Source of the DNA: Lytechinus pictus
Taxonomy: Eukaryota
Length of the DNA stretch: 64,000 bases
Reading direction: 5' to 3'
Assembly (NCBI RefSeq): GCF_037042905.1
Contig: NC_087251.1
Location: forward strand, 29,762,001 to 29,826,000
Part shown: piece by piece, positions 1 to 64,000 of the stretch
How the letters are laid out: each line of letters opens with the position of its first letter
How positions within the stretch are numbered: the stretch's first letter is position 1
Made by a program: the position numbers and the translations under genes
Notes under the pieces: generated by a model
Databases searched by the model: none
Seen by the model: the letters and a program-made list of their open reading frames with translations, nothing else
What the model was told of the DNA's origin: nothing

Positions 1-752
1 AGGGTTGGATGAGCTGGTGTTCACGACTAAAGAAAATAACACGACATGAATATCACTTTAAATAAAAGAAAATGATAAAAACAACATGAAGAAAAAGAAA
101 GAAGGAACACCAGTCAACTCTAGTCAAGCACTCCACAAACATTGACGCGGCAGAAAGACATAACACCACTTGACCGAATCATTTTGTTTAATCGGGTGTC
201 CTGCCCCTGGGCTATTATTGGCGGGGGAAATTATTTATATTCATAAGTCTGAGAGCGATAATTGCCTTTCCACAATACGTCAAGAAGCAGTGCAATTAAT
301 TCCCATGCCAGCAGTTACGGTGATTTCGAGATGTCTCTCATTCTAGCTTTCACGAAACGGTTTCAAAGAGTTTTTCTTATTCATTTAAGAATAAAATAGT
401 AAGCGATCATTAAAAGGAAATTCTCGCAGTCTTATATTTGTTTGATTTAATCTCTCAGGAAATAATCACCCACGTGTCTTTCATACCAATTTAACGGACA
501 AGGTTTTGAACAATGTCGGTAGTTGTAAAAGATGACAAAAATTGAATAGTGGAATAGGTGAAAAAGGATAGAGATTTTTTCATTTTTATTATCATAGTTA
601 TGTTCAAGATTACAAATCATAACAACTGGCACACATCCTCTTTAAGTCAATTAATAAAATATTCCAAAAGATCTTTGCCATATCTCATGAGGTTTCGAGC
701 TTAATGATGTTTTGGTGTATATACGAGCGCGCGTGTGGGTGTATGTGGGTGC

Positions 753-1831
753 CAGGGGCGTCGATCCATTTTTCAGATTGGGGGGGCAAAATCATGAATC
801 AAGTTCCAAAGGCGCTCGATCACACAAAACAAACAAACTTACCCACACACACACACATACAAACATAGGGCTTTATATATGTATACACACATACACATAT
901 ATATATATATATAGGGGGGTTGCGGGGTGAACACTAACTTGCTATCGAGTTCTGAGGCGGATCAGCTCAATATTAGCCGCAATATGGGTATCTAAATGTC
1001 ATGCAGTAATAATCACCAGGTGTAGTCTTTACTGTACAGAGCTCGTTGATGATATAAATAATATATATATATATATATATACATATTTAAACATGACTAA
1101 TGAGAAAGAGACAAATATCCCACCAACAACTTAATGCGAGCGCGAAGCGCGAGCTGAAATTTTTTAGTATACTGACCTGAAAACAGGAAAAAGGTACCTG
1201 TTTATGACTGTTTGTAGTAACTCGTGAGGAGGACACATATCTCACTGCACAGATAATGCGAGTGCCGAGAGCGAGCTGAAATTTCTTCATATTCTGACCT
1301 AGAAAGCTTGAAATTCAAAGCATTTTCGGTACTAATGATTAAGATGGGTATCTAAAAGAACAATAGATGCGAGCGCGAAGCGCGAGCTGAAACTTTTGAT
1401 ATTATCGAACTGAAAAAAATGACAGTTTAAAGGACGTTTTTAATAAAGAACAAGATATATATCCAACAAAAGATTATTGCAAATCGAAGCGGGAGTTCTT
1501 TTGAGGTTTAGAACTGAAAACGGGACATTCTGTTCACCTATTTAATCATGAAAAGTATGGGTTTTGCTACAGAAATAATGCGAGCGCGTAGCGCGAGCTA
1601 AAAATTGTTATATTCCATCCTTAAAAGAGGACATTTTTAGCACGATTTTAAATAAAGAACGAGTTGTCTATCTCAATCTCGCTTGCTGATTTCTATGTAA
1701 CATTACAATCTTATTTTATTTGTGCACATGCGGAATTATTGGGGGGGGGGGCAAAACGATATGTTTGCCCCCCCCCCCAATATTTTGATTGGTGGGGCAA
1801 TCGCCCCCCCCCCCCAGGATCGACGCCTCTG
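753..1831. mobile_element. ~1.1-kb non-autonomous hAT-like element (family A, copy 1)
   Basis: TIR CAGGGGCGTCGATCC / GGATCGACGCCTCTG; perfect 8-bp TSD GTGGGTGC; internal ~110-120-bp subrepeats; homologous to 32938 and 44141. Confidence 0.92.
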
Positions 1832-1874
1832 GTGGGTGCTGGGTTGTGTGTGAGAGTGTGTGGGTGTGTGTGTG

Positions 1875-3485
1875 CAGGAACGACGGAAGGAATTTGAAAG
1901 AGGTACGGTATTGTTTGAAATTCATGAACATGATGCGTATCTCACTAGACTAAAAAATAATACTGCGAGCACAGACACAAATCCAAGTTTTTGGATACAT
2001 TGACCTGAGAAGGGATTTTTTTGTGTGGACTATTTGCAAAATCGTAAAATTATCAGCCTGCTATATACGCATCTCACTCAACTGATAATGCTAACGCAAA
2101 GAGCGTGCTATTCTTATCTATAAACATTGACCTGAAAGGGGGCACTTTGTAATAGAGAGCATGAAACGTATCTCTGGAACATGCCAAATTTAACATGATA
2201 GATAGCGCGCGCTAAAATGTGGTGGTCCAGTGGTTAGAGCATTGGACTCATAATCGCAAGGTTGTGAGTTCGAATCCCTACTCTGCCATTGTCTCCACTT
2301 TGATAAAAAAAGGCCTGAGAGTAATATCTGTCGTCAATAAGGTCAGCCGCTATGACAGATTAACCTAGACGTAAAATGTTTTCTAGGTAATTGGTTATAT
2401 ACCAGCTTGGCGTTTACCATCAAAACACTGTCCTGCAGAGTTTCTACGGGAGTTACCATAAACAGAAAGAGAAATAGAAATGTGTGATATGTTGATCTGC
2501 AAACGGGACATTATATTAAACACATTTTGTTATCGTGAACATGAAACATGTCATTTCATTAAATTGTGATATATTGACCCGAAAGGAATATTTTATCTAT
2601 TTTATTATTATGATTATTATCATTGTTATGTTTATTATTATACCGGGCACGTGTTAAAGAAATGGGAGCGCATCGTGAACTGAAATATTTGATATAATGA
2701 CCTGAAAAAGGTACATTTATAGAATCTTTCAAGAAATTTATAAACATGGTATGGATCCCCAGGAATGCAAGCGCGAAGCGTGAGCAAAATATATATACTG
2801 ATCTGAAACTGGACATTTTAAGCACATTTCGTAATCGTGAACAGAAAAACAAATCTTAAAGGACATAACCCATTTGACAACAACATTGCGAGTGCTGAAA
2901 CAATATGGTTTGTTAGTTTGGTCTATGACTTGAATACAATGAAGCAATTTTATTGTTTATTTCATTAAAAATCATAAAAATATACAACAAAAAAAAACAT
3001 TTGTAGTGGAGGATATTCCATTTCAGTGACATTTACAAAAATATCAGTTCTACCATTGAGCCGTGGTTAAAAGAAAATAACTTCATCATGTAAGATTTGA
3101 ACATTGAATGGCTTCATGCTATTCTGCAACAGATATCAATTTCAATTCAATCATTAATTTTGTCCAATAACGAAGGGGTGGAAAAAAACACATTTAGGGG
3201 ATTAATCAAAGCCATATAAGATAAAAATGAATTACAAAGACGTGAGAAGTTGTTCTCAATATAGTACAGTCAGGAAAAAAACGGTATTCACACGATACCA
3301 CCAATCGCCTCTCTTCTTTCCTGTTCTTTCGTTTTTCCTATTTTTGTCTCTTGTTTATTGTTTTTTCTTTATCAATCTTTCTCTCTTTCGCTCTCTCTCT
3401 CTCTCTTTCCCTTTTTCTTTTCCATCATTTTTTTAAAACTTCGTATTATTCAGGAAAATATGTGATAGTGTCTCCGACGGGCCTG
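1875..3485. mobile_element. Older hAT-like relative of family A, containing a SINE
   Basis: Degenerate GCGAGCGCGAAGCGCGAGC-type subrepeats; imperfect CAGG..CGGA / TCCG..CCTG ends; flanks TGTGTGTG / TGTGTGGG. Confidence 0.5.
2222..2477 (+). mobile_element. tRNA-derived SINE
   Basis: A box TGGTCCAGTGG, B box GTTCGAATCC, CAT anticodon-like loop, unrelated body; TSD AAATGTG (2215-2221 / 2478-2484). Confidence 0.85.
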
Positions 3486-3705
3486 TGTGTGGGGGGGGGG
3501 GTATACATGTGCAGGAAATGCACCATTTGCTCAGGGGTGATTGCCCTTGCCTTTGTGGTGCCTCACGGAATGGGAATAAAGAATAAGGGGAGAAATTTGA
3601 AAATAGGAATAAGGAAGACAAGATATATTTTTTAAAGGTGTAACCATTTTTTTTCAAATCATGTTTAGGTCAAATTATACCACTATTGGATTTATTATGT
3701 GGCAT

Positions 3706-3970
3706 CAGGGGCGGAAATCTCTCCCAAAAGGTAGGGGGACAAGGGGCTGAAAAATTTGACAAGCAAAAAAAAAAAAAAAAAAAAAGGGTTATCATCCCAA
3801 CAGTAAGGTCATCTCGTCCTAAAATACATGTTTTATTTCGTTTTTCAATGATGTATTTCTTACCATCATAAAAGACCACAGATAGTAGGGGGGACATTTA
3901 TTGTGTCCCCCCTACTATTTTGATTAGGGGGGACACGTCCCCCCTGTCCCCCCTGGGATTTCCGCCCATG
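3706..3970. mobile_element. 265-bp hAT-like MITE
   Basis: TSD TGTGGCAT on both sides; TIR CAGGGGCGGAAATC / GATTTCCGCCCATG. Confidence 0.9.
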
Positions 3971-5339
3971 TGTGGCATCACCCTTGTGCATTAGTTTGGG
4001 TTTCAAAGGCGTGCGCTAATGTGTGTCGCTGTGTGACGGAGCATACGTATTTGTACATCTGACTTTGTATGCATTAATATTTAGGCCTACATTATATTTT
4101 TCTTTCCTTTTTCTTCCCTTTTCTACATTTTATTACATGGTATTTTATGAATTGCAATCTCACAAGAAAGTAAAGAAAGGTGGTTCATCCGTTTGTCATG
4201 CAATGTTTTTGTGCCTTCTGGCTTCCATTAACAAGAATCACATGAACTATTATCATCTAAACAGTATCTTACGCTTAAATATTATCTTTTAAAATATGAC
4301 TCAGACAACTTGATTGTCTTTGTAATTGGTGCAATTATTTGACCGTGAAAAGTGAACGAATGGTATTATTACTTCATCTTTTGCACCAATCTTCCAAACA
4401 GCCTTTCTCCATAATTGTGCTTTAAAACACCTTTCTTACAGGCATCATTTAAGCATGCATTCCAAATATGAAAACCGAGATTCTTTAATGGCCATTAAAT
4501 AGGTCATTTCTTTGGTACCACTAAAATTAAGATGAAATAGTACACGTCTGCACCGAAGCAAAAATACCATTATTTCAATTGATTTCACAAGGTCAAAATA
4601 CGCAGAAAATCAATAGAAAAATGGATTGGCGCGCCATTATCAGAACGCACCGATGTCATGCACACAGAGTGAAAGTACTTTAAGGAAATACGTCTTATTT
4701 AAAGTATAACGGGGTGTGTATCTACGAAGACATGGTAGAAGTATGGTATGGTGTTCCCCTGCAACTTTGATGCCTCTTTTTCCTAACTATATTTTTCATA
4801 ATAAATGACAGAGGTTTTCTTTTAGTATGAATCATGCAATCGCAATCGATCACAATTTATGAAACTCATATAGTCTGAGTTATCATCATGTTACATCAGC
4901 CAAAAATATAACGAGAGTTCAATGCTTCAGCCATTTTAATTGACATAAGAGTTAGTCAAATTATATAGACCAGACAATTTTGATACTTTTGTAAAAGGAA
5001 ATGCAATCGAAAATCATGAATTACTTTGTCGCCATTATATCATGGAATCTTTGTCACTAGGAATTTTCATTTGCTCCATCCGACATCTTAGAATGCTGAT
5101 TTAATTTTCATTTCAAAACTTTGATTAATCCATTGTGACTTATTCTCACTTTTGAAAACTGTAAAAGAATATTATAGCCCAAATATTTTGCCCTGTAAAA
5201 CCAAAGAGTTTTTTGTATATTATCCTACGCTTCATGGTCTATTTCATCAGACCCTTTTGTCCACTATAAACGCCTAATAATATCCATTTACGATGTGAAT
5301 TACAGCTACATTCCCTAGCAGACGACAAGACAGACGTCC

Positions 5340-5880
5340 TCCTTACAATGCGCGCGCACCTCCTCGTCAACAGGAATAAAATTCTACGTCACTGGTATTT
5401 CATCCAATCAGCCGTCTCGATACGAAAACGTTGGCTGTGCGAATCCGTCTCGGTTGATTTGTTAGGTAAGGCTGATTGACACTGGTCGAAAGAAAGAATG
5501 GTAGCGGGGAGCCAGACTTTTGGGTGGGCTACTCTTTTATTCAACTTCAAACGCAATCATTAGCAAGCGATTAGACAATAGCTAATTACTTTCAAGTAGC
5601 AACAAACACCAATGCTACTCGTGCATTGTCCCGCCCCACAGTTACACTCGCTAATCGGAAACTTTGGAGAAAGGGGTGTTGACGATTACTTTGGAGTAGG
5701 CTACTTGGAGTCGAGGAGCTAAAGGATTGATGTGTGACTCAAAGACGGAGGGGGTTGTCATTAGAAGATTCCTCCACTCATCTAGAAATAGCTTCCCTGC
5801 CGCGAGACCACAATACCATTCCTCTTTCGATCACTCGCTATATAAATCATCTCAACTCGATGAGGTAGTGATTCTTTCTC
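5340..5880 (+). promoter_or_regulatory. Candidate Vsx proximal promoter
   Basis: TATATAAA at 5839-5846 (~390 bp above the ATG), CCAAT near 5404, GC-box-like CCCGCCCC near 5630, several TAAT cores; locally higher GC and no recognisable repeats. Confidence 0.45.
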
Positions 5881-6233
5881 CTCAGAGTTGTCCCAGCTAC
5901 CACTCTTGCCATATCTTCACCACTATCTCTAAGAATTCCACTTCCGGATTTCCAGATTTGGCAGTTATTACGATTCTTTAATCGAGTGTTTTATCTTGGC
6001 TTTTGTTGAGTTGTTGTCGAAACACACACAGCTGGACACCTTCTTTAACATGTTTACATCTTATGTCGAAAGGAAGAGAGGGCAGTTATTATCCCAGTGA
6101 TTCTTGATCATTTCGTATGATAAGCTCTATCTTTTCATTTCATTAGAAATGTCGAATCTGTGAATCTTTAATCAATTTCTTGAAAGTAAGTAAAACTGAA
6201 ACCCTGATACAGTGACTATAAGGGACTGTCACA

Positions 6234-6669
6234 ATGACAGGCGAAACGCTGACTTCGTCGACATCATCGATTACGCTACCAAGTAGTCATGGTCCACCTC
6301 GATTATCCGTACCCGCGGCGACGTCGCCTATTCATGGCACATCTCCTGGTCATCAGAGATCATCTTTCGCCATCCATGAACTCCTTGGGCTTGGTCGCCA
6401 GGAGCAGCCGAAATCGCGGGAAATCATCCCATCACGACCGCTCATCTCCCCGCTGATGGCGGCAGCGGCAGCCAGTCATCCTGCCATGGCCAGTGTGGCG
6501 TCGTGCATACCCGGGTTTCATCCGTCCACCGCCTCGCTTTACTTCGCTGCCGCCAAGGCTTCGGTGGGCTACGACCACGCTGCCCTGGCTGCCTTAGCCA
6601 TGCACAGTAGTTTCATACAACAAGCAAGAAGTCCAACTGGTCTACCCCCTTTGGCAGACTCGAGAAACG
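6234..6669 (+). CDS. Vsx: Vsx coding exon 1 (eh1/octapeptide, Ala/Pro/Ser-rich)
   Basis: ATG at 6234; [12 protein letters not shown] motif; donor G|GTAAG at 6670, phase 1. Confidence 0.92.
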
Positions 6670-9600
6670 GTAAGACAAACTCCAAAATGATTACAAATAG
6701 ATAGTCTATAAATTAACCGGTTTAAATTCCATAAAAAGTTACGTTTCTAAATCTCAACATACTTTATGTCACTGCAATCATGTTAAATTGTTCAAATAAC
6801 AGGACAAAAAAAACATTGTTTACAGTTAAAAGAATATTAATTGATTAATCGAGAAGAAAAATACTGAAATATTTCCTTGCTTAACTGTCAAAGATCTCTG
6901 TATCATCTTGCAAGTTTGTCTCCCCGATGCCGATGGTGAAAACATGATCTGTTATGTTTTATTCAGTTTACAGTGGTTGACGATGATAAAATATGTTGGT
7001 TTAAAAAGGCTTTATATTATATCATTACAATTGTTTATACTTTCGCTTAGGGATTGTTATTAACATACGATAATGAATATATTAGATATTATTAATGAAA
7101 AAATACTCCAATTAATATTCCACATCAAACGATAAAGACACTGACAATTTTTTTAATGAAATCATATTCATATTTTAAATAACACAGTTTCAAATGTGAA
7201 TGGCTTAAAGATAATACTATTATCAGTGCGAAAGACTCATGTTGTATTTTTTTTTCTATAGTCATATAGAAAGGTAAAGGCAATGCCATCTTCTACCTTC
7301 TTTGATATAAGACTCTCTCGGGATTGGCAAAACGTTGCCATAGTAACGGTTATAGGGAGAAATGATAATAACATGATTCACACTGCCATAATTCTGAAAT
7401 ATACTGCAAATTATTCTAGAATGTTTTATCGGAACAATAATTGTTATAAAAGAATAGTCACAACAATGGAAACATCGTGTAGATCTTATAGGAAACTTTC
7501 TTGTGCATGGCCGTTTCAATGAGACATTATTTCAGGTGTCAATGTTGTTTCCTTAATACAATAAAAACATTACTTAATGCAACAAATAGCTTTGTTACTG
7601 GAAGAACTTGTTCTTCACATTGGAAATCTGTAAATCGTTACCATACACCGAAAAATCGTATAGGATTATTTGAAACATTCTGTGTGGGAAAATGTCAAAT
7701 TTTACAATTCCTTTATTGCTTCATAACTGAAACTTCTTGAAATTAATTTAGGGTTTACAATAGATTCTAGGATTGTTATTATTTTGTAGCATCAATACAT
7801 GTTTATGAAACATCGGTCGAAAGGATACCTGTTATACCCTTCTTCGTAAGTGGTCGAATATTGTCCCATTATTTTTATGAAATTCTCTTTTAAACTTTTT
7901 TTTCTTTCAAATGAATTTGTTTAATGCATGTTACGATTATGATTTTTACAATTGTTGTTCCTTTGAAAATGCCCAAAAAAGCGTAAATTGATTCATTTAT
8001 TTATTCGTTCCTTTATTTACAAATTCTTGATTTATTTTATTATTGATTGACTTATTTATTTACCATTTGTTATTACTAAATCGGCATTATCAGTAATTCT
8101 ATTGATTTGTTTTCCACACGTGGAATCTATCTTTTGTGGTTTCATATTTATGGGATCATGCATCGCAGTTATATTCTAGGGGTCCATGATATTTCGTCGT
8201 GTTTATACCATATAAAAAGCAATATTTTACAAGGAAAAATAAAGTAAGAGACTGTGGTAAACACGATTGGGTTTATTCAGAAAAGAAAGTTAAGCCCTCA
8301 TTAGTGCTTGCTTATCATCTATCTTACTTATTTTTTTATGCATTTTTAGTTGTTTATGATTACATTCCTTTATATCCCATCGCGTCTCAAATACAGATTG
8401 GTCTCTGTCTTACAGCGATTTGCGAATGATCCGATTAAACGTAACTATATGGAAATCCATATCTGTATTTTTTTTTCCTTCAGGAAATTTGCAAAACCTC
8501 CCTTGTAAACAAGCACATCGAATTGTCAAGATAATGGTGAATGTATAGGTATACTTCATATCTGGAGAATTTTTTGAATAAATTTGCATGTTATATGTTG
8601 ACGTTGCTGGCTTTCCATAGTGTGTGGTTAATCAGAACAATCACATATCTTTTTAAGTCAGGGCCCAGGGATAAGATAAAGAGAGATACACTTTGATACT
8701 AACGTTTATATAAAGTTTGTCAATGACTTACTGTGACGACAAATTGAGAAATTGATTGTTTCTTTTTACGTTGCATGGCTCTGGGTCCTATGTTGTATAA
8801 CTGAAACAATTATTTTTAATATAGATCTGTCAGTTTCTTGTATTACTGTGGGTCTTTGGGTGCAATTATTGCAATGTGTTGTATTTAGACTTGGCTCTCG
8901 TTTCATAAAAGTTACTATTATTGTAACTTTGCCATCCTGTCATCCAATGGTAGCTCTCCGGGAATCCTTGATTTTGATTGGCTGTAGAGAATGGTTGCCA
9001 TGGAAGTGACAAGGATAGCTACGTTAGTATCTTTTCTGCAGCGAGGCCGAAATCTTAGATTTTGATGCACTTGACTTAACAAGAAATATATTGACCAAAT
9101 GACTATTTTAATGGACAACTTAAAAAAAAGGTATTTGGATAGAAGGAGAGAGAGAGAGAGAAACGGGGCGGGGGAAATGATTAGGGACGGATGGGGGCAG
9201 AGGGACATGTAAATGATACACTGCAAAAACTCCGGTGTTGATTTAACACCAGCCCGGAATCTATATAATGTCCACACCAGAGAAGTGTTAAACAACACCA
9301 GTTTCGTTTTGGTTTAACACCAGAAAGGTGTTTGTACAACACCAATTAGTATTAAAACAGTTTTGATTCCAAACTGGTGTTGTTTCAATACTTCTCTGGT
9401 GTGGACATAGATTCCGGGTTGGTGTTAAATCAACACCGGAGACTTTGCAGTGTAATTATACTTATTAAGAGACCATGCAAACGGACTCTTATTTTCATGA
9501 CTTTAAGATATACCAATCATAATGGTCATAGGCCCCAGTTATTTTTTTTTCTTCAAATTTAGTTTTGATAATTTACGGTAAAGGATTTATCAAAACAAAT

Positions 9601-12573
9601 TCAAATATAGCAATTTTCATTGTCACAAGCCATCGACTGGAAGTAAATAATAACGATAAGTGTTATTTTTTTCTCACAAAGTATAAAGCTACAAAATACC
9701 CGAAAAGACTAAATATATATTATATACAAAATCAAAATCCGTCATTAGTACATTAATTTGCTTACGTACTTTGAAAACAGGGATTTACACTTCGAATTCT
9801 CTTGTCAATCAAGATAACTCCCGGGAGAGAGTTGGAACTATTTAAGTCGCATAATACTTTAAGGACAATACTTCAAGAAATGGTAAAGCTTTCGTGGTAT
9901 AAAGTAGTTTGTAGACTGGGATTGGAATAATCTAGCACTAATTCAATCAACGCATTCATTCCGCCTCTAACATTGACTGCTATCATAGAAATCAAATTGT
10001 AACGATAGGCAAAGGACTAATTTTCAGCTTTTTGCACCAAGTGCTTATTATAGGGAAACATGATTCTCCCATGATATGCATTAGTACGACTGAAATGCAG
10101 TACAACATTAAAAAAAAAATCTTTGAAAGCCCTTCCCCACAAAATCACGAGAAGGTTTTAATTGTATTTTTTCCTTTAGAATACGATTTGAAAAGTGTTG
10201 TAGCATACTCTAATTGATTGCCATGTTGAGGATTAGCTAGGGGATTTCATGTGGATGTATTGTGACAGATTGAGTAAGGCATATCGGTTATTAGCGTTTA
10301 AACAATAGAAGCCCTGCAGTGATAATAATTGTTAGTACGAGCTTTTTCAATTTGCTTCTAATCTCCAGGGTATTACGTGTGCAAACAAAACCTTTACATA
10401 ATTTCTTGCATTTTCTTCATCATCTCTCGGTATTATTGAAATCGTATTCGTCCAGTGTAACCGCATTTTTTTTTCACTCATGGGTCAACCAGAGAAAGAA
10501 AATAAAAACAGCACTGCGAAACCAACTCAGTTTTCTGGAAAGGAAATTTCCTCATTTACTTGATATTTTCTCATTAATCTTGGTGTGCTTTAGTGCGCTG
10601 AACTTGGAATATGTGGGAAGTATTGTGTGGTGCTGACTAAGATTTGAGGAAGGAGTCACCAGCGTTGGGGGTTGATTGGAGAAAGGAGGGGGGAGGGTGT
10701 GTATTAGAGGGTGCTTTATTAGATTGGGATGCTAAGAGATGAGAACGAATCGTCGATTCTTAGGCCAATCATGAGATGAAATTGCCTTAGTGGGTGAATG
10801 TTAGAACGGTATTATGGTAGAGTAACAATACAGCAGGCAATTAGTAAATGAGTAAACCAATCCAATTCGAATGCCATGGACATGGTCTGTATTTTTCACT
10901 CTTTTTCTCTTCTTCGGATCTCTATTTTGAAATTGAAGATTGCAGCGTAACAGCATAAAATCATAAAATTATTTTCCTTGTAAACGTGAAAAGGAAGGTG
11001 TATATTGAATGAAATAGTATATTTTGGGGGATTTCATGAATTCACATTTCTATTGACCCACTGCCTCCTCTATCCCTTTTATCTCCCCCCTCTCTCCCTT
11101 AACTGTTTCCCCCTTTTATTTCCTAAGATTTTCTTTGATTTGTTGAACAATTTACACAATGAGCTAGTGATTATAATGACTTCTTGTCATGACTATAATT
11201 ATATGGCGTAATCTGACATTCATTATCCATTTTAATATTCCATTTCGCGTCGTAAAATACATGTAAAATAATTCTACCCAAACTAACAGTTAGCAGTTAG
11301 CAAAGACTGAATGTGAATGAAGGGATCAAAACTTCTATTCGATATTCCAATACTTCGTGTAAGAAATCGTCTAAAATTCTTAAATGGTCAAGGGAGATAA
11401 TTTTTGTTCAACAGTTGGACCTTGTTCCATATTTGCTTAAAATTACCACCACAAAACCATAAAACAATTTTCGATCGACAAGAGGCTTGATCTCGGAATA
11501 ATTAGTTTGAAAGTACAAGAATCACTTCCCAATCATCTTGACCTTCTCCACCCACCCCATCCTCCTTTGAATGATGGATGTGTCAAAGGTCATCCATCAT
11601 TGGGGGTACTTAAGTGCGCAATTTTGTTTTACCACCTATGTTGTGGACGTTCGATGTTATATGTGAACATTGCAGAAGTTGACAATGACGCCGTTAGAAC
11701 TAAACATCCCCGAGGGAACACACCGATCATATTTTCGTCACCCTTGCCACTCAATTTTGCTCATGCATGTAACCACAACCATAATCTTTAGTGTTTATCT
11801 TGTCAACTTTCAGGCAAATATTCTGAAATCCAACTCTCTCTATGGTATTTATCTAATTTCAATCATTTGATAAATTGGTATAAAAGTGGTTGTTGAATAA
11901 AGCCGGTAAAGATTTTTTTCGCTAAGATCTCATTTCCAGTAGACCCTTAACAAGAAATAACTGGAGGTAAATAGACCTGTACTGACCACCAGAAAGTGCT
12001 GAAAACATGGAAAAGGTTCATTTCCTTCTTGCTGACATGGTGATGACCGGAAATAACGTTATTTACTACACTGATGGTAATTCACCTATCAGATATGTAT
12101 TTCAACAAAACCATTTGAAAATGACCGGACGATGCGCCAAGTGAAAATGCATTTTATTCATCGAAAAAGAAACACTATCGTAATATCTATACCGAACACA
12201 CGTCAGTGCCTGAAGCACTTGTCATCCTGAAATATTCTCACTGATGATAAATAATATGATATAGATATATATAATATATTACCATCTTATTGACTTCCTT
12301 GACATCTTTTTCGTTGTTGATTGTTTCCCAAGAATCATACCGCACTGTATGTCAATAACACACTGGTCAGATATTAATTCCATTTGATCATCAGTCAATT
12401 TTATGTCTACCTTATAGAAAATGATTACACAAAGACTAGTTTGTGAGTTCAGAGTGTAAGTTAGTATTGTAGTATAATTTTCTCTTAGCCTGAACATGGG
12501 ACACTGTCCTCGAAAATGTCGACTTCCGGATGTTTTTGGAAGCACCAGTGCTTGTAAATCGTGCAATATATAC

Positions 12574-12647
<74 letters not shown>

Positions 12648-12711
12648 GTGAAAGAAATGGATGAATAGAACAATGGTAGGCGTAGCTTAAATCAAGGTTC
12701 CCCAGAGCTAT

Positions 12712-12743
<32 letters not shown>

Positions 12744-15700
12744 AAACCATCTATCATAATGAATTAATTTTGTTCATTCGATTTTCTTGTATTCTTTTAT
12801 TTCATGAAACAAAATATATTCTCCATATGGTTTGTTCAGCGTACTTCATCGTTTGAATGTTAGCTTAAGAAAAAGTACAACTGACTGTAATCGCAGATAA
12901 CTTTATTATTTATTATCTCTACTACTCATCATCTCTACTCGCCGACTAAAGCCAGCATCTCCTCATTAGCTCTACTACTCAAGCTGTTCTCAACTCATTA
13001 ATCTTTCCTGATGTACAGTCCTTTTCAGGACTATTTTTCAAGAAAGAATACTCTACTCTCAAATCTCCACTTTCTCGCCTATCCATTTCTTCTCTTCTTC
13101 TATCCACTGTTTCTATAACACTTCACATGGTGTACCGTAAACCACATCAGCGATTATTATTTTAAGTCTGCGTTTTGGTCTTTATAGACTATTAAAATTT
13201 TCAGGTTTTTCTTTTTCTTTTATCTCTTTTTGCTTATGTGTGTGTGTGTGTGTGGGGGAGGGGTGGTAATAAGTCTTCTTTTAAACTAGTTAATTTATTT
13301 TACTCATATTGTATAACCTATTATGTTTAATAAACTCCGATGCTTTTAATTATTGTTTTCATGTTTTTCATTTACACGGTTTGGCTGAAAACAGAAATTG
13401 TCCATGAATGAATTTCACATTTGTATAACTTGCCGTTATTGCTATAACTAAGGGACAGTCCAATCAACTCCTAACTTCAGTTTCTCCAGAAGTGCCTTCT
13501 CTCCATTATGAATGAATATAAACCCAAAGTTTGGATCTACAATTAACAATCTATGGGTGTATTTCAAATGGTTTTATTTATATTAAGACAAAGAAGAATC
13601 TATTACTCGCCAGAAAATATTTTAGATACTATTTTGGTAATTAACTATCTGCATTATCATTTCAAGACATCATTCCAGTCGAGCCACATTTATTTTGGTT
13701 TTCCATATAACCAGTCGTTCGTAAAGTCATATTTACAGGTTTTTTAAAAGGGTTTAGACCAAGGCCATAGATCATGTATATAGATAACCATGATAACTCA
13801 AAGTTAAATAATTATTACAATGGCTCCATGATGATCAGGTTCAAAACCAAGATAGCACTATTATGTCAATACATAAGTTGCTATTGCTTTGGTCTGTTGG
13901 ACATGTCGGAGAAGAACTGGTTCCTTCAAGCCGCCACGCCAAAATATCTGCCTATTTTAAGGCGCCATATTCTCCCACAACTATGTTAAGGCCAAGTGGC
14001 TCTCTTTGTGTCAAATATCCATCGTATTCTATGCTAGATGTGTAAGTGTTAATCCATCCATGATAAAACGATAATTAGAGATAAATGAAGTCCGTTTGAA
14101 TGCTAGCTCAAGCCGGGATCTTTCGATGAGTCTGTTTGGGGGCAAATAAGCTGAAGATTAGGACCACAGAGACCATCTTAAAGGCGACAATTATTTTGAT
14201 TGACACTGATATTCACCTTAAGGGGAAAGTCAAGATAATTGAGATCCCATACGCCACAACGTGAAAGGTAGGATAAGTGGTCTGACTCAACGGGTAATCA
14301 AGTACGGAGTGGACATGAAGACTTGATAAGCGCTGTCAAAATACGTTTAAATATTCAATTTCAGTTTCTCCGTATTGCAATTATCTCTGGACTTACAAGC
14401 TGTTTCAAACGTCGAGGATGTGATGAAAGAAATGATCTTAGGACAATCAAAGTTTCCCTTCGAAGTTTGATTTTGTTATGTTTCCCTTTCTCATGCATTT
14501 GTTTCTTTCTCGATTTCTTTCTTTTCTTCATCCCCTTTTAATTTTTATTGTCCTTTTATTTCTTTCTCACTGCATTACCCTCTCTCTTCAATTAAGAAGA
14601 TGTACGCATTGTCAAATAGTCAAATATTTCGAGAAATATAGAAAGATAATTCAGTCTCTTTGTATGTCTCAGCCCCTTTATCTCGGACTCTCTGTCCATC
14701 TATATACACACATCCACACACCCTCTCTCTCAAACACACACACACACACATCCGCACTCACAGACACACACACACACACACATACACACTCTCTCTCTCT
14801 CTCTGCTGTTCCCTACTGCATTTATTTTTAATTTCACTTCTTTGTTTCATGCATGCCTTACTGTCACGGTAGCCCTAAACTTTCTGTTTTATTCTCACTG
14901 TATTTCAAGAGGAGGGGTAACTTCTTAGAGGCTCATCTTACAGTGTCCTTTCCCTGCATGCCTTAGCATTCAGTGTAAGTGGTTTTTTTTTTAAAGATAC
15001 ATCATCATCAACATCATCATCTCTCTCTCCCTCCCTCTTTCCCATACATACTCATATACATACACCCTCGCCCTATAATTCATTTCCTCAACCATATCAA
15101 ACATTTGCTACAATTGAATTTACTATAAGCTTCCTAGTGATTGGATCATCTGAAAGAAGAACAGTTATATTTTCTCTCCTTACATGTCCCACTGAACAAA
15201 TTCTTTCTTTTCCTCTCTCTCTCCCCCTTCCTGACCCGCTCCGAGCATAAGATCCATTAGTAGCTGATCTTAATAACTGAGATAATCTCATTTAGATCAA
15301 CTTAAACACATATGCACTCACGCTTAAGTCAAAACAAAGAGCGTTCTAAGTAGCAAAATTGTGTAAACCCATTACAGGCCGCGACGAGAGTAAAAAACGA
15401 GATTAAGGTGTCGTTGAAAAATGTCAATGGTTTCGCGGGCATATCAGTGCATCGACTTCCCTGCCTGTTTAAGGGACAACTCCACACCTGCCGTTTACAT
15501 ATTTATACAATATATTAGCAATTAATAATAATGATAATAATATGTTCATTTATATAGCGCTCTTGCAATATATCATCGTTTCACCGCGCTTTACACAATG
15601 ATTGAATAGAAAATTATAATAACTACTGTAATACATGTAAATATTATTGATTAAAAAGCAGAGCCTTGATATGTTTCTTAAATACTTCCAAAGAAGGAGA

Positions 15701-18700
15701 AAGTCGCATATATCTTGGAAGGCCATTCCAGAGTCTTGGGGGTACATGTCAAGTGATTACAAGTGATTAGTTAAGTGATTACATGCATATCTATTCATGT
15801 GCAAAATGTTTGATCAAAATGGGTAATTTCCGTTACATTTATAAATACTGATTGACAGTTGTTTTAATGTGAAAGAAATGTATATGTTAACATCTTAATT
15901 AGATAGCACTTGTCCTCTGAACTTTATAATCTGAATATGCGTAACATTGACGGCTTTGTTATTTCCGCTTAGTATTGTCTTTATTACAGGGGGCAGACAA
16001 AGTTTCAGAGTTTTTTTTTTCGTAAGTGCGTCACGCAGTACGTCTATTCTACAAGCCCCTCATTCATTAATCGAGAGACCTGCTGTTTTGGAGAGCCCCG
16101 CACCTGCAAGCATGAAGCCCGGCACGGCGCCACCGTAACCAACAAGAAATTAAATGGCGCGCTTTGACCCGACAGTGGGTTGCGTGAGCATGGCCCAGTG
16201 TTGACCGACAATGCCCCGAAATTGGATTAGCGTCAAATGAAAACCATCAAGAAAAAGCTTTTTTTGATCCCACATGACACCTCCAACTGCATAACCAAGT
16301 TAGAAACTAACTAATAATATACAAGCACCACGGCCGCAGACACGCATGCTTTTGCATTCAACACCTTGGGTTGAATATATGCACAATGTGTTGTGTACTC
16401 GAAAGGCACGTGTTTCTAGCGCGGAGTGACAGTTGAGAGAGGGAAATTTGATTAGGTGCTTCAGCCAACATCATCTTCATCCCCGCTTGACATCTCCAAT
16501 CAAAGTCCTACAACTTTCCCCGCTCTACAAAAAATAAAACCCCGTAATGAATACCAACTACCAAGTATTCAGTATCCGTTAGTTAGTAGATGTAATTTGT
16601 TGTCATGATTATTTCGTATACCCGATACTTCGATGTCTAATAAAATAACAAAGAACATGCAAAACTTGTCCAAATTTGTTATTAAATTCACTTTCGTCGT
16701 AGTACGCACCTGGGTGCGTGGACTGCACATTCAGATTATCATTTGACTTGTTTTGTTCACTCAAATGTTTTATTTGATGGAAAAGGGTAGTGTTCACGAC
16801 ATTCGTCAAATTGATTTAAGTTTTCAATAGCACGATTTTTAAGATATGTTCTTCGCAATCTTCATCTAACTTTTACTCGAATTCCAAATGAATTACTTTA
16901 ATTAGATTAAATAAGTATTTTTTCACGATGATAACTGTTGCGTTTGGAACAATATATATATATATAATGATGACATATCTAAAGGTTTGTTTGCTTGCAT
17001 TTATTTCTGCTTCAAAAACACAATACAAAAATATTTACAATTAAAATATACAAAAAAAATTCACAATATAAACAATGTAGTCATATTACATAATAAATAC
17101 AAATAAGGATGTGAGTATAAATCAATCTTTTATGAATGTAAACATATATATATATTGTAATAAATGAACACAGGGGACCGTCATCGTGAGTGGTTAGGCT
17201 TGAATTGATGGCGGTGAAAAAATACAAGAAAAATTAAGAAAAAAATCTACCGTTTTCAAGAACTCATTATCAACTCTTTTTTTTTCAAAATAGGACAATC
17301 CCATTTTGGTTTTCATGACTGCCCTATTTCAACAGTGATCTTTTTTAAAATCTTGAATAGTTCTGTACATCAAATGAATTATATTGTGACTTGCTGCTCT
17401 GACATGATTATATATGTGTATTTATTGAATTTAACATTTTTTGATATCTCCCTGGGGAAAAAAAAGAGATGCGGACATTATTGAAAAAAAAATATGTTTA
17501 GCTTAATATGACTCGTAGGCAAGTTTATTTGATATGTATACACCAGTAACACGGTACAAAAACAGATTTGTGAATGTAATTTGATTCTTATAGCCCTCAA
17601 CGATCTTCAATTTCAGCGTCATGTTTTTATTATCCGATATCATAAGCATACTCGGTCTTTTCGAGAGTCAAGGAAATAATGTTATTCGACATAGCGATCG
17701 AGAAAGAATACCTTATCTTTTTGTATACATATAAACATAGATACATGAGTGAATCACATGGAAATAAAAAACCTGTAATCCTTAATTCATCATGTTTTGA
17801 AAGTAATAAAATACCCTATCAAATTGGTGAAAACGACAGTCTCACAAGCTTATTTGTATTAAATGTAGTGAAAGCTGAATCTATTTGTAAATATATCATT
17901 ATTTTGTTATAGTACTTATTAAGTACATGTATACTAAATTGGTTGAAAATAATAGGGTGGTATCTAGCTTGCATGAAGAATGATCTAAAGATGCACCTTA
18001 GAGGGGAATGTTCGGATTTCCTTTTTTGCTATAGGGCAACGTAACGAAAAGTTATGACCTAATAAGACATCCTCGGCAATCTTTTAATTGACCTGTGCCC
18101 TTGCTTCAGCGAAAACTTGCAGATAATCAAACCAATTTTGATCAGTACCCTGCTTTTCTTAAATGACTTCAATATATTCTAGCATTTTTAGTGTTAAACG
18201 AACCTAACCAGATAGGTTTACATTCAGAAATTGATGTGGTTTTGCACACATTTATGGAGTAGCTTGCCTTTTTTTTATTTTCTTTTATTTCATTGGAGAG
18301 GGATGTGGTCTTCTATCATTTTTTTTCCCAAAGAATACGACAGCAGCCATGAGGAGAGAGTACTCAGAGTATATGAATTTTGAAGCTGTATGAAGTTCAT
18401 GAGTTACTTTTCTTCTCGAGATTTAAACATATTTGCAGCCCCCATACCTGTCGCAATCAAGGTCAATCGCAATCTCGATACATGGCCCATTTCAAATCTT
18501 TACAAGATTCGCACCACTCTGCACTCTACATCAGTGACATCACACATCTGTAAAAATGGCGCCTTCTCGTGACCCCTGCATAAAATGGCGCCGCTTACTC
18601 CAAAAAGTACAATCGAAAGTTTGCTAGGTGGTCTAATTGCCAAACGACCACTTAGTGCTTTCACCACTTCTATTCCACATTTTTTCCAATCCTGTTTTTC

Positions 18701-21700
18701 ACACATTAATGGCCAAGAAGTCATTTCATGAGAAGAGATACTCCTAGAAATAGAATCGAAGCTCGTGAAAGAAGTAAAAGACTACATTGTCACGAGTGCC
18801 GAAGAAAGAGCAGACGTTCGATACTTCCCGCCGGTAGTATCGGAGTTTTTTTGGCGCGTCGCCGTACCGCTACGCTAACACTACTAACAGCCAATACGAT
18901 ATTGCTGCGACAATTTCGCCCAATTACCCCCACCTCCCGGGCAAGACATTTTATGCCACTGAAACATGTAGTGATAATTAGATTCTCTTCGACCGGATTT
19001 ATTATTGAATTAGCTTCGAACTTGGTGTTTGGGTAAAGAGAAAAAGAAAAAAAGATTGTGATGCTATAGAGATAGGGTTGATAGGGAGACTGTGAGAGAG
19101 TGTAAGGGAGTCTGGGGAATAGAAGACCAGGGAGAAGAAAATGAGAGTTATGGAGAGACGAGAGGAAGAGTACACAAGCGGATGAAATAACAGTGTAGAA
19201 ATCGAATGGTGGGAAGATAATGCCCAAACCTGATAGCGTGTCGAGCCACTTGTAGCGAATTTAGGACCCTAATCCGCATAACCAGTGGAGTTTGAGGCTC
19301 AAGTTCGCGCAAATTTCATCGGGACGCCGTTTTTTATCCTTATTCGTAGTGGCTTCATAACATAGGCATTGATTTCTGGAGTCCATGGATTGAGAAGACA
19401 AGTGATTCCTTAGTAATCCACTTCCGTCCTCCGAAACTAATCAATTTTAGGCTTTCCTTCTAATTCCCATATTTTCGATGGGTTTTCTCTGGTTCTGAGG
19501 GATGAGAAGAGCTGTAAACGAGACGAAGAAGTTTTTTAGCGTTTGACCTTTTTCATTAATCGTTTCATGGCGTCCCCATCTTTGTTTTTTCTCTGTTTAT
19601 TTCAAATGGAAGAATTAAAACGCGTTCGTCCCCAAAAATACTGAGAAATGCGACAAGGGTATCGGTTTGTACGATTTGAAAGAAGAAGCTTTTAACATTA
19701 ATTAGAGTATTGGGCACGGGCTTCAGGAAGATGGAATTTTGGACTGCATCACGCCGGTAGCAAACCCATTCGAGATGGCCGATCAGATTTCCAAAATGGT
19801 CGAAACGCGCTAATTGGCGTACGACGACACGTCCCAATATTCATTCCTACCATTGCCTACGCCAGAAGTTTATTGTACAAGCGCGTCGCTCCCCACGACG
19901 AAAAAGAAACGCCACACTGCATGGAGGCTGCGGTCTCAGTGTGGTGTATGGGTAAAGAGAGGGACATAGTGAGACAAATACAGCGATTTCAGTTTCAGTA
20001 AGGCAATTTCGAAAATTAGCTCTCGTGCCGCATACATCGCAATACACGGGTTAGCTGCGGGCGAGAAAGTGATCTGAAGCTTCGAAGTGATGCGAAGAAA
20101 TAAGAGCCACGGTAGACCTCCCAGCCGAATCAATCTCTATGGGAGCACCGAAGTCCTCAGGCTTTATTTTCCACCTTGTTCTCTCACAACATTGCCATTT
20201 TTTTTAACAGTCGGGGAGGAGTGGGCTAGATCGTTGATGTCGAGTGTCGAGACAGTCCCTGCCTGCCAAGGTACAATTCCAATTTGCCACTCATATCAGA
20301 ATTTGGTCCCCAGTGACTGGGAATCGCATGCAAAAGTGGACTAATTCGATGTCAGATGGGTACAAAAGACGCAGAAGATTAATTGCAATCATCGGATGCG
20401 ACAGGTACACCCTAGCTACTGACTGATCACATGGACGACACCACCAATGACCCACAATAAGAAATCTGAAAATAGGCTATTAACGATATTAGCCATTTCT
20501 ATGGAAAGAGAAATGGAGAGAGGAGCAGAAGAAAGAGAAAGAGGTACAGAGAGAGCATTAATAGGAACATGACAGAGAGAGAGAAATTAAATGACAGAAG
20601 AGAAGAAATGAGAAAGAATGCTAGAGAGAGAGAAAAAAAAGCGAGAGAGAGGGTATGTAAAAAAAAAACACACGCTGGTATCAATATGTGAAATATAAAA
20701 TGATTGTAAGAATAAAAATGAAAATACATAAGGTCTCAAAGTACTGAATCAGTTCACAATTTCAATTCATTTTCTATCTCCTATATTAACATAATACAAA
20801 AAGCTCCTCAAAATCTGTGGTCTTTCTCCATGGAAATCATAACCCTGTATCCAAGCTTTTCAGAAAATAATATCTTAATAAAGCCCATTTCATATTCGAA
20901 ATGAAAACTTTAGAAAGGGGCTTTGGATATTTCTTAAGACGACTACTGACGAATGTATTTTTTTCTATCTCTTTATTCATAATAGAAATATTGATCGAAG
21001 AAAACCATGAACGGATATTCAGTCAACACTCACCTTCATCTGTGAGTAGTATGGGAAAGAAAAAGAGAAAGAAGAGACGACACAGGTATGTTATTATCAA
21101 TATTATTTCTATCCATGTGTCATTTTCTCAATTTTCCATTTTTTTCATCTTCTAACCATCCTTCGTCTCCCTTCTCTATTATAAACTCTATACATTTATC
21201 TATCATAATGATTTACATTATTATTTTTGTTTGTCTGTCTGTCTCTCTCCCTCTCCGTTTAGATAATAGCGGTATGCAGAATTATGTAGCAACTTATTAT
21301 GTTGGCATTTACGTTATGTCCGATGAATGTATCATGTTTGTCGGAAAGTTATCTAATAATCAGTCCTGATAAATTGTTTTCATTGCCTCAGTTTGTGAAG
21401 AAGAAATAACTTACTGTACTCGTGTCTGTAAAATAGAAATTAAGATCACTTATTCAGTGCAATTAATGAAAAAAAGGGTTATCACATCTGAAATTTAGTA
21501 TTCAAGGATTAATTAAAGTTAAGTAAAAGGTATTTCAAAACTTGAATTCTATGATAAATTTATATTGCATTGTACAATAAATTTTTACGATTCAAGAATA
21601 GTTTACACTCTACCAAAATAGCTTTGTCAACTCAGAAAATTTAGTGAAGTTAGGATAATAACACCAAACTGCAAAATATATCATTGACAACTTCACTTTT

Positions 21701-24700
21701 CTTTCACCGCTGCAAGCGAAATCATGAAGGAATTACTCTAATCTAGAGAAGAAAAAAAGTTATTCATGCACGAGCAAAAGATGATAAATTAGAACAGAGG
21801 GAGGAAACAACGGAGGTAATTTGATAGAATCCAGAGAATTAGGAGAAACAAGAGTGGAACCGAAAAATTAATATGTATAGGTGTTTGCAACGTTGATGGA
21901 TGACGCGTCCGGAGCCCAAGAAACAGACGATTCCCCAAACTTTGTGTTTACCTCCTCTGAGTAATTATCCTGAAATGTTTGCTGGAGAATGCTGTGAGTT
22001 AGTAACGTGATTTGAAAATTGGATAATTGTTGAAATGACATCCCCAAACATTGGGACCGTTAGAGAGTTGATGATAGAGAGGGTAGCGGTCAAAGATCTA
22101 AACGCGAACGTTTGGTATGATCGATCTTACTTTGTCTCTTGCTGATTAAGTTGTTGTTTTCATCGGGTATTATGCCCTCTATGTATTATTTTGGCATTCC
22201 TTCCTAGCTTCCAAACAATTAAACAAAGAGTCACATATTTTGTGTCTTATTTTAATCGTACTTTGTGAGAAGGTAAAAAAAAAACCTTTCGGAAATTATT
22301 CAAAAATAGAACATTTCAATGGTATGATATTGTTTTCCGTTTGCCTTATGTCAAGTTGCAACTACTTTAAAGACCAAAATAATATGATGGTTAAAATATT
22401 ACATGAATATAACATAATGGAACATAAAGCAGCGCCAAAATCAGTTTGGTATAGGGTGATTTTCGAGATATTTCTTTTTTTAATTACTATTTCTACATCG
22501 CATGAATTGGCGTATTTTCTTAACATGCTTATACACCTAAAATGTTGGGCAACATACTGTCCACTGTGTTGGGTAATGTATGTTGGTAAAAAATATTCTG
22601 GGCAATCATTATCCTATTGAGCAAATTTATTACCCAATTATTAATATTTATTACCTTATTTGGACAGATTTTAAACAATAGTTGTGTGGACAGTATGTTG
22701 CCCAGTGATGGTTAAAAATTGGGCCTTTTTGCCAAACCTTTTTTTTTCCAAGTGTTAAAAAAGTAACTGGTGCACGAGCTCTCCTTGTATGCCGAAACAA
22801 GCCCGCTATGAAACCCAAAACAGATCTTCCCTATACTTGTTAACCATGTTTGGCACCATTCCGAAGGTGAATAGTCGAAAGAGATAAGCCAATAAGGGCT
22901 ACTATATAAAAGGGTGATGGCCCTTGTTTTCTTCTTTTTCTTCCGTTACTGTATAATTATCTTAATTCGATGGACAACGGTCTTGTAATGTATTCCCTAG
23001 TGAGATCACATTTGCTTTCAGTGAGACCCTTCTCTAATAAGATAATGAAATCAAACATCCTGATTCGAGAAGATTTCTTTTCTTCAAGGCTACTTATAGG
23101 AAGGAGAGGCACGGGTAAAGCGCAGCTTCTTCTTTTATAACCTACCACTTGGGGAAATGCATTTGAAAATGATACTCCATCGATAGGTCACAAATGTCAT
23201 TATTTCACCAATTAGATTCATACGATTGTCTGGATTTATGTGTAGGTATATACGTCGTTATATCCTGATATATTCAGCTGATGGATAAAGCTACTTCATT
23301 ATCTTCGTTAGATATCACATCGATGTAAAAACACCTAATACCACCGCAACTTTGACCAGACATGCATTTCCCAGTACAGTCATTCAAAAACAAATTATTG
23401 CAAATGTTCAACTTGAAGGTTGAATTTACGCTTATTTCAAAAGTCTCATGACCTTATGAGACATAACCACTAATGGGGAGAAAACAGTGATATACTTAAT
23501 ACTGTAAAATGAGAAAACAAAGAAGCTATAATCTGTATCAAACAAAACACCACCGAAAAAAGTGTTTACCTAGAGAATATTGAAACAAGTAAGTTTTCTT
23601 TGTTCTTCTTATTTTTTCATAATAATATTCCCCGATCTCCCACTTTTTCTAATTATGAGAAATTGAAAGCAAATCTATATTTGAACCCTTTCATTACAAA
23701 GCTTTGCCTAAAACGTTTCGTGGAATTGGAAAAGATGTCATTGGATTTGATAAATTTTGATTTTTCTCCATAACTATATCAGTATTTTAAATCCCCTTTA
23801 CACTAAACGTAAACAAGTACCTAAAATTCAAATACCTTATCAGAATCTTTTTGTATTCAATTAATAGGAATGTTAACTTCGATTATATTTTGATTCGATA
23901 TGTGCTAACTTTATTTTGGTCACATGAAACTGTTACTAAATTTGCTGATGTCACTACGTGCGGGCTGTTAAGGTGCCAGGTGCCCTATTACCGTGCGGAA
24001 ACGACTACGGGTATATAATCAAGCATAGGATTCTTACTAAGTACCTGTACCCCAACAAACTATATATTTTTGGAAAGCTTATGAGCTGATCTACACAAAA
24101 ATTTGCACTGTGGCATATTAGCTTTATGCATAAGCAAAATATGGTCATTCAAAGTCATGACTTTAAAAATCATGATTTTTCTCTATATGAACTTTCTATG
24201 GTTATAACTTCACAACATAGAGTGTAATTTAAGTTTTGATGGATTAATTTAATTCTCTGACTTCTTTGTGATGAATTTATGATGGCTTTAAGAAATATTC
24301 AGAGTAGAATTGTAAAAATTATGGATTAAACAAGCAGTCAGATAATGAGAAATTCAGAAAGGACTTTTATACACAACTCCACCTGTGGGGGTACCATGCA
24401 CAAAAACTATCATTATTTTGTTGTACTCTTCAAGATACACAATTCTACAAAATTTCATGCAAATCCAATGATTAGAACTCGAGTTATTACATTTTTCATT
24501 AAAAAAACCTCAATTTTGTATAATATCACGATAAAGAAAGGGCTATAATACTAATAATAACGGACATTTGTAACGCGCCAAGTCTGTCACATAGTGTATG
24601 TAACTTGTAGTCGCTGCCATATTGTGCAATACAGTAGCTCTCCCTATTTGGCCAACAGAGGGTGGTAGTCCACTTTGCTACATGGAATATCTGGGGCTTC

Positions 24701-27700
24701 AGCCAAAAAAAATCTGGGGATTTTCTGATTTTTTTTAAGGCAGTATCAAAGGTTTTGGGGACAGATTTAATCACTTCCGGTGTGTAAAATACTACTTCCG
24801 GTTTGAGAATTTTATGAAAATATGTTTTAACCCCCCTCTTATTAAAAAAAGAGGTAGAATATTGAGATAAAACAAGTTGCATGATGAAGTACACACATGA
24901 AACTAGCAAAGGAGACCAAAAAAATAAAATCATTAAAAAAAAAAAAAATTAGGGCACCTGTCACCTTAAACAAAAATAATCCAAACAGAAAGAAATCGTC
25001 TACTGCTTTACTTATAAGATTGCATGTATAGGCTCAATAGCCCTCGCTTTTGCATCGCTCTTGTTTATAGATTACTGGATGCTAATACTTGGTAATTATC
25101 GGAAATGAGGCAATGCGAACATGGGCATGATCAAAATTTGCGTTGAGGCAGAAGGCAGGCAGATCATACCATGCAGAGCCGAGGAAATCACTACGGAATA
25201 ACAGCAGACAACCAGCGGGCCGAGGCCCCGTGGCAAAAGCGTACCAATACCATCCGTCTACATCGTCTTGAAGATATGCCAAATTATCGCCTGCGTACCG
25301 AGGTTGGCAACGCAGTTACGTTTTCAACCCCGGACCATCTGTTAAAATGGAAATACGAGAATTACCCTCCTCCCCCATCGGGAGTATGTATCCTCAGTCC
25401 AGGGGGAGGGGCATCGAGAATTCATCAAAATTCGATACTTTAAATTTGAGTGATTAGTTGTGCATCCCAACCATGAATAATGGCGGGCGGATAGTTTACA
25501 TCTTAATACAGGGCTACAAGAATGTCACAACGCCAATACCGCTTTTCCTTCTTAAAGAATTACCAATATTAGCTTCAAATAACATGCGCAGCCCACCATT
25601 GATGAGTGAAATCTATTTACATCAAACAAGAATGATCAAAATGACAGGTGAATGTTGTCCATGGACTTAAAATAATACGAATATATATATATTTATTATT
25701 TATTGAATATGTTTTTAATATTGAAAAAAAAATATATTTGAAAAGATATCCGTGTAAAGTATTTTTTCAGTAGTAATGTTGGGGCCTGTTGCAGAAAAAA
25801 GTCAAAATATCAAGCGCAAGTCCCAAATACGGGTGCTTCATTGGCTGAAAATCAAGATTCGCTAGATTTTTTGAGTTGTGTTCGATCGCAACTCTCCCAG
25901 CAACGGGCCCCATCAACCATGTCAACGGAACTGTGTTTGTGTGGCGCGACTGGTCAGTATGTGTCAATAAGGTAAAATAAAAAAAAAACAAGGCACTTTT
26001 TAAAAGTGTTACCTAACTCATAAGCATGTTTGTCAGAAGCACATAGCCATTACTTTAAAAAAAAACTCTGCATTGTTTATTACAGGCCCATAGATGTGCT
26101 ATTTGCTTGTCCAATTGTGTTTCATTCGTGTAACTTCTGTAATTTGTTGCAGTTGTCCTGTAAACATGAAAATACTGTGAGTAAATAATACAATAATAAA
26201 TTATATTGAAAGTAAACGGACGATCGTCAATTGGGATGAGCTGACCTGATTATTAAAGAGCTTCGATAATTGATTAATGTCAAAATGTTATGATTTTTCT
26301 TTGCAGGACCATATTTACATCGTATCAACTTGATGAGTTAGAGAAATCATTCAATGAAGCTCATTATCCTGATGTGTATGCTCGAGAACTGTTGGCGCTC
26401 AAAACTGATCTGCCAGAAGACAGAATACAGGTATTAGTTTATTCTTTTAATTATCTGTATATAGGTTTTCTTTCTTCCTCTAATTTCTATAACTCTGTGT
26501 CTTGATTGATAATGACAGCAGAGAAAATTTCAAAATCGTAAATTTACCTCGATGCACTTTACAATGACAATGTACAAAAATAACAAAGTAATGAAAGCAT
26601 ATACTGTATGGGGGTACAAAAACGGATACACACAACAGATTAAGACAACGTTATGCAAACCAGCCTCACAACCATCTAAGAAAAAGAATCAGAGGGAAAA
26701 TTTGTTTTCAATTTAAAAGAAAAGAAGAGAAAGAAAAGGGGTGTGATTTTGACCAGTTTTCCTTCTGGTTCCGCGCCTGCCCACAAAACATTTTACACCT
26801 ATAGATAACAAAAAATCATAAGCATTCAGACGTAAGCACTTGGTAACACCAACATCCTTTGATACTAAGATCTTATTAAAAAAAGATCACCCTAGATAAT
26901 TTATCAGTAAGTTCGGGGGCTGCATCACAGGGGGCGACCGTCTTCTATATATGATTTGTTTTTAAGCATGAAAAAAGAAAAATGGAATGAACGGAGAAGA
27001 AAGGGGATAATGAAGAAAACAACAAAGGACAGAACACTCAGAAAAATTTTACTCAATATTGGGTAGAAAAGGGAACATGCATGTTTGCTGGGTATCTTTT
27101 TTACCCCATATTGGGCTATTTCAACGCAACATTGCGTAAAATTTACGAATATTTTTACCCAACCAACATGCATGTTTCCATTTTACCCAATATTGGGTAA
27201 ACCTTTTTTTTTCGAGAGTGAAGAAAGAGGAGCATAAAAAGGAGAGTTTTGGGTCGTTTAACTCTGTAATAACTATATTATTCAATTAAGATGAATAACG
27301 TTACCTGGTCGTCTCGGCCCATTTTAGCGAAATACATTTGCGCTGCATGCCCCTGGGGGTAATGAATGAATGTTTTTGTATTTATTTACCATCAAAATGA
27401 TCAAACTAGATTAAAAATCAACTCCAAATGACTGAAAATAGGCATATTTTATACCAAAAAAAGAAGACACAATTTATGAGAAATGTAATCATAGTTAACA
27501 TCACAGTTTCTTGTTGTGTTCAATGTTATGTTTTGTTAATCACGTTTACACCGTATGGCAGGGCTAACAAAGTAAGTTACAAATATATTCAAGAAAATGC
27601 GTTTGAGAATTTTTGAGGCATTTCCCATTTTCAACTTTAATGCTATCCTACATCTCAATGGATATACACTTTAAATACGGAAATGGCATGAAAGATATGT

Positions 27701-30700
27701 CATCTAATTTTACAATCAGATTTTGTAGTTTAGGGGCTTTTGAATTTCGAAATAGAAGAGTGACGGAGAGGAAATGGCTGTTGCCTCTTATTTCACAAAC
27801 TCGAAACTAGTTTCTGCCAAGCTCGGGTTCTTTTTGCGCGTGATTGAAGCGGGTACGTCCCAAGTGACCAAGCCGACTCCTCCCCGTCGCTGACAGGGTA
27901 GCTATATAGCCATCCAACCCCATCTTCAGATTTAGCGTTCCATGACAGGCTTGGCTTATTATCAGAGCACTAAGCTTTAAGCTGATTACTGGGTCTTAAT
28001 TTCAAATTAATTATCAAAATGGCACAAAGGTGTATGTGTCTCTGATCCAATTTTCTCAAATTCATTTCTCCTCTTCACAATAGATGTATACCATGTAGGT
28101 TTGTAAGGATGGCGAGGAGAATGAAGACAGGGGTGTTCACATTATCCTATCCGATTGTAACTATTATGTAGTAAAATTCCCATCTGAAGGAGAGATTTTA
28201 TCAAGATGTTTTCAAAATAGCAGACTGTCGCAGGAGCTCGGAAATTATGTATACATTATCACAATCGCAATTGACCAACGTTCAGGACTGAAATCAATTT
28301 ATTGATAGAAGGTATAATGATAAAGCATGACTTGACGAATGAGACTTTAATCATGGAAGCGCATTATGAAATAATCTTGTTTGAATGAACTTAAATACAC
28401 ATGAGTAGACATACTGAAAAGTGAAAGCGCGGTGTTTCACATTATTGTATTTGATTTAGTTGATACATCAGTGAGCTTTCTCAGTCTATATGGATAATGC
28501 ATTTTAATGGATACAAATAAAAAATAGTCTAAAATACCTGTCATACATTGAATCTAATCTAATGATAATGAAACATTTTGTATAGCGCAAAATACAGGGA
28601 AAATTGCATGTCTCTCAGCGCTTTTTACAAGTGAAGATGGAGAGGTGAGCACTGGGTTCCTAATTGTTTATAAAATAGTAAATAAATATGTTTTCAAACT
28701 CTTTCTAAACTTTTCATGTTGGTATATTCTTTAGATCTTCCGGCACTGAGATTAGTCGATGAAACAACAGCTGCATACCATATAATGATATAATAACAAT
28801 AATATTCATTCATTCTTAGACAGAAGCTGTATTGGTGATCAAAGAGGGGTAGAATGGGGTTTTTTGTGGAGATACAGCTCGAAAAGTCGTCTTCTTTGAA
28901 GTAACTAGATTGTCAAATATCGGAAATTTGCTTCTTTTGTTTAAGAAGCTGATTATCAAAGCAAAACAACAATACTTTATCATCGACTGTGATCAAATCG
29001 AATAATAGCTAATAAAGGTATCGCCTCAGTATTAAACTATTGAGATTTGGCTTTTTGAAATCACAAGTATTCAGAGAGAGAGAGGATGTCATTATCCATC
29101 GCCATGGTTACTAAATCACCACACATAACGACGGGAATTGATTGAGATTTCAGAGCGAAATTGTTAAAATTACTATATATTATTGTTCAGATGGTTTAAA
29201 CTGATAGGTATATATCTTATTTTATTAGTCATAAATGGCTGTGGTCAAATAGAAAATATTGAAATGTGGCTAGATATAAGCTGATATGAATCAGGCCCTG
29301 TGTTGTTGTCACTTTTCTAGGTGAGTAAAAAAGTGACAATATGTATACCTTAAATTTTAAAGTGTGAACGTGGTTGCCGTTCCTATCAGGGATGAAGATG
29401 ATGAGAGAAAAGATTGGATTTTAGCTACTCATGTGAAAGAAAGAAGGACGACTGATTGGACACTAATGCCTAATCGGAAGGATAACTAAGCGTTAAAGTT
29501 CGGTCACGCGCTGTGGGACTGCAGTAAAACAATTCTCTTCACTTAGATTCCGAGATGATTGGTACACCGCCTACGGGAGCCAAAGCTCGTCTCTTTTTAG
29601 AATGCCTCTGCCTGCAATCTTTCGCCTGGGAGTGACGAAAACGGTATAGAGGAAACGGAGACAAAGATGCAATTGAATTGTTTGCCTCGATCTGCAGGGC
29701 AGATAGAGATGATGGGAAGCCTAAAGCTAATCCCAAAATGGGGCGAGCGTGACGTACTTAATTTCCAATTTGGCACCTAATAAGACAAATGAACAATTTT
29801 CAGGTTGTTTGAAGAAATTACACGAAGTTGTGGTAATGAGGTTTGACTCCAGCGCTTGATTAACTCACTGTAATAACTCAACCTCAAAAACAATTTGATG
29901 TCCTAAGAAAGAAGATAGGAGCTAGAGTTCACCCGGGAAATCAACTCGGATCAACCGATGTTGTCACAGCTCCAACTCCAAAGTTTGCTTTTCTCAAAGA
30001 CCAATTTATAGTCTTGCCCTGCGTCTAATTTGTTACAATCTTTTTCCCTCGAACCCGCATGGTTCGCCGACTGCTTTCATCCGCTTTCCTCTCACACTGT
30101 TTGTTTATTATATTGTGTGCTCAGGAAAATTAAATTTGCAAATTTGTCTGTTTTCGTTTTCGGAAATAAATATGTAGGAGAGAGGTGGGGTTGGAGCGTA
30201 AGTATGGAAGCGCGAGTTTGGATTGATGTATAGAGTGACTATATGTCGTTGTCCGGCCTGAAATTTGATGTCGGGCTGGACAGGCACGTTTGGTTCGTTT
30301 GTATCGAGACATCGGGAAGCATAGAAAATGGATGTCTTAAGGGTGCAAATTAAGAATAATTTGATAAGGAGGTAATCCAGCAAGGAACCAAAATCTCCAA
30401 AACATGTCGTAAGAATCTAGCTGACAAGGTATACCTCGGAATTAAATCTCATTAATTTCAGCGACACGAACTGATTATTTTGAGTCGGACAATAGAAGAT
30501 CTCAACCTTTCAAAATTGACAGAATATCAATTACCATCGGGTCAAACCATAATGGTGTTGATAATCGAAGTCCTTCCTTGACCTTTACTTCTATAATTCT
30601 TAATGCTAGGTAATGTGGTCTAGTGGATATGATGCCAGGTTTATATTCCAAATCCCTGCTAACGGGTAATTTTGGCAAAACATCTCCAGGGGCCCGTAAC

Positions 30701-33700
30701 ACAAAACTTAGCAATGATCCTAGAACATTTTTCTACGATTGATTGCATTGACTACAATGTACGATAAATCGTAAAAATCAAACGTATGATTAATTGCTAA
30801 CCTTTGTGTTGCTGGGCCCTGGTGTGAATAACATCAAAGATGAAAATGATAAATTCCTTGATGCTCGCAAGATGATACTAAATACTAACGGGCCTGACTA
30901 GTGACAAACGACTATTATTATCAAGCGCACAATAACACGAGTTATCAATTCAAACCCTTGCATTTTCAATATTCGTGTTTTATTTCAGCTTAATGTTAAA
31001 TCAATAGTTTTGCACTTCTCAAGTCGAATTAATCAGGAGATGTCGTACAGATGTGGGGGGAGAGGGGGCTGGGGGCCTGGACCCCCAATATTTTCACGAC
31101 CAAGAAAAAAGGGCGGAAAAGTAAATAAAGTGAAAGGTAATGTTGAAATACGGTATTTAACTCTGATAATTATGTCAAAATCTACAACAAAGTCAGATTT
31201 TTTTGTATTGAAAAAAAAAATTGTGCTCTCTCTCTCTCCGCTTATCTCGCTGCTTTTTAGAAATGTCGTCCCCTCAAATTGTTTGGCTCAGTAAGCTTCT
31301 GATCAGAAACGAGTCTCGATTAATAGAATGTAAAATATACAGAGTTGTATCATCCTTAATGGTAACGTCGATCAACTGAAAGCCTATGAACTTGTCATGA
31401 TATTCTGTCCAGCATGGTTACATTCGTCATATTATTTTTGTCTGTGTTGTCCACAATATACTCAACCAAAAAAACTTTAAATATGCCACTTTAGAATACT
31501 TTATAGTTCACTTTAAGTGCTGAATCGGCGTTGAAATAGCAAACATTCATGAATAATTTACTATGTTCAGATGTTAGACATGCCCTCAATGATCATAGGG
31601 TGTGAGAAACAACTCAAACCGAGTGAAACCAAACCGTCACTTCACTTTTGAACAGCCATGGTGAGTCTCAAGAAATATAAAATCGTGCAATTAGCGATAC
31701 GGCTCTCATTAACGTCTTTGTACTGCAGTGTTTGTCTGAAACATCTCCTGAATGGCCTGCTCTTAGCCGCCATATTGCCTGAATTCAAACATTCCTTCTT
31801 CGTGTCTGATTGGTTGGTCGATCATTCTCACTTGCCTTATACCATTCGTATCATTCTACTTTGCCAGCAAACCTGAAGTGGCGATGTTCGAATACTAATT
31901 GGTAGGCAATTACGAATCCTGTGATTGCTTCTGTATTGATTCCTGGAGGAAAACCCGTGACAGCCTCAAAGACGTTTCGCAAAGTCGAACGGTGATGATC
32001 TTAAAAAATTCATGGATCTTGCTCCGAGCGACATCGCACACATGATGACGAGCAAGAGCGACTAATTGATGCGCAGCTATTATACTGGCTTCATGCAACA
32101 TACGATATGGGTTGTAATGGATTTCGTTTCAGCACGTAGTTTGTGTCAAGTTTTGCTTCAATTGGTCACTAAGTTTATCTTTTAAATAATAGAGGCAACA
32201 AAATTGGTTAGATACTAATGACTCACCAATCGACCTTTCCAAATAATAATAGCAGCACAGGAGAGTGTTTTTAGAAAGATGTAAAAAAAAATTACGTTGC
32301 TTAACAGCAAGTTCCTTGTTTAGTTATTTCTGAGTTGATTTCTTCCCTAAATATGCACGATACAAAGTAAGAACATACCTATGGTAATAGTTATAATTAA
32401 TTTGCCCTTTCCCATATTTTAAAAGGGTAGTGAAGTTTCCGAGAACTCATTGTTTTTATCAAAATCTTTATGGAATCTGATAAAAATTAAAACTGAAAAA
32501 AAAACATGAGGGGGGGGGCAATTATGTATCTTTGTAATCTATGATAGCCTTATACCGAAATATGGACACATTAAGCTGATAAAACTGTTTTTATACGTTG
32601 ACGTCATTATAGCGCAATTTCCTATTATTGATCCAAAGTGCCTTTTTCTGTTCAGTGATTAAGATGCAACTTCAAGTAAATGTCATTAAAGATTAAGAAT
32701 GAAATATAGGGGAACTTGTTGCGTACATGGGTCATTAGTTCTGCATGTCACGTATTCTTTGAAACTATTTTTGGAAAAATATTTTCTGATTTTTAGAACT
32801 TGATAACAGCAACGCATTAAAATGTGATAATCACAAACTCAATTATGGAACTTCCAAGGCCGATCAAATTAATGTGACTTCATTGAGACGCCATTTTGTA
32901 TATTTCAGATGTCTCTCTTTACATGTATAGTGAATGGCAGTGGCGTCAATCCATTTTCAGATGGGGGTGGGGCAAAATCATGAATCAACGTTCCAAAGGA
33001 CCTCAATCGCACAAAACAAACAAACTCACGCACACACACTCACCCACACACACACACATAGACATATATATTATATGACTCATGAGAAAGAGACACATAT
33101 CTCACCAACAAATTAATGCAAGCGCGCAGCACGAGCTAAAAAAAATTTGTATACAGACCTGAAAACAGGGAAAAGGTACCTGTTTAGGACTGTTTGTAGT
33201 AACTCATGAGGAGGACATATCTCACTACACAGATAATGCGAGTGCCAAGAGCGAGCTGAATTTTTTTTATATTCTGACCTGAAAGCTTGATATTCTAAGC
33301 ATTTTTGCTACCAATGATTAAGATGGATATCTATAAGAACAATAGATGCAAGCGTGAAGCGCAAGCTGAAAATTTTGATATTTCGATCTTAAAAATATTG
33401 ACAGTTTAATGGACGTTTTTAATAAATAACAAGATATATATCCATTAAACGATTAATGCAAATCGAAGCAGGAGTTTTTTAGGTTTAGAACTGAAAACGG
33501 GACATTCTATTTACCTATTTAATCATAAAAAGTATGGGTTTTTGCTAAAGAAATTATGCGAGCGCGAAGCGCAAGCTAACATTTTTTATATTCCAATCTT
33601 AAAAGCGGACATTTTGAGCACTATTTTAAATAAAGAGCGAGTTGTGTATCTCAGTCTCGCTTGCCTATTTTCTGTGTAACATTACAATCTTATCTTATTT

Positions 33701-35477
33701 TTGCACATCCGGAATTATTGGGGAGCAAAACGTTATGTTTGCCCCCAAAAAAATTTTAATTGGTGGGGCGATCGCCCCCTATATTTATTCAACGATATAC
33801 TTTTATATTGCGCAGTATTTTACCAAGATAAGAATAAAAATTGGGTTATAATTAGGATTAAATTTCTCATATCGGTCTAACACATTTTATCGGGCTACTT
33901 CAGCACGTTTGAAAATGGAGGCATTTGATTAATGAACAGTTTTTCCCCAAGATCCTCCCTTAATGTGTTTCGTCCTTTTCGAATGCCATTTCCCTTTCGT
34001 AACTTACTCAATCATTTTTGTCTTCCTTCTTTCTTAAACCGTCCTTCATTATCTGTTTCCTTCATTAATATCTTCTATTTATTCTTTGTTGTATTTCATT
34101 TGTCATTGATCCATGCTTTTATATACCTTTCTTATTTTCATTTCCTTCTCGTAGGTGTGGTTTCAGAACCGTCGAGCTAAGTGGCGAAAGAAGGAGAAGT
34201 GCTGGGGACGAAGCAGTGTGATGGCAGAGTACGGCCTGTATGGGGCAATGGTTAGACATTCGCTACCTTTACCCGACAGCATCCTTAAAGCGGCCGAAGA
34301 GGGGGACAGTTGTGCTCCATGGTTGTTAGGTCAGTATTCAGCATCTCCCTTGAAAAAAGAAGTCAATGAATCATAGAAGACATTATGTAGGATTCTAAGT
34401 CTTCCCATCTCTGTAAAATTGAACCCGAACTGATCTCTCTAATGTGCCCAGCACAAATATTGTCAAGAACAGAAGATGAAGTCTTGGACATCTTGTCTAA
34501 ATGGATTATTGCTCGTGAATCAAAAGTTTGAAAACTTGAGCCTCTAGAAAATTCAAATACATAATAATTTATATTATAGGCCCTATTAGAAATTTTCCGA
34601 ATGAAAATTTAGGAATTTCAACTTTTTTAATTTCCTAAAGTAGTGTTAAAAATCTTTTAAGGTAGAGTCTTTTTTTTCTTCTGAAAAAAAAAATGGTTGA
34701 AATGTAAATGGAATTATCCATTTTCCTCTCTCTTTAATGTAAATTAGATAACTATTCAGGAAAATTTATCATTGTCAGAAGAGATATTATCGTCAACAGA
34801 CTAGTGAACGTATCAATCGAAAAGATTGTTATTACAAACAAAGATTTGATTCACAAAATCTATTTGGTATTCTCGAGATGATTTTGTAGGATTGGTGATT
34901 GGTCGGTTCTTATATTGTTATCTCTATTCATATTGAAATATTCATAATATTCTCTACATAAACAGGTATGCACAAGAAATCGGTAGATGTCCCTGATGTG
35001 ATGGGTGACGAAGAGAATGAAAAGATTTACAGAGAAAGCAAGGGTAATATCACCAAGGAAACACGACATCAACAGAAAGACTCAAGTATGAGCGGTGCTG
35101 ATGAGATCAGGACCAATAGTATCGCTTTGTTGAGAGCCAAAGCTCAAGAGCATAGCGCCAGGATCCTAAGCGGTAAGGGAACGGCATGTGCCACATCTGC
35201 AGGATGCTCAGACGTGTCAGAGGCTGTATCGAGTAGGGACCATCATCCATCGGTGGATTCACGCCTTCCGAGCGGGGAGAAGAGAGACAGTGGGGTGTGG
35301 TCGGGGGATGACGAACAGGTCAATTGTTCGGCGTCGTCTCCTGATGGCCACGCCCATGGGCGGGATATCCAAAGAGAAGAATATCAGGATCGACATGGTG
35401 ATTCGGCATCGGGTGAATCTTCGTCCAGTGACGACAGCCACGATGAAGAATGTGAAGAAATCGAGGTCGATTCATGA
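6234..35477 (+). CDS. Vsx: Vsx/Chx10 (visual system homeobox, Prd-like CVC class), spliced CDS join(6234-6669,20986-21085,26307-26430,34155-34329,34966-35477), 448 aa
   Basis: Five exons with GT-AG introns and matching phases (1,2,0,1). Total 1347 nt = 448 aa + stop. Contains the FAIHELLGL octapeptide, Q50 homeodomain, CVC domain and OAR motif. Confidence 0.96.
9219..9452. mobile_element. 234-bp CACT-ended MITE in Vsx intron 1
   Basis: TA|CACTGCAAAAACTCCGGTGTTGATTTAACACC ... GGTGTTAAATCAACACCGGAGACTTTGCAGTG|TA; long imperfect TIRs. Confidence 0.9.
12576..12643. repeat. (TA)n microsatellite
   Basis: Pure dinucleotide run. Confidence 0.95.
15523..15743 (-). mobile_element. 3' end fragment of an L2-type LINE
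   Basis: - strand encodes [29 protein letters not shown], then TGTAAAGCGC..GCGCTATATAAAT and an (ATT)n tail. Confidence 0.8.
20986..21085 (+). CDS. Vsx: Vsx coding exon 2 (basic NLS, homeodomain N-terminal arm [10 protein letters not shown])
   Basis: Pyrimidine tract + TAG acceptor ending 20985; completes G|AA codon; donor AG|GTATG at 21086. Confidence 0.93.
22532..22755. mobile_element. Decayed relative of the GPCR MITE in Vsx intron 2
   Basis: Shares AAAATGTTGGGCAACATAC-GTCCAC and TTGTGTGGAC-GTATGTTGCCCA with 55333-55528; ends eroded, boundaries approximate. Confidence 0.7.
23972..24965. mobile_element. 994-bp non-autonomous DNA transposon, TTAA target (Kolobok-like)
   Basis: TTAA|GGTGCCAGGTGCCCTA ... 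TAGGGCACCTGTCACC|TTAA (15/16 TIR). Confidence 0.88.
26307..26430 (+). CDS. Vsx: Vsx coding exon 3 (homeodomain helices 1-2, [13 protein letters not shown]...EDRIQ)
   Basis: TTTGCAG acceptor; 124 nt; donor CAG|GTATT. Confidence 0.97.
27035..27220. mobile_element. 186-bp CACT-ended MITE in Vsx intron 3
   Basis: AA|CACTC...GAGTG|AA; inverted CAATATTGGGTA and AACATGCATGTT blocks. Confidence 0.8.
30690..30819. mobile_element. Harbinger/PIF-like MITE
   Basis: GGGCCCGTAACACAAA ... TTTGTGTTGCTGGGCCC in CAG/CTG context. Confidence 0.75.
32938..33779. mobile_element. hAT-like family A, copy 2 (right TIR lost), Vsx intron 3
   Basis: Colinear high similarity to 753-1831. Confidence 0.9.
34155..34329 (+). 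CDS. Vsx: Vsx coding exon 4 (helix 3 [12 protein letters not shown] + CVC domain)
   Basis: Long pyrimidine tract + [31 protein letters not shown]; donor G|GTCAGT. Confidence 0.97.
34966..35477 (+). CDS. Vsx: Vsx coding exon 5 (CVC end GMHKKS, OAR motif [15 protein letters not shown], acidic tail)
   Basis: ACAG acceptor ending 34965; in frame with exon 4; TGA at 35475-35477. Confidence 0.95.
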
Positions 35478-37042
35478 ACACGTGGTATTATCATTGTGAT
35501 ATCAATGTCACGTGACATCATCAAGATGACCGCCGATTGTGAATTAATATGTATATACTTGCCAAGTAAATTAAGAGAACAAAATACGAATGATATATCT
35601 TTAGTGTCATGAAACAACATTATATTGCAAGACACTTTCATTTGTGTAGGCGCTTGGATCATTATTTTCACATTCCGTCTCTTTGACAGTGTTTAAGTAA
35701 TTCTAGATGCTATTCATTAGAAGTTTCTTTCCTATTTCCACTATTACCTTATTGAAGGATCCTATCTAAATGTCAATTTTTGATGTTGTTTTAAAGAAAT
35801 AAATGATTTGTAATAGTGTTTTGAAATAATGAACTTTATTTTTTTATATTCAAATTCAAATTTCGAATTCAACGTGTTTAAGAATGGTTTATAAGGCACA
35901 AAATGAATTGACATATTGGCATGAGTACCGTATTCTTTAACGTAAAGCCTGTTTAAAGTTTTGGTAAATTCCCTAGAAGTGAGTGTCACTATTCATATTG
36001 TATCATTAAATGTGTGTGCCCTAAAACTGTAACGATGCGGAGCATTCAAATATTAAAATATGTTTTATTTGATAGATTTTGCCAGACAAAATGAAATATC
36101 TGCGCATTTTTTTTCTTGTTGATACCGAATACATTTTAACAATGTCAAGAATTGAAAAAAAAAATAGCTTGCCACTACGCTTTTGTAGCATTGGTATTGG
36201 CATAATTGGTATGACATACTGGTATACATGTAGTTCACATTATTGATCTTTATCAAAGCTCTAGACTGGCTTTTAAAATATCGAATTAAATTTCCAAAAA
36301 CTTAATGAAAAGGTTAGGGGTTGTAAGGGATATGTTCACCATAAGTCTCAAACTTTATATTTTGGAATATGAGCACTTGGTCAGACTCGTCCAAAGTATA
36401 TATTTACGCAAGTTAGTTTACGCATGTAGGATATGTCAATTTTTGACGTTTCAATTCGCAAAATGTTTGTGTCCCTTTGAAAGCATCTTTGTTAAGATAA
36501 GACAAGTGATACCTATTAACCAATTTCCAATTTTGTAAAACACAGAACATGTAAAAAGACAATCAGTGTGTAGGATTTTGCCAGTTTGGACATATCCGTT
36601 CTTTGGATGTCCCTATTCCAATTTTGTAGGTGGTGCCTATATTTCCTTGTGATTTGTTCTGTCTTTGCCATGATCTTGTGTTTAGTATTTCTGTGGCATT
36701 AGTCCAACTTAAAACTTTAATTTGAATATGATATATCAAATAGAGAGATGGAGAAAGAGAGAGAGGGGGGGCGGTGTGAGAACGCGTGTTTTTAATCGCA
36801 TAATTATGTAGGAAAATGATCAGTATTGTTTATATTATTGGCGAATTATTCGCTTTATTGTAAATTTATATCAATATACAAGTGTATATAAGTTTTGTAT
36901 GTAAATATAACGATGAATGTTGAGAAATTTTATAGATTATAAAGTATAGTAACAGGTAGATGTACTTGTTTTTGGTCAGAATGTTGCTAAATTTAGTAGA
37001 AATCATTCAACAGAAAACCACCTCAAATCAGATGACTCACTA

Positions 37043-37192
37043 GGGCCCGGTAACACAAAGGTTTGCAGTCAACTGTGAAATGTCATTGGCCAATCAAAAT
37101 CATTGTTACATTCATTAAACAGTATAGTACTTACCATTGACCAATTAGAATCTTCGTTTGAAATTGATGTACAGCTTTGTGTTAAGGGACCC
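37043..37192. mobile_element. Harbinger/PIF-like MITE related to 30690
   Basis: GGGCCCGGTAACACAAAG ... CTTTGTGTTAAGGGACCC. Confidence 0.7.
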
Positions 37193-37367
37193 TGGTAAAG
37201 CTGAAAAGGAAGAGAACCAAAGTTATAGGGTCACTGTATTTCCCTGTATCAGAACTTTGAACCTCAAATGATATAATAACTGAGTTTTACTTGTTTATCA
37301 TTCCTGAAATGAAATATGCATGCGATATTAATATCCAAATTTCTTAATAATCATGTATAATGTACTG

Positions 37368-37627
37368 GGCCCCGTCTTACAAAGAGTTGCGTTTGATCTG
37401 ATCAATCGCAACTATGGATGGCCAGCAACGTCAACATATAAAATGCATGATTGTTCAAAATATTTTCTAGATATGATGAATATTCATAAATTCATTGTTT
37501 TCTTGATAATTTGGCGTGTTTGCCTTTGTTTACAAAGGACATTTTGCAAATTTCCTGTAGAAAAATGATGACGCTGATGGATTCCATCATTGATTGGATC
37601 AAACGTAACTCTTTGTAAGACGGGGCC
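37368..37627. mobile_element. 260-bp Harbinger/PIF-like MITE
   Basis: CTG|GGCCCCGTCTTACAAAGAGTT ... AACTCTTTGTAAGACGGGGCC|CTG. Confidence 0.9.
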
Positions 37628-39419
37628 CTGGTGTCTGAAATTCATGCCTCTTTACATTCGTGATTACATTACAGGATGGTGACATTGAACATAAATTATG
37701 TTGCATTCTGATAATAAATATTGTAATCCACGGATTTGCAGAAGAATAGTCATTAGCTGAAGCAAGTTAACTATGTTAAAAACGAAGTAATTTAGAGCAT
37801 CATGAAATATAATGTCAGTATAGGAGCAAATTTCAAAACAAAATGGGTATAAAAATATTAACTGAAATAACAGCTTGATGAAACTTTTTTTTTTCAATCT
37901 TGAAAAAATTACCCGCTGAATTTTATCAATGAAAACCTTTCAGTTTCTAATCAGCGTCATATGGACTGAACGTATAAAAGATAATCATGTCTGTTCAGAT
38001 GGTTTTGGAGAAATAGAAGATTAATCTTCGTTTTATTCTGTTTAGAAAACGCACACTTTAAATGCACTTAATAGATGCCAATGTTAATATGAAATAAGCA
38101 CGAAGAGTAAAAATGATTGAGCAAGCATGAGATAGATAGGAAGTGAGAGGATGATGCAGTGCAGTATATCCTCTCAATCATTTTGTTTATTAAGTTTCTC
38201 ATCGAAATATCAATATTCATTTTTTTAAATTGTATAATTGAAAAAAATGTGAAACGTATTATTTTCGTGCTTTACTTCAAAATTCGGAAATTCGTACTGT
38301 AAAGTTAATATTCAAAGAAGTATTTATAATACATGTACTATTTATTGTATTCCATGTAAAGTGTGAAATAATTTTCAGAATACAAATAGAAATGCTCTAA
38401 CAATAATCAATGTAGTGATTGTATTTATTGCGTGGCACATCAAATTATTGTGAAAAGAAATACGACGCGAAAAACAGAAATTGCTATTTTCATTTTCCAA
38501 CTTTTAATTTCCCTTCAATATTTTTCAAGTGTACGATCAATATCAGCAAATTATAGTCACGTGTCAAACTGGGACGATGGTATCTCCACCCACTGTCCTA
38601 GTTTCCTGAGCTAAAGGTTCTCCTAATACACAATATCTAGTCATCCCCGCCTTTCCCCTCCATTGATTATCATATCTCCGAAGGAAAAAAATCGTTAGTA
38701 TACGGGCCACAACGTCCCGCAAAAACCAGCCAGCCAACCCAAATCTTGACAAGCCCAACCAGCTAACCAATTTAGATACAAGCCCAACCATAGATGGAAG
38801 CCACACTAAAGGTGAAGTCCAAACCAACCAACAAATTTTAGAGCCAAAACATCACATCAACAAGCCCTACGAACCAACCAGCTAACAATCATACATGCCT
38901 ATCCAACACACCAGTTAGCCTATGTATGTCTGGCCATGTGCCACTCGACAAATCGAATGTTATACATTCCACCTAATACAACATGGCTACCATGATATAT
39001 TAATCTCCTTTATGCTTTATATCATTCAAATAACAAAACGAGGAGAGGGTTGCAGCAACATGGCGATTTCAAAAACATAAAAATAAAATTGAAAGAAATT
39101 AGTAAATTTGCTTCAAGGATGGGAAGTTGTCGAAAGCGCATCACCGATGTCGCCAATTTGAAGTCCCCAGGTATTATGATAACAACTTTTACCGAAGTTT
39201 TAAATACTCATAATTTACTTACTGTTTGTTCGATATTTTTTTCATACTTTTATATCTGGCTTTTCTTTACTCCCTGAAAACATCTTTCCATGTAAATTTA
39301 GTTCCTTAAAATGATTCTTATTTTAATATATACATCTATACTTTACTTTGTAACAGTCACAGATGTTGCTTGCATCACGATCTTGTTCATTGCCCTGTTT
39401 AAATTGCCCAGACTACGCA

Positions 39420-39745
39420 AAAGAAGAAGAAGATGATGAAAAAGAACAAGGAGAAAGAGGAGGGGAAGAAGGAAAAGAAGGAAAAAGGAAGAATAAAAAG
39501 AAGAAAAAAAAGAGAAAAGAAGAAAAAGGAGGAAGAGAAGAAGAAGAAGAAAAAGAAGAATAACAACAAAGGAGGGAAAGAAATTGAGGAAAAGAGATGC
39601 GAAAGAAGACGGGGAAAAGGGATGAAGCAAAAAAAGAATGAGTTAGCTAAAAGGAGAAGGAAGAAACTAACAAAGACAAAAGAAAGAAGGAAAGGAAAAG
39701 AAAAGAAAGAAATATAAAAAGAAAAAAATAAGAGAGGAGGGGAGA
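39420..39745. repeat. Purine-rich (GAA/GGA) low-complexity tract
   Basis: ~325 bp almost exclusively A/G. Confidence 0.9.
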
Positions 39746-40027
39746 AACGCTATGAACGAACCTGGAAAATATTGCACATTAATCCCCTTTTAATGCATTT
39801 TTTAAAAATAATGTCATGTAGTAAAAAAAATGCCCTACCCGAAATAAAAGGCAATGGAAGTGGCTTTCTATTTCTGATTGTGAAAACATCTTCTTTTTAA
39901 TGGAAAGGGGTAATATACCTGTGATATAGTTTTTGCATTTTGTTAAATAACTTTTCAGTCATTTTTCTCCTACCGCCCGCAGTTGTATAGCGTTTCTTAT
40001 TAGCGAGATTTCGCAATGTTGCTACGG

Positions 40028-40215
40028 GACGGATTCTACAAACATGATTATTAAATATATTGAAAATGCCGATGACAAATTACGATGAACAGCTTGGAGG
40101 TCTTTGTCAAAAGTGGGTGAGCCGGGACAGCTGACGAAAAATCGCAAATATGTCGTTTTTCCGGCGTCCAGGACGACGCTGCGGTCTTGATTCACCTATT
40201 TTCGACAAAGGCTGT
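40028..40215. repeat. Old dispersed repeat with internal inverted repeat (copy A)
   Basis: Diverged match to 53908-54074; arms 40102-40120 / 40192-40210. Confidence 0.6.
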
Positions 40216-43200
40216 TTTGTCATGAAGGGTTTTTGGCAATAGATTCTCAACGTTCCAGAAGGCTTCTGCGTAGTGTTGCGAAACTCGCAATTTTCGTTCA
40301 ATAGATAACAAGCCTACGTCTCCTCGAGAGTATAAGCCAGTTCGTAGTTCCTTTCTGTGCATGATCAAAAGATTATACGCATGATCAGAGGAAGGTCATT
40401 TGTACTACAGTGACATGGTGGTTTAAAATCTAATGAGATAAGCACCAACTTTGATGTCTTGATTATTCATATATTCTTTTGAATTGTGGTTATCAATTAC
40501 ATCCACAAAAAACAACAATGCGTCCACGAACGACTGGTATTTCACAGTTTGCCAAGTACATTGTGCAACATGCTATGATATGCATTCAAAGTAGGAATGG
40601 AACAAATACCTTCATAAAGTGGTCATTGGTGTGCTATTCTAGTCACCTGGTCTATTTAATTTCTTCACCCTGCTATGTAAGGCAAGCTTACGTAATATCT
40701 TGCTTTGAAATCTGCCTATCATAATGAAAGAAATTAAAGGTCATTTGACCAAAATTGTCCATAAGTAACTACGAACTGGTCTATTGTAACTGGAGGCGGT
40801 CATAACCAAGAACCATCCAAGGAAGAATAAAAGCCATTTCAACCTGCTATGCAACGCGCCAGGTGCGTTGCTATGTCAGTCCATGATTTAACTTTTGTAA
40901 TGCATACTTGACCCCCCTGCCCCTCCAACAAGTTAATTACCATAGTACTCAAACCCAATTGGTTTATAAGGACAGTTCGTGTTTGTTCAAACTCCAATCA
41001 GTCAGCCACCGTGAAACTCTGGACAGACATATACTCAGAAACAAGATTGATACAGGCTTTGTAATGATGATGTTTAAAGGTTTGTATGGTGGTATAAACA
41101 ATCGCAGAAATGGTTTACGGTACACCATAGGCTTTGTAATACCATAACATTGCTAGAAAGACAGCTCTTCGTAGTTGAATCAAGAGAAATGGCCGTCTTC
41201 CCGCTTTTGAGTAAATTTTGTCAGCATGAGTATCCTATTTCAATCGCTCATTATATTCCTGGACAAATACGAAACTGATAGATGAAGGACCGGGAAAAGG
41301 ATCCCTCTGCAATTGTGCATCCTAAATCTATCGGGATCAAGGTAAGTTGTGATTTGTTTTTTATGATTTTTTGTTAATCATGGTCCTCGTGTGTCAGTGT
41401 TCTTATTCCAATCGTTATTCTTGACTTGTACATACTTTGTGTCACATTTTATCATTCCTGTCACTAGCATCCACGCTAAAGATAATACAGATGTGATTGT
41501 GACATATGCAGTCCTCTAGTCACTTGCGTACGTAGAGGGAATAAGTGATGGTACTATTCCGAAAACTTCGGCGTATAGAACCTAGTGGAAATGATTGGTG
41601 CAACGGAAAATGTTCCTGACTCTCAATCATGGAAAAGCGTTAAATGGTTTAAAGAATGTGATATCAGAGGAAAAACGTGAGTTCTGGTCTGACATTATCT
41701 TCTCTCGCTAAGTTACCCACAGGTTTTATACAAAAAACAAAAACGAACATGTATACAGTAGTATAATTATAGTCTTTGTTCTGTCCGTCAACTTTGTCTT
41801 TTTTTATCTCTCGGTTTCCCCATCAAATAGGAAAGTATTAGATATTGAATTAAGCTATCACTTGCATATATATATATTTGGCCAATCATGCTTAAACGCA
41901 CTCGCGCGCGCACCTCATACTTTCCCTCGCACTACTTAATTAATAATAGGCTTTGACATTTGCATTCTAGCAGAAAAAAACGTGGAACCGCCCCGCTGAA
42001 AAACGTGCTCTCGCTATGATCGGCAGAATTTGGAAGGAAAAACAACACAACAGACTTAAACAGACCTACAAGCATGATATTTTATCATTTGTAAAATTCA
42101 CCAAAATAAATTGTGATGACATTTCGTTCACACTTCCTGACTTTCCCCCTTTATACTGTATAAGCCTGTGGTTGGCAGCAGTATCATGGTTTTTTGTAAG
42201 TTAGCTGCAGTTTGATTTTTGTGTCCAATTCAGGAGCATTTTGGAGTGTAAGCGCGAAGCGAACAGCTGAAGCAGCACGAATCTAATTTGGGCGGCACAC
42301 AGAGATCGTAGGTAAATTAGACTTTATCATGCCAAGTCACAAAATCCACAAAACCAATCTTAAAAGAGAAGACGAGTTAAGTGAAGGCAGATTGTAAGTG
42401 CTAAGAAAGGAAGAGAGAGAGAAAGTGAAAGATGGAGAGAAATGCAAGAGACGTGGTATAGGGTAAGAGAGAGGGGGAGTGAGCGAGGAAAAATGATAAC
42501 TCTCAGGTGTAATAAGGAATAGAGGAGAAAGACGAAAGAAGCAGAAGATTGGGTCTGCAAAAATTAAAACGAAAGCCCTATGTGAGAAATGAAAAAAAAA
42601 ATCAGAGTTGTAGAGAGACATAGAGAGGGGTGAATGGGAAAGAGACAGGCATGCAGAGATAGATAAGAGAAAGAGATGGGGTGTGATCTGAAGAGGTAGA
42701 CAAGGATAGAAGTTAGAGAAGTGATGTGTTTTGGAGAAAAAGGACGAAACGAGGCGGGAGGAGGAAAAATAAGGGGGGTGTAGTGGGAAGAAAAATACAA
42801 ACCTGCGAAGTCGTAACGGATAACCGAGAAATATGATTCCTGGTCCTCCATTACTGGAAATGCATTATTCTTCTATTGTAAGTTTGTCTTTCAAATGTAT
42901 ATCATGATAGCAAAAACGAGCTTGATTACAACTTCAAAATGCAATATAAAATAAGAGGAGTATTTGGGTTTTTCGTCTAGGAAATAGAGAGTAAGGAACA
43001 TCTGAAGATGTAATTTTATCAGATCATGATATCAAAATGGATATAACTGGAATTTTTCATTAAATAACCCCCAGTGAAACATGCTCACCATTTCAGTGAA
43101 GAGTTAGGATTAGCCGAGAAAGTATTTTCAAATGAATTTTGTTGAATTTTAACTCATTTCATTTTTTTCTAATGAAATTATTTTTCGCGGTGCAATAACA

Positions 43201-43356
43201 CCTTTTTTTTTACTAATTAAAGTGGTAAAATCAAGCTACATGAGTATGAAAATATACATGAAAAGTATGTTATTTCGCTGATGTCAAGGATAAAATATAA
43301 ATATACAAAATGAGAATACTATCAACTTGAGCCTTTAGACATTTTGAACGTTGAAG

Positions 43357-43616
43357 CAGTGGCGTAATTAGCCAAACATTTTGAGGGGGCTCGATATGGC
43401 GTATCGCGTTATTAAAAAGAAGTTGTGAGCGAGCGAGCAAAAAATTGACATTTTTATTACAAAAATCTAATAGATTTTGACATAATATTCGGAAAATTGG
43501 ATCATAATTAATTCACCCTTATCCCTTTCCTTTTCTCTTTTTTGTTCTTGGTGTTGATTTTTTTTTTTTGTGGGGGAGGGGCAAGAGCCCCAAGCCCTCT
43601 CATCTGTACGCCCATG
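43357..43616. mobile_element. 260-bp hAT-like MITE
   Basis: TSD CGTTGAAG on both sides; ends CAGTGGCGTA / TACGCCCATG. Confidence 0.88.
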
Positions 43617-44140
43617 CGTTGAAGACCAGTGAGACGGTCTGAATGTTCAGAATGCAATTCCTCTTTTTTCACGTGATCACGGTTTTGGTACCGCTGAAAT
43701 AATGGTTAAACGGCGTAGAAAGAGAAGATATTCATATCAATAAAATAATTACTGGCTATTCATGTTCAATTCGTTGCGTTTAGTAGAAACCTGGGGCTGG
43801 CGGAAAGTATTAAAATCTTGCCCCGAAGCTCAAACAAAAGGGGCAGTCTATGGCATAAACATATGGGAGGTGTCATATTCGAAGGGAAACTTTTATGATA
43901 TTGCATTCAGTAAATGGTATATTATCAATATAACATTTTGTAGGTGTAATAGATTGCATATTAATTTGAAAGCAAGAGATGAGCTAAGAAAGATACTGTG
44001 TGAGGTCAAATAAGTTAAGGTCGATATGGTTTGGGGCAACATATCTGGATTGCTTATTATCAGATGTTATGGACATTTAACGAATGGAAGCGGTCAGTGG
44101 TATATCATTATAAAACCATGAACACTTAAATAGTGATGGA

Positions 44141-44241
44141 CAGGGGCGTCGATCAATTTTTCAGATTGGGGGGGGGGGCAAAATCATGAATCAACGTTCC
44201 AAAGGCGCTCGATCACACAAAACAAACTCACCCACACACAC

Positions 44242-44288
<47 letters not shown>

Positions 44289-45545
44289 GGCCTCTCTCTC
44301 TCTCCATATATATATATATAACTCATAAGAAAGAGACACATATCTCACCAACAAATTAATGCGAGCGCGAAGCGCGAGCTGAAATTTTTCAGTATAACGA
44401 CCTGAAAACGGTATCTGTTTAGAACTGTTTGTAGTAACTCCTGAGGAGGATACATATATCACTACACAGATAATGCGAGTGCCGAGAGCGAGCTGAAATT
44501 TCTTTATATTCTGACCTGAAAGATTGATATTCTAAGCATTTTTGATATTTCGATCTGAAAAAAATTAGTTTAATGGACATTTTTAATAAAGAAAAAGATA
44601 TCGAAGCGGGAGTTCCTTTGAGGTTTAGAACTGAAAATGGGACATTCTATTCACCTATTTAAAGGTCAAGTCCAGCCCAGAAAAATGTTGATTTGAATAA
44701 ATAGAGAAAACAACTAGCATAACGCTGAAAATTTCATCAAAATCGGATGTAAAATAAGAAAGTTATGACATTTTAAAGTTTCAATTATTTTTCTCAAAAC
44801 AGTTATATGCACAACTCAGTAATATGCAAATGAGAGAGTTGATGATGTCCATCACTCACTATTTCTTTTGTTTCTTACTGTTTTAATTGTACAATATTTC
44901 AATTTTTACAAAATTGACAATAATGTAAAACTTGACTGAACAACATAATGTTAAAAAAATATGAATTCCACATGTTCAGGGAGGAATAAAACTTGATTTC
45001 ACATGACAAGGGGGAGAAAATAGGAAAATAATTTCATATTATACAATACAAAAGAAATAGTGAGTGGGTGATGTCATCAGTCACCTCATTTACATACAGA
45101 CCAGGATGTGCATATAACTGTTATGTGAAATTAAGCGAAATTTCAAAATGTCATAACTTGTTTATTTTACATGCGATTTTGATGAAATTTTCAGTGTTAT
45201 GCTTGTTGGATATTTCTCTTTTTATTCCAATCAACTGTTTGGTGGGGTGTACTTGTCCTTCAATCATGAAAAGTATGGGTTTTTGCTACAGAAATGAGGC
45301 GAGCGCGAAGCGCGAGCTGAAAATTTTTATATTCCAATCTGAAAAGCGGACATTTTGAGCACGATTTTAAATAAAGAACCACTTGTGTATCTCGATCTCC
45401 TTTGCTGATTATGAGAAACAACATTCTCATTTTATTTTTGCACATGCAGAATTATTGGAGGGAGGCAAAACGATATGTTTGCCCCCCCCCCAATATTTTC
45501 GTTTGTGGGGTGATAGCCCGCCCCCCCCCAAGATCGACGCCTCTG
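44141..45545. mobile_element. hAT-like family A, copy 3, with nested Kolobok-like MITE
   Basis: Same TIRs; TSD GTGATGGA / GCGATGGA. Confidence 0.92.
44663..45259. mobile_element. Kolobok-like MITE nested in hAT-like copy 3
   Basis: TTAA|AGGTCAAGTCC ... ACTTGTCCT|TCAA; host sequence CCTATTTAATCATG is contiguous in copy 1. Confidence 0.9.
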
Positions 45546-46835
45546 GCGATGGAACCCATTATTTTTCGTTGAAAAGTGGCGAGAGCGCGATTTGATGCTT
45601 AAAAAATTGGAAAAGTTATAATAGAAAAAAAATAATCTACATGACTTGTATTCAAGAGATAAATTAAAAAAGATAATAAATAAGCGAGATTTTGTCCCGA
45701 AAAAAAAAAGAAATTTGATGGAAGGGCAAGTAATGAATGTCGAATAAGAGTCTACCTTAAAGAAATTTCGATATTTTACTGGGGAAAACAGTGAGGACTC
45801 TTTTCTTAAGAAGAGGGGGAATCTTGAAGACGTTTATTGGCATTGTTCCGACCCCCCACTACTTCTCGCGGAGCGCCTCCCTTGGCACAGAAAGATAAAA
45901 GTAAAAAATACTTAGCCATTATCTAAATTAGATAATGTACATGTCTAAGTCATAGGTGTCTTCGTCTCTTAGTGTACACCTACGTAAAACTGTGTACTAT
46001 TCTAAGAGAGAATATTAAGAAAGAAAAAAATGGTGAAGATGTCAGCACGTCTATCGATGTAATTGATGTTTGTTAAAATTAATTTCGTGAGTTTTTTTCC
46101 CCCGTGGTTAATTGGGCACGGAGTGCATGACACAAACGTGGTTATGCGGGGGACTCTCCCGTGCTATCACCAGGAGTAATGGGCTATCAAAACGTGTGGC
46201 AAGGGCCACTTGATAACGGCAAAATTAGATTGTCGATAAAATGATCGTAATATGGTTATCAATTACTCATGTCGTTATGTCATTTGGCCTGGTGATGATG
46301 GGGGTAGAAGGATAGATGACGCGTAGACCAGTCAGCCATTATCGTTCCAATCGTATATCATGTATATCAGGCACTTTTGGTTTTCAACCAGGGAGGGGGA
46401 GGTCCAATGTGGAAATTCCTAATTTCATGACATCCTATATTTTCTGAGGAATGTCTCGTTTTTTTAATTTAAACCACTCGGAAACATGCCATTGTAATTA
46501 TATAAAAATAATACTCATTCGTACATTGAACTTATATTTAACCACTTGTAATCTCAACGATAGTTCTCCTTACGCAATGCAATACACAATGTAATTGCCT
46601 ACATTGAGCAACGGCTGGCGATGGTATTAATCCAAATCATCAGCACCCCCCCCCCCCTTTCCACCATTCTATCGTCTGATATACAGGTGGAGATGATAAT
46701 AATAACAATAACGTAATAGTTTACCCGGGGTAGCAACTTCAGTTCCAAAAACTGTTCTCCCAGTGGGCCCTGCTTAAATTGATAATGCTATTATCATGCT
46801 GATAGGAGTTCAATCCTCCAATCACCACCGCCACT

Positions 46836-46880
46836 ATCATTGTCATAATCATTATCATCATTATCATCACCATTATCATC

Positions 46881-46911
<31 letters not shown>

Positions 46912-46925
46912 CCATCAACAGCAAC
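46836..46925. repeat. (CAT)n microsatellite
   Basis: Imperfect trinucleotide run. Confidence 0.9.
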
Positions 46926-47685
46926 ATCTACTCCCCACTAATCCTTTATTAGTATTTCAAAATTTCACAAATTTGCCATCAACATCATACATATTCGATA
47001 CAGAAATTGGATTATATTTATAATCTTAAATTATTGGTGATATCAAATTTTCCTCTTTAATAGTAACATGGGTACTTTTTCTATTTTCAAGACAAACAAT
47101 ACATCATCTGATAATAACTATTACTCAACTGAAGAATTTACTGCAAGTTTAGAGACAAGTTCAGTATGTTTCACATAAATGCTCGAAGTATAAACAAAAA
47201 TTTTGAATCGTTTGAATCATTACTACTTACTCTAAATAATTTCAGATTTTCGATTATTGGTGTCTTGTAAACATGGGTTCACAATATTTCACCCAATATA
47301 TTCAATTTCCAAAACTATAATCTTAGTAGGCGAGATCGTGAAGAACAAAGAGGAGGGAGGTTTGGCATTTTACATCAGTGATCATTTGCAGACCAAAATA
47401 CGAAAAGAAATATCATTGAAACAAAGTGAAACTTTATTCTTAGAAATCATGAATCCTAAAGGAAAAATATAATTATTGGATTGATTTATAGACCCCCTCA
47501 TGGTAAATTAAATTTATTTTGTGACGAACTCGAACATGTCTCCATACTATCACAAAAGAAGAGAAACAAACATATTTAATGGGTGATTTTAATATTGATA
47601 TATTATCCTAAAATAATGAGCACGATATATTCCTACACACAATGCATTCATTTGGATATTACCCCCACATAGATAAACGGACCTG

Positions 47686-47792
47686 GTGGGTGTTTCATAA
47701 AGCTGTGCGATGGTTTAGCGCATATACGAGAAAGGATCACCAGTCGTTCTAAAGTCGCTCTTAACTTACGAACAGCTTTATGAAACGGCCTC
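47686..47792. mobile_element. 107-bp Harbinger-like MITE inside LINE endonuclease relic
   Basis: GTTTCATAAAGCTGT / ACAGCTTTATGAAAC inverted ends; CTG/CAG flanks; interrupts the K-T-R-I motif. Confidence 0.8.
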
Positions 47793-49051
47793 CAGAATTG
47801 ACATTCATTCCTGAACACTTATCGACAATATTTTTCAAATATATTATACAGAAATATTACCAGCGGATTAATAATATCTGATATATCTGATCATTTACCG
47901 GCTTTTGTATTATGCGAAAACGTTAATGAAAACGATAACGGACCAGGCTTTAGTACATCATATACGATAAAATTACAAATGCAATGGCAATTAAAGAACA
48001 TGGGAGTTTTCATGGACTTAAGCAACGCCTTTGATACTCTCGACCACCAAATTGTACTTAAAAAAGGAGAAAATTATGGTTAGAGGAATTGCATTATCAT
48101 GGTTTGAGAGTTATTTGTCAGATAGAAAACTATATGTAATTCACAATAATATTTCTTCTAACCTTCAGTCAATAAAATGTGGAGATCCACAATGATCGAT
48201 CTTGAGCCCCTTGCTTTTTTTAAATAAATATAATGATATGACTAATGTAACGCCATTGTTATCATTTGTATTATTTACAGATGACACAAAAAAAAATTTG
48301 TTCACATAATAGTTTAGAAATTTTAGTAGACACAATTAATCGTGAATTGCCAAAACCATCTTTGTGTGTTAAGTGTAATAAGCCTTATGTATATATATAA
48401 ATTCACATATTGCTGAATTTCCTTACAATATAACCAGAGACAATTCATCTGAAATAAAATAAAATGAAAAAAAAAATTAGGTGTTACAATATATGAAAAA
48501 TTAAATTGGAACGAACACATATGCTGCATATCTACTTGTATCTCGAGAAACGTCGGTGTACTTTACAAAATGAAAAATATTATTCCACATACTACCCTTG
48601 TCACACTATACAATTAGTTAATATTACCTTATTTATCGTACTTCAATATAGTTTGGGAACCTGTGCAAAAAATAGAATTAATACAATATACTTACTACAG
48701 AAAAAAGCCATTCCAATTTGTAGGCCTACTGATTCGCAATATTGATCACACACAAACCCATTATTCCATAAACTAAATACACTAACAGTATTTGACATAA
48801 ATTCAATTCAAACTTTACTGCTGATGTTCAAGTACGTTAACAATATGCTTTCACCTTTATACAATGAACACATCTATTCATTCATACCCTACGCTTAACT
48901 CTTCAAACGTTCATTCAATCAACCCCAAATTGCTTATTGCACAGAGATCCATTAGAAACCACGGTCCAGTGTTATGGAACTCTCTACCATGTCAACCAGA
49001 GTCTATAAACTGATAAAAAAGATACTCATCTCTTTACTCATTTAAGGCAAA

Positions 49052-52000
49052 TAGTATCCCGTAATTAGTAACCAACTGGAATAAAATTATTGGAAATGGT
49101 TTTTTGACTGATTTGAGTAGGTATGGGTGTCAACATTTACCAAAAAAAAGTTAGGAGGAATACGGGTTGGGGAAAGTGCTTTTTTTCAAGGTCAAAGGTC
49201 AATGACCTTTTTAAATATACTGTATCATGGTATCTCCCAGATAAAATATTACAGGTTGGTGATCATGGTGTCAAAATGCACAGATTCTTACAAGAAGATC
49301 AAATAAAATAAAATCAAGTACCTACAATGCTCATTCACCCATGAAATTCAAGGTCAAAGCCTTTCAAAGTTCAATGACCTTTTTTACATTATATACCATA
49401 TACGGTATAATGGTATCTCTGAGATGAAAAGGTGCAGGTTGGTGATCTTGGTGTCAAAATGCAGAGGTTCTTACAGAAAGATCAAATATAATCAAATCAA
49501 GTACCTACAATGCTCATTCACCAATGAAATTCAAGGTCAAAGCCTTTCAAAGCTCAATGACCTTTTTTTTACATTGTATACCATATACGGTATAATGGTA
49601 TCTCTGAGATGAAAAGGTGCAGGTTGGTGATCTTGGTGTCAAAATGCAGAGGTTCTTACAGGAAGATCAAATTAAATAGAATTAAGTACCCAGAATGCAC
49701 ATTAAACAATAAAATTCAAGGTCAAAGCCTTTCAAAGGTCAATGACCTTTTTTTACATTATGTATCGTACTGTATAATAGTATCTCTGAGATGGAACGGC
49801 ACAGGTTGGTGATCGTTGTATCAAAATGCCCAGATTCTTACAGGAAGGTCAAATAAGATAAAGTTAATCACCTAGAATGCATATTAATCCATAAAGTTCA
49901 AGGTCAAAGGTCAATGACCTTTTTACATAGGCTATATATCATATAAAGGTATCTCTGAGATAAAACGCTGCATGTTGGTGATTTTGATGTCAAAAAGCAA
50001 TTTTTGCAAGAAGATAAAAAAGACTCAAAATAATCATACAGAATAATCCAATATCCAAAGTCAAAGGTCAAAAGTTGATAGATATTTATATATCCATGCA
50101 TGATTCCCCCCAAAAAAGAAATTAATCCATTATATTCACATTCTATTTGTAAATAATAGAAAGAGAGATAACTATTTGTAATGAAAATATTGGAAGTCTA
50201 TTAAATAATTTCATTCTGAAATAAGGATAAAAAATGGCCATGGAAAATATATTTAGGAGTTAAAGGTCAATCAACTATGTCAATAACGTCAGGGAATTTA
50301 AGTAAATAGGTCGATATAACGTGATTGTGGCATGTAGGTATAGTGATTCTGATGGAAAAAAGACTGACCCGCGTGGAAAAAGAACACAAATTTAATAGTT
50401 GAATCCTTGACCAATTATGATGTCAAAATATAAGTCCGAGGTAAAATTGGATCAAATAGCACTTTTTCTTATAATATACTGTAATGGATTGACAAAAGTG
50501 TTAAAAAATCATGTGTGATATAATTTTAAATGGTGACAATGGTGAAGTTACCTAAAGTAGTAGCATTTAGATATGCATTTTATAAATCTAAATCAAGGTA
50601 CTAATTTCTCTGTAGCAATAGGTCACTAACCTCAAATGCTACAATCAATACTATAAAACTATAACTTAATCTGTAAATGGAAAGGATAGGCCTAACTCTT
50701 AGGGCAAGCATCATCCGATAACATTTTCATATAGCCAGGGACAATGACGAAGAATTAAAATAAGGCAATCATAAAGCTGCAGCTAATTTGTCATAGATGA
50801 AGTTAAATGTCTCAACTTCAGCAAAGAGTAATTGAACTCTTGAAAACCTTCTGACATTTTCAAGACTTTTATCTGGCCCATTCAATGAAAGCCTTACGTT
50901 CTGTCAAGGGATATCAGACCAGGATGTTGCACAGCTTGATTCTCAAGAACTGGAAGTGGTGCTGTATGACTTTTGTTAGGTCGATGGATGTGTACTTGTA
51001 AGCTATTATCTCCTTTTGAATTTCATTGCTATATGCCTAATTTGTGCATGATAGCAATCAGTTGTTCTGGACCAAAAACATGATCCTTGTACAAACTAAT
51101 ATCTAGTAGAAATAGCATCATGGGTGACGTACGGCAGAGAGCAGATATGAAGTTTTCTCCTGCAACATTAGCATCACAAGAGATTCTGGCAGTTCGCAAT
51201 GAACTGATGAAAGGTAATGAATAATAATACGGGAATTCACCTTTGTTGAAGTTGATATATATGTAATTTACTACATGTATGACAGAAGCTGCAGCTCTAA
51301 TGATGGCCTTCATTTCATCATCATCATCATCCCTCTGCTGTTTGGAAATGCTCTCAGATGATGCTAGCTGTGACATGAGAGTTAGACCTATCCTATCCAT
51401 TTTCAAAAGATTAAGCTAATATAGTTTATAGTATTTATTATAGAATTGAGGTGAGTGGCCTATCGCTGGAGAGAAAAGACATGACAACCTTGATTTAGAT
51501 ATAATGATGCATTAAATGCTGCTACTTAAAATAAAAATCATTTCAAATTATATACTTGATTTTATTTATTTTTTCAGTGCTTTTGGCAATGCATCGCAGT
51601 ATATGAAAAAGTGTTATTTGGTTATCAACATTTTTTAAATTTCCACTGATATTTTGGAAAGGGCTCATTGACATCTGACCCCTAAATACATTCTCCATGG
51701 CCTTCATTATTTCAGACCGAAATTATGAAACCTCCATGTTTTCATTACAAATTAGCCATGGTTATTTACGTTATTCAGAAATAAAATATGAACATAAACA
51801 CTTTTTTTTTTGTTATTTTTATGTCATATAGATTATATATTTCCTCTGATGTAGGATTTCAAGGGTGAAAGTTTATTCTTTATACTTATTTTAGTTTTGT
51901 TTAATTGTCTTGTACAAGTCTTTGCATTTTGGCACCAAGATCACCAACCTGCGGTGTTTTATCTCAGAGATACCATTATTATTATCTAATGTTAAAAAGG

Positions 52001-52859
52001 ACATTGACCTTTGTCCTTGAATTTTATGGGTGAATGTGCATTCTCGATGCTTAATTTTATTTTATCTTCCTGTAAGAATATGTGTGTTTTGACACCAAGA
52101 ACACCAACCTGCGCCGTTTAATCTTAGAGATACAATTATATAATGTGGTATATATACATGTAGTATAAAAGGTCATTGACTTTTGGCCTTAGATTTTACG
52201 CGTGAATGTGAATTCTAGGTACTTAATTTTATTATATTTGATCTTCTGGTAAGAATCTGTGCATTTTGACACCATGATCACCAACCTGTGCTTTTTCAGC
52301 TCAGAGATACCATTATACAGTATGGTATATAATGTAAATAGGTCATTGACCTTTGAAAAGCTTTGACCTTGAATTTTATTGGTGAATGTGCATTCTAGGT
52401 ACTTAAGTTTATTTTATTTGATCTTCTTGTAAGAATCTATACATTTTGACACCATGATCACCATCACGTACCTTATCATCTCAGAGATACCATTATACGG
52501 TATGGTATATAATGTAAAAAGGTAATTGACCTTTTGAAAGGCTTTGATCTTGAATTTTATAGGTAAATGTGCATTCTAGGTAATTAATTTTATTCTATTT
52601 GATATTCTGGTAAGAATTTGTGCATTTTGACACCAATATCACCAACCTGTGCCTTTCCATCTCAGAGATACCATTATACAGTATATACAAAAAGGTCATT
52701 GACCTTTGACCTTGAAAAAAAGCACTTTCCCCAACCCGTATTCCTCCTAACTTTTTTTTGGTAAATGTTGACACCCATACCTACTCAAATCAGTCAAAAA
52801 ACCATTTCCAATAATTTTATTCCAGATTGGCTCTTTTGTGGTCTAATTTAGGGATACTG
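49052..52859. mobile_element. 3.8-kb fold-back DNA transposon, probably Academ-like, non-autonomous
   Basis: AAA|TAGTATCCC ... GGGATACTG|AAA; 137-bp identical inverted block; mirrored ~185-bp tandem arrays; interrupts the 3' end of the LINE ORF. The structure is certain; the superfamily is inferred from YR termini and the 3-bp TSD. Confidence 0.85.
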
Positions 52860-53329
52860 AAATGTTAAATCCATGTGATTATCAGAATATCTAAAGTAAG
52901 TTTTATGTGTCAGTATTTCAGTTAATCATTGAATCACTGTTCCTTTGAATTAATCATCACCAAATATACTTTCCCATGACCATCATCATCATCATCTCCA
53001 TGGCCTTCGTCACCATCATCATTATTCTTATCATTTTCATCATTAAAATCATGAACAAATATTACCAGTCTGCTTTGTAAATGTATTAATTGATTTGATT
53101 GAGCTTTAATCCAGGGTTGTCATTTTTTCAAGCAATTTTATAATGACAATCCTTCTCCTGCAAACTGTACATGTTGAAAGTATTTGGTAGTATACCATAT
53201 TTGTTTAGAATGACTGTTTATTTAGTACACTTTTTTTCTTTATCATTCATGCCAAAAAACCTATAACCAATATAGGCCTATTATGTTTGATATGTAATGA
53301 AAAATGTATTATATACGAATGTTATGAAT

Positions 53330-53570
53330 GCAGAAGAAAACAAATGAAATCAAAATGATTACACCGGCTTCAGCACGGCTACCTTGATCGGGCGCTCGAG
53401 CATTCGAGGAATTTCTTCCTACCGGATATACCCAGTTACTACACTTGGGTGGAGAGTGGTAAATGTAGATAAACGCCTTGCCAAAGGAAGCGAGTGCTAC
53501 CTTGGGATTCGAACCTCGACATGTGCATGGTTCATGGTCTGGAGACTTATCCACTCGTCCGCAACACCTC
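53330..53570 (-). mobile_element. tRNA-derived SINE with Deu-like central domain
   Basis: On -: A-box-like TGCGGACGAGTGG, B box GGTTCGAATCCC, then CCTTTGGCAAGG and CTCTCCACCCAAGTGTA..TGGGTA; 3' end approximate. Confidence 0.72.
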
Positions 53571-53907
53571 TATCGACAAGATCGAGTCGCAAAAAGGGGG
53601 TGATCAGTAATTTGTTAATACATTTTTCCTCATGCAATTGAATCAGGATGGACTTCCCATTTTTTTTTCAAGTTGGGGGGTCTGATTTTTATGTCAATAC
53701 AACAAAGACAATACTACTTTAATTATATTCTGTGGCTATGCCTAAAATCTAGGAACAATGCTATTATTTTGAAGGGGGGGGGGGGGCAAGACAGTCTAAA
53801 TTTTCTTCTCAATTTGATAATAGGTGTAATACATGTCTTTTTTCGTCACTACTTGAAAATCATAGAGGTACGTGGTCATCCCCTGTTGTTTTCGTTCCGC
53901 AACACAC

Positions 53908-54074
53908 GACGGATTCAAGAATACGCGTCAATTGCCAATGACCAGCTGGGAAGTCTTTGTCGAAAATTGGTGAACCGCAACAGCAATTTCGTCCTTAGTT
54001 TCAAAAGATATGTCGTTTGTCCAGAGTCTAGGACGAAACCATTGCTTTGATTCACCTATTCCCGACAAAGACTT
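53908..54074. repeat. Old dispersed repeat with internal inverted repeat (copy B)
   Basis: AAGTCTTTGTCGAAAATTGGTGAA / TTCACCTATTCCCGACAAAGACTT. Confidence 0.6.
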
Positions 54075-54958
54075 ATTAGTTGCGCCTTTTTTTTTATAAA
54101 GGGAATTTGACATTACATTTTCTATGTTCTTGAATCGGTCGTGCGTCATGAAGCGAAAACAGTCTTGTGACCGGCAATTGAAAACCGTGCACATAATGGT
54201 TTAACCCTATTGATCTTCGGGGACATATAAGGCCTATGTATGCCCCCATGGCCCTGGGAAGCGGGGGTGATGTGTGTTATTTTCCATAGGCATCACCCCC
54301 TGGAAATCTGGTAGGTATGCCGTAGATATGATAAATGGCAGAAATGTAATGAAAATGAACGACAAGACATTTTGCTTGTCAAATGTCACGGGACCGACAG
54401 GGCTCCTTCATTTTGTAGTGAAGATCAAATTTGCGACGGCCGAGTTCATTATTGTAAATGCATGTCAGACCCGAAATTGCTCAAAATGTCATTATGAACA
54501 AATCAAAAATTCGTAAATGTATCATTATTTTCCCCTTACTAATCAAAACTAAGTTTATTTATTTTTGAACTTATCTTGTTAACGATTTTTAAATGCAAAA
54601 TCCCAAAGAAATACTTACAGGAAATTTAAAAAACAATAAACTACATAAGACAATTAATTCTCATTTTTGTAATGAGCATTTTATGATTTGATTTCACAAA
54701 AATATCTATATCAAGATCTAATTTATTCATAGATTTATAGCCAAAGTCTAATTTCATGAATTGAATTACAAAATAAATTCAGATAAAATGTATAGATTTC
54801 GTTGAATTTATTTATGCAAACACGTGGATTACATCATTTCCTACCAACGTGCAAATTATCGTCATGATCGCATGATTCGCGACCGAAAACCTATGGGGGC
54901 ATAATGCCCTCCTACTTCCTTGTACCGAAAAGACCAAGAATAGCCCGGGACTTCAAGG

Positions 54959-56395
54959 TTAGGCCGGTCCATCCTTGGTAGAGAAGTTATCGACGTCAGG
55001 ATCATCGAACATCGCTTTACTTTGGACCTTTCCCCCTACAAACAAGTCCTTGACTGCATTGCGGAACTCCTGGTAACGGATGCTGTAGATGATGGGGTTG
55101 ATGCTGGAATTGACAGCAGCTAGGATCAGGGCGCCGTTGGCAATCTGAGAATTCGCTTGGATTTGATAACGGAGCACTGTTTTAAGAAAGAAAATCACTT
55201 TAAAGGGAGTCCAGCAAACAAGGTATGCTATGATAACGATGAGCATCAGTTTAATAACAGCTCTGCTCGCGGCAAGATGGTGTGATTTAGATCCTCTCAA
55301 GCGCTTCGACTGGGCTTTGAGCTTGACTGCTACACTCTTAAAAATGTTGGGCAACATACGGTCCACACAACAATTGGTTAAAACTTTATCCAATTCTGGG
55401 TAGTTTTACACCAATAATGTGTGCTTTGGGTGAAAACTACACAGTATTGGTGTAAAACTACCCAGAATTGGATAAAGTTTTAACCAATTGTTGTGTGGAC
55501 CGTATGTTGCCCAACATTTTTAAGAGTGTATTAAGGTTTGGGTAGCAACCATAATGATGGCTGGTATGAATAGTTGAATGGTTAGAAAGTAAAGAGCAAA
55601 CGCCATGTCAACCGCATATGTCATTTCCACAACATCACATCGACGCTTCGCTTTGTCCACATCAGCTATGAAGTAACCGGGGATGCAAAGCAACATTGAT
55701 AAGATCCATAAAATCACAACCACCTCAGATACTCGCCGTTTGGTTAAAATCCTGTTAAAGTAGATGGGATGAGTGACCGCGATGTAACGCTCAATAGAGA
55801 TGGCGGATAGCACAAACCCTGACAGGAATGTCCACGCCAACATGTAGGCCGGAAGCCATACCAGTTTGCAGTAGACTCGTCCGAGCCAGGATACCGGAAC
55901 ACCTTTGGCATATGGAACAGGAAGCAGCCCAACCGAGGTCAGGAGATCTGCCGCCGCAAGTGCGCCTATGAGTGTGTCGGTAGATCGGCTCTTAGCGCGC
56001 CGCTGAAAAAGAACAATGATTATCAGAAGGTTACCAATGATCCCGATCACCCCGACGACTAGCTCTCCAAGAGTGACCCAAGTCCAAGATATCGAATACC
56101 AAGACCATGAGCCAACCTTATCTGTATCATCAGCAGGGTATTCAGACCTTGATGTCTCAGTATCCCATATATCTTCAAGTTCTTCATGAAGCGTGTTATT
56201 CAGACCTATCAAGGAATCCCCGTTTTCATCTTCCAGCGCGAGTCCTTTAACAGTTGCGTCAGGGCTACCACCAGGAGTAACACTTGTTCCCCAATCGCTC
56301 TCAGTTGTCCCCGAAGATGTCAGGGAGACAGCTTCCACACTCATTGCTAATGAGAGAGAAAGATACAGCAGTTGCACTAAACCAGTGAGATCCAT
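54959..56395 (-). pseudogene. Intronless rhodopsin-like (class A) GPCR, orphan/galanin-allatostatin-receptor-like, interrupted by a MITE (412 aa when the MITE is removed)
   Basis: GN in TM1, LAAAD, ERY, TM4 W, FIP, CWTP, NSSINPIIY and helix 8 FRNA. Deleting 55331-55528 joins QTLI to AVKLKA in frame. No other frame-disrupting lesions seen. Confidence 0.93.
55333..55528. mobile_element. 196-bp MITE, CACT termini (CMC/EnSpm-like), inserted in the GPCR CDS
   Basis: Perfect 84-bp TIRs (55333-55416 / 55445-55528); TA duplicated at 55331-55332 and 55529-55530. Confidence 0.95.
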
Positions 56396-56869
56396 GGACC
56401 TTATGACAGATAAAAGAACCTATTAGGACAAAGAGATTGAAGTTGTGGATTAATATTGCTACTTTCAGCTAGTATAGGGCCAGGGGGTTGCTGAACGGGG
56501 GGGGGGGGGACTTCCGGCCTAGCCCCCACTTCCGTTCTCATAAAATTCTTACTTTGAATGACTACACCAAGCTTAATTATTTGAGAAGGATGCAATATCG
56601 AAGAAAAACACGATGAGAGCGAGAGCGTTAACAAATAAAAGATGGGAATTAAAACATGTGAAAAAATTAATGAATCTGATATAATTGCAATTAATTCATA
56701 AATTTTTCTGCATTCCTCTCTTTTCCCCTATATCCCTTTTTTGTTCTACTTTATGTCTTGGGGGAACCTAGAATCTTTCCAGGTAATTTTCAGGAAACAA
56801 AAAATTGCAGGTTCATGAAATCCAAAACTCGAAATGTACACAATATCTGAATGTAAAGATTTTGAATAC

Positions 56870-58520
56870 TAAACCTTTGACTTATATAATTATTCAATAT
56901 ATCATTATCAACTGATACATTTCCAAGCAAACTTAAAATAGCATGGATTATCCCTGTTTTTTTAAAGATGATTGTAATTTATTTCAGAATTATCGACCTA
57001 TATCTTTGTTGCCCTGTATATCAAAATTACTAGAAAAATGTGTTTGTAATCGAGTCTATGATTTTCTTACAAAACATAAAATACTCTCAGATTGTCAATT
57101 TGAATTCAGACATAATTACTCAACCACACATGTTTTAGTTAATTTGCAGGGCAATGTGACAATGGCAATTAAAAATAATAAATTTTGTATTGGAATTTTT
57201 TATGGATTCATCAAAAGCATTCGATAAAGTAGACCATTCGATACTTTTTTTCAAAATTACATCATTACGGGATACGTGGTACTCCTTTTAACTTTTCTTT
57301 AAAATCAAAGCTCCATAGAAAATGATTTGCAATATAATCTGTTTAACATGTCTTCTTCTGATTTCAGCAATATTTCACGTGGAGTGCCACAGTGATCCAT
57401 TCTCGATCCGTTACTATTTTTAATTTACATCAATGATTTGACCAAATCTTCCCATGTTTTCAATATATTATTTATGCCGATGATACAACTCTCATTTATT
57501 ACCAGTCTGCTTTGGAAAATGTTGAATACCAAATTAATAAAGGACTACTAATAGTAGTGTGGAATATACTTTTATTCAATCTTAGTAAAACAATGTTTTG
57601 TTTATTTCATAATAAGAATTACAGGTCAATCATCCTTGATGAAATTCAAAATCGAATGTTATTACTTTTCCTGAAGCATTATCGGACTGTAATTGCAATA
57701 TAATCTGTTTAACATGTCTTCTTCTGATTTCAGCAATATTTCACGTGGAGTGCCACAGTGATCCATTGATGCGCATATAGATTTTATAACAAAGAAAATA
57801 TCCAATCGACTGGTATTATACATGTATAAATTAAATCTTAATGTGCCCTTCCCTACACTGTTAAAAATACCCTGATTTTTACAGGAAAAAAAGAAAATTT
57901 TGCAGAAAGCAATAACAGAATCATTCTGTAAATTCATAAAACAGGAATTTTTCTGCAATTTAACAGAACAGGTCTGTTTAAAAAGGAGAAAAGGGTGTTT
58001 TTTAAAGGAAATTTGTAAGATTCCATACACCAAGTACCAATTTCCTGTAAGATTACAGGTGTTCTCGAGACTCTGCTGCAGGAACTTCTTTTATTTTAAG
58101 GATGATTTTTTTCTAACAGTGTATACAACACTCTCATATCGCCATATTTGACTTACTGCATAGGTGTCTTGGGAAATTAATCTCAAGTTAAACTTGAAAA
58201 TTTGTTTAAGTTGCAAGAGAAGGCTTTACGTATATGTACAGGTAGTGAATATTATGCCCTTCCTGCTCCTCAGTTTTTTTTCGTTTAAAAACTGTAAATA
58301 TCTTTTATTTATTCAATTATCATATCACATTGCTTGGTTTTCAATATTTTCAAGAATTATTACAAAATATATTACCCATATTCTCAACAATCAAATTCAT
58401 TCCCATGAAACGAAACTCCGTAACTTGAAAGTAAAAATAACGCTGTCAAAAAAAATTGTTAGAAATACCCTAACAATAATTTAGAAACTATGCGTTTAAT
58501 AAATCCAATTCCAGTAAAAA
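56870..58520 (+). mobile_element. Degenerate CR1/L2-clade LINE RT fragment
   Basis: NYRPISLLPCISKLLEK, SKAFDKVDH, GVPQ*SIL, LLFLIYIND, with stops and frameshifts. Confidence 0.88.
57856..58121. mobile_element. 266-bp CACT-ended MITE inserted in a LINE relic
   Basis: TA|CACTGTTA...TAACAGTG|TA. Confidence 0.8.
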
Positions 58521-59964
58521 ATTTAAAAAAAAACGGCTAAAACTTAATTTGTATTCAAAGTATCAATGATAATTCACCAACCCGTTTTCTTCTTTATATC
58601 TTGTTCATCCTTTCTTTTGTTTCTTTCTTCCTTTTTAATCCCTTTAACTTTCTGATGTATAACCTTTGTTCTAAAATATCAATATGAATTAAATATTTTC
58701 GTGAGAACTTTATAATGGGCAAAATGTAACTAACATATATTAATTAAGTTAAAAACTGTTGGTATAGTTGATTACTTGAGAATTCATTGGAAAAAAAATT
58801 CGCATGTTCTACTTTGATGTTTGGTGTAATGGAAATCTGTTGTGTGAGTATGACTCGATCGGTACACTTGAAATAAGTAACGTTATAGGCCTAATAAATA
58901 ATAATAATTTTAAAAATATATACTTACCCCTGGTTTACAACGTTGGTAAGTTGATGGGAGTGTGGGTATAGATTAAATGAAATATCAGAAGAGGCGCGTG
59001 AAGAAGTTTTGCATGTCAGAATCTCTGTTCACCGATCTTCCCTACTTTTATCCACATGGGCATCCAATGTAGTACCCACTGGGGTTAATCACTGAAAAAA
59101 AATTGGTTAAATTCTTGCATTTGATTCGCTGAGAAATACTGGTTTATTAATGAAAGAACTGTGTCTCGAAGAAATCATATCACAGTGACTACAATGTTAT
59201 CGAATTCCTGAGGATTCGTCTCATTTTTCGATTGGCTAATTTATGTACGCATGAGCAGATTTCACCATATTTATATTTTCACCGTATTGAATTAAATCTA
59301 TATTATTTCAATAATATTTTTCATTGATTATTCACTTCAATCTATTAAGCATAGGGGATAAGAAGGGGTGATGCCATGATATCTTTACAGGGGGAGGATG
59401 CAACAAAACACCCAATTTTCTCAGATGAATTATTTATGGTCCACCATAGATACATGTTTCATAGTAGACTATTCAGTTATTTTAGTATTTTAATATATAT
59501 ATTTTTAATGTTATTATTATTTGATTTATATTTGTATTCTTTAAATTTTTCCTCCTTTATCACTTGAAAAAAAAATCAAAGTTAAGAGTCTTTTCCTGCC
59601 CCAGCCCCACTTTCGCCATCCGCTGTGAACAACATATTTCCTTAAATGATCAGTGCCCCTGAATGGTTCTTGATTCTCTTGCCTTTGAGGGAAAAAATCT
59701 TTTTGTCAGTTTTATTTCAATTCAGGCCTACCATTTTATTTCAATCAGAAATCATTGCTACTATTATGTGATCTTCCTCTTTCATTTTTACGCTTCATTT
59801 TTCTCCCATTTCACTTATCATGAAAATGATAATGATAATACATTGCACTTGAATAACGTCAAATCCACTCAGTAGAGTGCTCGAGGCGCTCTTCAATATG
59901 ATTTTAAAGGAAATTATATAGAATTGAAAAGAAATGTTTTTAGATGAATGTGTGTGTTTTTTAA

Positions 59965-60361
59965 AGGTCAAGTCCACCTCAGAAAAATGTTGATTTGAAT
60001 CATTAGAGAAGAATCAGACAGGCATAATGATGAAAATTTCATCAAAATCGGATGTAAAATAAGAAAGTTATGACATTTTGAAGTTTCGCTTATTTTTCAC
60101 AAATAGTTATATGTACAATTCAGACATTTGCAAATGAGAGAATCGATGATGTCCCTCACTATTTCTTTTGTTTTTTATTCTTGGAATTAAACATTATTTC
60201 AAATTTTACAGATTTGACATTTTTTTTAAATTAAGCGAAACATAAAAATTTCATCACTTTCTCATTTTACATCCGATTTTTGATGAAATTTTCAGTGTTA
60301 TGCTTGTTGGATTTTTCACTTTTTATTTAAATCAACCTTTTGTTGGGGGTGAACTTGTCCT
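59965..60361. mobile_element. Kolobok-like MITE, same family as 44663 (internally deleted)
   Basis: TTAA|AGGTCAAGTCCACC ... GGTGAACTTGTCCT|TTAA. Confidence 0.9.
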
Positions 60362-60572
60362 TTAAGTTCCAGAAATTAAATGGTTGTCCCACAAGTCTTA
60401 AAGGATGAGTGGGCATTTCCCAAGGTTTTGGGAACTTCTCTAAAGTAACGATAGAACTGGAAATGGGGCATAAGGATCTTGTAGGGGTGTAAGTTGAAAA
60501 CAGAAGACGGGGTTATTAATGATGATGATGATCATCATCAACTTCATCAATATCATCATCATCATCATCACC

Positions 60573-60902
60573 CACTGGCGTACCTAGGATTTTCCAGAAG
60601 GGGAGCAAATTTTTTGGAGGATATTTCGTCCGCGAAAAAAATTGACAAGCAAAAAAAAAGGGTCTTCAACCACAAATAAAGGATTTCTTACCACAAAAAA
60701 CTGAAAGGATCTCTTACCAGAAAAAAATTTGACAAGCAAAAAAAAAAAAAAAAAAGGTCTTCAACCAAAAAAAAGGATTTCTTACCAGGGGGACACGTCC
60801 CCTGTATCAGTTGTGACTCGTCAGGGGGGAGGGATACGTCCCCTGCATGAGTTGTGACTCGTCAGGGGGCAGTCTGCCCCCCCCCCCTTAGCTACGCTAG
60901 TG
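60573..60902. mobile_element. 330-bp hAT-like MITE in a CAT microsatellite
   Basis: TSD TCATCACC on both sides; ends CACTGGCGTACCTA / TAGCTACGCTAGTG; shares internal TTTGACAAGC(A)nGG with the 3706 element. Confidence 0.88.
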
Positions 60903-62129
60903 TCATCACCACCACCATTATCATTACTTGATACTTACTGATATTCATTTAAAGCAAATTGCGGTTATATGTATCATGGATGTATCTCTTAAATAAAAAA
61001 ATAGAGTTACCTTTATCCTTCTGTGATGATTTTACTTTGAATAGAGACATTCAGAGCGAATCATCAATAGACATTCTTTTCATTTTTCCGAGAATCGCTT
61101 CCGCCCGTAATTCATTTACCGCCCTTTCACACGGTAACAAAAATCGTAGTTTGAATGATGATTCCAGTGAAAATTAAGGGCTAATGACGAATTTTAGCGC
61201 GTGTGAAACCTAACTAGAATTACGAACGTTAATCACAGTCACGAATTCAAATTCTACTCCGGAGGTGAATTCCAGTTAAATTTCACTCAAATTACGTTAA
61301 GAATTTTACGTGTGAAAGGCTTGATCTCCAAAACATCTTTTTTTTTTTTTTTGGGGGGGGGGGCGGAGCTTACGTGTCCTTTCAAGCACTTCCGTAGATA
61401 ATACAATTGTCATGCACTCATCGTATCGATGCAGTGCTTCAAGTCACCAAGGGCACATACCGCCTTCGCTCGGGAATTCGAATTCAAATCACAGTTTTGG
61501 AGTGAGCATGTGAAAGGTCCGATGATTCTAAAGACGAATTGCAATAATAAATACAATGATGATTCAAGTGTGAAAAGACCCCTAGATACTAAGGACCCTA
61601 ATATTTAGAATTCAGTACCTTTATACGAGTTTTTAACAATATTTTATCTCTGAAAAAAGAATAAGAAGTATTTTATTTTTCTCAAAGACAAAGTACTCTT
61701 AATGTTATTTTTTCAAAATGCTCTTAATATTTTAGTGCATGAGTCCTTTAATTTTGTTTAAGATGCAAACGATGCTTACATTTCTTTCTTAATATGCAAT
61801 AGGGCAAAGTTTTTTTTTGTAATTGTTAGTTCCTATTCTGTTATTATGAACGCTTTATTTCAAGCTGCGTTTTACTTCAATGAACTATCTTTTATGTTAT
61901 TTAAGGGACTAAATGCTTAAAAAATGTTTATGCTTAGCTGCTATTATGTATAATTATCTGCAAATGTGACACCATTTTTGTCAATGTGAATATTGTTTAA
62001 GGTGATGAAAAATCAAACAACAAACAAACTATTACCACCATGACACCTTCCCACCACTACACCATCATTATACCATTATAATCACTATACCACCTTTGTC
62101 GTCATCAGCGTCAGCATCGTCGTCATCAA

Positions 62130-64000
62130 ATTTAGAATGTATTTGGTTTGAATTGCATTATCCAAACAAGTCTCCAATTCTGGTTGGGGAGTTTTATAGA
62201 CCTCCGAATTCTCATGTTGATTTCTTTGAAGAATTAGACAGAAACTTGGACGCTGCTCTCTTGGAAGATATGAGCAGTATTATTTTGGGTGATTTCAACT
62301 GTGATTGTATGCCACAACAAAATGATGTGAATGGGGAAAAAATAACGTTTTATACAAATATGTACGGGCTGAGTCAGCTAATTGATACTGCTACAAGAGT
62401 TACAAATACCTCTGCCACTTTAATTGATTTGATATTTGTATCAGACAAAGAACTATACAGTGAATGGGGTATATTTGAAACTAGTATAAGTGATCATTAT
62501 ACAATTCGCGATTTCAGTGCTAAGATGTATAAAGATTCCGAATATGCAGAATTTCGTTCATTTAAAAATCTTGATGAGGAATCATTTTATAGTGAATTGA
62601 GAAATATTCCTTGGCAGGTCGTAAAAGATATAGATGATGTTGATGTTGCTTGGGATGTATGGTTGACTTTTTTCAATGATGTAATCAACAGGCACATTCC
62701 CTTTTGTAAAAGGCGGATAAGAAAAAAAGCTTGTCCTTGGATATCTGACGAGGTCGTCAAGCTAATGAAGGAACGTGATAAGGTTCTAAAAACAGCTAAA
62801 GCTAACAAAAATAATGATATTTGGGACACATACATATTTCTGAAAAATAAAGTTATTCATCTCATGAGAAAAAGTAAAAAAGAATATAATGCAAACCAGA
62901 TTTCACAAAATCATAACAATAGTAAGAAAATGTGGAGATGTTTGAGAGAACTTGTGCCCAAGTCATTACCTATTTCTCCCAACACCATAAACGTAGATGA
63001 AACAGATGTGTCGGGCAATGCAAATATTGCTGAAGCATTTAATGAATTTTTCATTTCAAATGCTACTAATATTACTAAGGGCCTGCAAAGGGATACGTCT
63101 CAACAGATAGTTCAAGTAGATGATACAAATGTTGGTTCAATTCACTCTCAATTTGAGCTAAAGTTGATTACAAGAGATTTTGTTTTGAAACAGATTGATA
63201 ATCTAAGTATAGATAAATCAACTGGGGAAGATCATGTCAGCTGCAAACTTTTAAAGATGACAAAAAATGTTATCGCAGAGTCCCTTTGTGATATTATTAA
63301 CAAATCCCTTTCTACTGGAGTTGTTCCTCATGAATGGAAAAAGGCTCGGGTAGTACCAATATTTAAATCTGGTGATATGTCTTCGTTGAATAATTACCGC
63401 CCCATTTCTATATTACCAATCGTGAGTAAAATTTTAGAAAGGGCTGTTCACCAACAGCTAAGTGAATTCTTGGACGTGAATGATTTATTACACCCAAATC
63501 AATCTGGTTTTCGGCCTATGCATTCAACAACTACTGCCCTTGCAAAACTTGTAAATCAGTGGTCGTTAAACATTGATAACAATTTAATTTCTGGAGTTGC
63601 GTTCATAGATCTTCGGAAGGCCTTTGATACCGTGGACCATGAGCTGCTTTTAAAGAAATTAGCTTGCATTGGTTGTAGTAATAGGACTATCACTTGGTTC
63701 AAATCATATTTATTTGATCGACAACAAGTGACACAATTCAAAGGAGCCAAATCGCACCCTTCAATAGTCAAATTAGGCGTGCCACAAGGGTCAATTCTAG
63801 GTCCCCTTTTATTTTCAATATATGTTAATAGTTTACCTAAATGTATTCATGAAGGTATCATAGATATGTACGCTGACGACACTTACCGTCAGTGCGAATG
63901 ATGCGACAGTTTTGGAAGAAAAATTAACTGTTGCATTAAACAAGGTCATGGCATGGATTAAAGATAATCAGCTCGTCCTCAACACTGAAAAAACTTGTGT
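62130..64000 (+). mobile_element. Young 5'-truncated CR1/L2-clade LINE ORF2 (partial APE + RT), runs off the window
   Basis: ~590-codon open frame: YRPP, GDFN, SDH, NYRPIS, DLRKAFD, GVPQGSILGP, YADD. Frameshift just after YADDT; the other frame continues LTVSAND...LNTEKT. Confidence 0.95.

Follow-up and report, generated by a model that had tools for sequence, protein, structure and literature searches.

A palindromic MITE interrupts an intronless class A receptor gene of Lytechinus pictus and leaves two open halves in a likely null allele

Receptors divided experimentally into a TM1-5 and a TM6-7 portion are able to reassemble, a precedent invoked by the first-pass annotation of the locus described here and borne out by Table 1 of PMC11093360. 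The same source reports that co-expressed M2 halves bind and signal, that M2 TM1-5 alone shows no ligand binding and that M2tail alone goes mainly to mitochondria. M2stop228, a single mRNA with a stop after TM5, signals with 45 fmol/mg of sites against 980, about 5% of the wild type, and its downstream product is attributed to an IRES; in M2stop400, the stop lies just before the in-frame TM6 methionine and no downstream product is made (PMC11093360). Natural truncations to five helices are also described, namely CCR5delta32, D3nf, GHS-R1b and GnRH-R, most of which are dominant negative in vitro (PMC3477067).

Three further bodies of work frame the comparison. Reinitiation after long ORFs is presented as very rare without TURBS-like signals; in caliciviruses it depends on a UGGGA motif with a restart close by, and for LINE-1 and influenza B the source mentions a route by looping (PMC5972666). 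Among transposons, a duplicated TA together with CAC..GTG ends is compatible with the CMCT/EnSpm clade, whose ESTA elements likewise duplicate TA (PMC12730594). Sea urchins are rich in receptors, with 920-979 GPCRs in S. purpuratus, and the motif LxxPxYxxxxxLxxxD is given as the signature of echinoderm OR-like receptors (PMC7042368). A narrow literature search, which does not establish absence from print, returned no published natural GPCR split by a transposon.

The 64-kb stretch of DNA analysed here (the window) carries on its minus strand an intronless class A GPCR gene interrupted by a MITE (Table 1). We consider it likely that this in-frame insertion in the TM5 end of an orphan receptor has produced a loss-of-function (null) allele. 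Such was also the default of the first-pass annotation, and it is supported both by an intact protein of the same species, P0045, which differs at 3 of 395 residues, and by the analysis, which found no route for translation of the second ORF.

Reading of the ORFs confirmed the two frames that the annotation had described. The first runs from ATG 56395 over 291 codons to ...ATQTLI-H-S-TAA, its last three codons (CAC TCT TAA) being derived from the element. The second opens in frame at the element's ATG 55357 and gives a 132-aa product, MLPNIFKSV-AVKLKA..., that ends at the native stop. Two other statements proved equally sound: the frame measures 412 aa once the insert is removed, and an out-of-frame ATG at 55517, 2 nt past the premature stop, precedes ATG 55357 and opens an ORF of 19 codons. 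The second in-frame TAA within the insert was absent from that annotation. Neither ORF holds any other lesion, and together they keep every native residue. A profile search assigns positions 1-176 of Pfam 7tm_1 to the first ORF and 177-260 to the second, with 93.3 and 45.5 bits for the halves and 147.7 for P0045, all above the curated cutoff of 30.5.

Table 1. Features of the interrupted receptor locus in window positions; helix limits for the 5' ORF are those of the model of intact P0045, with residue numbering from P5.50.
Feature	Position	Strand	Description
5' ORF	55520..56395	-	291 aa + stop; hydrophobic leader, acidic N-terminus, TM1 to most of TM5 (5.61), then H and S from the element
MITE	55331..55530	.	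196-nt element 55333-55528 (5'-CACTCTTAAAAA...TTTTTAAGAGTG-3') between TA copies 55529-55530 and 55331-55332
First in-frame TAA	55520..55522	-	inside the 5' arm
Out-of-frame 19-codon ORF	55458..55517	-	from ATG 55517; first AUG met by a scanning 40S
Second in-frame TAA	55406..55408	-	in the 3' arm
3' ORF	54959..55357	-	132 aa: nine residues from the element, end of the TM5 helix (10 residues), ICL3, TM6, TM7, helix 8, tail; native stop 54961-54959
Nearest AATAAA	54807..54812	-	147 nt after the native stop, 708 nt after the premature stop; candidate signal
Intron implied by model P0003	55177..55638	-	462 nt, GT..AG; skips MITE, TM5 and TM6; donor GAT|GTGATG, 5/9 consensus
Hypothetical rescue intron	55337..55549	-	donor ATG|GTTGCT (55549), 5/9 consensus; acceptor TTTTTAAG| (55337), 3' arm; resulting receptor would be 5 aa short of the intact one

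The insertion adds 198 nt, or 66 codons, and the frame is kept, with both TAA stops inside. The element is a typical MITE in being short (196 nt), in having terminal inverted repeats and in lacking coding capacity, with stops in all three frames. Its arms (55331-55427 and 55434-55530, 97 nt each) are 97% complementary and form a near-perfect palindrome, whose predicted fold reaches -165.2 kcal/mol with a z of -25.7; none of 200 shuffles was equally stable. TA stands on both sides, and the empty site is seen as a skip of 198 nt in a contig of run X1 and as uninterrupted sequence in the proteins P0045, P0044, P0001 and P0002. The termini, 5'-CA..TG-3' (CAC..GTG) next to a TA duplication, are those of EnSpm/CMCT ends. 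Since Tc1/mariner elements likewise duplicate TA and the analysis yielded no partner transposase, the assignment to a superfamily is provisional.

The family of this element is abundant in organism A, since 1,218 of the 2,165 X1 records placed fit two places of the stretch and the loose ends at element tips are many and varied. Three TA-CACT..AGTG-TA elements and one decayed relative of the MITE are present in the 64-kb window. The two further elements belong to other families and lie, with the decayed relative, among 9217-9454, 57854-58123 and 22539-22704, the last being the region of the relative, which matches near 22.7 kb at 87% over 46 nt and contains the same ATG. At position 55409 the window has C, on which its two arms agree with each other; in organism A, about 90% or more of the family reads and of the contig depth carry A. 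A single metagenome match (L001) to the 21-nt element end had no second arm and was dismissed as chance.

Other features accompany the receptor gene in the window. Two pyrimidine-rich AG sites directly upstream of ATG 56395 (56400-56440, minus strand) suggest a putative 5' UTR intron, and farther upstream of the gene stands an exact 75-nt direct repeat (57327-57401 and 57693-57767), its copies 366 nt apart. Two tandem-repeat blocks of about 1.2 kb (49072-50301 and 51635-52830) are inverted and 79% identical. On the plus strand, a frame of 630 codons free of stops (62009-63898) encodes endonuclease and reverse transcriptase domains and is a piece of a non-LTR retrotransposon, and exons of a homeobox gene extend from 6222 to 35474, with an OAR motif near 35110 (Pfam). 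We take this gene to be Vsx/Chx10-like, with what are presumably an eh1-like motif near 6350 and a CVC-like stretch after the homeodomain pieces at 26350 and 34158.

A protein search with the receptor gave 43 matches. The best 37 constitute a sea-urchin family, 35 of them named Lytechinus, Strongylocentrotus or Diadema and 2 unnamed; the other six (P0038-P0043) are distant and were excluded from statements on the family. P0045, from L. pictus, is contiguous across the insertion site and matches 271/272 and 121/123 residues of the two halves, for a total of 392 identical residues out of 395. At the three sites that differ, the window residue is also present in another intact copy, and the broken allele therefore has no private amino-acid change. 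The intact paralogue (P0044/P0046) is 93% identical to P0045 and their accessions adjoin; it is listed on a contig equal in length to that of the window's own gene model. In L. variegatus, P0001 and P0002 likewise form a pair with neighbouring accessions. From this identity and from the accession numbers adjacent to those of the paralogue, we infer that P0045 is the empty allele of the interrupted gene. The tree used here, whose deep joins carry long-branch warnings, was read only for the pairings P0045/P0044 (97/86) and P0001/P0002 (97/88). In both, the paralogues group by species and not by gene, which suggests gene conversion or separate duplications.

Four of the 24 listed sequencing runs, including X1, X8, X10 and X12, were compared with the stretch. 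One X1 contig of organism A DNA skips exactly 198 nt (55331-55528) and a second has the same net length; at several diagnostic codons the DNA letters of this organism match L. variegatus proteins. Run X8 gave 4 contigs, all on the element. Among the contigs from the runs compared, none contained a filled site or spanned the whole stretch. Given the intact P0045 of the same species, the intact paralogue and the sister-species contig without the 198 nt, the insertion is likely recent and still polymorphic in L. pictus.

The receptor itself displays the ERY, P5.50, CWxP and NPxxY motifs of class A (rhodopsin-type) proteins. A model of intact P0045, built on an alignment of 34 proteins, is seven-helix (mean pLDDT 66.9, 249 + 6 residues at 70 or more) and matches solved receptors with a probability of 1.00. 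The nearest are peptide receptors at only 20-25% identity, and the database names of the relatives conflict (apelin-, opioid- and QRFP-like). Position 5.58, usually Y in class A, is Q in 34/34 aligned proteins. After TM1 the echinoderm OR-like signature is not matched: the region reads ...SRSTDTLIGALAAADL, in which S, T and D are invariant in all 34.

In class A receptors the cytoplasmic end of TM5 lines the G-protein pocket. The break falls after residue 272 of a helix predicted at 243-282 (P0045 numbering), at 5.61/5.62 and 10 residues short of its end, and ICL3 proper would comprise about 4 residues (~283-286) in this model. None of the 34 aligned proteins has an indel at the cut site, just past which L5.65 is conserved in 33, Q5.68 in 32 and S5.69 in 31 of them. 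As modelled, the cut deprives the first half of the conserved end of TM5, 10 residues long. The first-pass annotation had placed the split after TM5. This stands as far as the ORFs go, with a stop, an in-frame methionine before TM6 and TM6-7 on the second ORF; it does not stand for the position of the cut, which lies inside the predicted TM5 helix and not in ICL3, so that the TM5 helix of the first half would be incomplete. This half ends without a basic residue after TM5. The second has 9 K/R and no D/E in its first 36 residues, and its N-terminus may resemble a mitochondrial presequence.

The conjunction of a stop and an in-frame ATG is no more than chance, the ATG being stock sequence of the element arm. 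In silico insertion of the element at every TA of the empty frame (63 sites), in either orientation, always truncated the protein. At 24 of these sites the element also supplied an in-frame ATG whose reading continues as far as the native stop, and 2 of the 63 placed the break between the TM5 end and TM6 in that phase, about 3% per coding insertion. With an abundant element and a lineage of so many GPCRs, such a position is unremarkable. The two open halves are no sign of selection either, since the allele is nearly identical to the intact one and, at so few differences from P0045, open halves are expected without it.

Fragmented members apparently recur in this sea-urchin receptor family, to judge by its protein records. 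When the 132-aa ORF was compared with proteins 72-231 aa long, one of 10 candidates matched, P0057. This TM6-7 fragment (130 aa) belongs to a different L. pictus paralogue and begins at the native TM5 methionine; the earlier version of the record, P0013, is whole. Similarly, the L. pictus record P0059 (228 aa) is a C-terminal fragment and P0060 (386 aa) is whole. Ten pairs of older and newer L. pictus records were compared; in three, one of them for the present gene, a whole protein in one record corresponds to a fragment in its counterpart, and P0007 of L. variegatus is without TM7. Downstream TM6-7 ORFs thus evidently arise without this element, and assembly error could be among the causes of the other fragments.

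The probable loss of function would proceed as follows. Scanning ribosomes would start at 56395, stop at 55520 and then be recycled. The message past the stop would become a 3' UTR of about 700 nt with a 97-bp hairpin, which would make it a likely target of nonsense-mediated decay and dsRNA editing. Any TM1-5 product, deprived of TM6-7 and of the TM5 end, would neither bind ligand nor signal and would probably not leave the ER. The TM6-7 ORF would likely stay untranslated, its ATG merely part of the element arm, and the loss of the receptor would likely be buffered by the 93%-identical paralogue.

Of the other readings, the one that survives best is still unlikely: a TM1-5 fragment would be made and act as a dominant negative, retaining the intact allele or the close paralogue in the ER. 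Most of the natural 5-TM truncations (CCR5delta32, D3nf, GHS-R1b and GnRH-R) act in this manner in vitro (PMC3477067), a near-identical partner exists, and the coding region has no downstream intron, so that junction-dependent decay would not be triggered. However, this reading requires a stable mRNA and co-expression in one cell, and the message would carry a 708-nt 3' UTR with a long hairpin. The fragment would also have no basic residue after TM5 for anchoring, and the published effects, in vitro as described in PMC3477067, are probably mostly those of over-expression.

Removal of the MITE by splicing is quite improbable. It would yield either a 307-aa TM1-4 + TM7 product or a near-full receptor 5 aa shorter. 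The first corresponds to a public L. pictus model, P0003 (307 aa), which is identical to the first ORF of the window over residues 18-252 and joins TM4 to TM7; its implied intron has a pyrimidine-rich acceptor at 55177. For the second product, an in-frame AG is available in the 3' arm at 55337. Both donors, however, fit only 5/9 consensus positions, a score surpassed by 7 other GT sites of the same ORF, which reach 6, and the acceptor in the arm is predicted to be paired at 0.999. As the genomic frame and the intact relatives run colinear through the MITE region, P0003 looks like a predictor's detour round the stop.

The first-pass annotation had also raised the possibility of a bipartite receptor, and for this claim no translation route was found. 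TM1-5 from the cap-proximal AUG and TM6-7 from AUG 55357 would have to assemble and signal, an outcome that we hold to be very improbable by all conceivable routes taken together, namely reinitiation by looping over the hairpin, an activity like that of an IRES, or a transcript of its own for the second half. In its favour, both ORFs are open and jointly hold all native residues, M2stop228 and the co-expressed M2 halves bind and signal (PMC11093360), and looping is mentioned for LINE-1 and influenza B (PMC5972666). The basic stretch before TM6 would moreover suit a cytoplasmic N-terminus. The hairpin would keep the AUG near the terminating ribosome, with a pairing that would loosen once at least 15 nt are unwound by the ribosome: predicted at 0.999 within the 97-bp stem, and still 0.999 with the 5' arm held unpaired to 12 nt past the stop, it drops to 0.5-0.9 at 15-24 nt. 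In the fold prediction, this loss of pairing is the only point that favours the looping route.

Against this stand the properties of the AUG, a chance feature of the element that lies 162 nt after the 291-codon ORF and behind the closer out-of-frame AUG. The first-pass annotation had rightly cautioned that its context is weak (GACCGT-ATG-T, with C at -3 and T at +4) and its hairpin strong. No UGGGA (TGGGA) motif occurs within 160 nt upstream of the premature stop, so with a restart 162 nt downstream the arrangement is not that of TURBS-dependent termination-reinitiation. Rfam gave 0 matches over 54500-57000. Ribosome shunting, which needs a very short upstream ORF, was dismissed. The cut falls within the modelled TM5 helix, and M2tail alone is mainly mitochondrial (PMC11093360), which bears on the 9 K/R and no D/E of the second half. 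As weak evidence, none of the exact 132-, 291- and 274-aa products was found in the protein collection (0/3), neither half being an exact match there. It is equally doubtful, and to the same high degree, that the allele is a one-step natural bicistronic GPCR, in which the hairpin loops the AUG to the terminating ribosome and a low-abundance working receptor segregates with the intact allele.

There is likewise very little probability that the interruption is an assembly artefact, or that P0045 is a third copy and the broken gene a fixed pseudogene. No read or contig spanning a filled site was seen in the runs compared, as this reading would have it. Nevertheless, the TA duplication is clean and the family termini are present at both junctions. 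P0045 differs at only 3 of 395 residues, against 7% for the paralogue, and of the 7 other record pairs in which both members are whole, 6 show allelic differences of 0.2-2%.

RNA from the runs X10 and X12, labelled as organism A, was scanned for about a quarter of each (12.9 million records each). The 486 and 522 reads that matched all fell in 4 bins over the element, with 0 in the other 26 bins. These reads are other copies of the element inside transcripts, and the receptor orthologues are silent in those samples, a result that bears on the orthologues of organism A and not on the window allele. At A/T sites, changes of the type A>G or T>C made up 33/40 and 30/40 in the RNA of X10 and X12, against 36/73 in the X1 DNA contigs (Fisher p 0.0006 and 0.01), and G/C sites showed no such excess. 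This hints at A-to-I editing of MITE-family hairpins, which copy or individual differences could mimic, as the DNA is not from matched individuals. That editing would turn both UAA into UII, read as Trp, and allow read-through to a 478-aa receptor with a 66-aa insert is exceedingly improbable: although the insert is in frame, its only two stops lie inside the stem and the A>G/T>C excess was recorded, four specific edits would be required on one molecule, a singly edited UAA being still a stop, and the TM5 helix would be broken by the 66 added residues. The RNA reads, moreover, belong to copies and individuals other than those of the DNA, whose count spans the whole stretch, so that copy differences can mimic the excess.

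The best reading of this locus is therefore that of another transposon knockout in a redundant receptor family, and of a marker of recent MITE activity. It also carries a warning for annotation, as the public 307-aa model probably invents an intron. Should the second half be translated and assembled after all, a transposon would have created a natural GPCR of two chains, with reinitiation that follows a long ORF and is assisted by a hairpin. A true bicistronic allele would offer a ready-made test of split-receptor evolution within one species.

Compared with the described systems, the null allele proposed here shares with M2stop228/M2tail a single mRNA, a stop after TM5 and a downstream in-frame methionine before TM6-7. 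M2stop228 is engineered, however, with its stop in the i3 loop and its tail made via an IRES in a long native loop, as described in PMC11093360, whereas the window allele has an ICL3 of about 4 residues in the model, a cut in the predicted TM5 helix and a paired AUG derived from the element. With CCR5delta32, D3nf and GHS-R1b it would have in common a TM1-5 product without TM6-7, non-signalling or retained in the ER; in contrast with these, as PMC3477067 presents them, its predicted TM1-5 ORF was made by a transposon in an intronless frame. Like the expanded rhodopsin-type surreal-GPCRs of PMC7042368, the receptor has a single coding exon, near relatives found in sea urchins only and near-identical paralogue pairs by species, but it does not match the OR-like LxxPxY...LxxxD signature after TM1. 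Finally, the element resembles the CMCT/EnSpm-type MITEs of PMC12730594 in being non-coding and about 200 nt long, with inverted arms, 5'-CAC..GTG-3' ends, a 2-bp TA duplication, an abundant family and an empty site in relatives, and differs from them, as that source describes them, in arms that cover nearly its whole length.
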